Origin: an uncultured Planctomycetia bacterium
Lineage (GTDB): Bacteria; Omnitrophota; Gorgyraeia; Duberdicusellales; 4484-171
DNA length: 64,000 nt
Assembly: GCA_964536865.1 (NCBI GenBank)
Contig: CAZHYN010000004.1
Coordinates: forward strand, 12,900-76,899
Reading direction: 5' to 3'
Shown here: piece by piece, positions 1 through 64,000 of the stretch
How positions within the stretch are numbered: the first letter of the stretch is position 1
Layout: the number at the start of each line of letters is the position of its first letter
Program-made: the position numbers and the translations under genes
Notes under the pieces: model-generated
The model's database searches: none
The model's input: only the letters and a program-made list of their open reading frames with translations
What the model was told of the DNA's origin: nothing

Positions 1-1
1 A

Positions 2-1084
2 ATGGCGGTTGCAGGAATAGCTTTAGGAGTAGCAACTTTAGTAATCGTAACTAGCGTAATGAATGGATTTGATTACGATTTGACTTCTCGGCTCTTGAGT
101 TTTAACTATCATTTAGTTATAGAGAGTAAGGACAATTCCAAGCTCGATATAATTAGAGAGGAAATAAAAAAGGTTTCTCAAGTAAAAAGTGCTAGCTTGT
201 TTTTGCATACCCAAATATTTGCTAAATTCGGCGATTATATTGTTCCTCTTTTAGTAAGAGGTATTGATTTTGAAGATAAGGAAGAAAGAACTACTTTTTA
301 TAAATTCGTAAAGAGAGAAATAGCTAAACAAGGTTTCTTTGTAGGTGAAGGTTTAAGCCAGAAAATTTTCCCTAGAGAAAGAATAGAATTTTACCCCTTA
401 GAAAGAAAGCTGATTTTGAAAGAGAAAGAGATAAGGGGAATTTTTAAAGTAGGATTGTACGATTTGGATAACAATTACTTAGTATGTGACTTAGGAGAGG
501 CAAAAAGTTTAAGCAAAAATTATCTCGTTTATGTCGGCGCAAAGATTAAAAACCCCTGGGTTGTAGATGAGGTAAAGAAAGAAATAGAGAAAAGGGTGAA
601 AACACCTTTAATAATAAATACCTGGATAGGTTCCAATCGTGCTTTATTTTCTGCTCTTAAGCTTGAGAAGATTACAATGTTTGTTATCTTAAGTTTAATT
701 ATTGTGGTAGCTGCTTTTACTATTCTTTCCATTCTTATGGTGAAGGTGGCGGAGAAGGTAAAAGATATAGGGATTCTTAAGGCAATTGGATTTGATTCAA
801 ATAAGATTCTTGGGGCATTTATTTCTCAAGGAGTCATCTTAGGAATTTTAGGATTGTTAGGAGGGCTTAGTGTGGGGGGAGGGATATGTTTTCTCTTGAA
901 AGAATATCACCTCATTAAGATCCCTGAAGAGATTTACTATATTAATTACCTTCCTGTATATATAGATTACCGAGATATACTAGCTATTTCTTTTATATGT
1001 GTGTTACTTTCTTTTATTGCTAGTCTGCTTCCTGCTTTTAAAGCTTCTAAGTTATCGATTTCTGAAGCGTTAAGATATGAGTAA
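2..1084 (+). CDS. Lipoprotein-releasing ABC transporter permease, LolC/E (FtsX) family; 5' end lies outside the window
   Basis: Starts mid-ORF at the window edge. N-terminal TM helix followed by a large periplasmic domain and a C-terminal FtsX-like 3-TM bundle (ILKAIGF...). Immediately precedes LolD-like ATPase. Confidence 0.8.
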   Translation: MAVAGIALGVATLVIVTSVMNGFDYDLTSRLLSFNYHLVIESKDNSKLDIIREEIKKVSQVKSASLFLHTQIFAKFGDYIVPLLVRGIDFEDKEERTTFYKFVKREIAKQGFFVGEGLSQKIFPRERIEFYPLERKLILKEKEIRGIFKVGLYDLDNNYLVCDLGEAKSLSKNYLVYVGAKIKNPWVVDEVKKEIEKRVKTPLIINTWIGSNRALFSALKLEKITMFVILSLIIVVAAFTILSILMVKVAEKVKDIGILKAIGFDSNKILGAFISQGVILGILGLLGGLSVGGGICFLLKEYHLIKIPEEIYYINYLPVYIDYRDILAISFICVLLSFIASLLPAFKASKLSISEALRYE

Positions 1085-1754
1085 GTTGATAGAAATAAAA
1101 TCTCTCTCTAAAGTGTATCAAAGTGGGAAAGATAGGATTTTAGCTTTAGATAAAGTGAATTTGACGGTAGAGAAGAATACCTACTTATCTATAGTTGGGC
1201 CTTCAGGAGCAGGTAAGTCCACTCTCCTGCATATCCTGGGAGGATTAGAACCCCCTACCCAAGGAGAAGTATTTTTTGAGGGGATAAACATATACAGGAT
1301 GAAGGAAAGACAGCTTTCTCTTTGGCGTAGAGAAAAGGTTGGTTTTGTTTTTCAATTTTACCATCTTATAGAAGAGCTGACCGTTGCTGAGAACTTGTTT
1401 CTTCCTCTCTTGCTTAATAAAAAAAGAGAGATAAAATTTGCTTTTAAAAGAATTCAGGATTTGTTACAATATTTGGAGATAGAAGAAAAAGTAAATGCCT
1501 TTCCTAGCGAACTTAGCGGAGGAGAGAAGCAAAGGGTAGCTATAGCAAGGGCTTTGGTGGCAGAGCCAGAGGTCCTTTTATGTGATGAGCCTACAGGAAA
1601 TTTAGATTCATCTTCGGCAGAGAGAGTTAAATTTCTTCTTAAGCGTTTGCATCAGGAGAAAAATAAAACGATAATTTTGGTCACTCATAATATTGAATTA
1701 GCCAAGGAAGCGGAAAAAATTATTTATATTAGAGAAGGAAGAATCTTTTTATAA
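1077..1754 (+). CDS. lolD: ABC transporter ATP-binding protein, LolD-like
   Basis: Walker A GPSGAGKST, ABC signature LSGGEKQRVAIARAL, Walker B LLCDEPTGNLD. 8-bp overlap with upstream permease. Confidence 0.85.
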   Translation: MSKLIEIKSLSKVYQSGKDRILALDKVNLTVEKNTYLSIVGPSGAGKSTLLHILGGLEPPTQGEVFFEGINIYRMKERQLSLWRREKVGFVFQFYHLIEELTVAENLFLPLLLNKKREIKFAFKRIQDLLQYLEIEEKVNAFPSELSGGEKQRVAIARALVAEPEVLLCDEPTGNLDSSSAERVKFLLKRLHQEKNKTIILVTHNIELAKEAEKIIYIREGRIFL

Positions 1755-1766
1755 GTTGGAGGTAAT

Positions 1767-2642
1767 ATGAAGATATATTTGAATGGGAAGTTAGTTCCTA
1801 AGAAGGAAGCTAAGGTAAGTGTTCTTGACCATGGATTTCTCTACGGCGATGGAGTATTTGAGGGGGTCCGTGCTTATAATTGTGTGGTTTTTAAGCTAAG
1901 AGAACATATCCGTAGATTATTTGAATCTGCTCACTCCATAATGTTGGAGATTCCTCTCAGTGAGAAGGAGATGGTTTCTGCAGTAGTAAAGACCCTTAAG
2001 GTAAATAAATTAAAAGATGCCTACATAAGGATAATTGTTTCGCGAGGAGAGGGTGATTTAGGGCTTGATCCTACAAAGTGTCGAGGCAACGAAACAGTGG
2101 TGATTATTGCTGATAAGATTTCCCTCTATCCTAGAGAGATTTATGAGAAGGGGATGGCTATAATTACTGTACCTACTATAAGAAACTTACCTGAAGCCCT
2201 AAATCCTCAGATTAAATCTCTAAATTACTTGAATAATATCCTCGCAAAGATTGAAGCTATAAATGCGGGCTATCAGGAAGCTTTGATGCTCGACCATTTA
2301 GGTTACGTAGCTGAGTGTACTGGGGATAATATTTTCGTAGTAAAAAAGGAACAGTTATATACTCCTCCTCAATGTATGGGTACATTGAGAGGAATAACTC
2401 GAGATACCGTATTAGAAATTGCTAGAAAACTTAAAATACCTACTCATGAACATGTACTTACTCGACATGAGCTTTACATAAGTGAGGAATGTTTTTTAAC
2501 AGGGACAGCAGCAGAGGTTGTTCCTGTGGTGGAAGTGGATGGACGAAAAATCGGTAATGGTAAGCCCGGAAAACTTACTAAATTTATAATGAAGGAATTT
2601 AAGAAACTTATTCGGAAAGAGGGAGTGAAGTACGCATTGTAG
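1767..2642 (+). CDS. ilvE: Branched-chain amino acid aminotransferase (PLP fold type IV)
   Basis: 291 aa. N-terminal DHGFLYGDGVFEGVRAY...LREHIRRL is typical of short IlvE/Dat class IV aminotransferases. RBS GGAGGT upstream. Confidence 0.8.
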   Translation: MKIYLNGKLVPKKEAKVSVLDHGFLYGDGVFEGVRAYNCVVFKLREHIRRLFESAHSIMLEIPLSEKEMVSAVVKTLKVNKLKDAYIRIIVSRGEGDLGLDPTKCRGNETVVIIADKISLYPREIYEKGMAIITVPTIRNLPEALNPQIKSLNYLNNILAKIEAINAGYQEALMLDHLGYVAECTGDNIFVVKKEQLYTPPQCMGTLRGITRDTVLEIARKLKIPTHEHVLTRHELYISEECFLTGTAAEVVPVVEVDGRKIGNGKPGKLTKFIMKEFKKLIRKEGVKYAL

Positions 2643-2644
2643 TT

Positions 2645-3142
2645 ATGTTGTGTGATATCTGTCACAAAAATATTGCTACCGTTCACCTTACAGAGATTAC
2701 GGGAAATCGAATTGTGGAACTCCACCTGTGTCAGGAGTGTGCTAATTTGAAAACTGAAGAATTGAAGGCTCAGCTTGATCTCTCTGAGCTTTTAGGAGGA
2801 TTGGTAGAGAAAAAAGAAATAAAAGAGAAGCCAAGTATATCTTGTCCTAAGTGTGCTCTCACTTTAGATGAATTCAAAAAGAAGGGGAGGCTGGGTTGCA
2901 GTAAGTGTTACGAAACATTTCGAGAGAGCCTCTTTCCTTTGTTGAGAAAAATTCATGGTTCTACTCACCATGTAGGTAAATTTCCTAAAGAGGTGGAGTC
3001 AGATATTTTAGTTGAGAGAAAAATAAGAGAGTTAAAACATAGGCTCACCCGAGCAATAAAGTTAGAAGAGTATGAGGAGGCAGCCAAGATAAGAGATAGA
3101 ATAAAGGAGTTAGAAAGAAGGAGAAATAGAAAAAAAGTTTGA
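2645..3142 (+). CDS. mcsA: McsA-like UvrB/UvrC-motif zinc-finger protein (activator of protein arginine kinase)
   Basis: N-terminal CxxC...CxxC pairs (CDICHK, CQEC, CPKC, CSKC). C-terminal UVR motif EEYEEAAKIRDRIKELE. Directly upstream of mcsB. Confidence 0.75.
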   Translation: MLCDICHKNIATVHLTEITGNRIVELHLCQECANLKTEELKAQLDLSELLGGLVEKKEIKEKPSISCPKCALTLDEFKKKGRLGCSKCYETFRESLFPLLRKIHGSTHHVGKFPKEVESDILVERKIRELKHRLTRAIKLEEYEEAAKIRDRIKELERRRNRKKV

Positions 3143-3146
3143 AAGT

Positions 3147-4190
3147 ATGTTTGAGGAATTTCTCTCTAACGAGAGATGGTGGCTAAATCCTAAGGGTCCT
3201 GAAGCAGAGGTAGTGATTTCTTCTCGCTTAAGGTTAGCAAGGAATATTAAAGATCTCCCCTTTCCTTCTAAAGCTACCCACTCTCAGAAAAAGGAGGTTT
3301 TAGAGAGAGTAGAGAGTTTTTGGTCTAAAGTAGATATTCTTAAACCTGGTTTTCTTGTAAGGATGGATGAGGTAAATTTTCTCGATAGGCAATTCCTTTT
3401 AGAAAGACACCTTATTAGTCAAGAACATATTAATAGACCTCAGGGGAAGGGATTAATAGTGAGTTTTGATGAGAGAATCTCTATAATGATAAATGAGGAA
3501 GACCATTTAAGGATCCAGGTTCTTACTTCGGGATTTAACTTAGAGGAGACTTGGGAGATTATCAATAAGGTGGATGATGCTATTAGTAGATTTCTTCCTT
3601 ATGCTTTTCTCCCTGAGATAGGATATCTTACTGCTTGTCCTACTAATGTAGGAACAGCTTTACGTGCTTCCTGTATGCTTCATCTTCCAGGATTAGCCCT
3701 TACTAAAAGGATAAGTAAGATTTTGGAACTTTTAGCTAAACTCTCCTTTACTACTCGAGGACTCTTTGGAGAAGGGACACAAGCTTTAGGTAATTTCTTC
3801 CAGATCTCTAATCAGGTAAGTCTGGGTATCTCCGAGGAAGAAATTATAGATAATCTCTCGGGAGTAATTAAACAGATTAAGGATCAGGAGGAATCAGCGA
3901 GAGATTTTCTTCTAAGGAGGCATAAACCGAGCTTGGAAGACAGTATTTGGCGAGCTCTGGGAATCTTAAGGAACGCCCGTCTTATTACTACCAAAGAAGC
4001 TTTATCCCATCTTTCTCTATTGTGTTTAGGGTTGGATTTAGGTATAATTAAAGGGATAAAGAGAGATGTAATAAATAACCTTTTCATTATTATTCAACCT
4101 GCTCATCTTCAAAAAATGGAAGGGAGGACTTTAGAAGATCAAGAGCGGGATTATAAACGTGCTGCTCTATTAAGGAGTAAACTCAAGTAG
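3147..4190 (+). CDS. mcsB: Protein arginine kinase McsB (ATP:guanido phosphotransferase)
   Basis: Phosphagen-kinase active-site motif CPTNVGTALRAS. 347 aa. Sits between mcsA and clpC. Confidence 0.9.
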   Translation: MFEEFLSNERWWLNPKGPEAEVVISSRLRLARNIKDLPFPSKATHSQKKEVLERVESFWSKVDILKPGFLVRMDEVNFLDRQFLLERHLISQEHINRPQGKGLIVSFDERISIMINEEDHLRIQVLTSGFNLEETWEIINKVDDAISRFLPYAFLPEIGYLTACPTNVGTALRASCMLHLPGLALTKRISKILELLAKLSFTTRGLFGEGTQALGNFFQISNQVSLGISEEEIIDNLSGVIKQIKDQEESARDFLLRRHKPSLEDSIWRALGILRNARLITTKEALSHLSLLCLGLDLGIIKGIKRDVINNLFIIIQPAHLQKMEGRTLEDQERDYKRAALLRSKLK

Positions 4191-4200
4191 GAGGCTTTCT

Positions 4201-6624
4201 ATGTTTAATCGTTTTACCGAGAGAGCAAGAAAAGTTTTAGTGTTGGCTAAGGAGGAGGCAAGAAGATTCAATCACGACTATATCGGTACCGAGCATATCC
4301 TTTTAGGATTGATAAGAGAAGGAGAAGGTGTAGCTTGTGCCGTATTACAAAATTTAGGAATGGATCTGGATAGATTAAGAAGAGAGGTAGAGAAGTTAGT
4401 AGCTCCAGGAAGTGCCCAAGCAGTGATAGGAGATATTCCTTTTACTCCTAGAGCAAAGAAAGCTTTGGAGATTGCTGCAGAAGAGGCACGTAATTTAGGT
4501 CATAACTATATCGGTACCGAGCATATCCTTTTAGGATTGATAAGAGAAGGAGAAGGTTTAGCTAGTCAGATTCTTTACAGTTTGGGGATAGATTTAGAGA
4601 GAGTAAGAAGTGAGATCTCTTCGCTCTTAGGAGGGATGCATACTCCAGGAACTACCGCCGCTGCCTCCAAAACTCCCGCTTTAGATTCCTTCGGCAGAGA
4701 CCTAACTAAATTAGCTAAGGAAGGAAAGCTTGATCCTGTAATCGGTAGGAAGACAGAGATAGAAAGAGTAATTCAAGTGCTTTCTCGTCGTACCAAAAAT
4801 AATCCTGTACTTTTGGGAGAGGCAGGAGTTGGTAAGACTGCGATTGTAGAAGGATTAGCTCAGAGTATTTTTAGTGGTAATGTTCCTGAAGTTTTGAGGA
4901 GGAAAAGAATAGTAGGTTTAGATTTAGCTTTGATGATTGCAGGTACAAAATATAGAGGTCAGTTTGAAGAAAGGATTAAAGCAGTGATGGAAGAGATAAA
5001 GCGATCCAAAGATGTGATAATTTTTATTGATGAACTTCACACTCTGGTAGGAGCGGGAGCAGCAGAAGGAGCAATAGATGCTTCCAATATCTTAAAACCA
5101 GCGCTATCTAGGGGAGAGATTCAATGTATTGGGGCTACTACTTTGGATGAGTATAGAAAACATATTGAGAAGGATGCTGCTTTAGAGAGAAGATTCCAGC
5201 CCATAATTGTTGAACCTAATACTGTGGAGGAGACTATAGAGATATTAAAGGGTTTGAGAGATAAGTATGAGGCCCATCATAGAGTAAAATTTACTGATTC
5301 AGCATTAGAGGCAGCAGCTAAGCTTTCCGATCGTTATATATCGGGAAGATTTCTTCCTGATAAGGCAATCGATTTAATTGATGAGGCTGGAGCACGTGCA
5401 CGATTAGCAGTGCTCACTGTACCTAAGGAGATCCATGAATTGGAGAATAAGTTGAAAGAGATAGTTAAAGAGAAGGAAGCGCTGATAAAACAGCAAGATT
5501 TTGAAACGGCAGCGAGATTAAGAGATGAGGAAAAAAGTATTCGTCTAAAGTTGGAAAATGCTCGCAGGGAGTGGAGCAAGAAACGAGATCAAATTGTTCC
5601 CACTGTTAATGAAGAAGATATTGCTAGGTTGGTTTCTCAGATTACCGGCATACCTATTTACCGCTTAGAAGAGAAGGAGTCAGAGAAATTATTAAAGATG
5701 GAAGAAGAGCTCAAGAAGAGAGTAGTTGGTCAGGAGGAAGCCATTGCTTCTATCGCTAGAGCAGTTAGGCGAGCAAGAGCAGGGATTAAAGAGCCTAAAC
5801 GTCCTATAGGGTCATTCATGTTCCTTGGTCCTACAGGAGTAGGTAAGACACTTTTAGCTAAGGCATTGGCAGAGTTTATGTTTGGTGATGAGGAAGCCCT
5901 TATTCAGTTAGATATGAGTGAGTATATGGAAAAGTTTAATGTATCTCGCCTCATAGGAGCTCCTCCTGGATATGTAGGTTATGAGGAGGGAGGTCAGCTA
6001 ACCGAAAGAGTAAGAAGGAGACCGTACGCAGTAGTTCTCTTAGACGAAATTGAGAAATCTCATCCCGATGTATTTAACATCCTCTTGCAGATTTTAGAGG
6101 AAGGGAGACTTACGGATAGCTTTGGAAGGAAAGTCGACTTTAAAAATACTATTTTAATTATGACTTCTAACGTAGGAGCAGAAATTATAAGAAAGAGAGG
6201 ATCTCTGGGGTTTAAGGCTATTAAAGAAGAGATTAGTTATGAGGAAATGAGTCGCCTCCTTCTTGAGGAAGTTAAAAAAACTTTTAAACCAGAATTTTTA
6301 AATAGATTGGACGAAGTTATTGTGTTTAAGCCTTTGAATAAAGAGGCGTTAGCGAAGATTGTGGAGATTGAGATTTCTTATACCAATGCTCGTTTAGGAG
6401 AACAGGGAATCTCTATAGAACTTACCCCTGAGGCAGAGGAATTTTTCATTGAGAAAGGATTTGATCCTGTCTTTGGTGCTCGTCCTCTAAAGAGAGTAAT
6501 ACAGCGGTTTTTAGAAGATCCCTTAGCTGAGGAGATAATCAGGGGGAAGTTTGTTCGTAAAGAGAAAGAGGGAGTAATTAAGATAGTGGTGAAACGGAAA
6601 GGAGATGAATTAATCTTTGAATGA
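4201..6624 (+). CDS. clpC: ATP-dependent Clp protease ATP-binding subunit ClpC
   Basis: Duplicated Clp-N repeats (GTEHILLGLIREGEG x2). Two AAA+ modules (GEAGVGKT, GPTGVGKT). UVR-like linker. 807 aa. Confidence 0.95.
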   Translation: MFNRFTERARKVLVLAKEEARRFNHDYIGTEHILLGLIREGEGVACAVLQNLGMDLDRLRREVEKLVAPGSAQAVIGDIPFTPRAKKALEIAAEEARNLGHNYIGTEHILLGLIREGEGLASQILYSLGIDLERVRSEISSLLGGMHTPGTTAAASKTPALDSFGRDLTKLAKEGKLDPVIGRKTEIERVIQVLSRRTKNNPVLLGEAGVGKTAIVEGLAQSIFSGNVPEVLRRKRIVGLDLALMIAGTKYRGQFEERIKAVMEEIKRSKDVIIFIDELHTLVGAGAAEGAIDASNILKPALSRGEIQCIGATTLDEYRKHIEKDAALERRFQPIIVEPNTVEETIEILKGLRDKYEAHHRVKFTDSALEAAAKLSDRYISGRFLPDKAIDLIDEAGARARLAVLTVPKEIHELENKLKEIVKEKEALIKQQDFETAARLRDEEKSIRLKLENARREWSKKRDQIVPTVNEEDIARLVSQITGIPIYRLEEKESEKLLKMEEELKKRVVGQEEAIASIARAVRRARAGIKEPKRPIGSFMFLGPTGVGKTLLAKALAEFMFGDEEALIQLDMSEYMEKFNVSRLIGAPPGYVGYEEGGQLTERVRRRPYAVVLLDEIEKSHPDVFNILLQILEEGRLTDSFGRKVDFKNTILIMTSNVGAEIIRKRGSLGFKAIKEEISYEEMSRLLLEEVKKTFKPEFLNRLDEVIVFKPLNKEALAKIVEIEISYTNARLGEQGISIELTPEAEEFFIEKGFDPVFGARPLKRVIQRFLEDPLAEEIIRGKFVRKEKEGVIKIVVKRKGDELIFE

Positions 6625-6751
6625 TATTTATTTCGTCTTTAATTGCATCTTTTATTTCCCCTCTCCTCATTATAGGGTTCTCTTTTTCTCTTGTTAAATT
6701 TTGGTTTACTTTTTTAAAAATGTATTTTTTATAAAGTATGAGTGAGTCTTT

Positions 6752-7516
6752 ATGAATTTGGTTAAAAAAGTAGAAGTTCTTTTTAGTTATCTAGGAAGTT
6801 TAGGTATCTTTATAAAGAATGTTTTTTACTTTCTATTTACTCGTAAAAGAGATTTTAAAACTGTAAGTAAGGAGATTGTTTTTATAGGTATTGACAGTCT
6901 TTTCTTGGTATCATTAATTTCCTTCTTCGTGGGGGTAATTGTTGCCTTCCAGACAGCTTATCAACTTAAGAAGTTTTCTTCAGAGATTTATATCGCTTCT
7001 TTGGTAGCGCTCTCTTTAACTAGGGAATTAGGACCGGTATTAAGTTCTTTAATAGTTGCTTCACGAAGTGGTGCTTCTATTACTGCAGGAATAGGTTCCA
7101 TGAAGATAAGCGAACAAGTGGATGCTTTAGAAGCATTTGCAGTTAATCCCATAGATTATCTTGTCGTTCCTAAATTTATAGGTCTTGTTTTTTCTTTACC
7201 TATTCTAGTAACTTATGCTAACTGCTTGGGTATCTTTGGGGGGTATGCTGTGGGAGCATTAAAGTTTTCTATCCCTTTTCATTTTTACTTTAAAATGACC
7301 TTCGATGCTCTCCAGTACAAAGATATCGTTAGTGGTCTTATAAAAAGTGTTTGTTTTGCAGCAATAATTGCTTTTGTGGCTTGCTTTGAGGGTTTAAAGC
7401 CTTACAGTTCTAGTGATGTAGCTAAGGTAGTTACCCATTCAGTAGTGAGATCTTTTATACTTATTATTGTCTGCGATTGTATCCTTACTGCTTTATTTTA
7501 CTTTATTCTAGTATGA
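6752..7516 (+). CDS. mlaE: Phospholipid ABC transporter permease MlaE
   Basis: 254 aa polytopic membrane protein of the MlaE/YrbE type. Followed by ATPase and MCE-domain genes. Confidence 0.8.
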   Translation: MNLVKKVEVLFSYLGSLGIFIKNVFYFLFTRKRDFKTVSKEIVFIGIDSLFLVSLISFFVGVIVAFQTAYQLKKFSSEIYIASLVALSLTRELGPVLSSLIVASRSGASITAGIGSMKISEQVDALEAFAVNPIDYLVVPKFIGLVFSLPILVTYANCLGIFGGYAVGALKFSIPFHFYFKMTFDALQYKDIVSGLIKSVCFAAIIAFVACFEGLKPYSSSDVAKVVTHSVVRSFILIIVCDCILTALFYFILV

Positions 7517-8271
7517 ACATTATTAAAATAGAAAATCTTACTAAATTTTTTGACAGTAAAAAAGTATTGGATAAGATAAATTTAGAAATTAGTGAGGGGG
7601 AGTCGTTTTTAATTTTAGGGAGAAGTGGTGCAGGTAAAACAGTTCTTTTAAAACATATTATTGGCTTACTTAAGCCAGATTCAGGGAGAGTATTCATTGA
7701 GGGAGTAGATATTACCTCGCTTTCTAAAGAAAAGTTAGATAGAATAAGGTTGAAGTTCGGTGTAGTTTTTCAAAACAGTGCCCTCTTTGATTCCCTAACA
7801 GTAGAGGAAAATGTAGGATTTGCTCTTTACCATCACTCGGATTTAACTAGAGAACAGATCACTAAGGAAGTTTCTCATTATTTAGAAGTAGTGGGTCTAA
7901 AAGGTACTGAAAAGTTGTATCCCCATCAGCTAAGTGGAGGAATGAAAAAAAGGGTAGCTATTGCTAGAGCAGTAATCTACCATCCTAAGATAATTATCTA
8001 TGATGAACCTACTACAGGGATTGACCCTATCTCGGTAGATAAAATAATCTCCCTTATTAATGAGCTTAAAAGTAAACTTTCCGTTACCACCTTAGTAGTC
8101 ACCCATGATTTGAATGTTGGTCTTAAGATAGCAGATAGGTGTGCGTTTCTCCTTAGAGGGAGAATAATCTTTGAGGGTAAGAAAGAAGATTTAGAGCATA
8201 TTAAGGATGAGAGAATTATCCAATTCATAAGAGGAAGTTCATCTGGACCAATAAAGGAGATGGAGGTATAG
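7513..8271 (+). CDS. mlaF: Phospholipid ABC transporter ATP-binding protein MlaF
   Basis: Walker A GRSGAGKT, signature LSGGMKKRVAIARA, Walker B IIYDEPTTGID. Start taken at the internal ATG (MNIIKIENLTKFF) rather than the overlapping upstream ATG at 7477. Confidence 0.85.
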   Translation: MNIIKIENLTKFFDSKKVLDKINLEISEGESFLILGRSGAGKTVLLKHIIGLLKPDSGRVFIEGVDITSLSKEKLDRIRLKFGVVFQNSALFDSLTVEENVGFALYHHSDLTREQITKEVSHYLEVVGLKGTEKLYPHQLSGGMKKRVAIARAVIYHPKIIIYDEPTTGIDPISVDKIISLINELKSKLSVTTLVVTHDLNVGLKIADRCAFLLRGRIIFEGKKEDLEHIKDERIIQFIRGSSSGPIKEMEV

Positions 8272-8273
8272 AG

Positions 8274-9002
8274 ATGAGGAGGAAAAAGATTTTAGATCTG
8301 CGAAGATATTTGGTGGAGATAAAGATAGGAGTATTTTTATTAGGAGCAATGATTATCATATTTCTTACTACCTTATCTCTTAGAGAGGTATCTTTCTTAA
8401 GAGGAAGTTACATAGTAAAAGTCAAATTTGACTTTGCTGAGGGGCTTAGACCGTCTTCGCCGGTAAGATTATGTGGTGTAGATGTTGGTGAAATTAAGAG
8501 AGTTGAAGTAAAAGAAGAAGGAAATAATACTGTAGTTTACGTTTATGCTAAGATAGAGCGAGGGATAAAAATTCCTAAGGATTCTTATTTTTTTATTAAC
8601 AATTTAAGCCTTTTTGGAGAAAAGTACTTGGAAATTATTCCTGCTCAGCCACATAAAAAAAAGTTCTTGAAGGAAAATCAATTAGTTATAGGAACCTCCT
8701 CTACTCCACTTTTTAATATTATGGATTCTTTCTACAAAACTATGAAGAAATTAGATGAATTTATTAGAGAAGAAGAGCTAAGGAGTTCTTTAAAGAGTAT
8801 TGTGATAAATTTAAAAGGAGCAAGTCAAGATTTAAAAGAAATTTTAAGAGGAATTAAGGATAAAGAGGGAAGTTTAGGTAAGTTTATCTATGATGATTCT
8901 TTATACCTAAAGACAGAAGAATTAATTGAGGATTTAAAGGCTCATCCTTGGAAACTTCTTCATAAACCAAAAGAGAGAAAGCCAAAGAAGAGAAGAAAGT
9001 AA
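8274..9002 (+). CDS. mlaD: MCE-domain protein MlaD
   Basis: N-terminal TM anchor then an MCE domain (VKVKFDFAEGLRPSSPVRLCGVDVGEIKRVEV). Lys-rich C-terminal tail. Confidence 0.8.
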   Translation: MRRKKILDLRRYLVEIKIGVFLLGAMIIIFLTTLSLREVSFLRGSYIVKVKFDFAEGLRPSSPVRLCGVDVGEIKRVEVKEEGNNTVVYVYAKIERGIKIPKDSYFFINNLSLFGEKYLEIIPAQPHKKKFLKENQLVIGTSSTPLFNIMDSFYKTMKKLDEFIREEELRSSLKSIVINLKGASQDLKEILRGIKDKEGSLGKFIYDDSLYLKTEELIEDLKAHPWKLLHKPKERKPKKRRK

Positions 9003-9008
9003 GAAAGG

Positions 9009-10340
9009 ATGTTTGTTTGCAATAGCTGTGGTTATAAATCAGTAAAGTGGCTAGGTCGGTGTCCTATGTGTGGAAGCTGGGAGTCTTTTAGTGAAGAGAA
9101 AGAAGCAGTTTCTCCAGAATTAGAGAAATCTCCCTCTTTGCCTGTTTCTTTAGGGCAAGGTGAGGTTTTAAAGAGAGAAAGAATTTCCACTGGTATTAAG
9201 GAATTAGATAAGATCTTAGGAGGGGGGCTTATAAAAGGAGAAGTTGTGTTAGTGGGAGGATCTCCCGGGATAGGCAAATCTACCCTTCTTTTAGAGGTAA
9301 GTTCTCAGCTTGCTCATATAGGGAGAGTTCTTTACGTTAGTGCTGAGGAGTCTATTGAGCAGATAAATTTGCGGGCGGATAGATTAAAAATTTCTAATGA
9401 CAAACTCTACATCTTAAATGAAGATAATTTAGAAGAGATTTATACACATCTAAAGCAAGGGGGTTTCCAATTTTTAGTTATAGACTCTATCCAAGTAGTT
9501 TACCATCCTAAAATATCTTCTCCTAAGGGTAGTGTTTCCCAGGTGAAAGGATGTGCCGATTTTCTTGTTCAGATAGCAAAGAGTAAGGGGATTCCTGTAT
9601 TTATTATTGGTCATGTTACTAAGGAAGGATCAATAGCCGGACCTAAGCTATTGGAACATTTAGTGGATTGTGTATTGTACTTTGAAAGTGAAACTATTTC
9701 TACTTACCGTATTTTGAGAGCAATAAAGAATCGTTTTGGACCCGCAGGGGAGTTAGCATTCTTTGAGATGAGCTCTTCGGGGTTAAAAGAATTAGCTAAC
9801 TTGACGGATATTTTTCTTCCTGAAAGGGATAGGTCTATTGCTGGTAGTTGTATTGTATGTGTTATTGAGGGAATAAGACCTATTACTCTAGAAATACAGG
9901 CGCTAGTAAGTAGAGCTAGTTTTGGAATGGTAAGAAGAAGATCCTTAGGATTTGATTTCAATCGTTTCTCTCTTTTGGTGGCTATTATAGAGAAGAGGGT
10001 TAGGATTTCTCTTTCTAGCGAGGATGTATTTTTAAATGTAGGAGGAGGGATAAAGATTAATGATCCCGCCGCTGATTTAGGAGCTTGCATAGCAATTATT
10101 TCTAGTTATAAAGATAAAATAGTCCCTTTTTCCTATGTTTTTGTAGGAGAGGTAGGATTAGCAGGAGAGGTGAGGGGAGTGACTAATATAAATTTAAGAC
10201 TTAAGGAGCTAGAGAGGAGTAAGATCTTTAAGAAAGTCTTTATTCCTCGAATCAATGTAAAGGAAGTGGAAAAGGAAGTTCACCAAAGTATTAAGATAGA
10301 AGGAGTGAGTTCTCTAAAAGAAGCTTTAGATAAGTTATAA
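9009..10340 (+). CDS. radA: DNA repair protein RadA/Sms
   Basis: N-terminal C4 zinc ribbon (CNSCGY...CPMCGSW). RecA-like Walker A GGSPGIGKST. KNRFG motif present. Lon-protease-like C-terminal domain. Confidence 0.95.
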   Translation: MFVCNSCGYKSVKWLGRCPMCGSWESFSEEKEAVSPELEKSPSLPVSLGQGEVLKRERISTGIKELDKILGGGLIKGEVVLVGGSPGIGKSTLLLEVSSQLAHIGRVLYVSAEESIEQINLRADRLKISNDKLYILNEDNLEEIYTHLKQGGFQFLVIDSIQVVYHPKISSPKGSVSQVKGCADFLVQIAKSKGIPVFIIGHVTKEGSIAGPKLLEHLVDCVLYFESETISTYRILRAIKNRFGPAGELAFFEMSSSGLKELANLTDIFLPERDRSIAGSCIVCVIEGIRPITLEIQALVSRASFGMVRRRSLGFDFNRFSLLVAIIEKRVRISLSSEDVFLNVGGGIKINDPAADLGACIAIISSYKDKIVPFSYVFVGEVGLAGEVRGVTNINLRLKELERSKIFKKVFIPRINVKEVEKEVHQSIKIEGVSSLKEALDKL

Positions 10341-10368
10341 GAGTTTTTATAAAGTTAAAGGAGGTTTT

Positions 10369-11346
10369 ATGTTCAGTCTTACCATAATTAGAATTCTTTT
10401 TGTGGTTCTTCTTACTGGTGTTGGTTATCTGTTAGGGGAGAAGAATCCTTGGATGTTTGCTTTGGGAGGGTTCTTAATTGGTTCTGCTCTGGTTGTTTTT
10501 GAGATAATGGCTAGACGGGTTTCTTTAAAGGGACTTTCTGCTGCTGTATTTGGAATAGTTTTAGGGTTAATCGTAGCTAAACTTTTTGGAGGACTGCTTA
10601 GCCTTTTTAATATTCCCCAGGAGATAGATTATAACCTACGAGTTCTTTTTACTCTTATCTTTATTTATATAGGACTTACTTTAGGACTTAAGGGGAAAGA
10701 AGAGTTCCACCTGATTATTCCCTACGTAAGATTCCGTCGTCAAGAGTTAAAAGAGGAAGCTATTGTAGTAGATACCAGTAGTATAATTGACGGAAGGATA
10801 CTAGATATAGTAAGGACAGGATTTTTAGAGGCGAGGTTTATCCTTCCTCGTTTCGTTCTTAATGAATTACATGCATTAGCAGATTCTACTGAACATCTAA
10901 AAAGACAGAAAGGAAAAAGAGGTATAGAAATCTTGCATGCTTTAAAGAAAGAGCCTAACATAGAGGTAGTAATAAATGAGCAAGAGTTTGAAGGCTTTAG
11001 TGATGTAGATACCAAAATCGTTAATTTAGCTAAGATGTTAGATGCCAAGGTTCTCACTACCGATTATAATCTCAACCGTATAGCTCAATTGGAGGGAGTA
11101 AAGGTTTTAAACGTTAATGACTTAGCCAATGCTCTAAAGCCTATTTTTATTCCTGGAGAAAAACTATCTATAAAAGTTATAAAGGAAGGGAAAGAGCCTA
11201 ACCAAGGAGTAGGTTATCTAGAAGATGGGACAATGGTAGTAGTAGAGAATGCTCGTTGGCTTATAGGGAAGATAGTTGACGTTGAAGTTACCAGTGTTCT
11301 TCAGTCTCCTAGTGGACGAATCATTTTCACTAAATTGGCAGGATGA
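10369..11346 (+). CDS. PIN/TRAM-domain membrane protein (YacL-like)
   Basis: Two N-terminal TM helices, a PIN domain (IVVDTSSIIDGRI...LNELH) and a C-terminal TRAM-like beta domain. Same position as Bacillus yacL between radA and ispD. Confidence 0.75.
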   Translation: MFSLTIIRILFVVLLTGVGYLLGEKNPWMFALGGFLIGSALVVFEIMARRVSLKGLSAAVFGIVLGLIVAKLFGGLLSLFNIPQEIDYNLRVLFTLIFIYIGLTLGLKGKEEFHLIIPYVRFRRQELKEEAIVVDTSSIIDGRILDIVRTGFLEARFILPRFVLNELHALADSTEHLKRQKGKRGIEILHALKKEPNIEVVINEQEFEGFSDVDTKIVNLAKMLDAKVLTTDYNLNRIAQLEGVKVLNVNDLANALKPIFIPGEKLSIKVIKEGKEPNQGVGYLEDGTMVVVENARWLIGKIVDVEVTSVLQSPSGRIIFTKLAG

Positions 11347-12035
11347 AAGTTGCAGTCATTTTAGCTTCCGCTGGCAGAGGAAGGAGGTTAGGATTAAAAA
11401 TAGATAAACCATTTGTAAATTTAGGTGGTAAGCCTCTCCTCTTTTATAGTATAGAGACTTTTCTGAAGATAGATAGGTATATTGATCAAATTGTAGTAGT
11501 GTGTAGGAGGAAATATTTTTCCTTGATTAAGAAGGAATTCTCTTCTCCTAAGATAATTCTTACCAAAGGAGGGAGAAGACGACAAGATTCTGTTTACCTT
11601 GGTCTTAAGGCTGTGAAGGAGGGTATAGAGTATGTAATCATTCACGATGGGGCTAGGCCCTTTATAAAAGAAGAAAAAGTGAAAGAGATAGTTAACTACT
11701 TGAGAAAGGGATATCCAGGGGTAACTCTAGGTTTACCTGAGAATGATTGCTTGAAGGTGGTAGAGAGAGGGATGATAAAAAAGACTATAGAGAGAAGAGA
11801 AATTTATAGAATTCAGACTCCTCAGGGGTTTAAGAAGGAGGTATTGTTTGATGTTTATCAAAGGTTTAGAAGAAGAAAGGTTTATGATGATACTCAATTT
11901 TTGGAGCTTTTAGGTAAGAAAGTTAAGATAGTGGAAGGAGATTATTTAAATATTAAGATAACCTATCCTCAGGATTTAATCTTAGGAGAACTAATCTTAA
12001 AGATGAGAGATGAAAAAAGGTCTTTTAAGAATTAG
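11343..12035 (+). CDS. ispD: 2-C-methyl-D-erythritol 4-phosphate cytidylyltransferase
   Basis: N-terminal AVILASAGRGRRLG nucleotide-binding motif, ~230 aa. 4-bp ATGA overlap with upstream gene. Confidence 0.9.
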   Translation: MKVAVILASAGRGRRLGLKIDKPFVNLGGKPLLFYSIETFLKIDRYIDQIVVVCRRKYFSLIKKEFSSPKIILTKGGRRRQDSVYLGLKAVKEGIEYVIIHDGARPFIKEEKVKEIVNYLRKGYPGVTLGLPENDCLKVVERGMIKKTIERREIYRIQTPQGFKKEVLFDVYQRFRRRKVYDDTQFLELLGKKVKIVEGDYLNIKITYPQDLILGELILKMRDEKRSFKN

Positions 12036-12546
12036 GTTAGAGAAGGAATCATTTGATGATTTAGATCAAGCGATTTCCTCAGTAGGTTTAGGGTTCGATG
12101 TTCATAGATTTACTAAAAGAAGAAAGAGATTAGTCTTGGGAGGATGGAAGATTGACTATCCTTGGGGACTAGAAGCGGTCTCTGACGGAGATGTTGTCCT
12201 TCATGCTATCTGCGATGCTATCTTAGGAGGAGCAGGTTTAGGAGATATTGGCGATTACTTCCCTCCTTACCAAAAGAAGTTCCAAGGGATGAGTAGTAAA
12301 AAAATCGTTAATCTAGTTTTGAAGAAAATAAAAGGCAAATTTGAAATTGCAAATATAGATGTAACGGTAATTTTGGATAGATTACATCTTTCCCCTTACA
12401 AGAGGGAGATAGTAGCTTCTCTTAGAAAGATATTTAGAGTGGAAAAAATAAACTTTAAAATAAAATCAAGAGAGAGTTTAGAACTTCTCGGGGGAAAAGA
12501 CGCAGTAGCTTGTTTAGTCGTAGTTCTCCTAAGGCGAGTATGTTGA
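12010..12546 (+). CDS. ispF: 2-C-methyl-D-erythritol 2,4-cyclodiphosphate synthase
   Basis: GLGFDVHRF...ISDGDVVLHAICDAILGA motifs. The annotated ATG gives an N-terminal extension of about 25 aa, so the true start may be an internal alternative codon. Confidence 0.85.
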   Translation: MKKGLLRIRLEKESFDDLDQAISSVGLGFDVHRFTKRRKRLVLGGWKIDYPWGLEAVSDGDVVLHAICDAILGGAGLGDIGDYFPPYQKKFQGMSSKKIVNLVLKKIKGKFEIANIDVTVILDRLHLSPYKREIVASLRKIFRVEKINFKIKSRESLELLGGKDAVACLVVVLLRRVC

Positions 12547-13934
12547 AGATATTTAATACTCTAACCAGAAATAAGGAAGAGTTTAGACCACTTTCTCCTC
12601 CTTTAGTTAAGATTTATTCGTGTGGAGTAACTGTTTATGATCACTGTCACATTGGTCACGGTCGTTCCTTATATATCTTTGAGGTAATGAGAAGATACCT
12701 AAACTATAAAGGATTTAAAGTAAAATTTGTAAGAAATATTACTGATGTCGATGATAAAATAATTAATAAAGCTAAACAATGGAGCCAAGAGAGAAGAATA
12801 TCTTTGGAAGAGGCCTTTACGTTGGTAAGAGAAACCTATATTAAAAGCTACTATGAAGATTTAGGTTTATTGAAGTTACCTCCTGCGGATATTGAACCAA
12901 AAGCTACAGAGAATATTCCTTATATGATAGATTTCATAAAAAGAATAATTGATAAAGGTTACGCCTATCAGAGAGAAGGCAATGTTTATTTCAGTGTAAG
13001 GAAGTTTGCTTCCTATGGAAAACTTTCTGGTAAAAAGTTGGACGAACTTTTCCAAGGAGTACGAATAGAGAGGGATCCTTTAAAGAAGGATCCTTTTGAT
13101 TTTGCTCTCTGGAAGAGAAGAAAAGAAGGAGAACCTTATTGGTCTTCTCCTTTTGGAGAAGGAAGACCAGGTTGGCATATAGAATGTTCAGTTATGGCAG
13201 AAAGATTTTTAGGTTCACCTTTAGATATTCATGGAGGGGGTAAAGATTTGATCTTTCCTCATCATGAAAATGAGATAGCCCAATCCGAGAGTATAGGGAA
13301 TTCACCTTTTTCTCGATATTGGCTCCATCACGGTCTTATTACTTTTAACAAGGAGAAGATGGCTAAATCCCTAGGCAATTTCTTTACTATCAAAGAAGTA
13401 ACTAGAAGGTTTTCTCATGAAGCCCTCAAATTGTTTTATCTTTCTGCTCATTATACTTCTCCCCTTGATTTCGACTGGGAGAGATTAGAGGAAGCAGAAG
13501 CTCAAAGGAAGCGATTATATATTGTCTATGATTATTTAAAAGATATTCCTTCTCTTCCTATAAAGAGAGAAGAGATTCTTAATCTTACTCGAGAGTTTGC
13601 GAAAGCTATGGATGATGATTTTAACATACCTCAAGCTAAAGCTTTACTATTTTCTTTGTCTCCTTTGGTGGGAAGAGATAAAAATAGGGAATTTCTCGGA
13701 GAGGTTAAAAACTTCCTTTTGACAGTAGGGAATATATTTTCTCTTTTCCAGGAGGAAATCCAGTTACCCGAAGATTTCAAAAAGTATATTGAGGAAAGAA
13801 TCTCTCAGAGAAAGAGGTTACGTCAAGAAAAAAAATTTAGAGAAGCAGATAAAATAAGAGAGGAGTTAACACAGAAGGGGATAATCTTAGAAGATTTATC
13901 TGATGGTACTACTCGGTGGCGGATGAAACGGTGA
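12540..13934 (+). CDS. cysS: Cysteine--tRNA ligase
   Basis: HIGH motif CHIGHGRS and KMSKS motif KMAKSLGN. Start taken at MLKIFNTLTR; the upstream ATG at 12510 overlaps ispF. Confidence 0.95.
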   Translation: MLKIFNTLTRNKEEFRPLSPPLVKIYSCGVTVYDHCHIGHGRSLYIFEVMRRYLNYKGFKVKFVRNITDVDDKIINKAKQWSQERRISLEEAFTLVRETYIKSYYEDLGLLKLPPADIEPKATENIPYMIDFIKRIIDKGYAYQREGNVYFSVRKFASYGKLSGKKLDELFQGVRIERDPLKKDPFDFALWKRRKEGEPYWSSPFGEGRPGWHIECSVMAERFLGSPLDIHGGGKDLIFPHHENEIAQSESIGNSPFSRYWLHHGLITFNKEKMAKSLGNFFTIKEVTRRFSHEALKLFYLSAHYTSPLDFDWERLEEAEAQRKRLYIVYDYLKDIPSLPIKREEILNLTREFAKAMDDDFNIPQAKALLFSLSPLVGRDKNREFLGEVKNFLLTVGNIFSLFQEEIQLPEDFKKYIEERISQRKRLRQEKKFREADKIREELTQKGIILEDLSDGTTRWRMKR

Positions 13935-14563
13935 GTAAACGTGCTTTGTTTATAACCTTTGAGGGATTAGAAGGAAGTGGTAAAAGCAGTATAATATCTT
14001 TCTTGGTAAGGTATTTGAGAAAGAGGAAGCTTTCAGTAAAGGTGTTTAGAGAGCCTGGGTCTACAAAAGTTGGTGAACTTTTAAGAAATATCCTTCTAGA
14101 TAAGAGAAAGATAATTTCTCCTTATACAGAACTCCTTCTTTACTTAGCAGCAAGAACTCAGCTTATCGAAGAGAAGCTCAATAGAGCTTTTAAAGATTAC
14201 GATGTAGTCATTTGCGATAGATTCTATGATTCCACCATAGCTTATCAAGGTTATGGGTTGAAGTTGGGTAGGATGGTAGAGAAGGTAGTTAAGATTTTTT
14301 CTTTAGGGATAAAGCCTGATCTTACTATTCTCTTAGATGGTGATGTAAAAAAGGGACTTAAAAGAATTAGGGGCAAAGATAGAATTGAGAGAAGACCTCT
14401 AAGTTTTCATTACCGGCTAAGAAGAGGATATAGAATGATTGCTAAAAGAGAACCCTGGCGCCTAAAGATAGTAAACGCTGATAAAAGTTTGCGGGAAATC
14501 TCCAGAAGGATTAAGAAAATCGTTGATGATTTTTTGAGAGATAAATGTATAAAAAAGTCTTAG
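13916..14563 (+). CDS. tmk: Thymidylate kinase
   Basis: P-loop FITFEGLEGSGKSS. DRF motif ICDRFYDS. About 210 aa. Confidence 0.9.
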   Translation: MADETVSKRALFITFEGLEGSGKSSIISFLVRYLRKRKLSVKVFREPGSTKVGELLRNILLDKRKIISPYTELLLYLAARTQLIEEKLNRAFKDYDVVICDRFYDSTIAYQGYGLKLGRMVEKVVKIFSLGIKPDLTILLDGDVKKGLKRIRGKDRIERRPLSFHYRLRRGYRMIAKREPWRLKIVNADKSLREISRRIKKIVDDFLRDKCIKKS

Positions 14564-15327
14564 ATTACTTTTCTCTTCTTAAAAGGAATAATCTTGTGAG
14601 CTCTTCCTATCTATTTGTAGGAAGTAATCTGCTATCTCTTAGTTTAGATATAGCTAAACTCATAAATTGTCCAAATAGTGATTATTCCTGTAATTGTTGT
14701 GAGAGTTGTAAAGAGTTTGGAAAAAGTATTTCCTACGATATTTTCTGTGTTGATGAGCCTTATACTATAAAAATTGAGAATATTCGTGTAGCCCAGCAAT
14801 TTCTTGCTCGTAAGAGCATAAATTTACTGAAGAAGGTTTTGATTGTAAATAATATCCATAATCTTACTGAAGAAGCTTCCAATGCTTTTTTAAAGAGCCT
14901 AGAAGAGCCTCCTAAGGATTCTCTCATTATTCTTACTAGTTCTCGGGTTGATATGATTCTTCCTACAATACTTTCTCGGTGTAAAAGAATCTATTTTCCT
15001 ATGATTGAGGAGGCCTCTTTTCTTTATTCTAAAGAGGTATTGAGAAATTTCTTAGTTGATGGCAACTTACCAGTATTTAAGAGTAGAGAGGAAGCAAGAA
15101 ATTTTTTCTCTGATGTAATAATTTTCCTGAGGGATTATATGATTTTTGGTATAATTAAAAATAGAAATTTATTGATAAATTCTGGTAGTTATGAGATAAT
15201 TCCCCACTTTAAAGAAAATTTTAACAAAGTTTTAGAGATTCTAGAAAGAGCCATTATGCTAATTAATGAGTTAGATAATTTAAACATTAATTTAGCGGTG
15301 AATCTTTTAAATTTAATTTCGAGATAG
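14545..15327 (+). CDS. holB: DNA polymerase III delta-prime subunit
   Basis: Degenerate AAA+ clamp-loader fold. Zinc module CNCCESC. SLEEPP box. Position after tmk as in Bacillus. Confidence 0.8.
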   Translation: MYKKVLDYFSLLKRNNLVSSSYLFVGSNLLSLSLDIAKLINCPNSDYSCNCCESCKEFGKSISYDIFCVDEPYTIKIENIRVAQQFLARKSINLLKKVLIVNNIHNLTEEASNAFLKSLEEPPKDSLIILTSSRVDMILPTILSRCKRIYFPMIEEASFLYSKEVLRNFLVDGNLPVFKSREEARNFFSDVIIFLRDYMIFGIIKNRNLLINSGSYEIIPHFKENFNKVLEILERAIMLINELDNLNINLAVNLLNLISR

Positions 15328-15328
15328 A

Positions 15329-16102
15329 ATGAAAGTAGCTTTAGTAAGATTGAGAGAGGTAGGCAACATTTTAAGCTATCTGGCTCCCTTTGAAGTTAAG
15401 TCACAAGATAAAGTAATCGTAGAGGCAGATAGAGGTTTAGACTACGGAGAAGTTTTAGAAGTTAGTGAGGAGTACCCTTCTGCTAACTTGAAAAAGATAA
15501 TAAGGAAAATGACACCTGAAGATATAAAACAGGTAAAAGAAAACACTAAGCAGGCAAAAGATGCATTGCAGATTTGTGCACGGAAGATAAAAGAACATAA
15601 GTTAGAGATGAAGTTAGTTGAAGCAGAGTATTCCTTTGATAAGAAAAAAGTAATTTTTTATTTCACTGCAGAAGGAAGGGTTGACTTTCGTGAGTTGGTA
15701 AAAGACTTAGCTAAGATTTTTAGAATAAGGATAGAAATGCGCCAGATTGGGGTAAGAGACGAGGCTCGGCTTTTTGGAGGCATAGGACCTTGTGGTAGAA
15801 GTTTATGCTGTGTTTCCTTTCTGAAAAATTTTGAGCCGGTGAGTATCAAGATGGCAAAGATTCAACGGCTCCCTCTAAATCCTTCTAAGATATCAGGAAT
15901 ATGTGGGAGACTTATGTGTTGTTTGTTTTATGAGTATAAGAACTATCGTGATTTTTCTCGTAACCTTCCCCGTGAGGGTCAGACTATTCATACTTCCCGA
16001 GGGAAAGGGAAAGTAGTTTCTGTAAATGTTTTGAAGAGATTGGCTTATGTAGAGTTTGAAGATGGAGGGATAGAAAAAATAACTTATCCTATAAATGAGT
16101 AA
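15329..16102 (+). CDS. PSP1 C-terminal domain protein (YaaT/RicT-like)
   Basis: PSP1 domain with the conserved Cys cluster GPCGRSLCC...GICGRLMCC. Position after holB as Bacillus yaaT. Confidence 0.85.
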   Translation: MKVALVRLREVGNILSYLAPFEVKSQDKVIVEADRGLDYGEVLEVSEEYPSANLKKIIRKMTPEDIKQVKENTKQAKDALQICARKIKEHKLEMKLVEAEYSFDKKKVIFYFTAEGRVDFRELVKDLAKIFRIRIEMRQIGVRDEARLFGGIGPCGRSLCCVSFLKNFEPVSIKMAKIQRLPLNPSKISGICGRLMCCLFYEYKNYRDFSRNLPREGQTIHTSRGKGKVVSVNVLKRLAYVEFEDGGIEKITYPINE

Positions 16103-17630
16103 GTTTTATCTAACCACCCCTCTTTACTATGTTAACGCTTCTCCTCATATAGGGCATGCCTATACAAATATTGTTACCGATGTTTTAGCACGGTTTAAGC
16201 GTCTCAAAAAAGATGAAGTTTTTTTTCTTACTGGCACGGATGAACATGGTGAGAAAGTGAGAGAAGCAGCTCACGTTAAGGGTAAACATCCCAGAGAGTT
16301 TGCTGATGAAGTGGTAGTTAACTTTCAAAAACTTTGGAAAATGTTAAATATTTCTTACGATTTCTTTATAAGAACTACCGATGAGCTCCATAAAAAAGTA
16401 GTTAAGAAGGTTATTGAAATCCTTTGGGACAAAGGTGATATTTACAAATCTACCTATAAAGGTTTTTATTGTGTTCCCTGTGAGTCTTTCTTTAGTGAGA
16501 TACAAGTTAAAGAAACAAGGGGTAGGTGCCCGGAATGCAAAAGGCCCTTAGAAGAAATAAAGGAGGATAATTATTTTTTTAGGCTTTCTAAGTATCAAGG
16601 ATGGTTAAAGGACTATCTTAAAGATAATCCTCAGACTGTAAAACCGTCCATTCGTCATAATGAGGTGTTGGGATTTCTTGAGTCTAATCCTTTAAATGAT
16701 TTATGTATCTCCCGTCCCAAGCATAGAGTAAGTTGGGGGATAGAATTCCCTGGAGATATTCACTATGTAGTGTATGTGTGGTTCGATGCCCTCCTTAATT
16801 ACATAAGTGGAGTGGGATTCTACTATCAAGAAGAGAATTTTAGAAAGTGGTGGCCTGCAGATTGCCATTTTATTGGTAAGGATATCTTAAGACAACATGC
16901 TATCTTTTGGCCTATTATCTTACATGCTTTAGGTCTTTCTCCTCCCAACACTGTGTTTGCCCATGGATGGTGGTTGGTAGAACAGGAAAAGATGTCTAAG
17001 TCAAAGGGGAATATTATTAATCCATTTGATTGTATAGAAGAATTCGGTAGTGATGCTTTAAGATACTTTCTCTTAAGAGAAATTCCCCTTGGATTGGATG
17101 GTAGCTTTTCTCGAGAAAAATTTATAAAAAGGATAAATTCTGATCTAGCTAATGATTTGGGGAATTTGGTATTTAGAGTGCTTAATATGAGTGAGAAATA
17201 CTTTGGGGGAAAAGTTTCTTCTCTAAGAAGAGAACCGCCTTGGGAATTTAAATCTTCATTGGATGAGTTAAATAAGAGTTATACCTCCCTTATGGACAAT
17301 TTAGAATTTTATTCTGCTTTAGAAAAGATTTGGTCTTTTATAAATCTTATGAATAAATTTATTGAGGATAAGAAACCTTGGGTTATGTGGAAGGAAAAGA
17401 GAATAGAGGAGTTAAAATACTTTCTACTTTCTCTTCTGGAGGGGATAAGAATAGTAACAGTGTATATCTCTCCTTTCCTTCCACAAGCAGTAGTAGATAT
17501 TCTGTCTCAGTTAGGTCAAAGTAGTTTAAAAGAGAATTTAACCTTAGAGGATGTGCGTTGGAAACCTCAAGGATTTATCACTCAGAAAGGAACTCCTCTT
17601 TTTCCTCGGATAGATGAGAGTGTTCTTTAA
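16095..17630 (+). CDS. metG: Methionine--tRNA ligase (short form)
   Basis: HIGH motif PHIGHAYT, KMSKS motif KMSKSKGN, zinc knuckle CVPCES...CPEC. 511 aa, no C-terminal EMAP domain. Confidence 0.95.
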   Translation: MSKFYLTTPLYYVNASPHIGHAYTNIVTDVLARFKRLKKDEVFFLTGTDEHGEKVREAAHVKGKHPREFADEVVVNFQKLWKMLNISYDFFIRTTDELHKKVVKKVIEILWDKGDIYKSTYKGFYCVPCESFFSEIQVKETRGRCPECKRPLEEIKEDNYFFRLSKYQGWLKDYLKDNPQTVKPSIRHNEVLGFLESNPLNDLCISRPKHRVSWGIEFPGDIHYVVYVWFDALLNYISGVGFYYQEENFRKWWPADCHFIGKDILRQHAIFWPIILHALGLSPPNTVFAHGWWLVEQEKMSKSKGNIINPFDCIEEFGSDALRYFLLREIPLGLDGSFSREKFIKRINSDLANDLGNLVFRVLNMSEKYFGGKVSSLRREPPWEFKSSLDELNKSYTSLMDNLEFYSALEKIWSFINLMNKFIEDKKPWVMWKEKRIEELKYFLLSLLEGIRIVTVYISPFLPQAVVDILSQLGQSSLKENLTLEDVRWKPQGFITQKGTPLFPRIDESVL

Positions 17631-17656
17631 GTTCTTTAATTGATAATTCTGTAAAC

Positions 17657-17695
17657 CCCGAACCCCGCCCTTTCAAGGAAAGGGCGGGGTTCGGG
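17657..17695. terminator. Perfect 18-bp GC-rich hairpin with 3-nt loop downstream of metG
   Basis: cccgaaccccgccctttc-aag-gaaagggcggggttcggg read directly from the sequence. No trailing T-run, so function as an intrinsic terminator is uncertain. Confidence 0.5.
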
Positions 17696-17713
17696 ATAAA
17701 TCTTGTTTGCAGT

Positions 17714-18472
17714 TTGATGGATTCTGGCATCCTGATAGATACACACTGTCATATAAATTCTCTAGATGACCACTCCAGAGAAGAGTTATTTGTTTTGGGG
17801 AAAAAAAGGTTTATTTTTGTCGACGTAAGTACAGATTCCTCTAGTGCAAGGCTTTCTGTTGCCTTATCTTCTCAATATTCTTTTATCTACTCCTGTTTAG
17901 GATTTCATCCTTTAGGAGCTCACAATTTTAAGGAGGAAGTTATAGATGAGTTTGAAGAATTGTTTCATCAAAGTAAAAAGGTAGTAGGTATTGGAGAGAT
18001 CGGGATAGATTATAAATCTCAAGCATCTTTTAACACCCAAGTAAAGGTTTTTAAGAGATTTATAGAGTTAGCAAGAAGGTTAGATCTGCCAATAGTAGTG
18101 CATAATCGATGGAACTCTTTGTCTTTGTTTGATATTCTAGATGGATATTTTTCTTCCTATCGTAAGATAATCTTTCATTGCTTCTCTCAAGACAGAAACA
18201 CATTAGAAAGAATTTTGAGAAAAGATGGATGGGTTTCCTTCTCTCTAAATATATTAAGAGGAAAAAGAAAGCTTATTGAAGCTTTGAAAGTTGTTCCTTT
18301 CGAAAATCTTCTTCTAGAAACTGATTCCCCCTATATGTTCATAAATAGGAAAAAGTCTCACCCCTTAAATATAAAGGATGTGTATAATTTTGTTGCCCAG
18401 GTCAAGAATATCTCTTTAGAGGAGTTATCTCAAATAATTTTGGTTAACGCTAGAAAGGTTTTCAAAATCTAA
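17714..18472 (+). CDS. tatD: TatD-family metal-dependent hydrolase (YabD-like)
   Basis: N-terminal IDTHCH metal-binding motif. 252 aa. Position after metG as Bacillus yabD. Confidence 0.85.
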   Translation: MMDSGILIDTHCHINSLDDHSREELFVLGKKRFIFVDVSTDSSSARLSVALSSQYSFIYSCLGFHPLGAHNFKEEVIDEFEELFHQSKKVVGIGEIGIDYKSQASFNTQVKVFKRFIELARRLDLPIVVHNRWNSLSLFDILDGYFSSYRKIIFHCFSQDRNTLERILRKDGWVSFSLNILRGKRKLIEALKVVPFENLLLETDSPYMFINRKKSHPLNIKDVYNFVAQVKNISLEELSQIILVNARKVFKI

Positions 18473-18718
18473 ATGTCTAAAGAATTAGCTGATAGAAATG
18501 GCTTTAAATTACTCTATCCTGAAAATTCTATTATTAGAGAAGATATATCTTTATCTTGGTGGGTAGATGGATTTAAGATTGTAAACTTACCTAAACTTAA
18601 AACCCATGATATAATGGAGCTGATTTTAGTAATGAGGAATCTTTTGTGTTGTAACGAAGTATGTGAATTCTCTGCGATAAAATTGAATAAGAGTTTTCTT
18701 TTGAGACTAATTAGATAA
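18473..18718 (+). CDS. Hypothetical small protein (81 aa)
   Basis: ORF packed tightly between tatD and mtnA (1-bp gaps on both sides). No recognisable motif. Confidence 0.3.
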   Translation: MSKELADRNGFKLLYPENSIIREDISLSWWVDGFKIVNLPKLKTHDIMELILVMRNLLCCNEVCEFSAIKLNKSFLLRLIR

Positions 18719-19758
18719 TGACTTCTGCACTCATTTTTAAAAATCAGAAGCTATACTATTTAGACCAAAGAAAACTTCCTTTAAAGGAAGAATGGAAAGA
18801 ATGTAAAAATCTTAGAGAAGCCTTTTTAGCTATAAGGGAGTTAAGGATAAGAGGAGCTCCTCTTATTGGAGTATTTGCTGGCTACAGTGTGTATATTGCT
18901 ATGAAGAATCATAGAGAAAAGGGAGAGATTAAGTTTTTTAAATCCTTAGAAAGAGTGATTAGTTTTCTTAAGACCTCCAGACCCACAGCGGTAAATCTTT
19001 TTTGGGCTTTGGATAGAATAAAGAGGATTGTCTACCAAAATAAAGGCAAGAGTATAAAAGAATTGAAAGAATTGATTCTTAAAGAGGCAAAAATGATTCA
19101 TTATGAAGATATATTACTGTGTCGTAGAATATCTAGAAATGGCGTAAGGCTTATAAAAAAGGGAGATAGAATTTTGACCCATTGTAATACGGGGTTTCTA
19201 GCTACTTCAGGAGAAGGTACAGCCTTAGGAGTTATCTATGAGGGTGTTCGTCGCTATAAAAATATAAAAGTATACGTGGATGAGACCAGACCACTTCTGC
19301 AAGGTGCACGGTTAACTAGTTGGGAATTGACTAAAAGAAAGATTGACGCCACTCTTATTACTGACAATATGGCTGCTTATTTGATGCAGAGGAGAGAAAT
19401 TGATAAAATATTCGTAGGAGCAGATAGAATTACTCGATGTGGAGATGTGGCCAATAAAATTGGAACTTATAATTTAGCAGTTTTAGCAAAGTATCATCAC
19501 CTGCCCTTCTATGTAGTAGCTCCATCTACCAGTTTCGATCTCACTATAGAGAAAGGGGAGGAGATATCTATTGAGCAGAGAAGTCCTGATGAGGTGAGGA
19601 AAGTATTAGGGAGAATATATATATCTCCTAAAAGAGTTAGAGTGTATAACCCTGCGTTTGATGTTACTCCTCACCGGTTAATCTCAGCAATAGTAACTGA
19701 TAGAGGGATAATCAAACCCCCGTTTAGGGAGAATATATTGAAGGTATTTTATGGATGA
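18718..19758 (+). CDS. mtnA: S-methyl-5-thioribose-1-phosphate isomerase (eIF-2B alpha/beta/delta family)
   Basis: 346 aa. RPTAVNLFWA...HCNTG...TRPLLQGARLT motifs of the MtnA/e2b2 family. Confidence 0.85.
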   Translation: MTSALIFKNQKLYYLDQRKLPLKEEWKECKNLREAFLAIRELRIRGAPLIGVFAGYSVYIAMKNHREKGEIKFFKSLERVISFLKTSRPTAVNLFWALDRIKRIVYQNKGKSIKELKELILKEAKMIHYEDILLCRRISRNGVRLIKKGDRILTHCNTGFLATSGEGTALGVIYEGVRRYKNIKVYVDETRPLLQGARLTSWELTKRKIDATLITDNMAAYLMQRREIDKIFVGADRITRCGDVANKIGTYNLAVLAKYHHLPFYVVAPSTSFDLTIEKGEEISIEQRSPDEVRKVLGRIYISPKRVRVYNPAFDVTPHRLISAIVTDRGIIKPPFRENILKVFYG

Positions 19759-20596
19759 AATAGGTTGGGTTGATTTTCTAAAACGTTACTTAGGGAGCTC
19801 AAAAAAAGTGATAGCTTCTTTTGGAGAGGATTGCGCAATAGTAAAAGACAAGGATAAATTTATTCTTTTGAGTAGTGACTTATTCATAGAAGGTGTACAT
19901 TTTGACTTAAAGAAGATAAGTTTTAAAAACTTGGGGAAGAGAGCGGTAGCAAGAGCTGTCTCTGATATAGTTGCTTGTGCTGGTATACCTAAATTTTTAG
20001 GAGTTTCCTTAGGTATTTCTCCTTCCTTAACTTTTAGAGAATTAAAGAGTATAATCCTAGGAGTGAAGGAAATATGTAGAGCTTTCCAAATAGAGTTTGT
20101 AGGAGGAGATACTGCTAAGGCAAAGTTTTTGTTCTTGGATGTATGGGTAGTGGGAGAAACACAAAAGTATGTACTAAGAAGCTCAGCCAAGGAAGGAGAC
20201 TATATTTTTCTTACAGGAAGATTAGGAGAATTAAAGTTTAACCAAGTTCCTCACTTAAGAATTAGAGAGATTCATAGATTAGTAGAGAAGTTTAAAATAA
20301 ATGCTATGATTGATATTTCTGATGGGTTTGTTCTTGATTTATGGCGTCTTTTAAGAGAAAGTAGGAAAGGAGCTCTAATTTATTTGGAAAATTTACCCCT
20401 TACTCGAGGAATAAGAGATATCTACCGAGGAGAGGATTATGAGTTAATTTTTACTGTGTCTATAGATCAAGATTTATCACTCCTTAAGAGGAAGTATTTC
20501 CTCGTAGGAGAAATCAAGAATAAAGAATTTGGTTATAAAATAAAATCTAAAGAAGGAATCAAGAAGCTCAAGATAAAAGGATTTCTTCATTTTTAA
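19751..20596 (+). CDS. thiL: Thiamine-monophosphate kinase
   Basis: AIR-synthase-related fold. GEDCAIV...LLSSDLFIEGVHF...GGDTA motifs. Confidence 0.75.
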   Translation: MDEIGWVDFLKRYLGSSKKVIASFGEDCAIVKDKDKFILLSSDLFIEGVHFDLKKISFKNLGKRAVARAVSDIVACAGIPKFLGVSLGISPSLTFRELKSIILGVKEICRAFQIEFVGGDTAKAKFLFLDVWVVGETQKYVLRSSAKEGDYIFLTGRLGELKFNQVPHLRIREIHRLVEKFKINAMIDISDGFVLDLWRLLRESRKGALIYLENLPLTRGIRDIYRGEDYELIFTVSIDQDLSLLKRKYFLVGEIKNKEFGYKIKSKEGIKKLKIKGFLHF

Positions 20597-20598
20597 AG

Positions 20599-21018
20599 AT
20601 GGAATTTATAACCGCTTCAGAGGAAGAAACAAAACTTTTGGCTTCTAAGTTTTCTAAAAATCTAAAGATAGGAGATGTAATTCTCTTAATTGGTCCTTTA
20701 GGGGTGGGTAAGACAGTATTTGCAAAAGGGATTCTTAAAGGGTTAGGAGAGAAGGAGGAGAGAGTAAGAAGTCCTTCTTTTACTCTTATAAGAGAATATC
20801 AAACTAAGCGAGGCAAGGTATATCATATCGATTTGTATCGGGTAAGGAGAAAGAAGGAACTGATAAACTTAGGATATCAGGATTACTTTTATTCTCCATC
20901 TGCTATCGTACTGATTGAGTGGGCAAATAAAGTGGAGAGGTTAATTCCTAAAAGTAAAAAGGTAGTTATAGATTTTTTAGGAATTAATACAAGGAGAGTA
21001 AAGATAGTAGAGAAGTAA
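20599..21018 (+). CDS. tsaE: tRNA threonylcarbamoyladenosine biosynthesis ATPase TsaE
   Basis: 139 aa. P-loop GPLGVGKT. thiL-tsaE-tsaB order as in Bacillus. Confidence 0.85.
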   Translation: MEFITASEEETKLLASKFSKNLKIGDVILLIGPLGVGKTVFAKGILKGLGEKEERVRSPSFTLIREYQTKRGKVYHIDLYRVRRKKELINLGYQDYFYSPSAIVLIEWANKVERLIPKSKKVVIDFLGINTRRVKIVEK

Positions 21019-21025
21019 AAGTTAT

Positions 21026-21694
21026 ATGGTCCTTTTAGGTATTGAGGCTTCTTCAGAAATTATCTCTCTGGGTGCGGTAGACAATAAAAGAGTGATTTTT
21101 AAGTTTAAGAAAAAGCTGAGGAAAGGGGCATCCTACATAGTAGCTTATCTTGAGAGATATTTAAAAAAGAATCTTTTAAGGTGGGAGGATGTAAGTTCTC
21201 TGGTAATAGGGAAAGGACCGGGATCTTTTACTAGTTTAAGAGTGTCTTTTAGTGTAATAAAGGGATTAGCGGTAGCTTTAAATAAACCTGTAATAGCTTT
21301 GGGTAGTTTTTTTTCTATAGCTCATAAACTGAGAAGCAAGTTTCACAAACTTGCAGTAGTCTGTGATGCTCGGAGAAATCTAATTTATGCGGCTACTTTC
21401 AGAGTTAGGAATTATACTCGATTAATAAGGAAAAGGAAAGAAAATCTATATTCCTTAGAGGAGTTTGTTCAACTTTATCCCGATTATCTTTACGTAACTT
21501 ATCATAGTCATATAAGAGAAAATGCAAGGAAGATTTTCCCTCAGATAAATTTTTATCCATTAGATATATATCCTGATGTTATTTATCTTTTGGAGATAGC
21601 TAAAGATTTTTATAGGAGAAGATTGTTTACAACATTGGAGAGTTTGGAGCCTTTATATATTTACCCTAAGGAGTGCCAGATAAAGAATGTTTAG
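21026..21694 (+). CDS. tsaB: tRNA t6A biosynthesis protein TsaB (YeaZ family)
   Basis: N-terminal LGIEASSEIISLGAV of the inactive Kae1/YeaZ fold. 222 aa. Confidence 0.7.
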   Translation: MVLLGIEASSEIISLGAVDNKRVIFKFKKKLRKGASYIVAYLERYLKKNLLRWEDVSSLVIGKGPGSFTSLRVSFSVIKGLAVALNKPVIALGSFFSIAHKLRSKFHKLAVVCDARRNLIYAATFRVRNYTRLIRKRKENLYSLEEFVQLYPDYLYVTYHSHIRENARKIFPQINFYPLDIYPDVIYLLEIAKDFYRRRLFTTLESLEPLYIYPKECQIKNV

Positions 21695-22790
21695 ACCTCT
21701 ATGGATAGAGATTAAACTAGGAAATTTAAGAAAGAACTTATCTTTAGTAAGGAGATATGTTGGAGAGTCTGTAAAGATCTTAGCTACCGTTAAACAGAAT
21801 GCTTACGGTCATGGTCTTATAAGGATAGCTAAGGAGTTAGATAATTTAGGAGTGAACTTTTTTGGTGTGGGAAGTCTTGAGGAGGCTATAGCTTTGAGGG
21901 AAGCTGGGATTAAGAAGCCAATTTTAGTTCTTACTGCTTTACTTCCTTCTACAATAAAGCTTCTCATAAAGTATAGAGTGAGGCCTACTGTAGTGGATTT
22001 AGCTTTTGCTAGAAGATTAGACAAAGAGGCGAAGAGGTTAGCTAAAAAAGTTGATATACATATAAAAGTAGATACAGGAATGGGGAGATTAGGAGTTTGG
22101 TGGGAAGATGCTAAGAAGTTTATCTGCAAAGTTTGCAACCTAAAAAATCTATATGTAGAGGGACTTTTTACTCACTTTTCCTCTGCGGATACCGACTATT
22201 CTTTTACTACATTCCAGATTAAGTCTTTTAATACTCTGATTAAGGAATGTGCAAAGGAAGGGATATTTTTTAAGTACCTCCATTCCGCTAATAGTATTGC
22301 ACTCATTAAGTACAAGAGCTCGCATTTTAATTTAGTAAGGCCAGGTTTGATTCTCTATGGGATAAATCCTTACTCCAAGATGAATATTGAGTTAGCGCCT
22401 TTACTTTCTTTAAAATCAAAAGTTATATTTTTAAAGAAAGTGGACAGAGGACGAAGTATAAGCTACGGAAGGACCTATATAACTAAAAGACCTACCACTA
22501 TTGCTACTGTAGGATGTGGGTATGCCGATGGATATCCTTTTGTTCTATCTAATCGAGGCAAAGTAATTATAAAAGGAGAGTTCTTTAATATAGTAGGAAG
22601 AGTATGTATGGATCACTTTATGATTGAGGTAGGGAGTAATGAGAAGATAAAAATAAGAGATACAGTTACCCTCATAGGGAAAGAAAAAAATGCTTACTTG
22701 AAGGCAGAAGATTTGGCAAGATGGGCAAATACTATACCTTATGAGATTGTAAGTAGATTATCTTTAAGTATTCCCCGTATTTATAAATAA
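21687..22790 (+). CDS. alr: Alanine racemase
   Basis: PLP-binding lysine motif VKQNAYGHG. 367 aa. C-terminal beta domain. Confidence 0.9.
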   Translation: MFRPLWIEIKLGNLRKNLSLVRRYVGESVKILATVKQNAYGHGLIRIAKELDNLGVNFFGVGSLEEAIALREAGIKKPILVLTALLPSTIKLLIKYRVRPTVVDLAFARRLDKEAKRLAKKVDIHIKVDTGMGRLGVWWEDAKKFICKVCNLKNLYVEGLFTHFSSADTDYSFTTFQIKSFNTLIKECAKEGIFFKYLHSANSIALIKYKSSHFNLVRPGLILYGINPYSKMNIELAPLLSLKSKVIFLKKVDRGRSISYGRTYITKRPTTIATVGCGYADGYPFVLSNRGKVIIKGEFFNIVGRVCMDHFMIEVGSNEKIKIRDTVTLIGKEKNAYLKAEDLARWANTIPYEIVSRLSLSIPRIYK

Positions 22791-22792
22791 CT

Positions 22793-23878
22793 TTATCTGA
22801 GAAGAAGGAGAGCGCTTATTCCTGCAGTAAAGAAGAATAAAGGTGCTGTCCATACACACAAAGAAGGCAGAAGTACTCCTGCTTTACCTAAGGCTAAACT
22901 TACTGAAAATATTAGATAATAAAGAAAACTAAAAATAAAGGCTAAGCCTAGAGAAGAGAGGGCAACCCTGCGTTTTCTTATTTCTAATACAAAAGGAAGT
23001 GCTCCTATTATGAGAAAAAAATGAGAAAAAGGTTGTGCTATCTTCTGATGGAATTGGATAGTAAGATTAGAGAGAATATTATATGCCTTTATCTTAATAA
23101 GTCGATGTATTTCTTTTCTTAAGTCTTTGAGAGAGAGAAATTCTCCTAAGGCAGTTCTCTTGATTAAAAGCTCCTCTGGCTTTTCTTCTAACTCTATTAC
23201 TTTGGTCTTAAAGTATAAAGGTCTGTTGGAAATTTTTCCTTGGAAGTTCACCTTATAGGAGATAACCTCATTTGCTACCCACATACCTTTTAAGTAAATC
23301 ATCTTTTTTATCATCATTTTTTCCGTAATGTTCCCCTGATTATCTTCTTTAAAAATTACTACTTCCTTTAGGGATTTCTGATGAGGAATAAAGCGAGATA
23401 CAAAAAAGAACATATTTTGATATCTGAAGGTAATATTCTTCCTCTGTGAAGATATTTTTTTCTTCTTTATATATTTTATCTTTATTTCCTCTACTTTTTC
23501 TTGTGAGATAAATAGTAATCTCTCTTGAATAAGTAAAGAGGTAGATGAAACTATGAAAGATAAAATTAGTGCTGCTAAAGAGATTCTAAAGACACTTAAC
23601 CCAAAGGTTCGCATGCCCAGAACCTCGTTACTTTTATTCAACCTTGCAAATGTATAAATGGTACTTATGAGAAGAGAAAAAGGACTTACTCTTAAAAGTA
23701 TTAAAGGCAGGTTATAAAAATAGTAGGTTACTAAAATATTAAAAGGAATTTTGGTTTCTAAAAAACTTCCTAAATTAGAGAAAAGGTCCACAATTACATA
23801 TAATCCTATAAAAGCAGAAAGTACGGTGAGGTAACTTTTTACAATTTTGAGAGAAATATATCTGTCTAGAATGTACAT
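22793..23878 (-). CDS. lptG: LPS export ABC permease LptG (YjgP/YjgQ family)
   Basis: 361 aa, 6 TM helices with a central periplasmic domain. Paired with a second paralogue immediately upstream on the same strand. Confidence 0.75.
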   Translation of the reverse strand: MYILDRYISLKIVKSYLTVLSAFIGLYVIVDLFSNLGSFLETKIPFNILVTYYFYNLPLILLRVSPFSLLISTIYTFARLNKSNEVLGMRTFGLSVFRISLAALILSFIVSSTSLLIQERLLFISQEKVEEIKIKYIKKKKISSQRKNITFRYQNMFFFVSRFIPHQKSLKEVVIFKEDNQGNITEKMMIKKMIYLKGMWVANEVISYKVNFQGKISNRPLYFKTKVIELEEKPEELLIKRTALGEFLSLKDLRKEIHRLIKIKAYNILSNLTIQFHQKIAQPFSHFFLIIGALPFVLEIRKRRVALSSLGLAFIFSFLYYLIFSVSLALGKAGVLLPSLCVWTAPLFFFTAGISALLLLR

Positions 23879-24948
23879 CTTATTAGAAGGTAGATGCCCA
23901 ATATTAGAAAGATTATGTTAGGGATCCACATTCCTAAAGAGGAGACTACGATATTAGATTTCGCCAGAGTTTCTCCTAAGATTAAAAGGAGATAGTAACT
24001 AACGGCAAGAAGAAAAGTTACCCCAAAGTTAATCGATTTCTCTCTATGCCGCACCCGTGTTGCTATTCCAAACCCCAAGATTACGAATATTAAAGGTGAA
24101 AGGGAGATGCTAATTCTTTTGTGAAATTCTATAATGAGGTCTTTGGGGAAAATTTTAAGATTTCTGAGATAAGCTATTTTTTCTTTTAGCTCTTCCATAG
24201 TTAAATCTTTCGGTTTCTTTTTAATTGGAGTTTTAATTTTCTCTTCTATAGGTATATCCATAAAAAATATTTTGAAACTTAATCTGTAGAGTTCGTTTCT
24301 GTCCTTAGGATTTATTTCATCCCTAAATCCATTTTCTAATTTCAATTTTAAAATTTTTTCCTGAGAGATGAATTCTCCTTTTTTAGCAAAAGTAATCTGC
24401 TTCAAACTATCATTTTCTATCTGATAAATAAAGATATTCTTCATTTTATTTCCTTTAACATCTCCCACATAAAGGATGTAGTTACCAAAATTTTCCAAAA
24501 ATATGCCTGGTTCAATCACTGCAGAGATATTCTTTCTATATAAGTTTTTTATGCGTCGATAATAGCGATAGTGAAAATTAGGGAGTATCTTATCATTGAG
24601 AATGAAGAGGCACGCAGAGAAGATGACCCCTAAGATTAGGAATATTCTTAAGATTCTTGCTAAGGATATTCCTGCCACATGCATAGCTACAATCTCATTA
24701 TCAGCAATTAGCCTTCCTAAGGAGAGGAGGATTCCTAAGAGGAGAGATAGAGGTATAGTAAATCTCAAAAGATAAGGAACAAAGAAAAGAAAAAGTGCTG
24801 TTGCATCTTTTAAAGCTACGCCCTTCCTTATTACCATATCAGAAAGCTTTATAAGGTTACCCAAGACCATTACCATAGTAATGGAAAGAAGAGAAAAGGT
24901 GAATGCGGAAAAAAAATCTTTGAGGATATAGTTTCTGAGAATTCTCAT
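23866..24948 (-). CDS. lptF: LPS export ABC permease LptF (YjgP/YjgQ family)
   Basis: 360 aa YjgP/YjgQ-type permease. 13-bp overlap with lptG. Confidence 0.75.
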   Translation of the reverse strand: MRILRNYILKDFFSAFTFSLLSITMVMVLGNLIKLSDMVIRKGVALKDATALFLFFVPYLLRFTIPLSLLLGILLSLGRLIADNEIVAMHVAGISLARILRIFLILGVIFSACLFILNDKILPNFHYRYYRRIKNLYRKNISAVIEPGIFLENFGNYILYVGDVKGNKMKNIFIYQIENDSLKQITFAKKGEFISQEKILKLKLENGFRDEINPKDRNELYRLSFKIFFMDIPIEEKIKTPIKKKPKDLTMEELKEKIAYLRNLKIFPKDLIIEFHKRISISLSPLIFVILGFGIATRVRHREKSINFGVTFLLAVSYYLLLILGETLAKSNIVVSSLGMWIPNIIFLILGIYLLIRCTF

Positions 24949-25655
24949 CGTACTCTAGCTAAGGTTATAACGGTAATAGATGAGGCTCCTTTTTCTTTCA
25001 GTACCTTACTGCACTCCGAGACAGTAGCTTTTGTAGTTACTACATCATCAACTAATATTATATTTTTCCCTGTAAGGTCGCCTTGAGCATAAAATTTCCC
25101 TTTTATATTTATGATTCTTTCTCGGAAGTTAAATTGAGTTTGTGTTTTGTAGTATTTTGTGCATATAAGAGTATTTTTGCTGTGGGGAATATTCAGAGAG
25201 AGAGATAACTCCTCAGCTAGAAGTTGAGATTGATTATATCCCTTTTCTCTTATCCGGAGAGGGTGAGAGGGTACGTTTACTATAAGGTTATAGGGGATAA
25301 AATCAAAGCCTATTCTTTTTAGATGAGTTACCATCAGGGAAGTAAAGAACTTTTTTAAGAAGGCATACTCTTTATATTTAAAAAGGTGAATAAGAGAGCT
25401 CAAGGGATTTTGATAAAGAGCTACACTTATAAGCTGGTCATAAAAGAAATATTTATTTCTACAGTTTCTACATAAGTTCGTTTCTGGATTTACAGGAAGG
25501 GAGCACATTTTACATAGGGGAGGAGTTAAAAAGACTATTTTTTCAAAGCATGACTGGCAGAGAATTCCTTCTTTTATTTTTCTTTCACATATAAAACATA
25601 CAGAAGGAAAGAAGATTCCTTTTAGAGTTTCCCACCAAGAGTTACTTCCTTTCAT
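24945..25655 (-). CDS. comF: ComF-family protein (double zinc ribbon plus phosphoribosyltransferase domain)
   Basis: N-terminal CxxC...CxxC...CxxC ribbon. C-terminal PRTase motif ILVDDVVTT. Confidence 0.8.
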   Translation of the reverse strand: MKGSNSWWETLKGIFFPSVCFICERKIKEGILCQSCFEKIVFLTPPLCKMCSLPVNPETNLCRNCRNKYFFYDQLISVALYQNPLSSLIHLFKYKEYAFLKKFFTSLMVTHLKRIGFDFIPYNLIVNVPSHPLRIREKGYNQSQLLAEELSLSLNIPHSKNTLICTKYYKTQTQFNFRERIINIKGKFYAQGDLTGKNIILVDDVVTTKATVSECSKVLKEKGASSITVITLARVR

Positions 25656-25786
25656 GGATTTTATTTTAATTTATTAACAGAGGATTGTAAACTGATTTCT
25701 TAAAAGCTTATTTTTGAATTCCTCTGAATTTCTTGATTTGAGGGAGTAAATATGGTAAAAAGAAAGCAGAGAGGAGGTGATAAATT

Positions 25787-26497
25787 ATGAAAAGGGGTTA
25801 TTCCCTCATAGAAATTATAATGGTAGTAGTAGTCAGTCTTGTTATTGCTACCTTTACTGTGGTGGGGTATCGGCAGCTTTTGGAGAATGCTCGTCAAAGA
25901 GTATGTTCTACCAATTTAAAAGCCTTAGGGGCAGCGGTAGAGATTTATGCTTTAGAAAACGATGTTTTGCCCGCTACTTTGGGAGATTTAAAACTAGAGC
26001 ATCTTCTAAAAGGTTATGCTAAGGTGATAGATAGTAGAGATTGGTTTACAAAATTTTCTTATTTTTTTATCAAAATTAATACTCCCCCTGATGTTTATGC
26101 TCAGTTTTTAACCCCTGAAAACTTAAAAAAATATGGGGTAACTCCAGAAATATTTAGATGTCCTGCAGATACAAATGGTCCTCCTTCTTATGGTATAAAC
26201 GCTAACTTGGCAGGTAAGAAGTTAGAGAATATTCCCCCGGGAGAGATTATAGTTGCTGAGTGCGACCACTATACTTTTACTTCCCAGGATGAACTTTCCT
26301 TTCGTCACTTCTCTGGTTTTGGTCTTAAGAAGCTTGCGCAGATGTTAGTAGTTGCTGAGGAAGGGAAAGGGCAAGAAAAAGGGAAAAAAATGAAGATGAT
26401 GAAGAGGAAGATGATGAAGATGAAGAAGACGAAGATGATTGAAATTCCTCTGAAGGGAAGGTTAAAAAATAAGAGGAGGGATAAACAGGAGAAGTAG
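25787..26497 (+). CDS. Prepilin-type N-terminal cleavage/methylation domain protein (pilin or pseudopilin-like) with a Lys/Met-rich C-terminal tail
   Basis: Class III signal KRGYSLIEIIMVVVV. RBS GGAGGTGA 7 nt upstream. Tail KKMKMMKRKMMKMKKTKM is encoded by a (GAW)n purine triplet repeat that follows an A7 tract. Confidence 0.7.
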   Translation: MKRGYSLIEIIMVVVVSLVIATFTVVGYRQLLENARQRVCSTNLKALGAAVEIYALENDVLPATLGDLKLEHLLKGYAKVIDSRDWFTKFSYFFIKINTPPDVYAQFLTPENLKKYGVTPEIFRCPADTNGPPSYGINANLAGKKLENIPPGEIIVAECDHYTFTSQDELSFRHFSGFGLKKLAQMLVVAEEGKGQEKGKKMKMMKRKMMKMKKTKMIEIPLKGRLKNKRRDKQEK

Positions 26498-26525
26498 ATA
26501 GTAGACTCCATAGTATCTTTTTATA

Positions 26526-28889
26526 ATGAAATTTTTCAAGGATAAAGATTTTCTCTTCCCTTTAATAATTTGGTTTATAATTATTTTCTGGTATTTAATC
26601 TTTGCGTATAGTTTTTTTTACCCTTTTCGTATTCGTCTACAGGATAAACTGAATTGCCAGGCATTTTATGTATTTTCTCATCCTCCTTCCTCTGTAAACA
26701 AAGTAGTAATTGTAGCTATTGACTCAGCTTCACGCCAGTATCTTCAGCTTAAATGGCCATGGCCAAGGAGGATTACCGCTCGTCTTCTTCGTAACATTAT
26801 GGAGTTCTCTCCCAAAGTTATAGGATTGGACATTATCTTTGCGGGTAAATCCTCTTCCGAAGATGATGAAGAGTTGCTCAGTGTGTTAAAAAACTATCCT
26901 CATACAGTATTAGCGTATACTCTATCTGAAAAAAGCTGCGAATATCCCTGGGAAGGATTTAAAAGAGTGGCTCCTTCTTTAGGATTCATAAATAAGCCAG
27001 GAGAGAAAGATAGGGTAGTGAGAAGTATCCGTACCTTCTATATAGATAGAGAATGGAGGACGCATTACTCTTTAGATACCCAGATTTTAATTCACTATTT
27101 TAATATTAAAAAAGAAGATATTAAGGTTGAGCTGGCTAAAGGAATTTTCTTAGGAGAGAGACTTTTTGTGCCTTCATCAGGGGGAATAACTCCTCTTAAT
27201 TACTTGGCCCATCCTAGTGATTTTATCACCGTCCCTGCTTTTTTGGTGTTAAATAAGAAAGTCGACTCCGATATATTTAAAGATAAAATTGTCCTTGTAG
27301 GTGCTACCGACCCTTTGATTCATGATGTTTGCTCTACGCCCATAGGAGTTTTCCCAGGAGTAACAGTCATAGCTAACTCCTTGGTAATGATGTTAAGTGG
27401 ACGTTTCCTCTACTATCTTCCTTTAGGAGTAACTGTTCTTCTTTCCTTGGGTGTAGGTATTGGAATTATGATGATTAATAAGAAATTTTCTTTGAGTTTT
27501 TCTTCGCTAATTACTTTTGTAATTTTAATTTTTTCTTATTTTTTACTTCTCTACTTAAGGGCAAAAGATATTCAGATTGACTACTTTACTTTTTTCTTTC
27601 TAGGAGTTTCTGCTTATTTGGTTCCCAATGTATACAAGTATAGCTATGCCATATATATGGGCACTACACTCAAGAACCTGGCTATAAGAGATCCTCTTAC
27701 AGGATTCTACACCTTCCGTTACTTTTCCTTAAAAATTGAGGAGGCATTGAAGGAGAAATCAAAAAGTATAGGATTAGTTATCATTATGTTTTCTAATTAT
27801 AAAAAGCTTTCTCTAAAGTTAAGTTTTGAGCACTTGAAAAGACTGGTTAAGCTACTTTCTAATTTTCTTCAGGTGAGTGTCTCTAAGGAATTTAAGCGGT
27901 TCTTCTTCTCCCGTATTTCTGAAGATTCAATAGCAATAGCTCTTTTAGAAGAAGATAGGGAAAAGATAGAAAAATTTTTAAAAATTATGTTAGAGGAGTC
28001 CAAGCATAAAGAGTTTAAGGTGGAAGATTATTCTGTAAAAGTCTTTTTTAGAGGAGTGATATTCTACAAGAGGAAAGGGATTCGCCTGAGCAGAGAAGTT
28101 TTGCTTTCTAAAATAGAGAGTTTCTTGAGAGAATTCCGCAAAAAGAGTGATGAACTTGCTATTTTGGAATTAGAAGAAAGTAAGGAAGAGACAAGGGATA
28201 CTCTTTTGCCATGGGAAAGTTGGGATTTTTTGATTACTGATCTGGAGGAGAGAAATAAAGAATTAGAGAGGGCATTGAAAGAGACTCTCGATACCAAAAG
28301 AGAGACAGAAGAAGCATATTTTGGGCTAATTTATTCTCTTGTCAAAGCGTTGGAGGAAAAGGATACTTATACTCAAGGACATTCGGAGAGAGTGGCTAAC
28401 TATGCTAAAGCTATCGCTGAAGAAGTGGGTTTAGACGAGGAGGAGTGTGAGTTAATTTACAAAGCAGGACTTTTACATGATATAGGCAAAATTGGCATTC
28501 CTGATTATATTCTCCATAAAAAGAAAGAGCTTACCTCCCAGGAAAGGGAGTTTATAAGAAAACACGAAATAATGAGTGTAGAAATACTTAGGCCTATCAA
28601 AGCCTTCCACCGGTTGCTTCCTATAATTTTGCATCATCATGAGCGTTTCGATGGTACCGGTTACCCTTATGGTTTGAGTGGAAATATGATTCCTCGTGGT
28701 GCTCAAATTTTGGCAGTGGCAGATGCTTTTGATGCTGTAACCTGTGGTAGGGGATATAAGAAAGGAATAAGTTTTGAGGAGGCGATTAGAGAATTAGAGA
28801 ATAATAGTGGTACACAATTTAATCCTGTTTATGTTGAGGCACTGAAGAAGGTAATTAACAGGTCTTTTAAGAATGAAGATTTTTCCTAA
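26526..28889 (+). CDS. CHASE2 sensor, degenerate GGDEF domain and HD-GYP c-di-GMP phosphodiesterase
   Basis: N-terminal CHASE2 region bounded by TM helices. RDPLTG start of a GGDEF-like domain that lacks the GGDEF motif. C-terminal HD-GYP domain (HSERVANYA...LHDIGKIGIP...HHHERFDGTGYPYGL). Confidence 0.85.
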   Translation: MKFFKDKDFLFPLIIWFIIIFWYLIFAYSFFYPFRIRLQDKLNCQAFYVFSHPPSSVNKVVIVAIDSASRQYLQLKWPWPRRITARLLRNIMEFSPKVIGLDIIFAGKSSSEDDEELLSVLKNYPHTVLAYTLSEKSCEYPWEGFKRVAPSLGFINKPGEKDRVVRSIRTFYIDREWRTHYSLDTQILIHYFNIKKEDIKVELAKGIFLGERLFVPSSGGITPLNYLAHPSDFITVPAFLVLNKKVDSDIFKDKIVLVGATDPLIHDVCSTPIGVFPGVTVIANSLVMMLSGRFLYYLPLGVTVLLSLGVGIGIMMINKKFSLSFSSLITFVILIFSYFLLLYLRAKDIQIDYFTFFFLGVSAYLVPNVYKYSYAIYMGTTLKNLAIRDPLTGFYTFRYFSLKIEEALKEKSKSIGLVIIMFSNYKKLSLKLSFEHLKRLVKLLSNFLQVSVSKEFKRFFFSRISEDSIAIALLEEDREKIEKFLKIMLEESKHKEFKVEDYSVKVFFRGVIFYKRKGIRLSREVLLSKIESFLREFRKKSDELAILELEESKEETRDTLLPWESWDFLITDLEERNKELERALKETLDTKRETEEAYFGLIYSLVKALEEKDTYTQGHSERVANYAKAIAEEVGLDEEECELIYKAGLLHDIGKIGIPDYILHKKKELTSQEREFIRKHEIMSVEILRPIKAFHRLLPIILHHHERFDGTGYPYGLSGNMIPRGAQILAVADAFDAVTCGRGYKKGISFEEAIRELENNSGTQFNPVYVEALKKVINRSFKNEDFS

Positions 28890-29481
28890 GACTTTCTTTC
28901 TTTTTTTCTTCCTTCCTTCGTTAATTTTTGGATGCAGTTATCCAATTAAAAACTTAGATTCTCCAGGAGAGATAATAATATGTTTTGGAGATAGTATAAC
29001 CCGGACAGAGGGAATTCCTTTAGAGAAAACCTACCCTGCAATTCTAAGTGAACTTTTACATAGAGAAGTTATAAATGCCGGTGTTTCTGGTGATACAACT
29101 GCCACTGCTCTAAGAAGATTAGAGAGAGATGTTTTAAGGAAGAATCCCTACTTGGTTATCGTGGAGTTAGGAGGCAATGATTTTTTAACTGGGATCTCTA
29201 AAGAAATCACTTTAAGGAACTTGGAAGAGATAATCGTTAAGATTCAAGAAGTGAAAGCTATAGTTGTTCTTTGCGATATAAGCTGTGGTTTCATCCTCTC
29301 AGGGTATAGGAAAGATTTTTACCAGTTGGCTAAGAAGACAGGTGCCATTTTCGTTTCTCAACTACTGGAGGGAATCTTAGATAATCCTTCTGCAAAACAG
29401 GATTATATCCATCCCAATGTTGAAGGTCATAGACTTATCGCTCAAAAAATCTACCAAGTGATAAAGCCCTACCTCAAATAA
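28873..29481 (+). CDS. SGNH/GDSL hydrolase lipoprotein (TesA/arylesterase-like)
   Basis: Lipobox LIFGCS. Catalytic block I IICFGDSIT. Block III GGNDF. DxxH near the C-terminus. Confidence 0.85.
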   Translation: MKIFPKTFFLFFFLPSLIFGCSYPIKNLDSPGEIIICFGDSITRTEGIPLEKTYPAILSELLHREVINAGVSGDTTATALRRLERDVLRKNPYLVIVELGGNDFLTGISKEITLRNLEEIIVKIQEVKAIVVLCDISCGFILSGYRKDFYQLAKKTGAIFVSQLLEGILDNPSAKQDYIHPNVEGHRLIAQKIYQVIKPYLK

Positions 29482-29581
29482 TTAAGGTAAATGTCGGACA
29501 GCAGACTTCTAATAGTTTCCCTTGATTTTAGTTATAAATCTCCAGTTCAAAGAAAAAGTTAATGAATGTGAGGTTAAACCA

Positions 29582-29598
29582 TGCCGAGGGCGGGAGTC
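29582..29598 (-). repeat. Orphan copy of the 3' end of tRNA-Leu, inside a 43-bp direct repeat (29556-29598 and 29907-29949)
   Basis: tgccgagggcgggagtc with the 5' flank aagttaatgaatgtgagRttaaaccatg matches 29907-29949 almost exactly. Confidence 0.8.
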
Positions 29599-29808
29599 AA
29601 GGCACTGAGTGCTTCGCACTATTTTAACCAGTGCCTTCATAGGGACTCTGTCCACTTGAGGCTCGGCTCATAGGAAAAAATCACAGAAAATAACTTCGCC
29701 TCGCTGTCACCCTGAAGTATTATCAAAGAAGATATTGTTAATAATTATTTTTAGAAGGTATTTAAAAAGAATAATGTAGACCCCAATTCTGACTTTAAAA
29801 ACAAAAAG

Positions 29809-29826
29809 TGCCGAGGGCGGGAGTCG
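29809..29826 (-). repeat. Second orphan tRNA-Leu 3'-end fragment (18 nt) with a different flank
   Basis: tgccgagggcgggagtcg is identical to the tRNA-Leu 3' terminus. It is followed by hairpin tcgcc-aaa-ggcga at 29835-29847. Confidence 0.8.
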
Positions 29827-29932
29827 TAACAAATTCGCCAAAGGCGATTTCCCTTATTTGTTCCGACAATACTTTCGTTTCAGAGTTAACTTCTAGCTTA
29901 AAAAAGAAGTTAATGAATGTGAGATTAAACCA

Positions 29933-30016
29933 TGCCGAGGGCGGGAGTCGAACCCGCACAGAGTTACCTCTACCGGTTTTTGAGACCGACGCGTCTGCCA
30001 ATTCCGCCACCTCGGC
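29933..30016 (-). tRNA. tRNA-Leu(CAA), class II with long variable arm; CCA not encoded
   Basis: Hand-folded from the sequence. Acceptor GCCGAGG/CCTCGGC. Anticodon stem TCGGT/ACCGG with loop CTCAAAA. 15-nt variable arm. T arm GCGGG-TTCGACT-CCCGC. Discriminator A. Confidence 0.85.
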
Positions 30017-30185
30017 ATTTACTTTATATTATTATCCTACTCCTATTAGTCTTGCTCCTTAACAACTTCTCTCTTCTATTAACTACACGGGAACAACTAA
30101 ATTGAGCTTCGCTGTAATAACAGCGAAAGTTGTTACCGCCACCTCGGCATTTACTTTATATTATTATCCTACTCCTATTAGTTCT
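30000..30185. repeat. ~49-bp direct repeat (30000-30048 and 30137-30185) copying the tRNA-Leu 5' end plus its upstream flank
   Basis: ccgccacctcggcatttactttatattattatcctactcctattagt occurs twice, 137 bp apart. The spacer contains palindrome cgctgtaataacagcg. Confidence 0.85.
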
Positions 30186-30421
30186 GTCTATAGGATTTTT
30201 TCTATTAACTAATAATAACTACTAAATTAGTCTTTACCTCTTGACGGAGAAGACTATTTTTTCTTGGTCTCTATTTCTTTATTTGTTCCGGGAACTTTAA
30301 AATCTTAGCATTAGCAAAATTCTTTGTCAATTGACAATTTTTCTGTTAGATGATATATTTTAGTTTAAAGTTTCTCCCTAAAGTAGACAGAGCATATAGA
30401 TAGATGAGAGAGGCCGTAGTT

Positions 30422-31170
30422 TCCGCCAAAGGCGGACCCACTTATGAGGGGCGATCCTTGATGGGCCATTTAAAAATAAATAAATTTCTTCTTTGGTCAT
30501 ACTCTAGGGGTGACAGCAAGCCGTGTTTAACTACCTCGGATTTACTTATAGGCTTGCGTCAGAGGGGCAGAGCCCCTATGAGGAGCGTAAGCGACAGGGC
30601 CGTAGTTTCCGCCAAAGGCGGACCCGCTTATGAGCGGGCAGCAGGGAGTAAGTTGTCTGCAACGTTAAGTTGCAGTATTCTTAAATATACAACTTCCTCC
30701 ATTGTTTATGATGTTAAAGATAGGCTGTCTCTTTAAAATAGAAGCTAAAGAAAAGTGATGGGGCCGTAGTTCAGCAGGGAGAACGCTACGCTGGCAGCGT
30801 AGAGGTCAGGGGTTCAAATCCCCTCGGCTCCACCAGTTAGATTGTTAAATTCTCATTTTTAGGTGATATAAATGTTTTTATTAATAGATGGTAATTTTTA
30901 AGGTTTTCCAGTAAAATTGCGGGGCCGTAGTTTCCGCCAAAGGCGGACCCGCTTATGAGCGGGCAGCAGGGAGTAAGTTGTCTGCAACGTTAAGTTGCAG
31001 TATTCTTAAATATACAACTTCCTCCATTGTTTATGATGTTAAAGATAGGCTGTCTCTTTAAAATAGAAGCTAAAGAAAAGAGATGGGGCCGTAGTTCAGC
31101 AGGGAGAACGCTACGCTGGCAGCGTAGAGGTCACGGGTTTCCGCCAGAGGCGGACCCGCCTTTAGGCGGG
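30422..31170 (+). repeat. Four copies of a ~31-nt GC-rich double-hairpin mini-element (30422-30451, 30608-30639, 30933-30964, 31140-31170)
   Basis: Consensus tccgccaRaggcgga-cccgcYtWtRaGcggg. Copies 1-3 follow gccgtagtt, a tRNA-Ala 5'-end mimic. Copy 4 lies inside the T-loop of the second tRNA-Ala. Stem 2 shows compensatory T:A to C:G change between copies. Confidence 0.8.
30760..30835 (+). tRNA. tRNA-Ala(GGC) with G3:U70 identity pair; CCA encoded
   Basis: GGGGCCGTAGTTCAGCAGGGAGAACGCTACGCTGGCAGCGTAGAGGTCAGGGGTTCAAATCCCCTCGGCTCCACCA. Anticodon loop CTGGCAG. T arm AGGGG-TTCAAAT-CCCCT. Confidence 0.9.
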
Positions 31171-31191
31171 CAAATCCCGTCGGCTCCACCA
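31085..31191 (+). tRNA. tRNA-Ala(GGC) second copy interrupted by a 31-nt double-hairpin insertion in the T-loop (possible pseudogene, or an intron-like insertion)
   Basis: Identical to copy 1 through the variable loop. Insert tccgccagaggcggacccgcctttaggcggg sits between T-loop TT and CAAAT. T-stem pair 50:64 changed G:C to C:G, which preserves pairing. Confidence 0.6.
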
Positions 31192-31208
31192 GCCAATTCC
31201 TTAAAGAG

Positions 31209-32066
31209 TTGTTAAGGTTAGGTGTTCAAGTTTCAATTGCTGGTGGTATCCATTTCTCCGTAGATAGAGCGTTGAAATTAGGGTGTAATGCTATGCAGAT
31301 ATTCTCTCGTAATCCACGGAAGTTTAGAAAGAGTTTTCTAAAAGTGGAAGATATAGAACTTTTTAAAAAAAAGATCAGTGGTTCTTCTATCTTTCCCCTG
31401 GTTATTCATACTCCTTATACCTTAAATTTAGCTACCCCTCAAAAATTCCTTCATTGGATTACTACTAAGGAGTTTATCGCTGATTTAATAGAGGCAGACA
31501 AGTTAGGCGCTCACTACTTAGTTACTCATCCAGGCTGTTATAAAGGAACTACTAAAGAGGGAGGGTTAAATCAAGTAGTAAAGGGTTTAAGGAGAATATT
31601 GAAAAATACTCAAGAGGTAAAGACAGAGATTCTTTTAGAAAATACTGCAGGGGGTGGCACGTGTCTGGGATCTAAAATTTCTCAGTATAGATTCATATTG
31701 GAAAAGTTGGATTTCACTCCCCGGATAGGTATATGTTTAGATACTGCTCATGCATGGTGTGCAGGTTATAGGATAAATACTCACCAAGGTTTAGAAGAAC
31801 TACTTCAAGAGATAGAAAAAGAGGTAGGTATCCAAAGATTAAAACTTATTCACCTTAATGATACCCTTGAAGAATTGGGTTCAAAGAAAGACCGTCATTA
31901 TCATATTGGGGAAGGTATGATTGGGAGAGATGGTTTTTCTTTGATAGTTAACCATCCTTTTCTTAAGAACTTACCTTTTATTTTAGAGACACCTAAAAAG
32001 AACGATAGGGATGATATAAAGAATTTAAATACTGTAAGAGCACTTTATAGAGATGAATTACTCTAA
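31209..32066 (+). CDS. nfo: Endonuclease IV (AP endonuclease family 2)
   Basis: TIM-barrel xylose-isomerase-like fold. ILLENTAGGG. LGICLDTAHAW. 285 aa. Confidence 0.85.
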   Translation: MLRLGVQVSIAGGIHFSVDRALKLGCNAMQIFSRNPRKFRKSFLKVEDIELFKKKISGSSIFPLVIHTPYTLNLATPQKFLHWITTKEFIADLIEADKLGAHYLVTHPGCYKGTTKEGGLNQVVKGLRRILKNTQEVKTEILLENTAGGGTCLGSKISQYRFILEKLDFTPRIGICLDTAHAWCAGYRINTHQGLEELLQEIEKEVGIQRLKLIHLNDTLEELGSKKDRHYHIGEGMIGRDGFSLIVNHPFLKNLPFILETPKKNDRDDIKNLNTVRALYRDELL

Positions 32067-34509
32067 AGAGATTGACAAAAAGTGGCAAGATTACTGGAAA
32101 GAGATTAGGCTTTTTAACGTTGATGTGAAAGATAAGTCAAAGCCCAAGTATTACTGCCTGGTGATGTTTCCTTATCCTTCCAGTGAGCTTCATGTAGGGC
32201 ATGCACGGAACTATATTATTGGCGATGCTGTAGCTCGGTATAAGATAATGCAGGGCTATAAAGTTTTGTCTCCTATGGGATGGGATGCTTTTGGATTGCC
32301 CGCAGAGAATCAGGCTATAAAACATAATATCCATCCTAAGAAGTGGACATTCGATAATATAAATCGGATTAAAGAGCAACTTAACAGTTGGGGCATTGGT
32401 TACGATTGGGATAAAGAGGTAAATAGTTGCCTCCCTGAGTATTATAGATGGACACAGTGGATTTTTTTAAAACTTTACTCCCAGGGCTTGGCTTATAAGA
32501 AAGAAGCTTCGGTAAACTGGTGCCCCCATTGTTTAACTGTGTTAGCTAATGAGCAGGTAGTTGGAGGAAGGTGTGAGAGATGCTCTTCAGAAGTAGAGCA
32601 GAAAAAATTAAAACAATGGTTCTTTAAAATTACTGATTATGCCGAAAGACTCCTCAAGGATTTAGATTTATTAGAGGATTGGCCAGAGAGAGTTAAGATA
32701 ATGCAAAAGAATTGGATTGGTAGATCTGAGGGGGTAGAGATTTACTTTCCTTTGAAAGATACCCAGCTTAGGATTAACTGTTTTACTACCCGTGTTGATA
32801 CAATCTTTGGAGCTACGTTTTTAGCCTTAAGCTGGGATCATCCTTTTATAGAAGTTCTTCTTCACAATAACCCTAAAAGAGAGGCGATAGTTAACTTTAT
32901 TGAGAAGATTAAAAATCAACCATACTCAATAAGACTTTTGGATAATTTTGAAAAAGAAGGCATTTTTACTGGTAAATTTGCTATTAATCCTATGACTAAT
33001 AAAGAGATTCCTATCTGGGTTGCTAATTATATCCTTTCTGAATATGGTACAGGAGCAATAATGTGTGTGCCTGCTCACGATAAGAGGGATTTTGATTTTG
33101 CAAAGAAATACGGACTTCCCATTGTGGAGGTAATTAGAGATTTTCAGAAGGAGAGGGAAGTTACTTTGGAGGAAGCTTATGAAGGGGAAGGTGTTTTGGT
33201 TAATTCAGGAGAATTTAGTGGGCTTAGTTCTCAACAAGCTAAAGAGAAAATTGCTGATTTTATGGAGGAAAACGATATAGGTAAAAGAAAAATTAATTAT
33301 AAATTGAGAGATTGGCTTATATCTCGACAGCGTTACTGGGGCACCCCCATTCCTATTGTTTACTGTGATAAGTGTGGAGAGGTTCCTGTTCCTGAGGAAC
33401 AACTTCCTGTCCTCCTTCCGGAGAAGGTTAAATTTCTTCCTACCGGGCAGTCACCTCTAACTTATGTGGAAGATTTTATTAAGACTAGTTGTCCTCGTTG
33501 TGGAGGGCCTGCGCTTAGAGAAACTGATACTATGGACACATTCGTGGATTCCAGTTGGTATTATCTCAGATACATCTCTTCCAAAGATGAAAAGTCTCCT
33601 TTTATTAGGGAAGATGTAAATTACTGGTTACCTGTAGACCAATACATTGGAGGAGTAGAACATGCTATTCTACATCTTATGTATGCACGTTTTATCAATA
33701 AGTTCTTTTATGATTTAGGTCTAATAAATTTTAAAGAACCGTTCAGGCGTCTATTTACTCAGGGAATGATTGTAAAAGATGGAGCAAAAATGTCCAAATC
33801 TAAAGGGAATGTGGTTTCCCCCGATTATATTATAGATACCTATGGCGCTGATACTATGAGGCTTTACATCCTTTTTATTGGTCCTCCCCAGAAAGACGCA
33901 GAGTGGCATGATGAGGGGCTTTTAGGCTGTTTTCGATTTATAGGTAGAGTGTTAAGACTTCTGGATTTATTTTCTCAGTATAAAGAAATTGATGTTGATA
34001 AAGATAATCCCCATCAAAAGTTACTCCTTAGAAAAATGCATCACACAATTAAGGAAGTTACCCAAGATTTGGAAGGCAATTTTCAATTTAATACTGCTAT
34101 AAGTAAGATTATGGAATTAGTGAATCAGATATACAAGTCTTTAGATACCGCACAAATCAGTAAAGAGTTATTTCGTCAGGCAATAGATACCGTATTTTTG
34201 CTTTTGGCTCCTTTTACTCCCCATATAAGCGAAGAGGCAAATAAAGCTTTAGGCAATTCCGGTTCTATTTTTCATAGAAATTGGCCTATTTATGAGCCTA
34301 AGTATCTAGAACAGGAGGAGACAGAGATTGCTATTCTTATCGATGGAAAATTGAGAGCTCACCTTAAGATAAATACTACCTGGAGTGAAAAAAAAGTAGT
34401 AGAGGAAGCCCTCTCTTTAGAGAAAGTAAAAAATTATCTTAAAGGCACCCTTCCTAAAAAAACCTTCTACGTAAGAAATAAAGTTCTTAATCTCGTTACT
34501 AAGAAATGA
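32053..34509 (+). CDS. leuS: Leucine--tRNA ligase
   Basis: HIGH motif PSSELHVGHARNY. KMSKS motif KMSKSKGN. CP1 editing domain and zinc knuckles. 818 aa. Confidence 0.95.
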   Translation: MNYSKEIDKKWQDYWKEIRLFNVDVKDKSKPKYYCLVMFPYPSSELHVGHARNYIIGDAVARYKIMQGYKVLSPMGWDAFGLPAENQAIKHNIHPKKWTFDNINRIKEQLNSWGIGYDWDKEVNSCLPEYYRWTQWIFLKLYSQGLAYKKEASVNWCPHCLTVLANEQVVGGRCERCSSEVEQKKLKQWFFKITDYAERLLKDLDLLEDWPERVKIMQKNWIGRSEGVEIYFPLKDTQLRINCFTTRVDTIFGATFLALSWDHPFIEVLLHNNPKREAIVNFIEKIKNQPYSIRLLDNFEKEGIFTGKFAINPMTNKEIPIWVANYILSEYGTGAIMCVPAHDKRDFDFAKKYGLPIVEVIRDFQKEREVTLEEAYEGEGVLVNSGEFSGLSSQQAKEKIADFMEENDIGKRKINYKLRDWLISRQRYWGTPIPIVYCDKCGEVPVPEEQLPVLLPEKVKFLPTGQSPLTYVEDFIKTSCPRCGGPALRETDTMDTFVDSSWYYLRYISSKDEKSPFIREDVNYWLPVDQYIGGVEHAILHLMYARFINKFFYDLGLINFKEPFRRLFTQGMIVKDGAKMSKSKGNVVSPDYIIDTYGADTMRLYILFIGPPQKDAEWHDEGLLGCFRFIGRVLRLLDLFSQYKEIDVDKDNPHQKLLLRKMHHTIKEVTQDLEGNFQFNTAISKIMELVNQIYKSLDTAQISKELFRQAIDTVFLLLAPFTPHISEEANKALGNSGSIFHRNWPIYEPKYLEQEETEIAILIDGKLRAHLKINTTWSEKKVVEEALSLEKVKNYLKGTLPKKTFYVRNKVLNLVTKK

Positions 34510-34826
34510 TTCCCCTTACTTATAGAGAAAGGAAGATTCTTTTGTTAATAGGGGTTCTCCTCCTTTTAGGAGGGATACTAAGACTCTCTAAGATTAGCTA
34601 TCCTTCTTTTGAAGAAGAAAAGCCTACCTCTTTAAAGAAGGTTAATATAAACACTGCTACCTTAGAAGAATTAACTACCCTTCCCTATATAGGAGAAAAA
34701 ATCGCTCTCAGAATTATTAATCATCGCAAACTCCAAGGGGAGTTTAAAAGCTTAGAGGACCTTCTAAAGATTAAAGGGATAGGTCATAAAAAATTAGAGC
34801 TGATTAAGGATTATGTAATCTTTTAA
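34506..34826 (+). CDS. comEA: ComEA-like helix-hairpin-helix DNA-binding protein
   Basis: N-terminal TM anchor. C-terminal tandem HhH (VNINTATLEELTTLPYIGEKIALRII...IKGIGHKKLELI). Confidence 0.8.
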   Translation: MIPLTYRERKILLLIGVLLLLGGILRLSKISYPSFEEEKPTSLKKVNINTATLEELTTLPYIGEKIALRIINHRKLQGEFKSLEDLLKIKGIGHKKLELIKDYVIF

Positions 34827-34838
34827 GACTTTAAGAGT

Positions 34839-36323
34839 TTGCATAATTTCTTCCTCTTTATTTCTTTAATTGTAGGTATCCTTATAGGGCGTGTTGCTAA
34901 AGATTTTTCCCTCTTCATTGTTTTCTTAGCAATCCTTTTCTTCTTTTCTTCTTATTTTTTCCACAGGAAAAATAAACCGATTGCCTGGGGAATTTGTTTT
35001 TTCTTATTTTTTACAGTTTTAGGTACTCTTTGGAGTTTACCTAAATATTTTACTACTCCTGAGGAAGCGTTAGCAAAAAGTAAGAGATTTCATCTCAAGG
35101 TAATATCCTTTCCTAAGAGAGTTTCAATCAAACAAATTTACTTTGCCCAGATATTTAGAGTAGATGACTCTCCCTTTTATCTTAAGACAAGAGTTGTGGA
35201 TTTCTCTCCTCTATCGAAGGAATACTTAAGTAAATATCAAGTGGAAGGAAAACTTTCTCTCCATATCTATAAGGGGAGGAAATTTTATACTCTCTGGATA
35301 AGTAAAGATACTTTCCAACTTAAGTGTAAAGATAAATGGATTGATAATCTTTTAAAAAAGGTAACGTTTTTTTTGACTAACCTCTATAAGTCTAAATTAT
35401 CTGCCCAAGCATATTCTTTTCTCTCTGCAACATTTTTAGGAAGGAGAGAATTACTTCCAAGGAAAGTAAAGAAAATTTTTGCTGCTTCAGGAACCTCTCA
35501 TCTTCTAGCTATAAGTGGATTACATATAGGGATGACAGCTTTGGTATTAATCTACCTTTTAAGATTTTTTAAACTAATCTTTCCTAAAAGGATAGTTATT
35601 TCTATTCTTTTTCTCTTTTTCTACACATTTCTGGTGGGGGCAAGAGCCTCCACTCTAAGGGCTGCTATTATGTATACAATTTTTGGTATAAGTTTTCTTT
35701 TGCAGAGAAAGACTCATCCTCTTAACTCTTTAGGTCTATCTGGAATAATTTCTTTATTCATAAATCCTTTATGGGTTTTTGATGTAGGATTTCAGCTCTC
35801 CTTTATCTCAGTATTGGGAATTATTTTAGGATATAGAACTTTTAGAGTAAGTATATCTTCATCAACTTTTCTGGTTACTTACTTTAAAAACATTCTCTTT
35901 ACTTCTCTATTCGTTTTACTATCTATTGGGGGATTGACTTCTTATTACTTTGGAAAGGTTTATATCTCCAGTATATTGACTAACTGGATTCTAATTCCTC
36001 TTTTTGTATTTATTATCTTTGTTAATTTTCTGTTCATAATTTTATCTTTTTTCCCCTTCTTAGGAGAGTGTATGGGCTCTTTAGTTTCTTTCCTCATCTT
36101 TGGTTTCATAAAGATTGCAAGTTTTCTTTCTTGGTTAAGTAGGATTAATTTGGACTTTTATTTTTCTAGGGAAGGGGTCATCGCCTACTATTTAATTTTA
36201 ACCTCCTTAGGAAGTTTGATGTATAGATTTAGAGGAAAGTTTGGAAAGATTAATTCTGTTTTCAAAAGGCCAGCTTTATGTATAATAAATATAATATGGA
36301 AAAAATTCATAAATCTAAAGTAA
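34839..36323 (+). CDS. comEC: ComEC/Rec2-family competence membrane channel (no metallo-beta-lactamase domain)
   Basis: 494 aa polytopic. Core competence-domain motif AASGTSHLLAISGLHIG. Confidence 0.75.
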   Translation: MHNFFLFISLIVGILIGRVAKDFSLFIVFLAILFFFSSYFFHRKNKPIAWGICFFLFFTVLGTLWSLPKYFTTPEEALAKSKRFHLKVISFPKRVSIKQIYFAQIFRVDDSPFYLKTRVVDFSPLSKEYLSKYQVEGKLSLHIYKGRKFYTLWISKDTFQLKCKDKWIDNLLKKVTFFLTNLYKSKLSAQAYSFLSATFLGRRELLPRKVKKIFAASGTSHLLAISGLHIGMTALVLIYLLRFFKLIFPKRIVISILFLFFYTFLVGARASTLRAAIMYTIFGISFLLQRKTHPLNSLGLSGIISLFINPLWVFDVGFQLSFISVLGIILGYRTFRVSISSSTFLVTYFKNILFTSLFVLLSIGGLTSYYFGKVYISSILTNWILIPLFVFIIFVNFLFIILSFFPFLGECMGSLVSFLIFGFIKIASFLSWLSRINLDFYFSREGVIAYYLILTSLGSLMYRFRGKFGKINSVFKRPALCIINIIWKKFINLK

Positions 36324-36961
36324 TTTTTCTAGAGATCTTAAGAGGAGTACTTCTACCTTTCTTTTTCCTTATTCTCTTAGGAAGTTTATACTCTATCTAT
36401 AGGTACAGATTTGCTAATTCTTTATCTAGTGCTATCCAGAGTCAAATTGTAAAATACATCCGCACTTTTTTTATCGTTAATATTACTTTTCTTTTTCAAA
36501 GAGCAATAGGAGGGGCTTTCTCTTGGTATGAAAAGAAAGTCGCTCCTCAGACAAAGACTCATTTAGATGAGGAATTAATTCCTCTCCTAAGAAGAACAGC
36601 GAAGATTGGACTATGGGTTATCTCCTTACTTATAATTCTACCTCTATTTGGTGTAAACATTACTGCCTTAGTTACTGCTTTAGGAGTGGGTTCCTTAGCT
36701 ATTGCTTTAGCTGCCCAAGATACAATTGCTAATATAATTGCAGGATTTATGATTATGATAGATAGACCTTTTAGGATAGGGGACAGAATAAAATTACCTA
36801 CGGGAGAGATGGTTACTGTCTTAGATATCGGAATAAGACGCTCTAAATTCTCATTGGATGAGCAAGCGATAGTGATCGTTCCTAATTTAGAATTAAGTAA
36901 AAACAAAATTGTGAATTTTACCTATGCTGAGGAGAGGCAAAAAGAGTCTGCTAAGAAATGA
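36278..36961 (+). CDS. mscS: Small-conductance mechanosensitive channel, MscS family
   Basis: TM3 pore helix GVGSLAIALAAQDTIANIIAGFMIMIDRPFRIGDRI. The true start is probably the internal Met (MEKIHKS); the annotated start overlaps comEC. Confidence 0.75.
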   Translation: MYNKYNMEKIHKSKVIFLEILRGVLLPFFFLILLGSLYSIYRYRFANSLSSAIQSQIVKYIRTFFIVNITFLFQRAIGGAFSWYEKKVAPQTKTHLDEELIPLLRRTAKIGLWVISLLIILPLFGVNITALVTALGVGSLAIALAAQDTIANIIAGFMIMIDRPFRIGDRIKLPTGEMVTVLDIGIRRSKFSLDEQAIVIVPNLELSKNKIVNFTYAEERQKESAKK

Positions 36962-37030
36962 AACAACTAATAGGAAAGATTTAGTTTTTAGAAGAATAAA
37001 GAGAGACATTTAGGAGGTTTAGTTTTTCCT

Positions 37031-39358
37031 ATGGAAGAGTATTATCGTTCCTACTGCGATGATGATCTCTGGTTAATTAGAGAAACTGTATGGGCCCCTT
37101 CTCTTCAAAATATCCGTGAATCCCAGTTTACCTTGGGCAATGGTTACTTTGCTAGTCGAGGAGTTTTAGAGGAGATCCCTTACCAGGCTATGTCTGGCAC
37201 CTACATTGCAGGAATTTACGATGGAATTGGTTCTCAGGTTAAGGAGTTAGTAAATTTCCCTAATCCCTTCAATTTCCGTTTTACAGTGAAGGGAGAAAAA
37301 GTTGGTTTAGCAACAATGAGGAATGTATTTCATAAGCGTATCTTAAATACTAAGAAGGCAGTCTTGGTAAGGCATACACTTTTTGAGAATGTAAGAAGAC
37401 ACAGATTCGATTACCAGTCTATAAGGTTCGTTTCTCTAGATAATAAGAATTTAGGAGTCATGCAGATTATCTTTACTCCCCTAGATAAAAATTGCCTTTT
37501 AGATATCTATACAGGAATTGATACTTCAGTTTTTAATGTAGGTACAGTTACTGAAGGTAAGAAAAGACACTTTAAAGTTAAGGAAGCAGGTCAGTTCAAA
37601 GACGCAGGTTATTTGGCAGTTGTAACTTTAGAGAAGAAGTATGTAGTGATTTACTGGGCAGGATTTTACTATGAAGTTGATGGGAAAAAGATACCTGCTT
37701 CTGACAATGTTTTTCAACTCGAACTTAAGAAAGACCAGAGTGTGAAATTTACTAAATTATTTTTTATAAAACATTTTCCTTATCGAGAAGATATCCACCT
37801 TTACAAAGAAAGGACATTTGTTAGATTTTCTCAAGCCTTCCGCACGGATTTTAATAAGCTTATCACTCAACATATAAAGAAGTGGGAGAGTGTATGGAGA
37901 AAGGTAGATATACTCATTGAGGGGACAGCTAATCTGCAGCAAAATTTAAGATTCAACCTCTATCATCTTCTCATAGCTGCTCCCCAAGATAGAGGATTTT
38001 CCAGTATTGGTGCTCGAACTTTAAGTGGAGAAGGTTACCGGGGACATGTCTTTTGGGATACTGAGTTATTTGTGATGCCTTTCTATCTTTATACTCTCCC
38101 TCAAGTTGCCAAAAATATTCTTCTCTATCGCTACCGAAGGTTACCTAAAGCTAGGGAGTTAGCCAAGAATGAAGGATATAATGGAGCTAAATTTCCTTGG
38201 GAATCTGCAGATACGGGAGAGGAAGAAACACCTGCCTGGGCAAGAGATTTCGATAGTTCCATTATAAAGATTCAAACCCATCTTTACGAACATCATATAA
38301 CTGCGGATGTAGCTTATGCTTTCTATAGATACTACTTAGCTACTGGTGACGAAGAGTTCTTAAAAAAATATGCCTGCGAAGTTATTTTTGAGACAGCACG
38401 TTTCTGGGCTTCTCGAGTTTTTTACAATAGAACTACTAAGAGATACGAGATAAGAGGGATAATTGGGCCAGATGAGTTTCACATTAATGTGAATAACAAT
38501 GCTTATACTAATGGCTTGGTACAGTGGATTCTTTCTTTAGGTCATACTCTCTTTTTCTACCTTAAAAAGAGAGCGCCATCATCTTTCTCTCAACTTAAGG
38601 AGAAATTAGGACTTAGGGAGAAGGAAGTAAAGGAGTGGGTAAAGATCGCTAAGAAGCTTAAGTTAAATATAGATAAGAAGAGTAGAGTTATTGAACAATT
38701 TGATGGATATTTTAAATTGAGAGAGATAGAACTTGAGAAAACCGATGAGAATGGCATTCCTCTTCTTCCTAAGTACCTTAAAGCTAAAGACTTAAGGTAT
38801 ACAAAACTCATAAAACAGGCTGACGTTTTGATGCTTCTCTATATCTTAACGAATAAGTTTAGTTCCTCCGTAATAAGAGCCAACTATAATTACTACATAA
38901 AAAGGACTCTTCATAAATCCTCTCTCAGTGCTCCTATTCATGCCATAATGGCAGTAAAGTGTGAAGACATGCACCGGGCTTATAATCTTTTTAATGTTTC
39001 TCTCCGTACTGATATAAGCAATCTTTACGGTAATACTCAGGAAGGTATTCATGCGGCAAGCTTAGGAGGAACGTGGCAAGCGGTAGTTTTTGGTTTTTGT
39101 GGGATAGAATTTATAGATGATATAATTAGTGTTACCCCTAAATTTCCTCGTACCTGGCAAAAGGTGAAATTCTCTCTCACTTATCGAGGCGATAGAGTAG
39201 AATTTGATTTGACAAATGAGGAGGTGAGAGTAAAAATAGTATCTAAAAAGAAGAAAAAAACGAAAGTGGTAGTATTTGGTAAACCTTATTCTATTTTGAC
39301 TAATAAAAAGTATAAGTTTTTCAAAAAAGGTGTTAAGAAGGAGGAGTACTATTACTAA
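37031..39358 (+). CDS. GH65 glycoside hydrolase family disaccharide phosphorylase (kojibiose, trehalose or maltose phosphorylase type)
   Basis: 775 aa. N-terminal beta-sandwich, (alpha/alpha)6 catalytic barrel with RGHVFWDTE...PWESADTGEE motifs, C-terminal beta-sandwich. Confidence 0.8.
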   Translation: MEEYYRSYCDDDLWLIRETVWAPSLQNIRESQFTLGNGYFASRGVLEEIPYQAMSGTYIAGIYDGIGSQVKELVNFPNPFNFRFTVKGEKVGLATMRNVFHKRILNTKKAVLVRHTLFENVRRHRFDYQSIRFVSLDNKNLGVMQIIFTPLDKNCLLDIYTGIDTSVFNVGTVTEGKKRHFKVKEAGQFKDAGYLAVVTLEKKYVVIYWAGFYYEVDGKKIPASDNVFQLELKKDQSVKFTKLFFIKHFPYREDIHLYKERTFVRFSQAFRTDFNKLITQHIKKWESVWRKVDILIEGTANLQQNLRFNLYHLLIAAPQDRGFSSIGARTLSGEGYRGHVFWDTELFVMPFYLYTLPQVAKNILLYRYRRLPKARELAKNEGYNGAKFPWESADTGEEETPAWARDFDSSIIKIQTHLYEHHITADVAYAFYRYYLATGDEEFLKKYACEVIFETARFWASRVFYNRTTKRYEIRGIIGPDEFHINVNNNAYTNGLVQWILSLGHTLFFYLKKRAPSSFSQLKEKLGLREKEVKEWVKIAKKLKLNIDKKSRVIEQFDGYFKLREIELEKTDENGIPLLPKYLKAKDLRYTKLIKQADVLMLLYILTNKFSSSVIRANYNYYIKRTLHKSSLSAPIHAIMAVKCEDMHRAYNLFNVSLRTDISNLYGNTQEGIHAASLGGTWQAVVFGFCGIEFIDDIISVTPKFPRTWQKVKFSLTYRGDRVEFDLTNEEVRVKIVSKKKKKTKVVVFGKPYSILTNKKYKFFKKGVKKEEYYY

Positions 39359-40553
39359 GAAGGAGAAAGTTCACAAAAAAAAGTTAAGTATTGCTCACCT
39401 CCATTGGGGATTCCCCCCTATTATAGGAGGGGTAGAAACCCACCTTACCATAATTCTCCCTCAGATGGCAAAAAAAGGTTATAAGGTGTCTCTTTTAACT
39501 TGTTCTGCAGAAAAGGCGAAAGCAAGAGAAAGTTACTGTGGTGTAGAAGTTTTTCGTTATCCCATTATGGACTTAAACTGGCTCTATAAAAGAGGGTTAC
39601 AGGGATTGGAGGAGGAGGTAACTCACATTTTCACTTCCTTTATAGATAAGACTAAACCTCATATTCTTCATGCCCATAATATGCATTATTTTAGTGAGAT
39701 TCACGCTTTCACTCTAGAAAGAATAGCGAAGAAGAAGGGTATTCCTTTGATTCTTACTGCTCATAATGTTTGGGATGACGTTTTATTTTTAGAACTTACT
39801 CATAAGATAGATTGGCAGCATATTATTGCGGTAAGCCACTATATTAAGAGAGAAATTATAGGGATAGGTGTTGATGATAGAAAAATTACTGTTGTTCATC
39901 ATGGTTTAGATGAAACTAAGTTCCATCCTCGGATCAAATCATCACGAATTTTGAAAAAATATCCTCAGCTTAAGGGTAGGAAAGTAATTTTTCATCCTGC
40001 AAGAATTGGTTTAGCTAAGGGATGTGACATAAGTATTAAGGCTGTAAATATCGTAAGAGAGAAGTATCCCGAAGTAATTTTAGTATTAGCGGGTTCTAGA
40101 AATATCATCGATTGGGGAGCGACTCAGCAGAAAGATATCGCTTACATGGTAAATCTTATAAAACATTTTAGGTTAGAAAAAAATATTCTCATTGATTTCT
40201 ATTCTTTGGAAGAGATGCGTGAACTTTATGCTCTGAGCGATATTTGTGTTTATCCTTCTACAGTTCCTGAACCTTTTGGATTGACGATGCTGGAGGCTCA
40301 GGCTTGTGGCAAACCCATGGTAGTTACTAACTCAGGAGGAATGCCTGAGATAATAAAAGATGGGGTAAATGGTTTTGTTATTAATATTAGAGATTTTGAG
40401 AACTTAGCAGCTAAAATTGTTCAATTGCTAGAAGATAGGCGTTTGCGAGAAAGATTAGGTTATACAGGGAGGCAGATTGTGGAGTCTTATTATACTAAGG
40501 AGAGGGTTACTCACGATACACTTGCAGTTTATAAGAAGTTTATTAATTTTTAG
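39330..40553 (+). CDS. GT4-family glycosyltransferase
   Basis: GT-B fold. C-terminal EPFGLTMLEAQACGKPMVVTNSGGMPEII motif. Start codon uncertain: a GTG at 39330 overlaps the GH65 stop, and an A8 tract lies near the 5' end. Confidence 0.75.
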   Translation: MLRRRSTITKKEKVHKKKLSIAHLHWGFPPIIGGVETHLTIILPQMAKKGYKVSLLTCSAEKAKARESYCGVEVFRYPIMDLNWLYKRGLQGLEEEVTHIFTSFIDKTKPHILHAHNMHYFSEIHAFTLERIAKKKGIPLILTAHNVWDDVLFLELTHKIDWQHIIAVSHYIKREIIGIGVDDRKITVVHHGLDETKFHPRIKSSRILKKYPQLKGRKVIFHPARIGLAKGCDISIKAVNIVREKYPEVILVLAGSRNIIDWGATQQKDIAYMVNLIKHFRLEKNILIDFYSLEEMRELYALSDICVYPSTVPEPFGLTMLEAQACGKPMVVTNSGGMPEIIKDGVNGFVINIRDFENLAAKIVQLLEDRRLRERLGYTGRQIVESYYTKERVTHDTLAVYKKFINF

Positions 40554-40562
40554 AAGTTAGAT

Positions 40563-42032
40563 ATGCTTAGGGGATGGAGCAAAAAAACTGTAATAGACCT
40601 AGTAAAGACTAAGTTAGAGAGGGCCTTATTTGTCGTTGTCTCTAACCGCCAACCTTACATCCATAAATTTATTAAAGGGAAAATTCATTGTTTAAAAGGT
40701 CCGGGAGGAGTGGTAACCGCTATTGATCCTGTAATGCAGGAGATTAAAGGTTTATGGGTCTGCTGTGGTAGTGGAGATGCCGATAAAATTGTGGCTAAAG
40801 ATAGTAAAGTGAATGTTCCTCCGGAGATGCCATCTTATCAAGTTAAGTATGTATGGTTAACTAAGGAAGAGAATTTAGGTTATTATTATGGATTTTCTAA
40901 TCAAGCTCTCTGGCCTCTCTCTCATCTGGTTTTTGTTAAACCAATATTTAGAGACGAGGATTGGAGAATCTATAAAGAGGTGAATAAAAAATTTGCTCAA
41001 AGTATCTATGAAGAAATAAAGGATAAGAGGGCAGTAGTGTTTATTCAGGATTATCATCTTGCTATGGTAAGTAAGTATTTAAAGGAGAGCAAACCCGATG
41101 TTGTTACTATTCTTTTTTGGCATATTCCCTGGCCTACTTACGATGTGTTTAGAATCCTTCCCTGTAAACAAGAATTTTTAGAAGGTTTACTTAGTTATAA
41201 TCTCTTAGGGTTTCATATAAGGTACTTCTGTAACAATTTCTTTGAGGCAGTAGCAAACGAACTGGAGAGCAAAATAAATAGAGAGACTTCTACTATTATC
41301 TATCAAGGTAAATCTACATTAGTAAAAGCTTATCCTATAAGTATTGATTTTGAAGGGATAAGTAATAAGAGTGGAGAAAAAGATGTAGAAGAGGCTATGG
41401 TGTCTTTAAAAGAAGAGTTTGGTTTAGAGGGTTACAAGATTATTGTGGGGTTAGATAGAATAGATTATACCAAAGGAATAGTAGAGAGAATTCTAGCCAT
41501 AGATAAACTCCTTCAGTTGCACCCCGAGCTTAGAGAGAAGATTATATTCATTCAGATGGGTGAAATATCTCGTATTCATATAGCTCAGTACAAACAACTC
41601 AACGATCAAATAAATGCCTTGGTAGAGGAGGTAAACTTTAAGCATTCTACCGATAGTTGGCGACCTATAATTTTTGTAAGGAGACACCTTTCTTTCAGTG
41701 AACTTTTAGCCTTCTATAGATTAGCAAATGTATGTATAGTAAGTTCTCTCCATGATGGAATGAATCTGGTAGCTAAGGAATTTATCTCTTCTCGGTGTGA
41801 CGAATTAGGAGTACTCCTCTTAAGTAGGTTTACAGGAGCAGCACGAGAGCTTAAAGAAGCGGTTCTTATCAATCCTTACTCTCAAAGGGAGAGTGCAGAA
41901 GCGCTTTTCTTTGCTCTTGGTATGAAGGAAGAGGAACAAAAAAGGAGGATGAAAGCTTTAAGAGTGTATATTCAGCGTAACAATATCTGGCGTTGGATTG
42001 GTAAAATAGTTGTTGATATTCCTTGGAAGTGA
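40563..42032 (+). CDS. otsA: Alpha,alpha-trehalose-phosphate synthase (GT20)
   Basis: 489 aa. GT20 motifs WVHDYHL-like VFIQDYHLAM, HIPWP, and RGVNLVAKEF-like DGMNLVAKEF. Confidence 0.85.
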   Translation: MLRGWSKKTVIDLVKTKLERALFVVVSNRQPYIHKFIKGKIHCLKGPGGVVTAIDPVMQEIKGLWVCCGSGDADKIVAKDSKVNVPPEMPSYQVKYVWLTKEENLGYYYGFSNQALWPLSHLVFVKPIFRDEDWRIYKEVNKKFAQSIYEEIKDKRAVVFIQDYHLAMVSKYLKESKPDVVTILFWHIPWPTYDVFRILPCKQEFLEGLLSYNLLGFHIRYFCNNFFEAVANELESKINRETSTIIYQGKSTLVKAYPISIDFEGISNKSGEKDVEEAMVSLKEEFGLEGYKIIVGLDRIDYTKGIVERILAIDKLLQLHPELREKIIFIQMGEISRIHIAQYKQLNDQINALVEEVNFKHSTDSWRPIIFVRRHLSFSELLAFYRLANVCIVSSLHDGMNLVAKEFISSRCDELGVLLLSRFTGAARELKEAVLINPYSQRESAEALFFALGMKEEEQKRRMKALRVYIQRNNIWRWIGKIVVDIPWK

Positions 42033-43624
42033 TGGATGATGTTGCTTTTCCTTTCCAAGCAGTTGTTTTTGATTTAGATGGTGTAATTACCCAAACTGCC
42101 TACCTTCATTTCCAAGCTTGGAAGCAAACCTTTGATGAGTATTTACGTTTCAGAGAGAAAGAAAAATTTAGAGAATTTACTGAGCAAGATTATCTTAACT
42201 ATGTAGATGGAAGACCACGCTATGATGGAGTTAAGACTTTTCTTTCCTCTCGAGGGATTCAAATTAGTTGGGGAGAGCCTACTGATTCTCCTGGTGAGGA
42301 AACAATCTGCGGGTTAGGGAATAAAAAAAATGTGATTTTTAAAAATCTTTTAGAAAGTAAAGGAGCCAAAAAGTATCCTACCACAGTAGAGTTTATCCAA
42401 GAGCTTAAAGAAAAGGGAATAAAGATAGGTGTAGCCTCTTCCTCTAAAAATTGTCGTGCTATTCTCAGCTCTACCCGAATTATAGATCTCTTTGATGCTT
42501 GTGTAGATGGGATAGTTTCTCAACAGTTTAATCTTCAGGGTAAACCTGAACCAGATATATTTCTCTTAACTAGTAAAGATTTGAAGGTTTCCCCTTCCAA
42601 GACAGTTGTAGTTGAAGATGCTAGTTCAGGGGTAGAGGCAGCTCGCAATGGAGGTTTCGGATTAGTCATAGGAGTTGCCCGCAAAGATAATAAAGAAGAT
42701 CTCTTAAATTCGGGAGCGGATTTAGCATTGAGTGATCTAAAGTTCATAGATATAGAGTGGATCAATGAATGGTTTAAAAAAAGCCCTTTTTACCTTTTTG
42801 ATTTCTGGGATAGAGGAACAAGAGAGGAATTAGGAGTTTTTAAGAAGAACGAAGATATAGTTTTAAACCCCTGGTATTTTTTGAGCTTTAAAGATGCTAT
42901 TTTTTCCAGAAAGCAGTTAGCCTTTTTCTTTGATTATGATGGCACACTTACCCCTATTGTTAAGAGACCAGAATTAGCAGTGTTATCTACCCAGATGCGC
43001 TCCTTAATTAAAAAAATAGCTAAGAAATACCCTACCGCCATAGTGAGCGGAAGACAGAGAGAAGAGGTAGAAAAGTTAGTAGGAGTAGAAGGCATTTACT
43101 ATGTAGGAAGCCATGGTTTTGATATAAAAGGAGGCGGTTTTTCTTATATTCATCCCCAGCTAAAGGGAATAGTTCCTTTAATCTCTCATATAGCAGAAGA
43201 GTTTTCTACCAAGTTGAGAAGTATCCAGGGGGTGATCATTGAGAATAAGAAGTTCAGTGTTGCTCTCCATTATCGTCTGGTAGAGGATAAGTTCTTAGAC
43301 AATATTAAGAAGGTAGTAGATGAAGTAAAGAGAGAGTATTCTAACTTGCGGTTAATGTGTGGCAAGAAGGTTTTTGAATTTATGCCTGATATTGATTGGG
43401 ATAAAGGTAAAGCCATAAGATGGCTTCTTAGTATACTAAATATTTCTTGGAGAGAGTATGCAGTAATTTATATTGGCGATGATACTACTGATGAAGATGC
43501 ATTCAGAATGGTGCGGACTAGGGGAATAGGGATTCTAGTTTCTGAAGGTAAGGCTACTTCAGCAGCTGATTACTTTGTTCACTCTCCCCAGGAAGTTAGA
43601 AAGCTTTTAGAAAGATTTGTATGA
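42023..43624 (+). CDS. Fusion of a beta-phosphoglucomutase-like HAD domain with trehalose-6-phosphate phosphatase
   Basis: N-terminal half has HAD motif I VVFDLDGVIT and a beta-PGM-like cap. C-terminal half restarts with FFFDYDGTLTP and ends in OtsB-like motifs GDDTTDEDAF. 10-bp overlap with otsA. Confidence 0.8.
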   Translation: MEVMDDVAFPFQAVVFDLDGVITQTAYLHFQAWKQTFDEYLRFREKEKFREFTEQDYLNYVDGRPRYDGVKTFLSSRGIQISWGEPTDSPGEETICGLGNKKNVIFKNLLESKGAKKYPTTVEFIQELKEKGIKIGVASSSKNCRAILSSTRIIDLFDACVDGIVSQQFNLQGKPEPDIFLLTSKDLKVSPSKTVVVEDASSGVEAARNGGFGLVIGVARKDNKEDLLNSGADLALSDLKFIDIEWINEWFKKSPFYLFDFWDRGTREELGVFKKNEDIVLNPWYFLSFKDAIFSRKQLAFFFDYDGTLTPIVKRPELAVLSTQMRSLIKKIAKKYPTAIVSGRQREEVEKLVGVEGIYYVGSHGFDIKGGGFSYIHPQLKGIVPLISHIAEEFSTKLRSIQGVIIENKKFSVALHYRLVEDKFLDNIKKVVDEVKREYSNLRLMCGKKVFEFMPDIDWDKGKAIRWLLSILNISWREYAVIYIGDDTTDEDAFRMVRTRGIGILVSEGKATSAADYFVHSPQEVRKLLERFV

Positions 43625-46047
43625 AAGATTCTACCTGGACGATTACCTACACTCACTTTGAACCTGCTCATGAGGGACTACGGGAGGCCCTATGTACTTT
43701 GGGTAACGGTTACTTTGCTACTCGAGGAGCCGCTCCTGAAGGGATAATCTCAAAAATTCACTATCCAGGAACTTACATTGCTGGAGTTTATAATAAACTC
43801 TCTACTAACCTAGCAGGGAAAATAGTAGTTAATGAAGATTTAGTAAATTGTCCTAACTGGCTCTATATTACCTTTAAGGTCGGAGAGGAAGATTGGTTTA
43901 TTCCTTCAGAAGCTAACCTCACCTTTTACCATCAGGAGTTAGATATGCGTGAAGGCATATTGAAGAGAACACTTAAATTTAAAGATAAACAAGGAAGAGT
44001 TACTCAGGTATTTACCGAGAGGTTAGTTCATATGAGGTATCCCCATATAGGAGCATTGAGGTATCTTATTGCTCCTTTAAACTATGACGGTTGGATTACT
44101 GTAAGAGTTATGCTTGATGGAGCAGTAGAGAATAGAGGAGTGGAGAGATACCGGCAATTGAATTCCAAACATCTTAAACCTTCTGCCTTAGGTAGCTTTG
44201 GAAAAGATGGTATATACTTGGTTATGGTTACTTCTCAATCGAAGATAAAAATAGCCCAAGCTTGCAGAGTTTCGTTCTTTATAAATGGAGAGAGAGCAAG
44301 GCCAGTGATAAAGACCGTACGCCGGCGATTGATGGAAGGTAGAGAAAGGATTGGTCAGGAGTTCCGTTTCTTCGCTCGTCGGAGAGTTTCCTATGAGGTG
44401 CAGAAGATTGTCTCTATATATACCTCTAAAGATTTCTTGAAAAGAGACCCTGCCAAAGAAGCAATCAGAGCGGTAAAGAGGGTGCCCTCTTTTATTAAAT
44501 TGGTAGCTCATCAAAGGCAAACCTGGCAAAGTCTTTGGAATAGATTCGATATAACTATTCAGGGAGATAAATTTTCTCAGTGGGCGTTAAGGGTCCATAT
44601 TTTTCATCTTTTGCAAACAGCCTCTCCTAACAATGTCAATTTAGATGTAAGCATTCCTGCTCGTGGTCTTCATGGAGAAGCTTACCGAGGTCATATCTTT
44701 TGGGATGAGATTTTTATTATGCACTTTTATGATCTTCACTATCCTCAGATTTCTAAGGTCTTTCTCTTGTACCGTTACCGGAGATTAGAGAAAGCAAGAC
44801 AGTTAGCTAAGAGATTCGGTTACAAAGGGGCTATGTATCCTTGGCAAAGTGCCTCAACGGGAGATGAGGAGACTCAGATGTATCACTTGAATCCTCTCTC
44901 GGGTAAGTGGGGACCCGATTATAGTTCTTATCAAAGACATATCTCTTTTGCTGTTGCTTATAACGTATGGAAGTACTGGGAAAGAACTTTGGATTTTCAA
45001 TTCCTTATTCACTTCGGTGCAGAGATGATTCTTTCTATAGCTCAGTTTGGAGCAAGCCTTGTTAGTTACAGTAGAAAAGATAAGCGCTACCATACTGAAA
45101 GAGTGATGGGGCCAGACGAATTTCATGAAAGATATCCTCATGCTAAGCAACCAGGGCTTAGAGATAATACCTATACTAACTTTATGATTGTCTGGACTCT
45201 CAATAAGGCCAAGGAGGTTATTAAAATTCTACCTTCCTCTTATAAAAACAGACTTTTCAAAAAACTAGGAATAACTGAGAAGGATTTGAAACTTTGGGAT
45301 GATATTACCAGAAGGATGAATATAGTGATCAATCGCAGGGGTATCATTGCTCAATTTGATGGTTACTTTGCTCTTAAAGAATTAGATTGGAAAAAGTACA
45401 TGTTTGAGTACGGGGACGTTAAAAGGATGGATAGAATCTTAAAAGCCGAGGGGAAAACTCCTGATGAATACAAGGTAACTAAGCAGGCAGATGTCCTTAT
45501 GATTTTTTATCTTTTCTCTCTTCGAGAAATCAAGAAAGTTTTTAATGAGTTAGGATATAGATTTGATCTTAAAATGTTGAGAAAAAACTATGAATACTAT
45601 AGTAGGAGAACCTCTCATGGTTCTACTCTGAGCAAAGTTGTACATTGTTTTGTAGCTCATAGTCTAGGGAAGAAAGAAGAAGCGTGGGATTGGTTTGTAG
45701 ATACGTTAGAATCAGATATATATGATACTCAGAGAGGGACTACTCCTGAAGGAATTCATACGGGAGTTATGGGAGGTTCCATCGATGTAGTAGTAAGAGC
45801 ATTTGCAGGTTTAAGTCTGGGTGATTCTATCAGGATAAATCCTTCTCTTCCTAAAAAATGGAGAAAACTCAGTTTAAAATTTCTCTACAGAGACCTGTGG
45901 TTTACTCTTTCTATTAGAGATAGAGCTTTTACACTCTCTGTAGATAAGGAAAAAAGGAGTAAAATATCTACTTCCATAGATATTGTAGTAGGGAATAGAG
46001 TTTATAAATTCCCCTTAGTAAGGAAGGCTACCTTCTCTATAAAGTAA
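43621..46047 (+). CDS. Second GH65-family disaccharide phosphorylase
   Basis: 808 aa paralogue of the 37031 gene (RGHIFWDE...PWQSASTGDEE). ATGA overlap with upstream gene. Confidence 0.8.
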   Translation: MKDSTWTITYTHFEPAHEGLREALCTLGNGYFATRGAAPEGIISKIHYPGTYIAGVYNKLSTNLAGKIVVNEDLVNCPNWLYITFKVGEEDWFIPSEANLTFYHQELDMREGILKRTLKFKDKQGRVTQVFTERLVHMRYPHIGALRYLIAPLNYDGWITVRVMLDGAVENRGVERYRQLNSKHLKPSALGSFGKDGIYLVMVTSQSKIKIAQACRVSFFINGERARPVIKTVRRRLMEGRERIGQEFRFFARRRVSYEVQKIVSIYTSKDFLKRDPAKEAIRAVKRVPSFIKLVAHQRQTWQSLWNRFDITIQGDKFSQWALRVHIFHLLQTASPNNVNLDVSIPARGLHGEAYRGHIFWDEIFIMHFYDLHYPQISKVFLLYRYRRLEKARQLAKRFGYKGAMYPWQSASTGDEETQMYHLNPLSGKWGPDYSSYQRHISFAVAYNVWKYWERTLDFQFLIHFGAEMILSIAQFGASLVSYSRKDKRYHTERVMGPDEFHERYPHAKQPGLRDNTYTNFMIVWTLNKAKEVIKILPSSYKNRLFKKLGITEKDLKLWDDITRRMNIVINRRGIIAQFDGYFALKELDWKKYMFEYGDVKRMDRILKAEGKTPDEYKVTKQADVLMIFYLFSLREIKKVFNELGYRFDLKMLRKNYEYYSRRTSHGSTLSKVVHCFVAHSLGKKEEAWDWFVDTLESDIYDTQRGTTPEGIHTGVMGGSIDVVVRAFAGLSLGDSIRINPSLPKKWRKLSLKFLYRDLWFTLSIRDRAFTLSVDKEKRSKISTSIDIVVGNRVYKFPLVRKATFSIK

Positions 46048-46058
46048 ATAGTTCATAA

Positions 46059-46715
46059 GTGGGAGGAGAATACTTTCATTTCCATACTCGGGTAACTCAG
46101 GTAGAGCTTTTAGGGTATACCGCTCGCAATGTAAAGGAGTTGTATCAAGGGATAAAAAGAGTTCCCTCTTCCAGTATATATCACCACACCCATCGTTATC
46201 TTGAGCAACACCGGTATTTTTCTCCTGAACATCCCAATGATTTTTCTTATTGGATTAATAATAGTTTAGGACTTAGGAAGTTGGGAGAGAGGATTGCTAG
46301 TGTTGATATCTTTCAGTTTTCTGATATAGAGGATTTACGAAAAGAATTTCTAATAATTTTAGATGAATATCTTAAAACTGCTCCTGCTTTAAGAGGTTGT
46401 CTTCCAGGGGAGGAGTTTCGTTTCCTTTCTTCAAAGATTTTTATTCTTCCTACACCTTTCAAGGCACATAATCTTGAAGAGTTTTCTCTTTATCTTAAGA
46501 GGGTTACTGTACACTCTCTCTACTTTCATATATTTGAAGCAAAGGTAAGATTAAAAAGAGCAGATAATGATTTCTCCTGTTGGCTAAGAGATCTAGGATA
46601 TAAGGAGTTAGCAGAAAAGATTTCCAAAATCGATCCATATACACATACTTTAGAAGGACTTAGGCAAAAGATCATAAATCTTGTAAGTGAACACCTATAT
46701 GGCAAGGATAGATGA
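46059..46715 (+). CDS. Conserved hypothetical protein in the trehalose cluster (218 aa)
   Basis: No TM segments, no recognisable motif. Tightly packed between GH65 and treT. Confidence 0.4.
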   Translation: MGGEYFHFHTRVTQVELLGYTARNVKELYQGIKRVPSSSIYHHTHRYLEQHRYFSPEHPNDFSYWINNSLGLRKLGERIASVDIFQFSDIEDLRKEFLIILDEYLKTAPALRGCLPGEEFRFLSSKIFILPTPFKAHNLEEFSLYLKRVTVHSLYFHIFEAKVRLKRADNDFSCWLRDLGYKELAEKISKIDPYTHTLEGLRQKIINLVSEHLYGKDR

Positions 46716-47919
46716 TTACCGTCCCATCGTAGGCAACCAGACTATTGATGAGCTTTACCTTCTGGGAGAAAAGCTAAAGAATATCACTATTCAAAATATA
46801 AATTCGACTCCTTCGGGGGGAGGTGTGGCAGAGATTCTTTCTCGAATGGTACCTCTCATGAAAGATGTAGGGTTAGATGTATGGTGGGATGTGATCAGAG
46901 GAGATGATCGTTTTTTTCAGATTACCAAAAAGATTCATAATGCTCTTCATGGAATAGAGGTTTCTCTTACTAGAGAGGAATTATCTTATTTTTTAGAGGT
47001 TAATCAAGAGAACGCTAAATCTATTAAAAAGTGGGCAGATATTGTTTTTGTCCATGATCCCCAACCTATCTACCTAGTTAGAGAGAAGAGAAAGCTTAAA
47101 AATAAATGGATCTGGCGTTGTCATATTGATTTCTCTAACCCTAAAAGAGATGTATGGCTATTTTTGAAGAAGCTCATTGAGAAGTATGATGCTAGTGTAT
47201 TTTCCGCTCCTACGTTTGCTCGGAGATTATCTATCAGACAAGTTCTTATTTACCCTTCTATTGACCCTTTAAGCGATAAGAACAAAGAGTTGGATCAAAG
47301 ATTTATCGATAACGTTTTAGAAAGGTTTGGTATCGATAGACAGAGGCCCATCGTCACTCAGATTTCCCGCTTTGATTATTTAAAAGACCCTATGGGAGTG
47401 ATTAAAGCCTTTCGCTTGGTAAAAAAGTATATAGATTGCCAGCTTATTTTAGCAGGAGGAGGGGCTAGAGATGATCCTGAAGGGGAGAGAGTGTTAAACG
47501 AGGTGAGGGAAGAGGCTAGGAAGGAGAGAGATATTCATATTATTTATCTTCCTCCAGAAAGTAATTTAGAGATAAATGCCTTACAACGTGCTTCTACGGT
47601 AATTCTTCAAAAATCTTTGAAAGAGGGCTTCGGTCTTACTGTAGCAGAAGCTTTGTGGAAAGAAAAACCAGTTATTGCTTCTTGGGTGGGAGGCATACCT
47701 TTGCAGATTGCTCATAAGTATTCAGGGATTCTTACTTACACTATCGAGGGGACCGCCCACTGGATAAAGCGACTAATTAATGAGCTGGAGTATGCCAAAA
47801 GATTAGCTAGGAATGGTAAGCAACATGTCAAAAATAATTTTCTTATTCTCCGTCAGATTCAAGATTACTTCCTCTTATTTTTATCCCTTTTTAACCCTCA
47901 AGATATAGTGTACCTTTGA
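46687..47919 (+). CDS. treT: Trehalose glycosyltransferring synthase TreT-like (GT4)
   Basis: N-terminal INSTPSGGGVAEILSRMVPLMKDVGLDVWWDVI closely resembles archaeal and Thermus-type TreT. 410 aa. Confidence 0.75.
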   Translation: MNTYMARIDDYRPIVGNQTIDELYLLGEKLKNITIQNINSTPSGGGVAEILSRMVPLMKDVGLDVWWDVIRGDDRFFQITKKIHNALHGIEVSLTREELSYFLEVNQENAKSIKKWADIVFVHDPQPIYLVREKRKLKNKWIWRCHIDFSNPKRDVWLFLKKLIEKYDASVFSAPTFARRLSIRQVLIYPSIDPLSDKNKELDQRFIDNVLERFGIDRQRPIVTQISRFDYLKDPMGVIKAFRLVKKYIDCQLILAGGGARDDPEGERVLNEVREEARKERDIHIIYLPPESNLEINALQRASTVILQKSLKEGFGLTVAEALWKEKPVIASWVGGIPLQIAHKYSGILTYTIEGTAHWIKRLINELEYAKRLARNGKQHVKNNFLILRQIQDYFLLFLSLFNPQDIVYL

Positions 47920-47943
47920 AGGAAGCTGGAGGGCAAATTGCGT

Positions 47944-47972
47944 TTGACAAATTCTAGTGGTTCTGATATAGT
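47944..47972 (+). promoter_or_regulatory. Near-consensus sigma70 promoter: TTGACA, 17-bp spacer, TATAGT
   Basis: -35 at 47944-47949 and -10 at 47967-47972. The ATG of the downstream gene is only 9 nt after the -10, which implies a very short or leaderless 5' UTR. Confidence 0.55.
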
Positions 47973-47981
47973 TTTTTTCTC

Positions 47982-48932
47982 ATGAAGAAAGTATTTATTG
48001 CTGTCTTTTTTTCTTTTCTGGTTTTTTCTCAAACTTATCCTTTTTGGATATGGTCTCCTAAAACCCAGAAGTGGAAAAATCCACAACTTTCTCCATTAGC
48101 TACCCCTAAGCTCCAGTTAGAGAAAGCGTTAAAGGAGTTTAATGCTGGAAGGTATAAATCTGCTCTTCGAGAGTTCAAGAAAGTTATAGTTCACTATCCA
48201 GATTCTTATCAAGCTTCGGAAGCTCGGTATTATATGGGTAGGTGTTGGGAAGAGTTAAAAAGACCTTATCAGGCTTTTTTGGAGTACCAAAAAGTAATCG
48301 ACTCTTATCCTAACAGTACTCGTATTCAGGAGATTATAGAAAGAGAGTATAAAATTGGAGAGTACTTTTTGAACCAGAAGCTTCAAAAATGGTTTGGGAT
48401 CTCCTTATACGATTTAGTAGAGCACCCTTCTATAGAGATTTTTAGGAAAATAGTAAAAAGTGCTCCTTACTCAGAATACGCTCCTAAAGCTCAATATAAG
48501 TTAGGAATTCTCCTGCTCAATCTGGGTAGGCATGAGGAAGCAAGAGAAGCTTTCCAGAAACTTGTGGATAACTATCCTGATAGTGAATGGGCAGACGCTG
48601 CTAAGTATCAACTTGCTACTTCTAGCGTTAAGGCTTCTTTAGGGGTAGATTACGATGATACCTATCGGAAAGAGGCTATGAGGGGGTTTAAAGAGTTTAT
48701 TTCGCGTCATCCCGAAGCAGAGTTTTCCCAAAAGGCTAAGGAGCAGCTAAAAATCTTGAGAGAAGAGGAGGCAAAGAAGAATTTTGATATTGCTGCTTTT
48801 TATGAGAAACAGAAGAAATTTAAAAGCGCCATCCTTTACTATAAGTTAGTGGCTGAGGACTTTAAGGATACACGGTGGGCTAAAGAAGCAGAAAGGAAGC
48901 TGTCAGAGATCAAAGATAAAGTTAAAGAATGA
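47982..48932 (+). CDS. TPR-repeat outer membrane assembly lipoprotein-like protein (BamD/YfiO-like)
   Basis: Signal peptide. Repeated TPR-like helices with conserved YP[DN]S motifs (YPDSYQASEARYYMG, YPNSTRIQE, YPDSEWADAAKYQL). Confidence 0.5.
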   Translation: MKKVFIAVFFSFLVFSQTYPFWIWSPKTQKWKNPQLSPLATPKLQLEKALKEFNAGRYKSALREFKKVIVHYPDSYQASEARYYMGRCWEELKRPYQAFLEYQKVIDSYPNSTRIQEIIEREYKIGEYFLNQKLQKWFGISLYDLVEHPSIEIFRKIVKSAPYSEYAPKAQYKLGILLLNLGRHEEAREAFQKLVDNYPDSEWADAAKYQLATSSVKASLGVDYDDTYRKEAMRGFKEFISRHPEAEFSQKAKEQLKILREEEAKKNFDIAAFYEKQKKFKSAILYYKLVAEDFKDTRWAKEAERKLSEIKDKVKE

Positions 48933-49450
48933 AGAGGGTAATTCTTTTGTTTCTCTTACTAGGAGGCTGTGGTTATACTACCTACCTTGTGAGTTCCTCA
49001 TTAGGAGAAGGTAAAATTTATGTAAAACCAGTAGCTAATGAGGTCAGAATAACTTCTGAAGATAGAGCCTATTCTGATTATACTGTTTATCCTGTTCTCT
49101 TAGATAAAGATTTGACCAATGCTATCATTGATGAGTTACAAATAAGAACTCCTCTTAAAGTAGTAAGCTCTCCCGATGGTGCCTATACTTTAGAGTGTAA
49201 GATTGTTAACTATAAGAAGGAAGCACTAAGATACACTGATACTGACGAGGTTAATGAGCAAAGATTGAGATTATACGTTAAGGTAATAGTTTATGATGCT
49301 GAAAAGAATTTAATTAAAGAGAGAGAAGTGGTAGGAGAAGCTTCTTACTTTTTTTCGGGACGCCTGGCTTCTTCAGAGTCCGAAGCTTTAAATGAGCTTA
49401 TAGAAGATACAGCAAAGAGAGTAGTAGATACCCTTTCCCAAGACTGGTAA
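48929..49450 (+). CDS. LptE-like small lipoprotein
   Basis: Lipobox LLLGGCG. 173 aa. Sits directly upstream of holA, as E. coli lptE does. Confidence 0.5.
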   Translation: MKRVILLFLLLGGCGYTTYLVSSSLGEGKIYVKPVANEVRITSEDRAYSDYTVYPVLLDKDLTNAIIDELQIRTPLKVVSSPDGAYTLECKIVNYKKEALRYTDTDEVNEQRLRLYVKVIVYDAEKNLIKEREVVGEASYFFSGRLASSESEALNELIEDTAKRVVDTLSQDW

Positions 49451-50133
49451 TGGAAGGGAAAATTTTCTGTGTTATTGGTTTAGATTTCGAGCATCGTCAA
49501 AGAGCTATAGAAAATATAAAGAAAGGGTTATTAAAAGAAAAGACAACTTTCTTAAATACAGTGGTTCTATACTGCAAGAATTTGAATCTTCAGGAGTTAA
49601 AAAACACACTCTATACTTTTCCTTTAGAAAAAAAAAGAGTTGTTATTTTTAAGGGTGCTGAATATCTCTCTCAAGAAGTAAAACTATTTCTCTTAAAGAA
49701 GTTAAAGGATTTGCTCTCCTTGAATTATTTAATCTTTGAGATAGAGAGAGACCACGCTCAGTTTATTTACGACAGAAAAGTAAGAGAGGATAAGTTCTTT
49801 TCTTATCTTTTAAAGAGATGTATTTTAAGAAGAATTATTTCTATACAAGAAGATTATTCTCTAAATAAATTAATATCTCTGGTAAGGAGAAATGAACGAG
49901 CCCAGGCTTTTTCCACTTTAGAAAAGATGTTCTTGCAGCCCAAGAAAAGCGAGAATTTAGCAACTCAGATTTTAGGAGCATTAACTCGTGAATTTTCTTA
50001 TCTTACTAATCCTTACCAAAAGAGTAGATACTTTCAACTTTTCTGGGAGGCAGATAGATTAATAAAAGAAAAGGGTATTCCTTCTAAGTTAGCCTTGGAG
50101 ATACTTTTAGCAAAGTTGTTTGAGATAAGTTAA
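49450..50133 (+). CDS. holA: DNA polymerase III delta subunit-like protein (short)
   Basis: 227 aa helical protein in the conserved position after lptE. Weak delta-like pattern only. Confidence 0.45.
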   Translation: MEGKIFCVIGLDFEHRQRAIENIKKGLLKEKTTFLNTVVLYCKNLNLQELKNTLYTFPLEKKRVVIFKGAEYLSQEVKLFLLKKLKDLLSLNYLIFEIERDHAQFIYDRKVREDKFFSYLLKRCILRRIISIQEDYSLNKLISLVRRNERAQAFSTLEKMFLQPKKSENLATQILGALTREFSYLTNPYQKSRYFQLFWEADRLIKEKGIPSKLALEILLAKLFEIS

Positions 50134-50393
50134 GTTAATTGGTTGATGAGGGAAGCATATTTAGATTTCTCGCGGGCGGCCTTCTTAGGATGGATAGTTT
50201 TCTTACGTGCGGCTTTATCTAATGCTTTATAAACTTCCCTTAAAGCCTGTTTAGCATTCTCTAAGTCTTTATTCTGTAGAAATTTTTTGTATTTTTTTAT
50301 TGCTTCCTTGATAATTTTTTTTCTAATTAAATTTAGCTTACGTCTTTTTATGCTTTTTTTTAGCTCTTTTTTGGCAGACTTTCTTTGAGGCAT
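50130..50393 (-). CDS. rpsT: 30S ribosomal protein S20
   Basis: 87 aa, basic and helical. SAKK...RKLNL...HPKKAAREKS pattern. Confidence 0.9.
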   Translation of the reverse strand: MPQRKSAKKELKKSIKRRKLNLIRKKIIKEAIKKYKKFLQNKDLENAKQALREVYKALDKAARKKTIHPKKAAREKSKYASLINQLT

Positions 50394-50457
50394 CTTGACT
50401 CCTTTTTAAGGAACTTTTATACCAGAGAGATTCAAACCTGTCAAGATATTTTAATTT

Positions 50458-51990
50458 ATGCTTAAAAGACTGGCGAAAAATACCACAGTATTAAGTTTGG
50501 GGACACTGTTTTGTAGGATTTTAGGGTTAATAAGAGATATCCTCATCGCTACTTATTTTGGAACTTCCAAGATATTAGAAGCTTTTATTGTAGCATTTAG
50601 GATTCCCAATGTATTTAGGAGCCTGTTAGGAGAGGGATTTAGCGATTCTGTAGCCACTCCTGTACTTTCAGAGTACCATAACCAGAGAGAAAGACTCCTG
50701 ACCTTAGGAAGGAGATTGTTTTCTGTTAGTTTAATAATTTTAGGAATAGTTGTTATTTTAGGGATACTCTTCAGTAAATACTTAGTGATAGCTATTGCTC
50801 CGGGTTTTCTTAAGGAGAGCTACAAACTTAGCTTAGCAAATATCTTTACTAAAATTACTTTCTTCTACCTTTTCTTCATGGGGTTGGTAGCGGTAATGTG
50901 TTCTTTTTTGTACGCTTTGAAAAAATTTGCTCTTCCTGCATTTGTTCCTTCTCTATTTAATATCTCTTTGATATGTGGAATACTTTTCTTCCATCGCTAT
51001 CTACACAACTATATCCTTGTCTTATCAGTACTAGTAGCAGGCCTCTTACAGTTTCTCTCTCTCTATCTTTATCTAGCAAGTAAAAAGATGAGGTTGACCT
51101 TTGAGTTCAGAAACTCCTTTAAAGATAAAGATATCATTAGAATGTTTAAACTATTTGTCCCCCGCATATGGTCAAGCATCGTTTACCAATTAAACATTTT
51201 TGTAGATACGATCTTTGCATCGTTGAGTTGGATTGTAGGTAGTGGAGCTTTGGCAGCGATTTACTATGCTAATAGAATTATTCAATTCCCTTTAGCTCTC
51301 ATAGGTATATCTATTGCTAGAGTAGCGATAGTTGATTTGTCGGGTTTTTATAAAGAAAACAATTTAGAGGATTTCAAAAAAGTTTTGATTTTTTCATTTC
51401 AGAATATCCTTTTTTTTATTATTCCCATAACCTTTCTTTTTCTATTTATGGCTCAAGAGATTATTGAGGTAATATTTGTCCATGGAAAATTTAGTACCTA
51501 TTCTCTTGTTCTTACTTACCCAGTTTTAGTTTTCTACAGCTTAGGATTGTTTTTTTTCTGTGGGATTAAGCTTCTGGTGAATTCCTTCTACTCTTTAAAG
51601 GATACGCTCACCCCTGCAAAGACTGCTACCTTTGCTCTTATAGCAAATGTTATTCTTAGTGCTATCTTTATCTTTCCTTTGCAAGTTGCAGGAGTAGCTT
51701 TAGCAAGTAGCTTGGCAGGACTTTTTAATTTTCTCCTTCTCTATCATCTCCTAATAAAAAGGATTGGGTTAATAAAGTGGGAAGGAAGTTTGTGGGAGGT
51801 GGTAAAGTTATTTATTTTAGGAGTGTTAACTGCAGGGGCAGCAAAGGTTGTTTGGATGATTTTAGGATATAATAAGTATATAAGAATAGGATTAAGTTTT
51901 CTTGCAGGAGGAATTATTTTTTTATTGGTAGGGCTATTTTTGAAGTTGAGATACTTTATTTACCTTAAGAGATGGATTTTAAGGAGATAG
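50458..51990 (+). CDS. murJ: Lipid II flippase MurJ (MviN)
   Basis: 510 aa, 14 TM. N-terminal GTLFCRILGLIRDILIATYFG...AFRIPN motif. Confidence 0.85.
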   Translation: MLKRLAKNTTVLSLGTLFCRILGLIRDILIATYFGTSKILEAFIVAFRIPNVFRSLLGEGFSDSVATPVLSEYHNQRERLLTLGRRLFSVSLIILGIVVILGILFSKYLVIAIAPGFLKESYKLSLANIFTKITFFYLFFMGLVAVMCSFLYALKKFALPAFVPSLFNISLICGILFFHRYLHNYILVLSVLVAGLLQFLSLYLYLASKKMRLTFEFRNSFKDKDIIRMFKLFVPRIWSSIVYQLNIFVDTIFASLSWIVGSGALAAIYYANRIIQFPLALIGISIARVAIVDLSGFYKENNLEDFKKVLIFSFQNILFFIIPITFLFLFMAQEIIEVIFVHGKFSTYSLVLTYPVLVFYSLGLFFFCGIKLLVNSFYSLKDTLTPAKTATFALIANVILSAIFIFPLQVAGVALASSLAGLFNFLLLYHLLIKRIGLIKWEGSLWEVVKLFILGVLTAGAAKVVWMILGYNKYIRIGLSFLAGGIIFLLVGLFLKLRYFIYLKRWILRR

Positions 51991-53192
51991 AAAAGTTACC
52001 CTCAAGTTGTGGTGTCTATATTATGAAATCCAGACAAGGGGAGGTTCTTTACGTAGGAAAAGCTACTGATTTGAGGAAAAGAGTAGCAGGCCACTTTAAA
52101 GGTAGAGGTTCTTTAAGGTCTCCTCTTTTTTTAGATAAAGTGAGCGATATAGATTACATTCTCTGTTACACCGAAGAGCAGGCTCTTATTTTAGAGGCTT
52201 CCCTGATAAAAGAATTTCAACCAAAGTATAATGTAGCACTAAAAGATGATAAAAGTTACCCCTATGTAGTAGTTACTAATGAGACCTATCCTCGAATATA
52301 CGTAGGTAGACCTAAAAAGATAGAGGAAGGCATGGTTTATTTCGGTCCATTTGCTAATGCTAAACTTCTTAAATCTGCTTTAAAGATAATTCGCAAAATA
52401 TTTCCCTACCGTTCCTGTAAAAGATTTGCTAAAAAACCTTGCCTTTACTTCCATCTTAATTTATGTCCCGGTCCTTGTAAAGGAGATGTTGATATTATTG
52501 ATTATAAGAAAAATGTAGAAGGGGTGTGCAAAATAATCCAGGGAGAAAGGAAAGAGTTGATAGAGGAATTCCATAAACTTATGGAAAAATTTTCTCAACA
52601 AGCTAAGTTTGAGGAGGCAGCAAAAGTAAGAGATAAGTTGTTGGCTATTTACAATCTTTATACTGGTAAAAGAGAATTCAGTCAATTAAGTGTGTTAAAA
52701 GAGACTTTGAGTCTTGAGAAAATTCCTTTTACTATTGAAGCGATAGATGTTTCTTCTCTTGTAGGTAAGGAAGCTACAGGGTCAGTAATCGTCTTTAAGG
52801 ATGGTATTCCTGACAAAAGTAGCTATCGCCGTTATCGTATAAAAGAGGTGAAAGGTATTGATGATTATAAGATGATTGCTGAGGTAGTAAGGAGAAGGTA
52901 TCGCCGTTTAAAAGAGGAAAGAAACCCTCTACCGGATTTGGTGATTATTGATGGAGGTAAGGGACATTTGGGTGTAGCTAAGAAGGAGTTAGATAAGTTA
53001 GAGTTAAAGATACCAGTTATAGGGATAGCTAAAAAAAATGAAGAGATATGGTTGCCTGGGAAGAATAAGCCTTTAATTATTTCTAAAGATAGTGCTGTGC
53101 TTCATCTTATCCAGAGGATAAGGGACGAGGCTCACCGTTTTGCCCATGCTTATCATCGCCTTCTAAGAAGAAAGAATTTAATAAAAAAATAA
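51972..53192 (+). CDS. uvrC: UvrC-like excinuclease (GIY-YIG, UVR and RNase H-like domains) lacking the C-terminal (HhH)2 domain
   Basis: GIY-YIG motif SCGVYIMKS...LYVGKA. UVR motif EEAAKVRDKLLAI. RNase H-like region ends at IRDEAHRFA, where full-length UvrC continues. Confidence 0.75.
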   Translation: MDFKEIEKLPSSCGVYIMKSRQGEVLYVGKATDLRKRVAGHFKGRGSLRSPLFLDKVSDIDYILCYTEEQALILEASLIKEFQPKYNVALKDDKSYPYVVVTNETYPRIYVGRPKKIEEGMVYFGPFANAKLLKSALKIIRKIFPYRSCKRFAKKPCLYFHLNLCPGPCKGDVDIIDYKKNVEGVCKIIQGERKELIEEFHKLMEKFSQQAKFEEAAKVRDKLLAIYNLYTGKREFSQLSVLKETLSLEKIPFTIEAIDVSSLVGKEATGSVIVFKDGIPDKSSYRRYRIKEVKGIDDYKMIAEVVRRRYRRLKEERNPLPDLVIIDGGKGHLGVAKKELDKLELKIPVIGIAKKNEEIWLPGKNKPLIISKDSAVLHLIQRIRDEAHRFAHAYHRLLRRKNLIKK

Positions 53193-53199
53193 GAGAGGT

Positions 53200-53475
53200 G
53201 TGGAGATGAAGGATTTTGAAAAGAAGGTTTTAAGAGCAGTTTTAAAAATTCCTCTGGGAGAGGTTCGTACCTACAAAGAGATAGCTAAGATGGCTGGGAG
53301 GCCTTCTGCATGGAGGGCAGTGGGTGGCGTGCTTAAGAAGAATCCCTTTCCTTTGTTTATTCCCTGTCACAGAGTGATAAAAAGCAGTGGTCAGTTGGGA
53401 GAATACTCTTTAGGGAAGAGGTTAAAGAAAGATTTAATAAATTTGGAGAAAAGAATAAAAAATATGTTAAAATAA
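53200..53475 (+). CDS. ogt: Methylated-DNA--protein-cysteine methyltransferase, C-terminal domain only
   Basis: 91 aa. HTH and active-site motif IPCHRVI. Confidence 0.85.
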   Translation: MEMKDFEKKVLRAVLKIPLGEVRTYKEIAKMAGRPSAWRAVGGVLKKNPFPLFIPCHRVIKSSGQLGEYSLGKRLKKDLINLEKRIKNMLK

Positions 53476-53500
53476 TTTTAGATCAAAAAGGGAGGCAGGG

Positions 53501-54571
53501 ATGCGTCTTAGCGAAATTATTGAGAAGATGATTGAGGTTAATGCTTCCGATATATTCATAAGGGCAAATAGTAACTTGAGGGCAAGAGTTTACTCTCAAA
53601 TAATAGGAATTTCTGATTATATCTTTAACACCGAAGATGTGAACAGAATTATTGAGGAGATCACCCCTTCTTATCTTAAGGGAGAACTTATGGAAAAGAA
53701 GAACTGTGAGTTTGCTCTTTGGTATAAAGAGAACTGGCGGTTACGTGTGGGGGCTTTTTTCCAGAGGAATACCCTTTCTATCGTAATAAGAAAAATTGAC
53801 CTACGTATCCCTACTTTCAAAGAACTTAATCTCCCTGCTTCAGTATTAGAGAGATTCTGTAAAGAGAGAAGGGGTCTAATTCTTCTTACGGGAGTAACAG
53901 GAAGTGGAAAATCTACTACTATTGCGAGTATGATAGAGTATATAAATAAAAATTTCGGTAAGCATATTCTAACAGTAGAGGAGCCTATAGAATTTACCTT
54001 TACCGATAAGAAGTCCATAATAAATCAAAGAGAGATAGGTAAGGATGTCTTTTCCTATGCAGAAGCGTTAAGGCAATTTGCTATTCATTCTCCTGATGTT
54101 ATCTTTATAGGAAACATCAGAGATAAAGAGACCTGTCACGCTGCTTTGACTGCTGCTGAAACAGGTGTTTTGGTATTTTCTACCCTTCATACCGTTAATG
54201 CTACTTCTACTATCGAGAGAATAATCAACTTTTTCCCCCCTCATCAGCATCACTTTATCTTATCTCAGCTTTCTACTCTTCTTAAGGGAGTGGTTTGTTT
54301 AAGGCTTCTACCTCGAGCTGATAAGGAGGGATTAATTCCTGCTTATGAAATTATGACATTAAGCCCTACTATCTCTCGGCTTATTAGAGAGAATCGATTA
54401 TGGGAGGTACCTAAATACCTCGCTTCGGGAGATATTTATGGAATGAAGAGGTTTGATCAATCACTTTTAGAATTGGTAGAAAAAGGAATTATTTCTTCTC
54501 AGTTAGCTTTGGAGTATGCAGATAAAAAGGAAGAGTTGGAACTTCAGCTGAGAAACAAAGGGTTAATGTAA
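53501..54571 (+). CDS. pilT: Type IV pilus retraction ATPase PilT-like
   Basis: Walker A GVTGSGKST. Asp box. His box. AIRNLIRE-like ISRLIRENRLWEV. Confidence 0.8.
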   Translation: MRLSEIIEKMIEVNASDIFIRANSNLRARVYSQIIGISDYIFNTEDVNRIIEEITPSYLKGELMEKKNCEFALWYKENWRLRVGAFFQRNTLSIVIRKIDLRIPTFKELNLPASVLERFCKERRGLILLTGVTGSGKSTTIASMIEYINKNFGKHILTVEEPIEFTFTDKKSIINQREIGKDVFSYAEALRQFAIHSPDVIFIGNIRDKETCHAALTAAETGVLVFSTLHTVNATSTIERIINFFPPHQHHFILSQLSTLLKGVVCLRLLPRADKEGLIPAYEIMTLSPTISRLIRENRLWEVPKYLASGDIYGMKRFDQSLLELVEKGIISSQLALEYADKKEELELQLRNKGLM

Positions 54572-54572
54572 G

Positions 54573-55676
54573 ATGGAAGAGATTATAGCAAAGTTAGATA
54601 TGTTGACTACTCAGATTAGAGGGCTCAAAAGAGTTTTGAATATAGAGAGTAAAAAGAAGAAGATAGAAGAGCTTCAGCTTCGTATGGGCTCTCCTTATTT
54701 TTGGCAAGATCAGGATACATCTTCCTTAGTGATAGAGGAACTAAAGGGATTAAAAGAAGAAGTTGAGAGTTTTTCTAATTTAGAGGAAAGGATTAATGAG
54801 CTTAAAGAACTTGCTAAATTAGGAGATTCCTCTTACTCTAAAGAGCTCCTAAGGGAGGTGGAGAGGATAGAGGAGGAGGTAAAAAAATTTAAACTGAGGA
54901 TTTTGTTCTCGGAGAAATTTGATGAAGCTAACGCTATTGTGGAGATAAATTCTGGAGCAGGAGGAACAGAGGCTTGTGACTGGGCAGGTATGCTTTTGAG
55001 AATGTATACACGTTGGGCACAAAAGAAGGGTTTTAAGGTGAAGATTCTTAATGAGGTAAGAGGAGAAGAAGCGGGAATAAAAAATGTTACATTTCTAGTA
55101 GAAGGAAGATGGGCCTACGGATACTTAAAGGCAGAAAAAGGAGTTCACAGATTGGTAAGAATTTCTCCCTTTGACGCTAATCGTCGTCGACATACTTCCT
55201 TTGCCTCTGTGGATGTTCTTCCTGAAGTAAAAGAAGATATAGAGTTAAAGCTGGAACCTGAGGATTTAAAGATAGAGACCTTTAGAGCTTCTGGACACGG
55301 TGGTCAACACGTAAACCGCACTGATTCAGCAGTAAGAATTACTCACCTACCTACAGGGATTGTGGTAAGTTGCCAAAATGAGCGTTCTCAATATCAGAAT
55401 AAACAGACTGCTTTAAGGATTTTGAAGGCAAAGCTTTACAAACTAAAAGAAGAAGAGAAAAAGAAAGAAATGGAAGAAATTTCTGGTCAGAAGAGAAAGA
55501 TAGAATGGGGTTCTCAAATTCGTTCCTATATTTTACACCCCTATCTCTTAGTTAAGGATCACCGTACCAACTTTGAAGTAGGTAGGGCAAGAGAAGTTCT
55601 TGATGGGGAGTTAGATGAGTTTATCCATGCTTATTTGGTTAAAAATTTAGAAGATGTTAAAAAGATTTCTTCTTAA
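54573..55676 (+). CDS. prfB: Peptide chain release factor 2, encoded in a single frame
   Basis: SPF tripeptide (RISPFDANRRRHTSFASV). GGQ motif (SGHGGQHVNRTDSAVRITH). Continuous 367-aa ORF. Confidence 0.9.
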   Translation: MEEIIAKLDMLTTQIRGLKRVLNIESKKKKIEELQLRMGSPYFWQDQDTSSLVIEELKGLKEEVESFSNLEERINELKELAKLGDSSYSKELLREVERIEEEVKKFKLRILFSEKFDEANAIVEINSGAGGTEACDWAGMLLRMYTRWAQKKGFKVKILNEVRGEEAGIKNVTFLVEGRWAYGYLKAEKGVHRLVRISPFDANRRRHTSFASVDVLPEVKEDIELKLEPEDLKIETFRASGHGGQHVNRTDSAVRITHLPTGIVVSCQNERSQYQNKQTALRILKAKLYKLKEEEKKKEMEEISGQKRKIEWGSQIRSYILHPYLLVKDHRTNFEVGRAREVLDGELDEFIHAYLVKNLEDVKKISS

Positions 55677-58512
55677 AAAGTATCAGGGAAAGATTGATAA
55701 ACTTAAGCCTCCGGTAGATATTAAGCTTAATCGAGAAATACCTTTACCTTCAGCAAGAGAGATTGTCCATCTTGCAAAAGTAGTAAGAGAGGTTAACTCT
55801 TTGGAAGAAGAGATTGAGAAAAAACCTGATAGTTTTTTTAAAGAGAAGACAGAGGAGTTTAAAAAGAAAGTAGCAGAGAGAACCAAAGGATTAGAAGGGG
55901 AGGATTATAAGTTAGCTTTAGAGGAGGTATTAGACCAAATACTCCCTTACTACTTTGCTATGGTGAGAGAAGCAGCTCGACGTACAGTAAGAATGCGTCA
56001 TTTCGATGTTCAGATTTTAGGAGGGATAGTTCTTCATAAAAATAAGATAGCAGAGATGGCTACCGGTGAAGGTAAAACTCTTGTAGCTACTTTAGCCGCT
56101 TCCTTAAACGCCCTTTCTCAAAAAGGAGTTCATATTGTTACTGTCAATGACTACTTAGCAAAGAGGGATAGAGAATGGATGGGTCCAATATATGAGTTCC
56201 TAGGATTAAGTTGTGGAGTGATTCAGCAGGAGATGAATAAAGAGGAAAGAAAATTAGCTTATTCCTGTGATATTACTTATGGCACTAATAATGAGTTTGG
56301 ATTTGATTATTTAAGAGATAATATGGCTACCACCCTTGATGAGGTAGTACAAAGGGCTCATTTCTATGCTATTGTAGATGAAGTTGACTCTATCCTTATT
56401 GACGAAGCTAGAACTCCTCTTATTATCTCTGGACCTGCAGAGATTTCTGTAGAGAAGTATTATGCTGCTGATAGAGTTGTCCGACAGCTTAAGACCAAAG
56501 TAGTAATCTCCCGCCATGATACAAAAGATGGAGTGGTAATATTAAAAAATCCTGATGGTAGTGAGCAAAGACTTTCTCCTGAAGAGTTAGAGGAAAAATT
56601 TGACGCTCTCATAGAGGAGAAGACTCATAATGCTTATCTTACCAAACGGGGAGAGGAGAGGTGCGAATCTCTTTTAAGGATAAAGAGTGTTTCTGAAGAT
56701 ACTCCAGATAGATTCTCTAGTAGTTGGACACACTACCTTAGTCAAGCCTTGAGAGCTCATTACCTCTTTAAACGTGATAGAGATTATGTCGTTAAGGATG
56801 GCAAGGTGATAATTGTGGATGAGTTTACCGGCCGTCTTATGCCGGGTAGACGTTGGTCTGAAGGTTTACATCAGGCTATTGAAGCAAAAGAGAAGTTAAA
56901 GATTCAAGAAGAATCACAGACTCTGGCAACCATTACCTTACAGAACTATTTCCGAATGTATGAGAAGCTAGCAGGGATGACTGGTACCGCTTACACTGAA
57001 GCACCAGAGTTTAAACATATTTACAATCTGGAGGTAGTAGTAATTCCTACTAATCGACCTTTAGTAAGAGTCAACTATCCCGATAGAGTCTATAAAACTA
57101 AACGTGCTAAGTTTAAAGCGGTAATCTCTGAAATTGAGGAGCTGTATAAGATCAAAAGACCAGTTTTGGTAGGCACCACTTCCATTGAAGACTCGGAGGA
57201 ACTTTCTTCCCTCCTTAAAAGGAAAGGTATTCCTCATAACGTTCTTAATGCTAAGTATCATGAGCAGGAAGCCTACATTGTTGCTCAAGCAGGTCGAATA
57301 GGTCAGATTACTATTGCTACCAATATGGCAGGAAGAGGTACAGATATAATTCTGGGAGGTAATATCGATTACTTCGTCAAGGATATGTTAAGAAAGAATA
57401 ACATCCTTCCCGATGCTCCTAACTATAAGGAGTTATACGAAAGAATGTATACCAAGTATAAGGGAGAGTTGGAAAGAGAACATAAAAAAGTAGTGGAGTT
57501 AGGAGGCTTGCACATTATTGGAACTCAACGTCACGAAGCAAGAAGAATTGATAATCAGTTAAGAGGGAGAGCAGGTCGTCAAGGAGATCCAGGATCTTCA
57601 CGTTTCTATATTTCTTTAGAAGATGATTTAATGAGACTCTTTGGTTCAGAGAGAATCTATTTCCTCATGGAGAAATTAGGTTTTCCTGAAGACGAACCCA
57701 TTGAGCATCCTTTGGTTACTCATTCTATAGAGATTGCTCAAAAGAGGGTTGAGGCTCATAACTTTGAGATAAGGAAGCAACTCTTAGAGTACGATAATGT
57801 GATGAATAAGCAGCGAGAGGTAATTTACACTCAGCGACGTATGATTTTAGAGAAAGGGGATATAAAGGAAGAGATTATTCAGATGATTGAGAATGTGATA
57901 GAAAAGAATTTACCTTTTTACTATGAGCAGGCAGACTGGGAAGGAATGGTGGATTGGTTAAGAGCAAGGTTCGGTTTAATTACAGACATTCAAATTGTAA
58001 AGGAGAAAGAGCTAACAGAATTGATGGAGGAGGTTAAAGAAGAAGTACTTAAAATTTATTCTCAAAGGGAGATAGAGAGCGGAAGAGAACTTGTCCGTAG
58101 TATAGAGAATACTATTGCTCTTTGGGTAATAGATTCTCGTTGGAAAGAGCACCTTCTGATGATGGATTCTTTAAAAGAAGGGATACATTTAAGAGGCTAC
58201 GCTCATACTGATCCTTTAGTAGAGTATCAGAAGGAGTCTTATTTCCTCTTTAATCAGACTATAGATTCCATAAAGGAGGGAATTGTAGATTTCCTCTTTA
58301 AGACTAAGGTAACCCCCCAGAAAGAGATGGTTAGTGTTTTCAGTAGTTTGCCTAAGAGTTTCCTGCACTCCTCATATTCCTCTTTGAGAGTCTCTCCTCA
58401 AGAGGAGAAAGATACCCCACCAGTAAAGAAAACTCCTCACAAGAAAGTAGGGAGAAATGATCCTTGTCCCTGTGGGAGTGGGAAAAAATATAAGAAGTGC
58501 TGCGGAAGGTAG
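55654..58512 (+). CDS. secA: Preprotein translocase ATPase SecA
   Basis: DEAD-motor motifs (MATGEGKTLVATL, DEVDSILIDEARTPLIISG). C-terminal zinc finger CPCGSGKKYKKCCG. Confidence 0.95.
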   Translation: MLKRFLLKKYQGKIDKLKPPVDIKLNREIPLPSAREIVHLAKVVREVNSLEEEIEKKPDSFFKEKTEEFKKKVAERTKGLEGEDYKLALEEVLDQILPYYFAMVREAARRTVRMRHFDVQILGGIVLHKNKIAEMATGEGKTLVATLAASLNALSQKGVHIVTVNDYLAKRDREWMGPIYEFLGLSCGVIQQEMNKEERKLAYSCDITYGTNNEFGFDYLRDNMATTLDEVVQRAHFYAIVDEVDSILIDEARTPLIISGPAEISVEKYYAADRVVRQLKTKVVISRHDTKDGVVILKNPDGSEQRLSPEELEEKFDALIEEKTHNAYLTKRGEERCESLLRIKSVSEDTPDRFSSSWTHYLSQALRAHYLFKRDRDYVVKDGKVIIVDEFTGRLMPGRRWSEGLHQAIEAKEKLKIQEESQTLATITLQNYFRMYEKLAGMTGTAYTEAPEFKHIYNLEVVVIPTNRPLVRVNYPDRVYKTKRAKFKAVISEIEELYKIKRPVLVGTTSIEDSEELSSLLKRKGIPHNVLNAKYHEQEAYIVAQAGRIGQITIATNMAGRGTDIILGGNIDYFVKDMLRKNNILPDAPNYKELYERMYTKYKGELEREHKKVVELGGLHIIGTQRHEARRIDNQLRGRAGRQGDPGSSRFYISLEDDLMRLFGSERIYFLMEKLGFPEDEPIEHPLVTHSIEIAQKRVEAHNFEIRKQLLEYDNVMNKQREVIYTQRRMILEKGDIKEEIIQMIENVIEKNLPFYYEQADWEGMVDWLRARFGLITDIQIVKEKELTELMEEVKEEVLKIYSQREIESGRELVRSIENTIALWVIDSRWKEHLLMMDSLKEGIHLRGYAHTDPLVEYQKESYFLFNQTIDSIKEGIVDFLFKTKVTPQKEMVSVFSSLPKSFLHSSYSSLRVSPQEEKDTPPVKKTPHKKVGRNDPCPCGSGKKYKKCCGR

Positions 58513-59939
58513 ATAGCTATAAACTTTTAATTTTTGCTGCCTTGAGTGGCCTTTTAGGGGGAATGAGTTTTTTTCGCTCTCAGTTTTCTTTTCTGGTATG
58601 GTTTTCTTTTGTTTTCTTCTTCTTCGTTATAGAGAAAGTAAAGAGACACACTCTTTTTCTTTACTCCCTCCTAGCAGGTTTTGGCTATTTTATTACTATC
58701 CTTTTTTGGGTAGGTTATGTTACCAAGATAGGACTTTTTTTTCTCACGCTTTATCTAAGTTTATATTGGGTTGCCTTTGCTTATTTAGGTAAATTCTTTC
58801 TGAGGATTCCTTTTAGCTGGATTACTCTACCCTCACTGTGGGTAATTTTAGAATTCTTTAGAGAGAATATTTGGACAGGATTTGGCTGGGCAATCCTGGG
58901 TTACTCTCAGTATCCAAATAGCTTTCTTATTCAGAGTGCAGACCTCTTAGGAGTAAAGTTCATTTCTTGGTTAATTCTTCTTTTTAATGTGGTACTTTAT
59001 GATCTAATTAAAAAGAAAAAAGGAGTTTTAAGAGAAGTGATTTTTCTCTCTATTTTAATTCTAGCAAACTTAGGATATTCTATATATCGAATGAATAGTT
59101 TAGATACTCATTCAGAGAAGATTAGTTTAGCTCTAATTCAGACAAATGTCCCTCAGGATTTGAAATGGAAATCTTTTTATGCTCACCAGATTATTAGGAG
59201 GTTAGAGAATTTAGCAAAAAAAACGTCTTCCACTAGTTTAGTAATCTACCCCGAAGCTAGTTATCCTTTCGTGGTTAAAGAAAGTAACTTCGAAGAATTT
59301 ATGAATTTTTTTGCTGAATTTAAGAGAAATATTCTTATAGGAGTGGTAGAGAAAGAAGAGGATAAATTTTATAACTGTGCTTTCCTGATTAATAGGAAGG
59401 GAGAATTTGTTGATAAGTATCGTAAGCTTAAGTTGGTTCCCTTTGGAGAGTATATTCCCCTAAGGAGGTTTCTCAAATTCATTGATGTAATAAATGCTAT
59501 GGGCGATATCTCTCCGGGAAGAGAGTTTAAGATTTTTAACTATCAAGGCAAAAGATTTGCTGTACTTATCTGTTTTGAAGATACTTTCCCCTTTGTTGTT
59601 GCACGCTTTGCTAGGAACTCCGACTTCTTAGTTAATATAACTAACGATGCTTGGTTTAAAGGCAACCCCGAAGCTCAACAGCATTTAGGTATTCTAATTT
59701 TCAAAGCTATAGAGAATAGAATTTCAGCAGTAAGAGTAGCTAATACAGGAATAACCGGATATATCTCTTTTAAGGGAGAAGTAGAGAAATTTAGAAAGGA
59801 TGGGAGAGAATTATTTACTCAAGGTGTATTTAATGTTGAACTTCCTATTAATCAAGAGAGAAGCTTTTACTCTCGTTATCCGGAGTTATTTCTCTTGATA
59901 GCAAGCATTTCTCTTCTTTTTTCTATAATAAAAGTATGA
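58497..59939 (+). CDS. lnt: Apolipoprotein N-acyltransferase
   Basis: N-terminal polytopic region and a CN-hydrolase domain with catalytic Cys in VLICFEDTFP. Confidence 0.85.
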   Translation: MLRKVDSYKLLIFAALSGLLGGMSFFRSQFSFLVWFSFVFFFFVIEKVKRHTLFLYSLLAGFGYFITILFWVGYVTKIGLFFLTLYLSLYWVAFAYLGKFFLRIPFSWITLPSLWVILEFFRENIWTGFGWAILGYSQYPNSFLIQSADLLGVKFISWLILLFNVVLYDLIKKKKGVLREVIFLSILILANLGYSIYRMNSLDTHSEKISLALIQTNVPQDLKWKSFYAHQIIRRLENLAKKTSSTSLVIYPEASYPFVVKESNFEEFMNFFAEFKRNILIGVVEKEEDKFYNCAFLINRKGEFVDKYRKLKLVPFGEYIPLRRFLKFIDVINAMGDISPGREFKIFNYQGKRFAVLICFEDTFPFVVARFARNSDFLVNITNDAWFKGNPEAQQHLGILIFKAIENRISAVRVANTGITGYISFKGEVEKFRKDGRELFTQGVFNVELPINQERSFYSRYPELFLLIASISLLFSIIKV

Positions 59940-61051
59940 AGGAGAACTATTATCGATTATCTTTTAAGGTAAGTTTCTTAAGTATAGGTATTAACCTCCT
60001 TTTAGGAATAGTTAAGTTGATTCTGGCAATCCTTTCTCAGAGTATAGCCATACTTAGTGATTGCGTTCATAGCTTGTCGGATATGGCTACTACCTTAATA
60101 GTAATTCTTAGCTTAAAGGTGAGTAAAAAGCCGGCAGATAAGGACCATCCTTTTGGTCATGGGAGGGTAGAGGAAATAGGAGGGTTACTGATTGCGGTAG
60201 TTATCTTTCTATTAGGGATTAATTTTTTAAAATCGTCATTTTTAAGGTTATTTTCTCTTCCTCCTGTTATGGTAACCAATCTTTTTATCGTGATAATCTT
60301 TATTACTGCCTTCATAAAATTATTTCTAGGAATAATTACTTTTGTAGTATCTAAAAAGACATCTTCAAATCTTCTTCTGGGGGATGCTTACCACCACGGG
60401 AGTGACTTCTTTATCAGTTTCTGTATAGGGTTGGGATTAATCTTTATAAAGAAGGGATTTATGCTTTTTGATCCGTTAGGAGGTATTCTTGTTTCTTCTT
60501 TAATCGTATTCTGGGGTTTAGATTTAGGGAGGAAGTTTATTGATAAACTGATAGGGAAAAGCCCTTCTGTAGAGATCTGTGAAAAAATTAAGAGTATCGC
60601 AAAGAAATTTCCTCAGGTTAAAGGGGTTCATGAAATTTACGTACACTCTTATGGAAGGGAAAATATTATTTCTTTCCATATTGAGTTAGATGAAGATTTG
60701 TCGTTAGAAGAGGCACACAGCGTAGCTGATAGGATAGAGAAAGAGATATTTAAGGAAGGTTTAGGAAAGTGTATTGTACATATGGATCTTTTTAAGAAAG
60801 CATCTTTTACCGAGAAAAAGAAAGTTATTGCTACTTTAAATCATATTACTCACTTAGTAAAAGAGATTAAGGATTTCCATGGTTTAGAGATAATCACTAC
60901 CGAAGGAGGAAGAATGCTTAACTTCCATCTTATGCTTGATAAAGATACTTCTCTAGAGGAGTCTCATCAGATTTCTCATAGAATAGCAGGGATCTTGAAA
61001 GAAAAGTTTGGTTTCTCATCAGTGAATATTCATCTCGAGCCCTATAAATAA
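59936..61051 (+). CDS. Cation diffusion facilitator transporter with a duplicated C-terminal cytoplasmic domain
   Basis: TM motifs HSLSDMATT and DAYHHGSDF. Two successive ZT-dimer-like domains (VHEIYVHSYG...IVHMD and LEIITTEGGRMLNFHLMLD...NIHLEP). Confidence 0.8.
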   Translation: MKENYYRLSFKVSFLSIGINLLLGIVKLILAILSQSIAILSDCVHSLSDMATTLIVILSLKVSKKPADKDHPFGHGRVEEIGGLLIAVVIFLLGINFLKSSFLRLFSLPPVMVTNLFIVIIFITAFIKLFLGIITFVVSKKTSSNLLLGDAYHHGSDFFISFCIGLGLIFIKKGFMLFDPLGGILVSSLIVFWGLDLGRKFIDKLIGKSPSVEICEKIKSIAKKFPQVKGVHEIYVHSYGRENIISFHIELDEDLSLEEAHSVADRIEKEIFKEGLGKCIVHMDLFKKASFTEKKKVIATLNHITHLVKEIKDFHGLEIITTEGGRMLNFHLMLDKDTSLEESHQISHRIAGILKEKFGFSSVNIHLEPYK

Positions 61052-61165
61052 ATTTCCTCTCCTTGATATTAAAGGTCTGCTTAAGGAGACTAGCGATATA
61101 AATCCGCTACACTACACCATAAAATCAATTGACACACTTTAGTTATTTTCATAAACTAATTAAAT

Positions 61166-62506
61166 ATGGAGGAGTTAATCTCTAAAATAAAATCCTTGCT
61201 TGTTAAGAGAAAGCTTTCCGAAGTAAAAAGTTTACTTCCTCTTCACCCAGAAGATGTTGCTAACTTAATATCCCGCCTTGAGAAACCTTCTCATAAGTTG
61301 CTAGTTTTCCGTATGATTCCCCATGATAGAGCAGTAGAGGTATTTGAGTATCTTCCTGATGATGAACAGGAGACCCTTTTACGTTCTTTGACTGACCAGG
61401 AGGTTAAAGAGATATTGGACGATATGTCTCCTGATGATAGAACTGAACTTTTTGAGGATATGCCTGCAGAGTTAGTTAAGCGCTCTATAAACCTTTTATC
61501 AACCCAAGAACGTAAGCTTGCCCTGGAGATTCTTAATTACCCTCCTGATTCTGTGGGAAGGCTCCTTACCCCCGATTTTGTTCAGTTCTACGACGACATG
61601 ATGGTTAAGGAGGCTTTAGATCATTTAAGAGTTGCAGGGATGGGCAAGGAGACAATTTATCATTGTTATGTTTTGGATAAGGAGAAAAAACTTAAAGGAG
61701 TGGTTTCTTTAAAGAAGTTAGTTTTAGCTGACCCTTCAACTAAAATTTCAGAGATTATGTACAAAGATGTAATAAAAGTTAACGTTAATACTGATAGAGA
61801 AGAAGCAGCAAATATATTTAAGAAGTACGACATAATAGCTCTCCCTGTAGTAGATAACAACGACAAATTGTTAGGAATTGTAACTTTTGATGACTTAGTT
61901 GATGTCTTAGAAGACGAAGCTACAGAGGACTTTGAAAAAATCGCTGCAGTATTACCGGTAGATAAGCCCTATATGGAAGCGGGCTTTTTTAATATAGTAT
62001 GGAGGAGGAGTTTTTGGTTGATAGTTCTTGTCACTCTGGAGTCAATCTCCAGTTTAGTTTTACAGAAGTATCAGTCAAGTATCCAGAAGTGGGTAGCTCT
62101 AAGTTTCTTTCTTCCTATCCTTATTGATACCGGTGGTAATGCAGGAACTCAATCTGCTACTATAATTATAAGGAGTTTAGCTATCGGAGAGGTAGGAGTA
62201 AAGGACTTTTTTAAGATTATCTTCAGAGAGTCTTTCATTGGTTTCTTTATTGGAGGTATTTTAGCGGTAGTAGGGATAATTAGAGTTTTCCTTCAGCAGA
62301 ATAATTGGCTTTTAAGTGTTGCTGTAGGAATATCCATAGGATTTACAGTAGCTGCTGCGGCAGTTATTGGAGCGTCCCTTCCTCTTATCTTTAGAAAGAT
62401 TAAACTGGATCCTGCATTAATGAGTGGACCTCTAATTACTACCATTGTCGATGTAGGGGGCATCTTTATCTACTTTGAGATAGCTAGATTAATCCTTGGT
62501 TTATGA
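61166..62506 (+). CDS. mgtE: Magnesium transporter MgtE
   Basis: N domain, CBS pair (IIALPVVDNNDKLLGIVTFDDLVDV), and a 5-TM MgtE domain with DTGGNAGTQSAT. Confidence 0.9.
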   Translation: MEELISKIKSLLVKRKLSEVKSLLPLHPEDVANLISRLEKPSHKLLVFRMIPHDRAVEVFEYLPDDEQETLLRSLTDQEVKEILDDMSPDDRTELFEDMPAELVKRSINLLSTQERKLALEILNYPPDSVGRLLTPDFVQFYDDMMVKEALDHLRVAGMGKETIYHCYVLDKEKKLKGVVSLKKLVLADPSTKISEIMYKDVIKVNVNTDREEAANIFKKYDIIALPVVDNNDKLLGIVTFDDLVDVLEDEATEDFEKIAAVLPVDKPYMEAGFFNIVWRRSFWLIVLVTLESISSLVLQKYQSSIQKWVALSFFLPILIDTGGNAGTQSATIIIRSLAIGEVGVKDFFKIIFRESFIGFFIGGILAVVGIIRVFLQQNNWLLSVAVGISIGFTVAAAAVIGASLPLIFRKIKLDPALMSGPLITTIVDVGGIFIYFEIARLILGL

Positions 62507-63540
62507 GTAAGCACTTTTTAGTTATCTTAGTAGCGCTTACTTTATGTGGATGTGTGACCTTGCCTAAAAGAGCTGTTCTTCCTTCCCTTTCAAAAGCAGA
62601 GTTTGTAGAGGTAAGTAAATTCTGCCAGAGAAATGGATTGACTTATTCTTATAACACTTTAGATGATATTGTGGAGTTAACCTCTAAGGATAAAGATATT
62701 CGATTACTTTTAAACTCCTTACTAATCTATTACAATGGAAAGTTCTTTCATCTCAAGAATTCTCCTTTTTACCGAGAAGGTAGAGTATTTGTTCCTCAGG
62801 AATTGGAGGATATTGTCCTTAAAAAAATACCTAAGATTTTTGCTCCTCTACCAATAAAGAGGATAGTTATTGATCCTGGCCATGGAGGTAAAGACCCAGG
62901 AGCAATTTCCCCTAGGGGGACAAAAGAGAAGGATATTAATCTCCGGATAGCTAAGCTTCTTAAGAGAGAATTAGAGAAGAAAGGATTTACAGTTTACCTT
63001 ACTCGAAGAAGTGATGTTTACCTTTCTCTCCAGAAGAGGGTAGAGATAGCTAAAGATAAGAGGGCAGATCTATTTATAAGTATCCATGCTAATTCTAACC
63101 GCAATCCCAAAGTAAATGGAGTGGAAGTTTACTACCTTTCCCCTAAGTACTTTAACTGGAAAAAGAGATTGCTTTGGTTATCTAAATATCTTCCTCCTGA
63201 CTTAAGAGGTACTTATTCTCCTCGCCAAAGGGAGATTATCTGGAAGAATATCTGTGTTAAAAATGATACCATCAGCCGCCAGGCAGCTCACTGTTTAGTT
63301 ACCATCTTTAGGGAGTTAGGATTTAAAGTTAGATATCCTAAAGGCGCGCCTTTCTATGTTTTAAGGTATGGGTATGTACCTAGCATTCTGGTAGAAGTAG
63401 GGTATTTAAGCAACAGTCGAGAAGAAAGACTTCTAAAGAGTTCTCGTTACCAACACCAGGTTGCTTGTGCAATTGCCTTAGGAGTTTCTTCTTTAAATAG
63501 GCGTTATGCACACTTAGTAAAGAGGTATGGGAATAGATAA
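62503..63540 (+). CDS. N-acetylmuramoyl-L-alanine amidase lipoprotein (Amidase_3)
   Basis: Lipobox LTLCGC. Catalytic domain IVIDPGHGGKDPGA...ISIHANS...EVGYLSN. Confidence 0.85.
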   Translation: MSKHFLVILVALTLCGCVTLPKRAVLPSLSKAEFVEVSKFCQRNGLTYSYNTLDDIVELTSKDKDIRLLLNSLLIYYNGKFFHLKNSPFYREGRVFVPQELEDIVLKKIPKIFAPLPIKRIVIDPGHGGKDPGAISPRGTKEKDINLRIAKLLKRELEKKGFTVYLTRRSDVYLSLQKRVEIAKDKRADLFISIHANSNRNPKVNGVEVYYLSPKYFNWKKRLLWLSKYLPPDLRGTYSPRQREIIWKNICVKNDTISRQAAHCLVTIFRELGFKVRYPKGAPFYVLRYGYVPSILVEVGYLSNSREERLLKSSRYQHQVACAIALGVSSLNRRYAHLVKRYGNR

Positions 63541-64000
63541 AAGACCTATTGGAATTTTCGATTCTGGAATAGGGGGACTCACCGTTTTTAAGGAGATAGA
63601 AAAAGCTCTACCTTGCGAGTCTCTTGTTTATTTTGGAGATACCGCAAGGGTTCCTTACGGAAATAAATCTAAACAGACGGTAATTCGCTTCACTACGGAA
63701 AATATTCTTTTTCTTCTTAAGAAAAAGGTTAAACTTATAGTGATAGCTTGTAATACTTCATCTAGTTTGGCTTTAAAGTATGTAAGAAAAATTTTTAACA
63801 TTCCTATCATAGGAGTAATTAGGCCTGCTATTGAGAAAGCAATTAAGGTCTCTAAAGGAAGGATTGGGGTGATCGGCACAAAATCTACGATAGCTAGTAG
63901 AGCTTATGAGGAGGAGCTAAAAAGGAAAGATAAGAGTAGTTTAATCTTTTCCCGTCCCTGCCCTCTGTTAGTTCCTTTCATTGAGGAAGGTCTTATAAAG
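63527..64000 (+). CDS. murI: Glutamate racemase; 3' end lies outside the window
   Basis: MGIDKRPIGIFDSGIGGLTV...IVIACNTSS...RIGVIGTKSTI. Frame stays open to the window end. Not in the supplied ORF track because it is truncated. Confidence 0.85.
   Translation, partial: MGIDKRPIGIFDSGIGGLTVFKEIEKALPCESLVYFGDTARVPYGNKSKQTVIRFTTENILFLLKKKVKLIVIACNTSSSLALKYVRKIFNIPIIGVIRPAIEKAIKVSKGRIGVIGTKSTIASRAYEEELKRKDKSSLIFSRPCPLLVPFIEEGLIK

Follow-up and report, generated by a model that had tools for sequence, protein, structure and literature searches.

Does a purine repeat that can be read as either a Lys/Met-rich or an acidic tail, and that directly follows a run of seven As, mark a switch in a surface protein, a gene with two products or a frameshift that has already been fixed? 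The repeat closes a pilin-like gene in what we call the window, the whole 64,000-nucleotide stretch of DNA from an uncultured member of the Omnitrophota that was analyzed. A first-pass annotation of this DNA had proposed slipped-strand phase variation, in which changes in the length of the A tract would flip the tail between basic and acidic. Our comparisons with orthologues and with a diverged sister strain favor a different answer: a conserved prepilin-type gene of Omnitrophota probably carries, at its 3′ end, a fixed, lineage-specific frameshift in the low-complexity tail. The features on which the argument turns are listed in Table 1.

Table 1. Features of the pilin-like gene and its 3′ end (positions in the window)
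Feature	Position	Strand	Evidence and remarks
Prepilin-type (pilin-like) gene, 236 aa, 0 frame as encoded	25787–26497	+	ORF list; exact protein P0001 in NCBI, JGI, Logan and ENA assemblies
Prepilin leader MKRG, motif G/YSLIE (Glu at +5, 25811–25813) and hydrophobic N-terminal helix	25787–25870	+	TIGR02532; long helix in AF2 model, residues 7–58
Conserved head domain, to RH...LAQMLVVAEEGK	25871–26368	+	Common to 26 database homologues; AF2 pLDDT >80 to about residue 190
Short -1-frame open stretch GRERARKREKN, 5′ of the repeat	26359–26391	+	Three-frame translation and indel simulation; any frame change must fall inside; bounded by TGA 26356–26358
G3A7 tract	26381–26390	+	Split point of the gene frame and the ancestral acidic frame; holds G-AAA-AAA (26383–26389) in -1 slippery phase
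16 A-N-G codons, 0 frame, MKMMKRKMMKMKKTKM	26390–26437	+	Only (ANG)n run of at least 5 in the window
16 GAN codons and TGA, -1 frame, EDDEEEDDEDEEDEDD	26392–26442	+	Homologue of the acidic tip, with its stop, that orthologues carry in frame; local alignment with L013 and L003 tails includes GATTGA
Read-through into former intergenic spacer, 0 frame, IEIPLKGRLKNKRRDKQEK and TAG	26438–26497	+	Aligns with spacer 3′ of the orthologue TGA
CHASE2 and HD-GYP-type (HD_5) signaling protein, downstream neighbor	26526–28889	+	Pfam; synteny in L002, L003, L019, L021 and L026

A prepilin-type gene of a small Omnitrophota family

The description of the product as pilin-like holds for its N terminus. The protein begins MKRG/YSLIEIIMVVVVSLVIATFTVVGY, with the short basic leader, the Glu at +5 and the hydrophobic stretch of a prepilin cleavage and methylation motif, and it matches TIGR02532 above the cut-off (21.7 bits versus 16.3). 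The match to Pfam N_methyl falls below its cut-off (16.4 versus 21.2). Models of GspG, PilA and ComGC also match the N terminus, and the match to the GspG major pseudopilin model TIGR01710 is confined to residues 3–68 and scores 29.3 bits against a cut-off of 88.85. Although the leader, the G/Y-S-L-I-E motif and the hydrophobic helix are those of the type IV pilin and type II secretion pseudopilin superfamily (TIGR02532), the head has no Pfam or PDB match, the neighboring gene encodes a CHASE2/HD-GYP protein rather than a pilus or secretion component, and the long low-complexity C-terminal tail is untypical of pilins.

In the AF2 model (mean pLDDT 82.6), a long helix is followed by helices and four to five strands, with the head domain confident and the tail uncertain. 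A Foldseek search of this model against the PDB gave no match with E below 1, and the head domain matched no Pfam family. A search of 5.8 billion clustered proteins returned only 27 relatives, of which the labeled ones all come from metagenome-assembled genomes (MAGs) of uncultured Omnitrophota; the source databases annotate some of them as ComGC or PulG. These relatives share a head domain of ~190 residues that ends near RH...A....K..I.K, and P62, L65, Y77, A78, D128, S134, Y135, R173 and H174 are invariant in the family alignment (A1). Past the head domain the tails are wholly divergent and include Cys-rich modules, helical acidic segments, Pro repeats, R/G-rich repeats and acidic tips. They are also hypervariable in length.

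In the window and in close relatives the gene order is ComF-like, pilin-like, CHASE2/HD-GYP and GDSL, and the CHASE2/HD-GYP gene adjoins the pilin-like gene in every locus examined. No genes for pilus or secretion machinery lie beside the pilin-like gene in the window, where the neighbors encode ComF-like, LptF/G, CHASE2/HD-GYP and GDSL proteins.

The repeat is open in two frames

A run of seven As at 26384–26390 and the GGG just 5′ of it at 26381–26383 together form the G3A7 tract. Written in the codons of the ORF, the DNA around this junction is GAA AAA GGG AAA AAA ATG AAG ATG ATG AAG AGG AAG ATG ATG AAG ATG AAG AAG ACG AAG ATG ATT GAA, and the encoded C terminus is EEGKGQEKGKK-MKMMKRKMMKMKKTKM-IEIPLKGRLKNKRRDKQEK. 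The same DNA read in the -1 frame is GAA GAT GAT GAA GAG GAA GAT GAT GAA GAT GAA GAA GAC GAA GAT GAT TGA, which specifies EDDEEEDDEDEEDEDD and a stop. The A7 tract, the Lys/Met tail and the alternative poly-acidic reading closed by TGA are therefore present in the sequence as the first-pass annotation described them. That annotation had called the acidic reading the +1 frame; relative to the ORF it is in fact -1 (or +2), entered through one added base (A7 to A8) or a -1 slip of the ribosome, and the true +1 frame meets a TGA almost immediately. Since the acidic frame is closed upstream by the TGA at 26356–26358 and is open only from 26359 onward, it is not an independent gene.

The array consists of three 15-nt units plus GAT (Tandem Repeats Finder: 15-nt unit, 3.3 copies). 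Positions 1 and 2 of the acidic-frame codons are GA in 16 of 16 cases, with variation at position 3 only, and each of the three differences between the 15-nt units likewise falls at a third position of the acidic frame. No other (GAN)n run of six or more codons occurs within the 64 kb, and among coding-strand runs of at least four codons this array alone does not share the reading phase of the ORF that contains it. The GAN array is not a chance feature.

Close orthologues end in an in-frame acidic tip

The nine closest acid-tailed orthologues (proteins P0002 and P0003, from loci L002 and L003, proteins P0034, P0036, P0037 and P0038, and loci L013, L014 and L004, of which the last belongs to a Guaymas MAG and shares its contig with L012) are 85–91% identical and keep the gene order. 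All nine carry the acidic tip in frame, as FEDEEDGED, FEDEEDEED or FEDEEDEDEDEED followed by a stop, or as FEDEED, and none of the nine has a Lys/Met tail. From the head domain, their tails run through two to four copies of GKGKKK, a short helical-looking segment and R/G/H-rich repeats to the acidic tip. The tip is written in GAA, GAC and GAT codons and closed by GAT TGA, and the window array aligns with it, stop included. Those orthologues that were read as DNA have the same TGA and a homologous spacer after it, such that the last 55 nt of the window ORF are homologous to sequence 3′ of the orthologue stop. An A tract at the tail junction is absent from these orthologues.

Because the orthologues end in an in-frame acidic tip, with the same TGA and a homologous spacer, and because the array varies at position 3, we conclude that the acidic frame is the ancestral one and that the Lys/Met reading is acidic-tail DNA read out of phase. 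Conservation of the Lys/Met frame alone had been named as the outcome that would speak against switching; instead, the orthologues conserve only the acidic frame.

Two further observations bear on how such tails change. In a distant homologue, P0023 (locus L025), the gene ends TAC AAA AAA AAT GAT GAT AAA GAT GAT AAA GAT TGA (YKKNDDKDDKD and a stop), with an in-frame A8. Among the orthologues, tail length varies by whole 18- and 24-nt units, which keep the frame.

A diverged sister strain shares the Lys/Met frame

Listing the members of the P0003 cluster brought up a sister contig, L026 (protein P0035), from a different JGI metagenome. This contig is collinear with positions 23317–29001 of the window at ~96% nucleotide identity (5.7 kb), and from 23317 to ~28840 the sole indel between the two is a 30-nt repeat difference: L026 has one 15-nt unit and the window three, that is, two fewer. 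The junction DNA in L026 is GGGCAAGAAAAAGGGGAAAAAATGAAGATGATGAAGAGGATTAAAAC, with the tract GGGGAAAAAA, and in the Lys/Met frame its tail is GEKMKMMKRIKTYLKRRIKNKRRGKQEK followed by a stop; in the -1 frame it reads NEDDEED and then TAA. The tract is G4A6 in L026 versus G3A7 in the window, a base substitution at equal length. Divergence at four-fold sites is 31/549, or ~5.6%; a four-fold comparison on the GDSL gene was discarded because homology between the window and L026 breaks down there. All five assembled contigs, which represent these two diverged strains, are in the Lys/Met frame. As this frame is common to the window and L026, the out-of-frame state would predate the split of the two strains.

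Could the true tract instead be A8, so that the protein ends acidic and the Lys/Met tail is a sequencing or assembly error? Homopolymers are classic error sites, and the acidic frame both looks designed and is the one that orthologues use. An error would, however, have to recur in a second strain, sampled in another metagenome and differing in its tract sequence, and to have left the repeat difference as the only indel in that comparison. The Logan re-assembly of SRR7517633 is also identical to the window over 6.7 kb. Moreover, the window assembly is 96% coding, contains 56 long ORFs, shows no split genes and has 38 long homopolymers well inside intact ORFs, from which we conclude that the assembly has no homopolymer problem. 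We consider an error scarcely credible. By all these indications, the frameshift is real and fixed in the lineage.

The comparison with L026 also suggests which parts of the gene are maintained. Over the core (597 nt, 199 codons), the two strains differ at 7 codons synonymously and at 4 non-synonymously; purifying selection has thus acted on the head domain since the strains parted, and the gene is maintained. In the read-through segment, 10 of 57 nt differ (P ~0.002 versus the four-fold rate of 5.6%), with 6 non-synonymous and 3 synonymous codon changes, and this segment is not under such selection. The gene, we infer, is functional, and its tail is unconstrained in exact sequence.

Within the array, 0 of the 32 GA positions changed, and both strains have kept a stop codon at its end (TGA and TAA). 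The intact GAN array could be a sign of continued use of the acidic frame; equally, it could reflect a recent event or homogenization of the repeat. With a per-lineage neutral divergence from L002 of ~0.23 substitutions per site, ~7 hits would be predicted in 32 GA positions. Their absence is a weak argument for a recent frameshift of the array, as repeat expansion can homogenize such an array.

Phase variation of the tail is not supported

For the tail to vary in phase, the length of the A tract would have to flip often in the population, making the tail basic with A7 and acidic with A8. The layout invites this reading: the homopolymer marks the very point at which the frames part, each frame runs open to a stop close by, the in-frame A8 before an acidic tail in P0023/L025 means that the arrangement occurs in the family, and the family's tails are hypervariable in length. 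The tract is nonetheless short (A7 or A6), and the length changes seen involve whole units of 15, 18 or 24 nt, with the frame kept. The two strains showed no tract-length heterogeneity, the one difference being the G3A7 to G4A6 substitution.

The acid-tailed protein that a tract of different length would encode was also sought directly. Nine repaired, acid-tailed proteins were simulated by one- or two-base changes in the purine runs at 26363–26392 or directly after the A tract, and an exact look-up in ~15 billion proteins found none of them. Apart from P0001, a search with the core found no protein more than 91% identical to it, with the three nearest clusters listed in full. With the core protein as query, GTDB genomes and JGI metagenomes yielded orthologues and no A8 variant; the window's own contig was not among the sequences returned.

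Contingency loci are known from Neisseria, in the poly-G tract of pilC, and from the poly-G/C genes of Campylobacter and Helicobacter. The pilin-like gene resembles them in having a homopolymer within the ORF of a surface-appendage-type protein, where a one-base change would swap the C terminus. It differs in that the tract is not unusually long, is A6 in L026, has no counterpart at the junction in the orthologues and is without length polymorphism among the five assembled contigs of the two strains. A or T is repeated seven or more times in a row at 58 places in the window, up to A9, and 61 of 65 comparable tracts (A/T of at least 7 or G/C of at least 6) lie inside intact ORFs. The real polymorphism at this locus is the in-frame copy number of 15- to 24-nt repeats.

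Phase variation of the tail is not supported by these comparisons, and we judge it very improbable. What stands of the first-pass annotation is that the two frames are linked by a change of one base in or next to the A tract, and that the tail did go from acidic to basic; ongoing slipped-strand switching finds no support, given that the five contigs are all in one frame, and the charge flip would be a fixed change rather than a reversible one.

Recoding at the tract

A second product could also arise without any change in the DNA. A -1 slip on G-AAA-AAA, or an RNA polymerase that adds an A on A7, would yield, besides the basic-tailed protein, an acid-tailed isoform (GKKNEDDEEEDDEDEEDEDD and a stop) with the ancestral function. 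The heptamer is in the appropriate phase, with GGG AAA AAA ATG in the 0 frame, and re-pairing would be perfect in the A site and two of three in the P site, as for C-AAA-AAA, which gives 25–60% -1 ribosomal frameshifting in over-expressed E. coli constructs (Gateway attB1, pDEST17; PMC1851650). The acidic frame is intact in both strains, all in GAN codons and with a stop kept, its units differ only at its third codon positions, and an AGGG lies ~11 nt upstream.

Against this, little points to an element that would stimulate a -1 slip. RNA folding found no downstream structure (MFE -11.6 kcal/mol, z = -0.61, repeat unpaired), and the upstream AGGG is weak and sits in a uniformly purine-rich stretch, where Shine-Dalgarno-like purines are a by-product of Lys, Gly and Glu codons. 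In-frame AAA-AAA dicodons number 56 in the window ORFs versus 63 expected, 16 of them as G-AAA-AAA, so the motif is neither avoided nor special. Relatives do not conserve a shift site with a two-ORF layout: L026 has G-GAA-AAA, a poorer slip site, and the other orthologues have the acidic tip in frame without a shift site and need no recoding.

Frameshifting on Lys-Lys heptamers, as on A-AAA-AAG in E. coli dnaX and C-AAA-AAA in attB1, shares with this locus the phase of the heptamer and a shorter -1 product with another C terminus. Here, though, the motif is without a stimulatory hairpin, common in ordinary genes and unconserved in L026. Low-level -1 slippage on G-AAA-AAA, with a product that would begin GKKNEDDEEE and run to the acidic-frame stop, is conceivable.

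Transcriptional slippage at poly(A) tracts, those of endosymbionts among them, is known to rescue frameshifted genes. The likeness to such genes is that a shift of one base at an A run breaks the ancestral frame and that homologues have a single ORF. The documented runs are, however, of ~9 or more, the length at which Baranov et al. (2005) screened for functional transcriptional slippage (9-nt runs; PMC1088944), compared with 7 here and 6 in L026, and the effect here is limited to a low-complexity tail at the end of the protein; other genes of the window contain A8 and A9 runs.

Overall, we think it unlikely that slippage of either kind supplies an acid-tailed isoform with the ancestral function. 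Still less likely is a two-product gene in the strict sense, in which a mostly basic-tailed protein would be accompanied by a minority acid-tailed isoform through a selected or programmed -1 slip or RNA polymerase stutter, with the acidic frame still under selection. Were this the case, one surface protein would have two tails of opposite charge.

Discussion

How might a fixed, lineage-specific frameshift, the reading that we prefer, have arisen? The window lineage is without the ~90-residue basic region (K/G-rich and R/G/H-rich) of the orthologues and without EVVKK, their last conserved strand. The 0 frame matches the orthologues through GGG AAA, so the phase change falls within 26387–26392. 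We propose that the basic region was lost and that the GAN array came to lie directly 3′ of GGG AAA AAA, one base out of phase. The ribosome would then read A-N-G codons (Lys, Met, Arg and Thr), pass the old TGA and continue through 19 codons of former spacer to the TAG, making a product in which a strongly basic tail of ~35 residues replaces the acidic one.

The frame change probably arose once, and two one-step paths fit. One is contraction of A8 to A7, starting from GGG AAA AAA AAT GAA GAT (KKNEDD), a path supported by the in-frame A8 that precedes the acidic tail in P0023/L025. In the other, the basic region was lost through a deletion of 3n+1 bases whose endpoint fell within a GAT codon.

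The basic tail is presumably the expressed product. Its net charge would be +15 in the window and +12 in L026, compared with +9 to +18 in the orthologues; the acidic reading would give -14 in the window or -6 in L026. The net positive charge of the orthologue tails would thus have been kept, and on this account the change may have been tolerated or even favored. It may be that the basic character of the tail is what matters, a suggestion drawn from two strains and a handful of orthologues. It is also possible that the basic tail simply follows from reading a purine-rich array off frame, which gives Lys and Arg automatically.

The closest parallel in codon logic and outcome is the human CALR exon 9 frameshift of myeloproliferative neoplasms, likewise a fixed mutation and not a switch. 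The resemblance is one of mechanism, without homology: CALR encodes a eukaryotic endoplasmic reticulum chaperone and its mutations are somatic and disease-associated, whereas here a germ-line state of a pilin-like protein is common to two bacterial strains. An ordinary evolutionary frameshift that creates a new C terminus is a known kind of event, of which this is a new instance.

The value of the case is mainly cautionary and descriptive. A striking dual-coding repeat behind a homopolymer is here best read as a fixed frameshift and not as a switch. It would also provide a clean bacterial example in which a one-base frame change turns a GAN-encoded acidic tail into a Lys/Met/Arg tail, and in which a basic region lost from the tail is replaced, through a frameshift, by a new basic tail. 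Finally, our comparisons flag a small family of pilin-like proteins, specific to Omnitrophota and encoded beside a CHASE2/HD-GYP (c-di-GMP-type) signaling gene, whose hypervariable tails are built of repeats and patterned in charge. If Omnitrophota use pilus-like fibers for attachment to hosts or surfaces, the charge of the tail could matter, although this is speculative.

Other tails of the family

Tail frameshifts in two further relatives, P0008 (locus L022) and P0007 (locus L023), were considered, as their +1 frames encode plausible acidic and Leu-rich peptides, and were rejected as unproven. The alternative frames match in-frame tails weakly (E = 0.2). The annotated R/G/P-rich tails of both proteins are similar to the RG repeats that P0003 and P0037 have in frame (E = 0.007–0.07, in a small database), and six sequences, drawn from several MAGs, share an identical P0007 tail.

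Tail variation in the pilin-like family

Among close orthologues of the window's pilin-like protein, tails differ from strain to strain by whole repeat units, which are (GKGKKK) x2-4 (18 nt) or of the RGHRGGHF type (24 nt), and the acidic tips span 6-13 residues (contigs L002, L003, L004, L013 and L014; proteins P0034, P0036, P0037 and P0038). This is in-frame tandem-repeat length variation of the kind typical of exposed proteins. In P0023, a distant family member, an in-frame A8 tract runs into the acidic tip; the DNA is TAC AAA AAA AAT GAT GAT AAA GAT GAT AAA GAT TGA, giving YKKNDDKDDKD before the stop. Its order of A8 tract and acidic tip is the one that the window would have if one A were added.

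Two further homologues, P0008 and P0007, have tails in which both the annotated and the +1 frames are open (see table). The +1 frames encode plausible acidic, Leu-rich peptides, with EEGFQDTLDLDTLEDLDALEDNLESLD in one case and SDVEENLREEGILEKEEARIDKILEED before a stop in the other; as to the ancestral reading, similarity tests slightly favor the annotated frame. Where a tail in this family is purine-rich, two frames tend to be open.

Features of the pilin-like locus and of homologous loci
Feature	Location	Strand	Remarks
CHASE2 + HD-GYP-type (HD_5) gene	window 26526-28889		degenerate GGDEF region; adjoins pilin-like gene
Strong SD-like AAGAGGAGGGA	window 26471-26481		within read-through tail
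tRNA-Leu(CAA)	window 29932-30017	-	
tRNA-Ala(GGC)	window 30760-30835	+	
In-frame A8 tract before acidic tip	L025:44-829		P0023
Tail-truncated homologue	L005:3001-3800		JAGLUN010000032, Omnitrophota RS_11_35; TAG ends ORF after (YPPP/HPPP)n
P0027 homologue	L006:3001-3120		CAZVRU010000005; TAG in place of conserved Gln, NARQRVC motif
R/G/P-rich annotated tail	L022:871-1566		P0008; +1 frame open
R/G/P-rich annotated tail	L023:228-968		P0007; +1 frame open

Interrupted homologues

In the tail-truncated homologue on L005, a second in-frame TAG lies six codons past the first, and CEEDCNEEFESCCVGHSVSYCTHKKTTCLSRCE, ending in a stop, follows immediately 3′ of it. P0005 and P0006 carry Cys-rich tail modules to which this one is clearly related; here two in-frame TAG codons separate it from the ORF, whether through decay, read-through or error. 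The P0027 gene call starts at a downstream Met because of the TAG at the conserved Gln, and the gene may be a pseudogene in this MAG.

Head domain and neighboring signaling gene

The AF2 model of the head domain (window 25871-26368) is confident (pLDDT > 80), and a Foldseek comparison with the PDB gave no match at E < 1. In this Omnitrophota pilin-like family, the head domain may represent a variant fold that lacks a solved representative.

The CHASE2/HD-GYP-type gene is always found beside the pilin-like gene (window, L002, L003, L019, L021 and L026), on L021 despite reversed gene order. This constant pairing suggests a functional link between the pilin-like gene and c-di-GMP-type signaling.

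Other elements and divergence from the sister strain

The SD-like AAGAGGAGGGA, retained in orthologue spacers as AGGAGAAGGGA, lies ~45 nt upstream of the ATG of the next gene, too far away to serve the annotated start as a ribosome-binding site. The two tRNA genes are located in the sole sizeable non-coding stretch close to the locus.

On the sister-strain contig L026, positions 1-688 are an inverted copy of adjoining sequence (compared with window 22683-23371), probably a contig-end assembly artefact, which truncates the LptF-like gene call. Between window ~28850-29481 and L026 6180-6813, nucleotide identity falls from ~96% to ~63% where the CHASE2/HD-GYP gene ends (3′) and stays low through the GDSL lipase gene, a pattern suggestive of allele replacement or of a boundary of recombination.

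Follow-up and report, generated by a model that had tools for sequence, protein, structure and literature searches.

A putative, apparently undescribed small insertion module at tRNA gene ends in a group of Omnitrophota

Introduction

An intact tRNA-Leu(CAA) gene in this DNA stands among orphan copies of its own two ends, which raises the question of what has copied the ends of a tRNA gene and left them beside it. When a tyrosine integrase inserts DNA at a tRNA gene, it classically leaves direct repeats of the tRNA 3' end that begin in the T loop, and the first-pass annotation had read the copies in this way, as attL/attR scars of small elements that were inserted and then excised or decayed, or else as segmental duplications. 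The tRNA fragments that result from element integration have been reviewed (PMC9897764). We analyzed the window, i.e. the whole stretch of 64,000 nucleotides (64 kb), together with about 200 kb of related DNA, a sample that is biased because its loci were picked by motif or synteny. Our results suggest that the orphan ends are part of what looks like an apparently undescribed small insertion module in a group of Omnitrophota.

Results and Discussion

Orphan copies of the tRNA-Leu ends

The tRNA-Leu gene (Table 1) has no encoded CCA. Its 3'-terminal 17-mer, TGCCGAGGGCGGGAGTC, occurs as three exact copies in the same orientation, starting at 29582, 29809 and 29933, and the dinucleotide-shuffled window gave no match to it, even at 3 mismatches. 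The two orphan 3' copies reported at the outset (29582-29598 and 29809-29826) were thereby confirmed, the latter matching the tRNA-Leu 3' end over 18 nt. Fragment (c), the outermost copy, spans T-loop position ~58 to A73 in 17 nt (29582-29598) and continues into 41 nt that copy the downstream flank of the gene; it carries two substitutions in the close variant contigs L032 and L033. The 43-bp repeat that had been described as including this flank (29556-29598 and 29907-29949) is identical at 42 of 43 positions and extends to 58 nt at 90% identity (29541-29598 vs 29892-29949). As the first-pass annotation also stated, the second copy, fragment (b), has another downstream flank, CTTTTTGTTTTT. 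Between the 3'-end copies lie only 106-209 nt, all non-coding.

At the other side of the gene, the 5' end and its flank form an exact 47-nt repeat (30004-30050 and 30136-30182, spacing 132). A 49-bp repeat had been proposed here; the repeat exists, but its second range was 5 nt out of register, as the two ranges align at 17 of 49 positions when taken as first given and at 46 of 49 when the second is moved by 5 nt. Together, the orphan 5' (positions 1-13) and 3' (~56-73) fragments are without the anticodon and variable arms.

Over 29482-29812 the window is identical to an independent assembly of the same strain (L031), a stretch that takes in the outer 3' copy with its hairpin and ends within the first bases of the middle copy. 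For the tRNA, the 5' repeat and the tRNA-Ala side the support comes from one assembly and from the like architecture of relatives. Other assemblies of the strain and its close variants stop at ~29537 (L034) or ~29800-29812 (L031-L033).

Table 1. Positions in the window of the tRNA genes, orphan ends, hairpins and promoter motifs.
Feature	Position	Strand	Evidence and remarks
Fragment (c), outermost tRNA-Leu 3' copy	29541..29598	-	exact 17-mer; 58-nt repeat with 29892-29949
Hairpin E*	29599..29648	+	MFE -30.1 kcal/mol, z = -2.9; architecture as in other modules
U, promoter-plus-leader motif	29635..29740	-	inverted homologue 30483-30596; covarying helix
Fragment (b), tRNA-Leu 3' copy	29809..29826	-	18 nt, T loop to A73
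Hairpin E3, mirror-oriented E member	29826..29868	+	covariance model R1; fold
Intact tRNA-Leu(CAA)	29933..30016	-	Rfam tRNA, 57.3 bits; ARAGORN limits 29932-30017
Spacer of 5' unit	30017..30085	-	purine-rich, AT-rich; part of 47-nt exact repeat
Hairpin E5	30086..30135	-	R1 54.8 bits (30086-30148); MFE -23.2 kcal/mol, z = -3.7; covariation
tRNA-Leu 5' fragment	30136..30182	-	positions 1-13 (30136-30148) plus 34-nt upstream-flank copy
E0, degenerate outermost hairpin unit	30215..30296	-	by eye; weak, no R1 match
Palindromic bidirectional promoter	30302..30359	both	TTGTCAATTGACAA; TTGACA-17-TATATT (+), TTGACA-17-TAAGAT (-)
Native tRNA-Ala 5' fragment 1 (positions 3-12)	30412..30467	+	fused to 31-nt double hairpin (DHE), 30422-30452
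tRNA-Ala 5' fragment 2 (positions 2-22)	30597..30703	+	split by DHE 30608-30638, then E-Ala
Second tRNA-Ala(GGC) copy	31085..31195	+	Rfam tRNA 49.3 bits, 36-nt T loop; no ARAGORN call

A covarying hairpin at the broken ends

Each orphan tRNA-Leu end is joined at its broken inner end to a hairpin that we call E. In E*, next to fragment (c), the outer stem is AAGGCACTG/CAGTGCCTT and the inner hairpin AGTGC-TTC-GCACT, and there is an 8-nt loop on the 3' side. The strand that folds is the one antisense to the tRNA, and AGTC of the fragment pairs with GACT at 29644-29647. Hairpin E3 has the base GTCG/CGAC, a T.C mismatch, the outer stem AACAAAT/ATTTGTT and the inner hairpin TCGCC-AAA-GGCGA; our covariance model R1 matched it at 29817-29868 on the + strand only (25.2 bits, E = 0.003), and orthologues are present in L003, L012, L035 and L030. 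On the 5' side, E5 is built likewise, from the base GCGG/CCGT, a T.C mismatch, the outer stem AACAACT/AGTTGTT, the inner hairpin TTCGCTGT-TATT-ACAGCGAA and a 9-nt loop on the 3' side. The degenerate E0 begins CGGAACAAAT, and its spacer is homologous to that of the E5 unit (TAGTTAATAGAA...).

The E hairpin structure is conserved and covaries across lineages. R1 matched 21 hairpins, and among the 18 distinct hairpin sequences 91.3% of the cells were paired, as compared to 77.8% in shuffles. Double (compensatory) changes were found in 11 of 17 pairs, a score reached by none of 500 shuffles, with slid controls at 33-55%. This was further supported by unconstrained folds, which returned the same signature in 14 of 17 modules. 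The excess of G.T over A.C in the hairpins (13 vs 4) fits folding of the modelled strand. For the 3' hairpins, R1 gave matches on the antisense strand of the tRNA alone, which puts them in mirror orientation. Two E5 copies in L012 are identical at 50 of 50 positions, their spacers at 54 of 68.

The base of the hairpin is matched to the gene that it adjoins. The last 4 nt of the target pair (3-4 bp) with 4 nt on the far side of the hairpin, and the 1x1 mismatch in between is conserved. These guide/target pairs are GCGG/CCGC for the Leu D arm, GGAG/CTCC for the Ala D arm, GTCG/CGAC (TTCGACT) and GTTG/CAAC (TTCAACT) for Leu T loops, TTTG/CAAA for the Ala T loop and TGGG/CCCA for Gly, so that the tetranucleotides at the E base change jointly over six target tetranucleotides. 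In the intact gene, AA always comes next after the target tetranucleotide. That the GCGG of the Leu fragment mimics the 5' strand of the T stem was considered and dropped, as it is true only for the CAA isoacceptor.

Unit layout and promoters

In all classes the unit comprises hairpin E, an AT-rich, promoter-like spacer and a tRNA-end copy, adding up to 122-136 nt, and this near-constant length is unlike random decay. Head-to-tail units stand on either side of a single intact tRNA gene. Those on the 5' side join after D-stem position 13 (GCGG|AA); the 3' units are mirror-oriented and have their junction in the T loop (TT|C, or GTCG|AA on the other strand). The junctions show some variation, E* joining after TTC instead of TT.

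In the 5' unit, the last 34 nt of the spacer recur at 30149-30182, and at the outer copy of this spacer there is a promoter-like TAGACA-16-GATAAT. On the 3' side, the promoter-plus-leader motif U reads into E* and fragment (c); it consists of a -10-like TAATAC, GGGTGACAG, a helix, GGAC-AGA-GTCC and CTATGAAG. The U helix covaries (CAAGCC/GGCTTG vs TCCGCC/GGCGGA), the motif lies directly upstream of the intact tRNA-Leu in L006, and a 30-nt double hairpin is found within it in the close variants L032 and L033. The palindromic bidirectional promoter is the native one of the divergent tRNA-Leu/tRNA-Ala pair and is kept in L001, L003, L004, L006, L028, L029, L030 and L035.

The tRNA-Ala side and the double hairpin

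A second, smaller element was found on the tRNA-Ala side. The DHE is a near-perfect palindrome of 30-31 nt (X followed by the reverse complement of X) that inserts after TT (once after TC, in L032) without duplication, in tRNA D and T loops and in one tRNA leader. In the second tRNA-Ala(GGC) copy the 31-nt double hairpin (31140-31170) lies between T55 and C56 and is the one case of a simple hairpin insertion at the T-loop site from which the Leu 3' fragments start; the orthologue in L003 is uninterrupted, in a contig with a 99% identical nfo protein. DHE presence or absence differs between contigs with 99% identical nfo proteins and also between contigs encoding an identical GDSL protein, and such differences between close relatives imply mobility. 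A scan of viral contigs for the DHE gave no matches.

The first tRNA-Ala fragment with its DHE is the left junction of a 354-nt insert that is absent from L035. After the second fragment stands E-Ala, with the base GGAG/CTCC, a T.C mismatch and the outer stem AAGTTG/CAACTT (MFE -24 kcal/mol, z = -5.0); orthologues with compensatory stems are present in L027 and L006, and R1 matches the L027 copy.

Occupied and empty sites in relatives

Several Omnitrophota MAGs and metagenomes have this module beside tRNA-Leu genes (CAA, CAG and UAG), and there it also adjoins tRNA-Ala, -Gly and -Lys genes. Copy numbers lie between 1 and 4, and the module is conserved across lineages whose nfo is 60-85% identical to that of the window. 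Besides the genome of the window, the MAGs that bear it include GCA_021157725.1, GCA_021162445.1, B7_G16 and STA_84. Motif scans of genome and metagenome collections also gave eight chance matches, inside coding regions and with neither a hairpin nor a nearby tRNA, which were left out (L009, L010, L014, L017, L020, L022, L023 and L025). In L018, an archease/RtcB pair adjoins the modules. At tRNA loci the fragments always match their own neighbouring tRNA, and L035 has its pair of 3' units as clean tandem repeats.

Within the biased ~200 kb of related DNA, the hairpins occur only beside tRNA genes except in L026. Here a Leu-type E (63.5 bits) is present in two tandem units directly past the stop codon of purH, and each unit ends in a copy of the last 10 nt of purH. 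The site has TT|CCGCCA in common with the tRNA-Leu D arm. In L038, where PurH is 77% identical and the synteny is the same, there is no cassette and only a 52-nt spacer after purH.

The first-pass annotation had proposed a comparison of occupied and empty sites, and relatives offered both. At tRNA-Ala position 12/13, L035 is empty and L012 occupied within near-identical flanks, the L012 insert of 354 nt being bounded by a 12-nt direct repeat; the loci of L004, L028 and L029 are clean. Hairpins occur at all three: in L004 an E-like one (28.9 bits) lies 66 nt upstream of tRNA-Leu and adjoins no fragment, and L028 and L029 have leader hairpins. Taken together, our results support the view that the orphans are duplicated tRNA ends flanking short inserted or duplicated DNA, and that the 29.5-31.2 kb spacer is a recombination hotspot.

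Could the modules instead be functional RNAs? Transcripts with a hairpin and a tRNA-end tail might be under selection for an effect on the maturation, stability or expression of the neighbouring tRNA, by acceptor-strand competition, as RNase III-type processing stems or as decoys, and the arrays would then be gene amplifications. The covarying structure with more G.U than A.C, the complete conservation of E where spacers have diverged, the promoter-like sequences before units, the constant match of fragment and adjacent tRNA, and DHE wobble variants (TCTGCC/GGCGGA) that fit folding of the tRNA-sense strand all speak for such a role. On the other hand, the absence of modules from the three clean loci means that they are dispensable, one array sits behind purH, no Rfam family matches, and 3' modules co-transcribed with the tRNA would fold as the mirror image of 5' modules. 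We regard selection for an RNA function as a quite unlikely main explanation; it can be combined with either of the two models of origin discussed below.

Searches for an enzyme, a family and a precedent

Pfam searches of essentially all ORFs in the 64-kb window matched housekeeping genes only and found no integrase, transposase, HUH nuclease or reverse transcriptase, in agreement with the earlier remark that neither integrase nor cargo is present at the repeats. Among the larger ORFs of related loci, of which the first 40 residues were inspected by eye, no candidate enzyme, TnpA or RAYT was seen. In Rfam searches of the region (permissive), the whole window and eight related loci, only tRNA passed the gathering threshold. 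We also searched the literature for a described equivalent of the modules and found none.

Several known structures were considered and rejected. Sub-threshold Rfam matches to tmRNA and permuted tmRNA are the acceptor and T arm of tRNA-Ala, and a tmRNA, also in two pieces, is contradicted by the lack of a tag reading frame and of an ARAGORN call. A split tRNA does not fit two fragments that lack the whole middle of the tRNA and stand next to an intact one, nor does a spliced tRNA intron fit a T-loop insert that folds as an extra arm without a bulge-helix-bulge. Reverse transcription of mature tRNA (PBS-like 18-mers) was discarded as the Leu fragments are without CCA and some carry the gene's own flank, and guide-RNA homing by a type V-K CAST as the 64-kb window has no Cas or TnpB gene. 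A MITE would not have its hairpin at one unit end only, with no inverted copy at the spacer end, or duplications of varying length (10, 12, 13, 18 and 22 nt) in place of a fixed one, and the consensus of a canonical integron attC is absent.

A further rival is that of attL/attR-type scars, i.e. repeated integration of a tyrosine-integrase element or a cis-mobilisable remnant at the tRNA, followed by decay or excision. The classical 3'-end repeats from the T loop are there, occupied and empty alleles exist, and different genes downstream of tRNA-Leu in L003 and L006 (DUF4382 and IAT_beta ORFs) show that this side of the locus is variable. Yet 64 kb are without an integrase, 5' fragments with promoter copies are found as often as 3' fragments, and the inserts keep to ~110-120 nt and always start or end in a covarying hairpin. 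In the purH case it is the target that is duplicated and not a tRNA-derived attP, and conservation across lineages as far apart as those compared here is unlike that of neutral scars. The regular 5' fragments, the covarying hairpins, the near-constant unit and the recurrence in different lineages, at three tRNA-Leu isoacceptor genes, at Ala, Gly and Lys genes and at the end of one protein-coding gene, argue against decayed integrase scars, an origin we now consider very improbable.

Origin of the modules

With slightly less than even confidence, we read the modules as small site-specific, non-autonomous hairpin cassettes whose arrays are amplified by unequal recombination. An enzyme encoded elsewhere would place the cassette at NNNG|AA sites, and the site would be chosen by 4-bp guide/target pairing on a folded single strand, much as in IS200/IS605-type elements. 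Insertion would duplicate the 10-22 nt between the cut and the gene end, so that the tRNA gene would be regenerated and would gain the promoter or trailer of the cassette. Arrays may then grow and shrink through unequal recombination between units, and the 30-31-nt DHE would be a separate palindrome that inserts after TT in the same loci. The complete picture is that of an undescribed class of miniature non-coding Omnitrophota modules that pick their target, mostly a tRNA D or T loop, by 4-nt hairpin-foot pairing on a folded single strand, regenerate the gene end by duplication, bring a promoter or trailer, build arrays and use an enzyme encoded elsewhere, perhaps a novel recombinase of HUH type or another that acts on single strands; as a whole we hold it to be possible but rather doubtful.

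Several observations do not sit easily with cassettes. The target duplications are 10-22 nt or more, whereas IS200/IS605 and other HUH elements make none; no candidate enzyme was seen in the window or the related loci; and only one non-tRNA site was seen, in a sample of ~200 kb that is biased and has its hairpins beside tRNA genes except in L026. The junctions are not identical, as seen in E* and the L032 DHE. Tandem copies that have diverged retain their structure by compensatory changes, which points to long residence and selection on the fold and could reflect an RNA function rather than mobility. Units in one array are also homologous over their full length, native flank included, as tandem duplication predicts likewise.

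In a model without dedicated mobility, the hairpins are native to pre-tRNA leaders and trailers, for instance for processing, stability or termination. Replication slippage or template switching in the highly transcribed tRNA pair, involving a hairpin's 5' foot and a microhomology of 4-7 nt in the tRNA, would give tandem duplications with the junction tRNA fragment | hairpin, and unequal crossing-over would then change copy number. The E-like hairpin without a fragment in L004, the leader hairpins in L028 and L029, the junction microhomologies GCGGAA, GTCGAA and TGGGAAT, the 8-35 nt of native flank included in the units and the clean repeats in L035 are all in line with this. Pairing of the fragment end with the hairpin's native far side would follow automatically from the same microhomology. 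Slippage does not readily account for one junction that recurs at three tRNA-Leu isoacceptor loci, for unit lengths that are alike in Leu, Ala and Lys, for a far-side tetranucleotide that tracks T-loop differences (CGAC vs CAAC), or for the 1x1 mismatch conserved at every junction. Moreover, a Leu-type hairpin stands at the end of purH in L026 where a relative has only the 52-nt spacer, the DHE insertions are simple and without duplication, and the insert absent from L035 contains a foreign promoter/leader (U) and not a copy of the local upstream sequence. We judge slippage to be an unlikely alternative to the cassettes.

Comparison with known systems

Hairpin cassettes would have features of several known systems. 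With tyrosine-integrase islands and CIMEs they share tRNA-end direct repeats that flank the insert, regeneration of the tRNA, 3' breakpoints in the T loop, occupied and empty alleles and tandem accumulation at one tRNA. They differ in their constant unit size of ~130 nt, in 5' duplications that are as frequent as 3' ones, in junctions with a covarying hairpin and 4-nt target complementarity, in that no integrase was found, and in the one non-tRNA site, where the duplicated sequence comes from the target.

IS200/IS605 elements, PATEs and REP/RAYT systems have imperfect one-strand hairpins in which 4 nt at the foot pair with the cleavage or target tetranucleotide; they have no terminal inverted repeats and are small, non-coding and GC-rich in AT-rich DNA, and REP/BIME elements form tandem arrays. 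The E hairpin with its 4-nt pairing to the flanking target tetranucleotide is of this kind. However, the cassettes have one hairpin per unit and duplicate 10-22 nt of target, whereas IS200/IS605 elements have a hairpin at each end and insert without duplication, as the 31-nt DHE does and the E cassettes do not. The cassette guide simply extends the helix on the 3' side of the hairpin, a geometry unlike that of IS608; the cassettes sit at tRNA ends except at purH, and no TnpA or RAYT was seen in the window.

In common with integron attC sites and CALINs are a conserved structure with variable sequence, conserved unpaired bases and asymmetry, an AAC...GTT outer stem, short arrayed units that end in a hairpin, one fixed entry point and, by the cassette model, the newest unit beside the entry site. 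Unlike in attC, the two ends of E are GGTAAC...GTTCCCGC, which share with RYYYAAC/GTTRRRY only the AAC...GTT core, the junction is TT|C and not G|TT, the units carry no ORF, entry is in a tRNA loop, and there is no IntI.

Mitochondrial GC clusters and double-hairpin elements, such as the DHEs of Allomyces, are tiny GC-rich two-hairpin insertions in AT-rich genomes. The 30-31-nt DHE is similarly found in RNA genes and spacers and is present or absent in close relatives; it differs in being bacterial, in being a near-perfect palindrome and in its insertion after TT (once TC) without duplication.

Significance

Fragments of tRNA genes are routinely taken as footprints of genomic islands, and at this locus that reading would be wrong. 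Here a structured, recurrent module of ~130 nt swaps tRNA-gene promoters and trailers, and near-identical strains differ in it. Metagenome assemblies break at the modules, and annotation tools overlook or misidentify the pseudo-tRNAs and interrupted tRNAs that arise from them. If they are mobile, their target rule is a 4-nt pairing next to AA, which would imply a corresponding enzyme in a poorly known phylum, and the 30-nt palindromic DHE would, if true, be among the smallest mobile DNAs known in bacteria. Mobility of the modules would also show how essential tRNA genes can harbour selfish DNA and still survive.

Structured units at the tRNA-Leu ends

The repeat field lies in a non-coding spacer of 1.7 kb that separates a GDSL esterase gene (28873-29481) from nfo-leuS (31221 onward) in a Candidatus Omnitrophota bacterium of about 36% G+C, as judged from the named sources of the nfo and GDSL homologues. 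The first-pass annotation had stated that the tRNA-Leu 3' end recurs here, and we indeed found its 17-mer TGCCGAGGGCGGGAGTC at 29582, 29809 and 29933 (chance expectation 0); the outer copy has 58 nt in common with the tRNA 3' end and flank (90%). The direct repeat claimed for the 5' end also exists, as an exact 47-nt repeat made of the tRNA end and 34 nt of the flank upstream of it (30004-30050 and 30136-30182, spacing 132), but its second range had been placed out of register by 5 nt. L031, an independent assembly of this strain and one of the loci fetched for comparison (given here by L numbers), matches 29482-29812 at full identity. This range takes in the outer 3' copy with its hairpin, and the middle copy's first bases; the tRNA, 5' repeat and Ala side lie outside it.

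The tRNA-Leu 5' fragment covers positions 1-13 (tRNA strand), breaks after the D-stem strand GCGG and runs directly into a hairpin, E5; the break of the middle 3' fragment lies in the T loop, and on the opposite strand hairpin E3 follows. In E5, E3 and E* (the hairpin of the outer 3' fragment) the last four tRNA bases of the fragment pair with four bases past the hairpin, and above this 4-bp base come a 1x1 mismatch and an outer stem of 6-9 bp, with an inner hairpin adjoining the 5' strand and a 3'-side loop of 8-14 nt. Hairpin, AT-rich spacer and tRNA end form the repeat unit, whose period is 122-136 nt in every class and locus. Each orphan tRNA end belongs to a structured unit of about 130 nt that recurs.

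Features of the tRNA-Leu/tRNA-Ala spacer (window coordinates unless stated)
Feature	Position	Strand	Remark
Hairpin E*	29599-29648		joined to outer 3' fragment
Motif U	29635-29740	-	
Hairpin E3	29826-29868	opposite to tRNA	joined to middle 3' fragment
tRNA-Leu(CAA)	29933-30016	minus	
Hairpin E5	30086-30135	tRNA strand	
Bidirectional promoter	30324-30337	both	perfect palindrome TTGTCAATTGACAA
Motif U	30483-30596	+	
tRNA-Ala(GGC)	30760-30835	plus	
Second tRNA-Ala(GGC), interrupted	31085-31195		31-nt palindromic double-hairpin insert, 31140-31170, between T55 and C56 of T loop
Motif U, L006	3175-3290	-	

The palindrome gives sigma-70-like promoters set back to back, which serve the divergent genes for tRNA-Leu and tRNA-Ala, and is kept in all relatives examined. 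Compared with the window, the pair is block-inverted relative to nfo in L007 (3222-3959) and L029 (3017-3370), with a minus-strand Ala gene and a plus-strand Leu gene, the latter adjoining nfo. Motif U, which combines a promoter and a leader, consists of GGGTGACAG, a covarying helix and CGTCAGAG-GGGGC-AGA-GCCCC-TATGAGG, in this order; it stands in inverted copies at both sides of the locus, immediately precedes an intact tRNA-Leu in L006 and matched no Rfam family.

On the Ala side, 5' fragment, hairpin, spacer and tRNA-Ala are duplicated in tandem over 325 nt (30597-30921 and 30922-31246). Identity is 99% over 218 nt, and the T arm (AGGGG vs ACGGG) and downstream part are far more diverged (76%), which suggests that the duplication is older and that gene conversion has made part of it uniform. 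A 110-codon ORF at 30404-30736 is almost certainly spurious, because it crosses the repeated non-coding modules (Ala fragments and hairpins).

Hairpin E is under structural constraint and its junction follows a pairing rule

A covariance model (R1) built on 15 Leu 5' units found all 15 training units again at 51-74 bits. It also matched the E3 elements (23-28 bits, exclusively on the strand opposite to the tRNA), the L027 Ala hairpin (20 bits) and, in L004, an E-like hairpin that lacks a tRNA fragment, 66 nt upstream of tRNA-Leu (28.9 bits). Among 18 distinct sequences 91.3% of cells were paired, vs 77.8% in shuffles and 33-55% in slid-register controls. Double changes were seen at 11 of 17 pairs, with a covariation score equalled by none of 500 shuffles, and G.T outnumbered A.C pairs by 13 to 4. 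Two E5 copies of L012 are identical at 50/50 positions, vs 54/68 in their spacers, and the tandem copies in L011+L013 and in L018 have diverged with the fold kept. The hairpin is thus structurally constrained; Rfam held no family matching the hairpins or units. That they serve as functional RNAs would fit either origin discussed below, and we regard this as unlikely.

The base tetranucleotide and its partner switch together from target to target, and in the intact gene AA always lies 3' of the target (TT/C on the opposite strand; slashes mark junctions). The junction therefore follows a pairing rule.

Target tetranucleotides and their partners past the hairpin
Site	Target	Partner
Leu D arm	GCGG	CCGC
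Ala D arm	GGAG	CTCC
Leu T loop TTCGACT	GTCG	CGAC
Leu T loop TTCAACT	GTTG	CAAC
Ala T loop	TTTG	CAAA
Gly	TGGG	CCCA

Units in relatives vary in occupancy and copy number

Loci of relatives, collected by nfo and GDSL homologues and by the junction motif, showed that the architecture is not limited to the window's genome. The 13-nt 5' fragment is in every case the adjoining tRNA's own 5' end. Genes for tRNA-Ala, tRNA-Gly and tRNA-Lys have modules of an equivalent kind beside them.

Units in related loci
Unit	Loci
5' fragment + E5 upstream of tRNA-Leu(CAA)	L001, L012, L019, L035, L003, L007 (three tandem units in L007)
Same, tRNA-Leu(CAG)	L016; L011+L013 (three units)
Four-unit array, fragments matching L016 tRNA-Leu(CAG)	L018 (locus stops before tRNA)
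Same, tRNA-Leu(UAG)	L021
Same Leu 5' fragment	L024
E3 + 3' fragment downstream of tRNA-Leu	L003, L012, L035 (two units), L021, L030
tRNA-Ala	5': window, L027, L006; 3': L006, L030
tRNA-Gly	L021
tRNA-Lys	L018

Between its three-unit array and an intact tRNA-Leu(CAG), L011 has a tRNA-Leu-like gene (7700-7766, minus) cut exactly after T54-T55 of the T loop (...GAGGGTT/CCCCGCCAC...), with no ARAGORN call.

Comparing occupied and empty sites in relatives, as had been proposed, bore fruit. L035 and L012 appear closely related from their near-identical flanks. The tRNA-Ala of L035 is uninterrupted, 55 nt downstream of the palindromic promoter; that of L012 has a 354-nt insert between positions 12 and 13 (GTAGTT/CAG), bounded by a 12-nt direct repeat and with motif U inside it as a different promoter/leader. 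Window, L012 and L035 also differ in which Leu units they have and in how many, and in the clean loci L004, L028 and L029 nothing but the two divergent tRNA genes surrounds the promoter. Occupancy and copy number thus vary among close relatives.

Four further assemblies, of this strain or of variants close to it (L031-L034; GDSL protein identical), stop within this spacer. L031-L033 reach the middle 3' fragment or fall just short of it (about 29800-29812), and L034 ends at about 29537, 56 nt past the GDSL stop. L032 and L033 also depart from the window within it (compared range 29482-29823). These ends and differences point to population heterogeneity at the spacer.

One unit family is present at a non-tRNA site. 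Directly after the purH stop codon L026 has two tandem units with a genuine Leu-type hairpin (63.5 bits), each ending with a copy of purH's last 10 nt, and the site has TT/CCGCCA in common with the antisense tRNA-Leu D arm. L038, whose PurH is 77% identical and whose genes stand in the same order, has a plain spacer of 52 nt at this place, so the hairpin family reached a non-tRNA site with the same short motif.

A separate double hairpin

In both tRNA-Ala 5' fragments of the window, TT is followed by a double hairpin of 30-31 nt (DHE). TCCGCC-ARA-GGCGGA forms its first hairpin, and the second is approximately the first in reverse complement. The DHE is kept in L001, L012, L003 and L027; L006 is without it. 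The second tRNA-Ala of the window holds a different DHE copy. This interrupted gene scores 49 bits with the Rfam tRNA model, has no ARAGORN call and is intact in L003 (nfo protein 99% identical). It is probably a fresh pseudogene, and probably tolerated because the upstream copy is intact. A third DHE variant lies within the U leader of L032 and L033, where the window has 8 nt. DHE insertion is without duplication and polymorphic at very short evolutionary distance; the DHE resembles mitochondrial GC clusters and double-hairpin elements.

Origin of the units

The repeats had been read as integration or duplication scars. The hotspot, the duplicated tRNA ends and the occupied and empty sites stand, but the modules fail as classical integrase scars on three counts, integrase, one-sided duplication and neutral decay, and we hold that origin to be very improbable. 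The reported lack of an integrase agrees with a Pfam scan of essentially all ORFs of the 64-kb window, which found housekeeping genes only. All ORFs are recognisably of this kind (including CysRS, MetRS, LeuRS, TsaE and TsaB/D-like genes) except 25787-26497 (236 aa) and 49450-50133 (227 aa), which had no Pfam match at E <= 1e-5. In other unit-bearing loci the larger ORFs are housekeeping-like, by eye from the first 40 residues.

We tentatively favour, at somewhat less than even odds, small non-autonomous modules that would insert at NNNG/AA sites. The site would be selected on a folded single strand through the 4-bp pairing, and duplication of the last 10-22 nt would let the gene survive; unequal recombination would afterwards amplify the units. 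The main rival, hairpin-stimulated slippage between native leader/trailer hairpins and tRNA microhomologies, accounts for the homology along whole units and the clean tandem repeats of L035, and yields the guide/target pairing for free. It gives no account of the identical junction at three isoacceptor loci, and leaves unexplained the covariation specific to the T loop, the site at purH, the foreign leader within the Ala insert and the DHE insertions without duplication; we consider it possible but doubtful.

The searchable literature yielded no description of such modules, which we rate as akin to known kinds of small hairpin elements. Like tRNA att duplications, they would regenerate the gene. 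Target recognition by hairpin and tetranucleotide would be as in IS200/IS605 and REP elements, although the modules duplicate their target and carry a single hairpin in each unit. Conserved structure, variable sequence and a fixed entry point recall integron attC arrays, but there is no attC consensus.

In L018 (2076-4724) a tRNA-Lys has two tandem 3' hairpin modules (period 136), preceded by an smpB-like ORF and directly followed by archease-like and RtcB-type RNA ligase-like ORFs (N-termini by eye). This neighbourhood may be a coincidence; it would be relevant if interrupted tRNAs are mended at the RNA level.

Follow-up and report, generated by a model that had tools for sequence, protein, structure and literature searches.

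A bacterial double-hairpin element, apparently undescribed, at a tRNA-Ala locus, and its possible partnership with small GIY-YIG nucleases

Ssn proteins are single-domain GIY-YIG nucleases whose substrate is single-stranded DNA; they bind and cleave it at the hairpin repeats that flank their genes, and these repeats (NTS, or Ssn-related motifs, found in NTS-ssnA-NTS units) have expanded in genomes (Chenal et al. 2025, PMC11893778). We analyzed a 64-kb stretch of DNA, here called the window, in which a motif of 2 hairpins, TCCGCCnnAGGCGGA followed by CCCGCCTnnGGCGGG, is repeated at a tRNA-Ala locus. The names of nfo homologues assign the window to a Candidatus Omnitrophota genome; matching its proteins to those of the element loci was uninformative on this point. 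The motif is apparently an undescribed tiny mobile DNA element of 30-31 bp, for which we use the name "bacterial double-hairpin element". The Ssn system resembles what we find in having a gene for a single-domain GIY-YIG protein of about 90 aa beside GC-rich hairpin repeats of 20-50 nt, with many solo copies as well, in its matched nuclease and repeat variants, and in a gene-plus-repeat layout that recalls an insertion sequence. It differs in that the repeat here is a double hairpin without the CGTC-type 5' tag, in that the nuclease genes are embedded at tRNA genes with tRNA fragments, and in the hosts, which here are mainly CPR, Omnitrophota, and Planctomycetota. Only 2% of NTS lie inside ORFs (PMC11893778), versus one third of the double-hairpin copies listed. 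The degenerate Ssn motif (HGTCWY N0-2 YYVSBRH N0-5 WNVSBRG N0-2 RNCYNB) was found within ±15 nt of 0 of the 124 copies listed, and had no match in the window and none in 202 kb of loci selected by their GIY-YIG genes. A sequence-only reading of the locus could match the element to nothing described; this apparently holds for the exact element, but Ssn nucleases and their hairpin repeats are close in kind (PMC11893778). Full-text literature searches with nucleotide strings and the encoded peptide returned nothing relevant, and keyword searches surfaced only the Ssn work (PMC11893778) and the mitochondrial elements discussed below.

REP/REPIN-RAYT sequences and the palindrome-associated elements of the IS200/IS605 group are likewise short, dispersed, non-autonomous GC-rich palindromes, some of them doublets, with a short specific target, no target duplication, and a preference for hairpins or single strands. 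The IS200/IS605-derived elements also insert 3' of a fixed short target, which here is TT|VA, but they are 100-400 bp long with subterminal hairpins and guide sequences and are mobilized by TnpA, whereas the present element has 30-31 nt and terminal hairpins. REP/REPIN sequences have a GTAG/CGTC head; the element has none, being flanked on its 5' side by TT and starting with TCCGCC. They are extragenic, in contrast to the 43 of 124 listed copies that we find inside long ORFs, and genome-specific, in contrast to a single sequence found across phyla, although this conservation is partly built in because our scan fixed the stem sequences.

Double-hairpin elements of fungal mitochondria were reportedly described by Paquin et al. 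in 2000 from Allomyces and Schizosaccharomyces as G+C-rich sequences of 26-79 bp with 2 stem-loops. We know of no report of one inserted in frame in a protein gene, nor of a partner nuclease assigned to them. They share with the bacterial element the 2 adjacent G+C-rich stem-loops, the lack of flanking duplication, and the compensated stems (PMC10085805). They too insert in intergenic regions and structural RNA genes, and near-identical copies occur in different species, suggesting mobility and horizontal transfer; the likeness is by description only, and it sets fungal mitochondria beside free-living or symbiotic bacteria. Rickettsia palindromic elements are said to measure about 100-150 bp and to be confined to Rickettsia (a description attributed to Ogata et al. 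in 2000). These are palindromic selfish DNA lying in frame in housekeeping protein genes and in RNA genes, translated as an extra surface peptide, a placement similar to that of the present element, which however is 30 bp long (10 codons), is found across phyla, and has a nuclease as neighbor.

Two further systems share the tRNA setting. Free-standing GIY-YIG homing endonuclease genes (such as that of phage T4 SegB, in a tRNA cluster) are small GIY-YIG genes at tRNA genes, and nuclease-driven duplication of the local tRNA region has been reported for them (PMC13096335); Seg proteins differ in being phage-borne, in having an added DNA-binding domain, and in lacking a cognate palindrome and a tRNA-fragment architecture. 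Integrase attachment-site duplications leave a partial tRNA beside an intact one with break points in the anticodon loop or T-loop, but the loci described here have no integrase, units of 150-450 bp, fragments that end at a GC palindrome, and 5' fragments upstream of the gene.

Pattern searches of the window recovered exactly 4 element copies, all on the + strand, in agreement with the count made by the sequence-only reading. A fuzzy search of the 64 kb allowing up to 6 substitutions found no fifth copy, and 0 of 100 shuffles of the sequence contained any match to the pattern. The copies lie among the following features (L numbers denote loci in other assemblies):

30302..30359, both strands: divergent sigma-70-like promoters, + strand 30331-30359 on the tRNA-Ala side and - strand 30330-30302 on the tRNA-Leu side
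30412..30421, + strand: orphan tRNA-Ala 5' fragment no. 1 (ggccgtagtt, nt 3-12), by direct reading
30422..30452, + strand: element copy 1, hairpin 1 intact and hairpin 2 decayed (cccac..gaggggc), by pattern search and folding
30453..30596, + strand: relic "body" between copies 1 and 2, no ORF
30597..30607, + strand: orphan tRNA-Ala 5' fragment no. 2 (gggccgtagtt, nt 2-12), by direct reading and self-comparison
30608..30638, + strand: element copy 2, by pattern search and folding, also present in L214 and L210/L211
30597..31246, + strand: two tandem units of about 325 nt each, their first 218 nt (30597-30814 and 30922-31139) 99% identical
30760..30835, + strand: intact tRNA-Ala(GGC) no. 1, the only uninterrupted copy, by aragorn and Rfam tRNA calls
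30921..30932, + strand: orphan tRNA-Ala 5' fragment no. 3, a duplicate of 30597-30607, by direct reading and self-comparison
30933..30963, + strand: element copy 3, a duplicate of copy 2
31085..31191, + strand: tRNA-Ala(GGC) no. 2, the ancestral nfo-proximal gene, T-loop interrupted, by aragorn after removal of the insert
31140..31170, + strand: element copy 4, a recent clean 31-nt insertion at U55/C56 (GGGTT|CAAAT) with no target duplication

Folded as single-stranded DNA, the intact copies have 2 adjacent 6-bp hairpins as their minimum-energy structure, at -13.5 kcal/mol with a z of about -5.3; none of the shuffles was equally stable. In copy 1 the second hairpin has decayed, but its L210 orthologue still has it intact. 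The stem pair of hairpin 2 reads CCCGCT..AGCGGG in copies 2 and 3 versus CCCGCC..GGCGGG in copy 4, bearing out the compensatory T:A to C:G change that had been noted before, and copy 4 also differs from its neighbors in both loops. Across stem variants, 12 compensated double changes stand against 3 uncompensated ones, where by our estimate the rate of single changes would give about 1 double. The earlier suggestion of selection on the folded form is thus supported, compensated changes being far commoner than under independent substitution.

Copies 2 and 3 have tRNA-Ala sequence on both sides, gggccgtagtt[31 nt]cagcagggag, which corresponds to nt 1-12 and 13-22; after copy 2 the tRNA-Ala nt 13-22 (30639-30648) are followed by a terminator-like hairpin (30657-30675). 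Three copies had been placed after the first 12 nt of tRNA-Ala, at the start of the D-loop. The junction between nt 12 and 13 is correct, but the site, U12|C13, is within the D-stem, on its 5' side, and the D-loop starts one base further on. Copies 2 and 3 are not independent events, because both belong to the 325-nt tandem duplication, which is specific to this lineage, L214 and L210/L211 having a single unit. The fourth copy sits in the T-loop of the second tRNA-Ala, between TT and CAAAT, as originally read. With the insert in place this gene is called by neither aragorn nor Rfam, while removing copy 4 in silico gives a 76-nt tRNA-Ala(GGC) in aragorn, with the junction after nt 55 (TT|CAAAT). 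Its T-arm is identical to those of the orthologues in L214 and L210-L213. The T-stem of the intact tRNA-Ala no. 1, 250 nt upstream, reads CAGGGG/CCCCT versus the ancestral CACGGG/CCCGT, a difference of one compensated pair; the sequence 3' of this gene has diverged as well. Copy 4 almost certainly inactivated the ancestral tRNA-Ala.

The 2 promoters match at 11/12 and 10/12 positions, and in L212 the uninterrupted tRNA-Ala is preceded by the same promoter motif. Judged by the promoter-to-tRNA spacing in L212, the fragment at 30412..30421 occupies the position where the tRNA starts in relatives without insertions. In the body at 30453..30596, positions 30511-30561 form a long hairpin and positions 30557-30577 another, AGGGGC-AGA-GCCCCT, which is tagged with CGTCAG; a profile search detected no GIY-YIG remnant in this body. 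In our best reading of the locus, 2 old ORF-less relics, each consisting of tRNA-Ala nt 1-12, an element, and a body, built up between the promoter and the tRNA-Ala. The 325-bp tandem duplication then supplied a spare tRNA-Ala, after which a new element copy entered the T-loop of the ancestral one.

Comparison of close strains shows the element present or absent at exact sites, in line with the mobility proposed earlier. Copy 4 is missing from the orthologous tRNA-Ala of the closest strain, L214 (nfo 99% identical), as well as from L210/L211 (nfo 84%) and L212/L213 (nfo 73%), and it is reproduced in 3 independent assemblies, L126-L128. The reverse situation is seen at one site in the window:

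29657..29658, + strand: empty site, filled in L123 and L124, empty in the window and in L121 and L122

The filled allele, from other samples of the same species, carries a 30-nt variant, TCCACCAGAGGTGGA-TCCGCCTCAGGCGGA, after ..CTT. Two further features belong to the tRNA-Leu side of the locus:

29811..29847, - strand: tRNA-Leu(CAA)-side relic of the same type, with a tRNA-Leu 3' fragment (29811-29827), a 7-nt spacer, and a hairpin
29582..29637, - strand: second tRNA-Leu 3' fragment (29582-29598) abutting the hairpin AAGGCACTG..CAGTGCCTT (29599-29637), by direct reading and self-comparison

The first fragment begins in the T-loop and is followed by the 5-bp hairpin TCGCC-AAA-GGCGA (29835-29847). 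This had been taken for a half-copy; a hairpin does lie beside the tRNA-Leu 3' fragment, but it is a separate 5-bp hairpin and not a truncated copy of the element. L214 has a different hairpin at the orthologous position, and a similar one is present in L160, a GIY-YIG cassette at tRNA-Leu(CAA).

Outside the window, a genome scan with the stem sequences fixed in the query placed TCCGCCnnAGGCGGA-CCCGCCTnnGGCGGG at no fewer than 120 loci, a lower bound, in CPR/Patescibacteria, Omnitrophota, Planctomycetota, Kiritimatiellae, Chloroflexota, and other groups. The loci come from independent assemblies, one of them a single-cell genome, and the sequence-only reading was right to expect a dispersed REP/MITE-like element not confined to this locus. 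Among the matches listed, 115 of 127 (3 of the 127 being the window's own) have a length of 30 nt. The 5' flank has T at -2 in 101 and T at -1 in 91 of the 124 matches listed, while T is rare at +1 and A stands at +2 in 82, giving a target of approximately TT|VA with no duplication. Some copies sit on the tips of hairpins that are not their own, and a 5S rRNA fragment also holds the element; among the matches listed, hairpin tips (≤-15 kcal/mol) hold 16% of copies versus 5.5% of controls (p = 0.002). A specificity for tRNA loops as such, as first proposed, does not hold; TT mostly precedes the element, which is found in frame in protein genes as well. The scan of 2.9 million viral contigs gave one match only, GC-rich, and phage carriage is therefore unlikely.

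Where the element is associated with a tRNA, it mostly occupies a fragment or a spare copy and not a working gene. A simple insert in an otherwise complete tRNA gene is the exception: deletion of the palindrome restored a called tRNA in only 3 of 34 interrupted copies, and just one of these cleanly matches the intact gene, which leaves fragments as the majority. A changed target site in the intact copy is no general rule either, being seen in L025 but not in L104, L116, or L021. Group I introns in the anticodon loop were considered for the tRNA-Ser cases and rejected, as these have no Rfam match and a complete tRNA 240-300 nt downstream.

The copies within protein genes occur in both orientations and show a phase bias: 31 of the 43 ORF copies among the matches listed read SAxGGPAxGG or PAxGGSAxGG. 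RecG, UvrA, LeuRS, and SecA are among the interrupted proteins, whose homologues have empty sites, and Pfam domains span the insert. Judging from frame and phase, the element in coding genes is translated and not removed.

GIY-YIG ORFs are present at 18 of the 120 loci listed, and 12-13 of them abut the element (about 10% of loci); these encode 84-98 aa with PF01541 as the sole Pfam domain. Among solved structures, the UPF0213 proteins 1zg2 and 1ywl come nearest to them, and NCBIfam gave no family above cut-off. They appear to resemble UPF0213 more than the characterized Ssn clade, which is CDD cd10448. In an alignment of 9 sequences most catalytic-type residues (two Tyr, His, and Glu) are invariant, and in 8 of the 9, judged by eye, an Arg precedes the His by four residues. 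We also collected loci by protein, using a three-sequence alignment, which gave 88 GIY-YIG ORFs. A co-oriented tRNA lies within 150 nt of 68 of these, and the partner tRNA fragment stops at a clade-specific GC palindrome, at nt 12-25, 36, or 55-58. Nuclease cluster, palindrome family, and target tRNA covary, and the double-hairpin family is found in only 6 of the 88 cassettes. One palindrome with its own cognate nuclease is CCTGCCTGCCGGCAGGCAGG. The adjacency and co-clustering of element and GIY-YIG genes are non-random.

Our best reading places the element among the non-autonomous hairpin repeats, of which the Ssn/SRM and REP kinds are examples. With a rough probability of 0.6, it is a non-autonomous GC-rich palindromic insertion from a class of clade-specific palindromes that travel with UPF0213/Ssn-type GIY-YIG nucleases of about 90 aa. 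The element would be copied into TT|VA sites with no duplication of the target, and the nuclease genes would reside beside tRNA genes, paired with tRNA fragments ending in the palindrome at the D-, anticodon-, or T-loop. By analogy with Ssn nucleases, we infer that the nuclease may recognize the hairpins in single-stranded DNA and cut at the boundary of element and target, and that the break could be filled by copying of another element copy. GIY-YIG enzymes hydrolyze DNA, and strand joining is beyond them. For that reason the pasting step, a wholly conjectural part of the scheme, would need host repair. The copies in the window would have been mobilized in trans. Several observations weigh against this reading. 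Profile searches and ORF scans found no such GIY-YIG gene and no detectable remnant in the window; the best profile signal in 29481-31300, about 30040-30126 on the minus strand, scored 0.4 bits and is not significant. The small share of the double-hairpin family among the protein-selected cassettes, the many copies distant from any GIY-YIG gene, the mismatch with the degenerate Ssn motif, and the nearer likeness of the proteins to UPF0213 point the same way.

An unlikely alternative is that the element is an independent single-strand-DNA mini-transposon of the REP/REPIN or IS200/IS605-PATE type, moved by an enzyme encoded elsewhere, whether an HUH tyrosine transposase (RAYT/TnpA) or a different one. 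On this view the GIY-YIG genes would be mere neighbors, both kinds of element ending at spare tRNA copies. Such an element would be expected to insert 3' of a short T-rich target without duplicating it, to have a hairpin at each end, and to be precisely bounded, all of which is seen here; the enrichment at hairpin tips fits a single-stranded target, and about 90% of copies among the matches listed have no GIY-YIG gene within the surrounding 8 kb. Against it, no transposase-like gene, Y1/RAYT and TnpA included, is found among the 30 window ORFs scanned, and no other nuclease or transposase family recurs among the ORFs of the 120 loci listed, leaving GIY-YIG as the sole recurrent nuclease. The lack of a transposase had been noted at the outset and stands for the window ORFs scanned, but only RAYT/TnpA had been looked for, and a single-domain GIY-YIG gene recurs beside the element elsewhere. 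The missing GTAG or CGTC head, the lack of room for IS200/IS605 guide sequences, and the fact that the palindrome family follows the GIY-YIG clade also weigh against a mini-transposon.

It is improbable that the motif is a conserved functional structure and not mobile, such as a pair of hairpins in the tRNA-Ala leader RNA that selection maintains for processing, termination, or protein binding. A 360-nt leader block is about 93% conserved between genomes with 84% identity in the nfo protein, one hairpin in it (within 30453..30596) has 3 compensatory pairs between the window and L214/L210, and terminator-like hairpins follow copies 2 and 3, all of which a functional structure would explain. It would not explain a 30-mer that recurs in many phyla, in protein genes in both orientations, in a 5S rRNA fragment, and at unrelated intergenic sites, that differs in presence between close strains, and that in one copy disrupts a tRNA T-loop. 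No Rfam family falls on the element in the window; at gathering thresholds, hits in the window and in 17 loci were confined to tRNAs, rRNA, RNase P, and a single group I intron that does not coincide with the element.

An intron-like intervening sequence, spliced from the transcript so that tRNA-Ala no. 2 still functions, had also been suggested, and we regard it as highly improbable. Apart from the insert, which folds into a compact module off the T-loop, this tRNA has an intact cloverleaf, but 31 nt is too short for a self-splicing ribozyme, Rfam found no intron family in the window, the other tRNA-associated copies examined are in truncated fragments incapable of maturing, the interrupted gene has an intact spare, and the coding-gene copies are in frame, phase-biased, and found in both orientations. 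A by-product of local duplication or an assembly artefact, to which the clustering of all window copies within 750 bp and the duplicate origin of 2 of the 4 might point, is refuted by the 120 or more loci in independent assemblies, the distinct loops and stem pair of copy 4, its recurrence in L126-L128, and the empty orthologous tRNAs.

Returning to the partnership with GIY-YIG nucleases, a more specific version of it can be proposed tentatively, as somewhat doubtful. Here an undescribed class of minimal mobile cassettes of 350-450 bp, encoding nothing but a single-domain GIY-YIG nuclease of about 90 aa and carrying its cognate GC palindrome, would have the double hairpin as its recognition hairpin and would home to loop-coding positions in tRNA genes. 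These cassettes may carry a replacement tRNA piece, by which the host would retain an intact gene, and their palindromes may also spread alone, across phyla and in frame into essential genes such as recG, uvrA, leuS, and secA.

If the association is true, it would extend the newly recognized pairing of tiny GIY-YIG single-strand nucleases with hairpin repeats to CPR, Omnitrophota, and Planctomycetota, with a distinct type of repeat and a distinct tRNA-resident lifestyle. The element gives the long-unexplained mitochondrial double-hairpin elements a bacterial counterpart with a testable candidate enzyme, and matched nuclease-hairpin pairs are of practical interest as site-specific cutters of single-stranded DNA. 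Such elements account for a source of tRNA gene fragments, pseudo-tRNAs, and contig breaks in metagenome assemblies. For the organisms themselves, the copies in ORFs show that essential proteins of very small genomes can accommodate a 10-codon palindrome.

Pattern searches located the TCCGCCARAGGCGGACCCGC-type sequence four times in the window, all on the plus strand, at 30422, 30608, 30933, and 31140 (copies 1 to 4), and found no fifth copy elsewhere in the 64 kb, even with up to 6 substitutions allowed. None of 100 dinucleotide-preserving shuffles produced a match, and the four copies described in the sequence-only reading are real. Folded as single-stranded DNA, the intact copies form two adjacent 6-bp hairpins at -13.5 kcal/mol (z about -5.3); the second hairpin has decayed in copy 1. 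Copies 2 and 3 read gggccgtagtt / element / cagcagggag, corresponding to tRNA-Ala nt 1-12 and 13-22, and are clean insertions at U12|C13 within a 22-nt 5' tRNA-Ala fragment. They are duplicates of each other, as parts of a 325-nt tandem repeat, the units of which share 99% identity over their first 218 nt. Deletion of copy 4 regains a 76-nt tRNA-Ala(GGC) with its junction after nt 55, which places this copy in the T-loop of the second tRNA-Ala, as had been proposed. Over the region, aragorn and Rfam made two calls and no others:

30760-30835, tRNA-Ala, uninterrupted (number 1), aragorn and Rfam
29932-30017, minus strand, tRNA-Leu(CAA), aragorn and Rfam

Over the last ~107 nt of the tandem duplication (30815-30921 versus 31171-31246), which in tRNA-Ala number 1 cover the T-arm, acceptor end, and 3' flank, similarity drops to only ~75%. 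This mosaic suggests that gene conversion, or recombination involving a diverged donor, has occurred.

Going by the names of its nfo homologues, the window belongs to Candidatus Omnitrophota, and the syntenic region (tRNA-Leu, promoters, tRNA-Ala, nfo, and leuS) was compared in relatives. Two of these (L212 and L213, nfo 73% identical) have one uninterrupted tRNA-Ala after a TTGACA-17-TAATAT promoter, with neither tRNA fragments nor hairpin elements in the syntenic region. Both upstream units are present in L210 and L211 (nfo 84%) and in L214 (99%, GCA_021162445.1), in the order fragment plus element, 155-nt body, fragment plus element, 120-nt spacer, and the sole tRNA-Ala is again uninterrupted. 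All of these orthologues share the T-arm CACGGGTTCAAATCCCGT with the nfo-proximal tRNA-Ala of the window (number 2, 31085-31191), and it follows from this identity and the relatives' gene layout that number 2 is the ancestral gene, that its T-loop has recently gained a precise insert of 31 nt at TT|CA without duplication, and that the 325-bp tandem duplication is restricted to the window lineage. The T-loop insertion was seen again in three independent assemblies of the species (L126-L128), and a second polymorphism lies at window position 29657, where a 30-nt variant, TCCACCAGAGGTGGA-TCCGCCTCAGGCGGA, follows ..CTT in other samples of the species (L123 and L124) and the window site is empty. 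The distance from the window promoter (30331-30359) to the first tRNA fragment (30412) is about that from promoter to tRNA start in L212. Since the insert parts U55 from C56, tRNA-Ala number 2 is very probably dead; its function is carried by number 1, which the duplication made possible and which differs from the ancestral gene by a compensated pair in the T-stem and a diverged 3' flank.

The non-coding leader block between promoter and tRNA-Ala (30405-30762 versus L214:940-1292 and L210:277-632) is ~93% conserved where the nfo proteins are only 84% identical, and a long hairpin within it (30511-30561) carries three compensated pairs relative to the relatives (CAAGCC..GGCTTG versus TCCGCC..GGCGGA). 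This points to a structured RNA or, alternatively, to a mobile block that was recently exchanged. Contigs of the other assemblies of the species (L121-L128) end exactly at tRNA fragments or hairpin repeats, at ~29814 and 30940-31100, and these relics are thus a practical cause of contig fragmentation.

A scan of species-representative genomes with the pattern TCCGCCNNNGGCGGACCCGC N4-8 GCGGG recovered the element at at least 120 loci, where a rough estimate predicts <1 match in random sequence of the scanned size; a few irregular-length matches in very GC-rich genomes (L068, L070, and L109) are probably due to chance. The element is therefore dispersed and not confined to this locus, and what the sequence-only reading found is more general than the window sequence could reveal. 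By record title (metagenome-bin taxonomy being the labels as deposited), hosts among the matches listed include ~55 CPR/Patescibacteria, ~25 Omnitrophota, and ~12 Planctomycetota, and among the remainder are Kiritimatiellae/Lentisphaerota, Chloroflexota, a few bins that carry Gammaproteobacteria or Deltaproteobacteria labels, one Melainabacteria, and one single-cell Omnitrophota genome. Length is 30 nt in 115 of the 127 matches listed. The consensus is TCCGCC-nnA-GGCGGA CCCGCC-Tnn-GGCGGG, with half 2 approximately the reverse complement of half 1, and its conservation across phyla is partly built in because the search pattern fixed the stems. Among 1010 stem pairs of fuzzy-match variants there were 12 compensated double changes, 3 uncompensated doubles, 10 G-T pairs, and 32 mismatches, and double changes are far above the ~1 we estimate under independent substitution.

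The flanks of the copies listed show no target duplication but a clear preference, with T at -2 in 101 of 124 and at -1 in 91 of 124, C, A, or G at +1, and A at +2 in 82 of 124. On the question raised earlier, whether insertion is always after GTT or TT in tRNA loops, the copies show a TT|VA preference, and the setting is not restricted to tRNA loops: 43 of the 124 listed copies lie inside ORFs running at least 50 codons on each side. A single phase, reading SAxGGPAxGG or, on the other strand, PAxGGSAxGG, accounts for 31 of these 43 (binomial p about 1e-7 against one-third, by our estimate). Protein-gene hosts include RecG, UvrA, LeuRS, and SecA; homologues with empty sites appear in the alignments, among them the window's own LeuRS and SecA, and Pfam domains (Helicase_C, the LeuRS editing domain) span the insert. 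The occurrence of both orientations in protein genes argues for a DNA-level element that is read through in translation.

RecG holds 6 of the 124 listed copies (L020, L031, L058, L073, L107, and L009), with another near the RecG gene in L085. The site is identical in three CPR genomes (L020, L031, and L058; HG[RKS][ML] | K, target CTT|CAT on the other strand) and empty in the RecG of L073 and L107. UvrA (2-3 loci) and class I aminoacyl-tRNA synthetases (5-6 loci) are also recurrent hosts. An insertion hot spot, common descent, or the persistence of copies caught in essential genes could explain this recurrence.

Some sites lie at the tips of other hairpins: at a cut-off of -15 kcal/mol or lower, the two flanks pair with each other in 16% of cases, an enrichment over the 5.5% found for shuffled pairings (p = 0.002). 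Structural RNA genes account for ~25 listed copies within tRNA sequence and a further one within a 5S rRNA fragment. Aragorn called a spanning tRNA after element deletion in only two cases, window copy 4 and L016, the latter lacking the 5' acceptor strand as read from the sequence; eleven other tRNA copies are fragments, each with an intact gene of the same tRNA 15-77 nt away. At L029:2480-2711 the element follows GGAAGTT in a 5S rRNA 5' fragment ~65 nt upstream of an intact 5S gene, the same fragment-plus-intact-gene layout as at tRNAs. Short tandem-repeat arrays (e.g., GTTACAG heptamers) are centred on the element in L019, L024, L027, L030, L037, L059, and L102, mostly Omnitrophota, and in several (e.g., L019 and L024) the arrays are mirrored on either side, making a much larger palindrome.

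When all ORFs across the 120 listed loci were clustered, a family of small GIY-YIG proteins was the only one outside housekeeping functions to recur. A profile search found it in 18 of the 120 and abutting the element in 12-13, where we estimate ~1 abutting gene for random placement in 8-kb stretches. PF01541 was the only significant domain in 6 of 7 proteins tested, the seventh adding a marginal T5orf172 match; among solved structures the UPF0213 proteins BH0048 and EF2693 come closest, and four catalytic-type residues are invariant in the alignment. The ORFs that follow the element in L097, L057, L110, L012, and L115 start 6-17 nt past the last hairpin, with no obvious Shine-Dalgarno sequence except the hairpin's own GGCGG.

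In 80 metagenome loci picked by the GIY-YIG protein and not by the element, a co-oriented tRNA lies within 150 nt of 68 of 88 GIY-YIG ORFs, and the double hairpin accompanies only 6 of the 88. A second copy of the same tRNA on the far side of the ORF starts or stops at nt 12-25, 36, or 55-58 in most delineable cassettes, and its breakpoint coincides exactly with the start of some GC-rich palindrome. Most second copies are fragments, because palindrome deletion gives a called tRNA in only 3 of 34. The palindrome families are CCTGCCTGCCGGCAGGCAGG, CCCGCCCGA..TCGGGCGGG, TCCCGATG..CATCGGGA, CCAGCC..GGCTGG, and the double hairpin; protein cluster, palindrome family, and target tRNA covary. The architecture is thus [tRNA fragment / palindrome]-nuclease gene-[intact tRNA], with the reverse order seen in L016. 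The 20-nt perfect palindrome CCTGCCTGCCGGCAGGCAGG, the double hairpin's counterpart in tRNA-Arg cassettes (L132, L155, L174, L181, L187, L191, L202, L208, and others), also occurs solo in unrelated loci (L004, L016, L022, and L031), sometimes at the tip of another hairpin, and several further families act like it.

The tRNA-Ala relics of the window are ORF-less versions of this architecture, as are those on the divergent tRNA-Leu(CAA) side, where hairpins at 29835-29847 and 29599-29637 directly adjoin 3' fragments that begin in the T-loop. A profile search detected no GIY-YIG remnant in 29481-31300. The absence of an accompanying transposase gene, already remarked on, was borne out in the window, as a Pfam scan of 30 ORFs (26 <350 aa) and annotated neighbours gave housekeeping families only, no Y1 transposase, and UvrC as the only GIY-YIG domain. 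A 47-nt exact repeat (30004-30050 and 30136-30182) consists of the first 14 nt of tRNA-Leu(CAA) and 33 nt of upstream flank, and between its copies 30040-30126 (minus strand) bears a faint, non-significant (0.4 bit) likeness to the GIY-YIG C-terminal part (..RREKLLRS..).

The closest system in kind is that of the Ssn single-domain GIY-YIG nucleases. These bind single-stranded DNA at hairpin repeats, cutting it immediately upstream of the repeat; the same repeats flank the nuclease genes and have multiplied to hundreds of copies in some genomes (PMC11893778). Membership fails on motif, since none of the 124 listed element copies matches the published degenerate Ssn motif. A CGTCAG ahead of the hairpin AGGGGC-AGA-GCCCCT, at 30557-30577 in the window, gives a layout like the Neisseria NTS repeat (CGTCAT, GC stem, 3-nt loop), and the sequence misses that motif by one position. 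Like the element, REP/RAYT and IS200/IS605 derivatives make no target duplication and follow a hairpin logic, but they have a head motif and an extragenic restriction that it does not show, and a transposase for which no counterpart has so far appeared. Mitochondrial double-hairpin elements match closely in anatomy, the only level of comparison, and Rickettsia palindromic elements have the in-frame habit in common with the element. A library of 8 million full texts yielded no description of the element or the tRNA-linked cassette, an absence that is not proof of novelty.

We infer both the partner enzyme and the mechanism. A UPF0213/Ssn-like nuclease would recognise the two near-identical hairpins when the DNA is single-stranded. 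It would cut at the TT boundary, its targets being loops or other single-stranded stretches, and host repair would fill the break by copying another element copy. The window copies may have moved in trans or been left behind when cassettes lost their ORF. The pasting step is the weakest link, since GIY-YIG enzymes hydrolyse DNA but have no strand-joining activity. Pairings of small nucleases with hairpin repeats are a kind already known, and the element itself is apparently new: a precise, recently active DNA insertion that prefers TT|VA, enters without duplication, is tolerated in one reading phase, and accompanies, as a cognate partner, certain clades within a single-domain GIY-YIG family that is linked to tRNAs.
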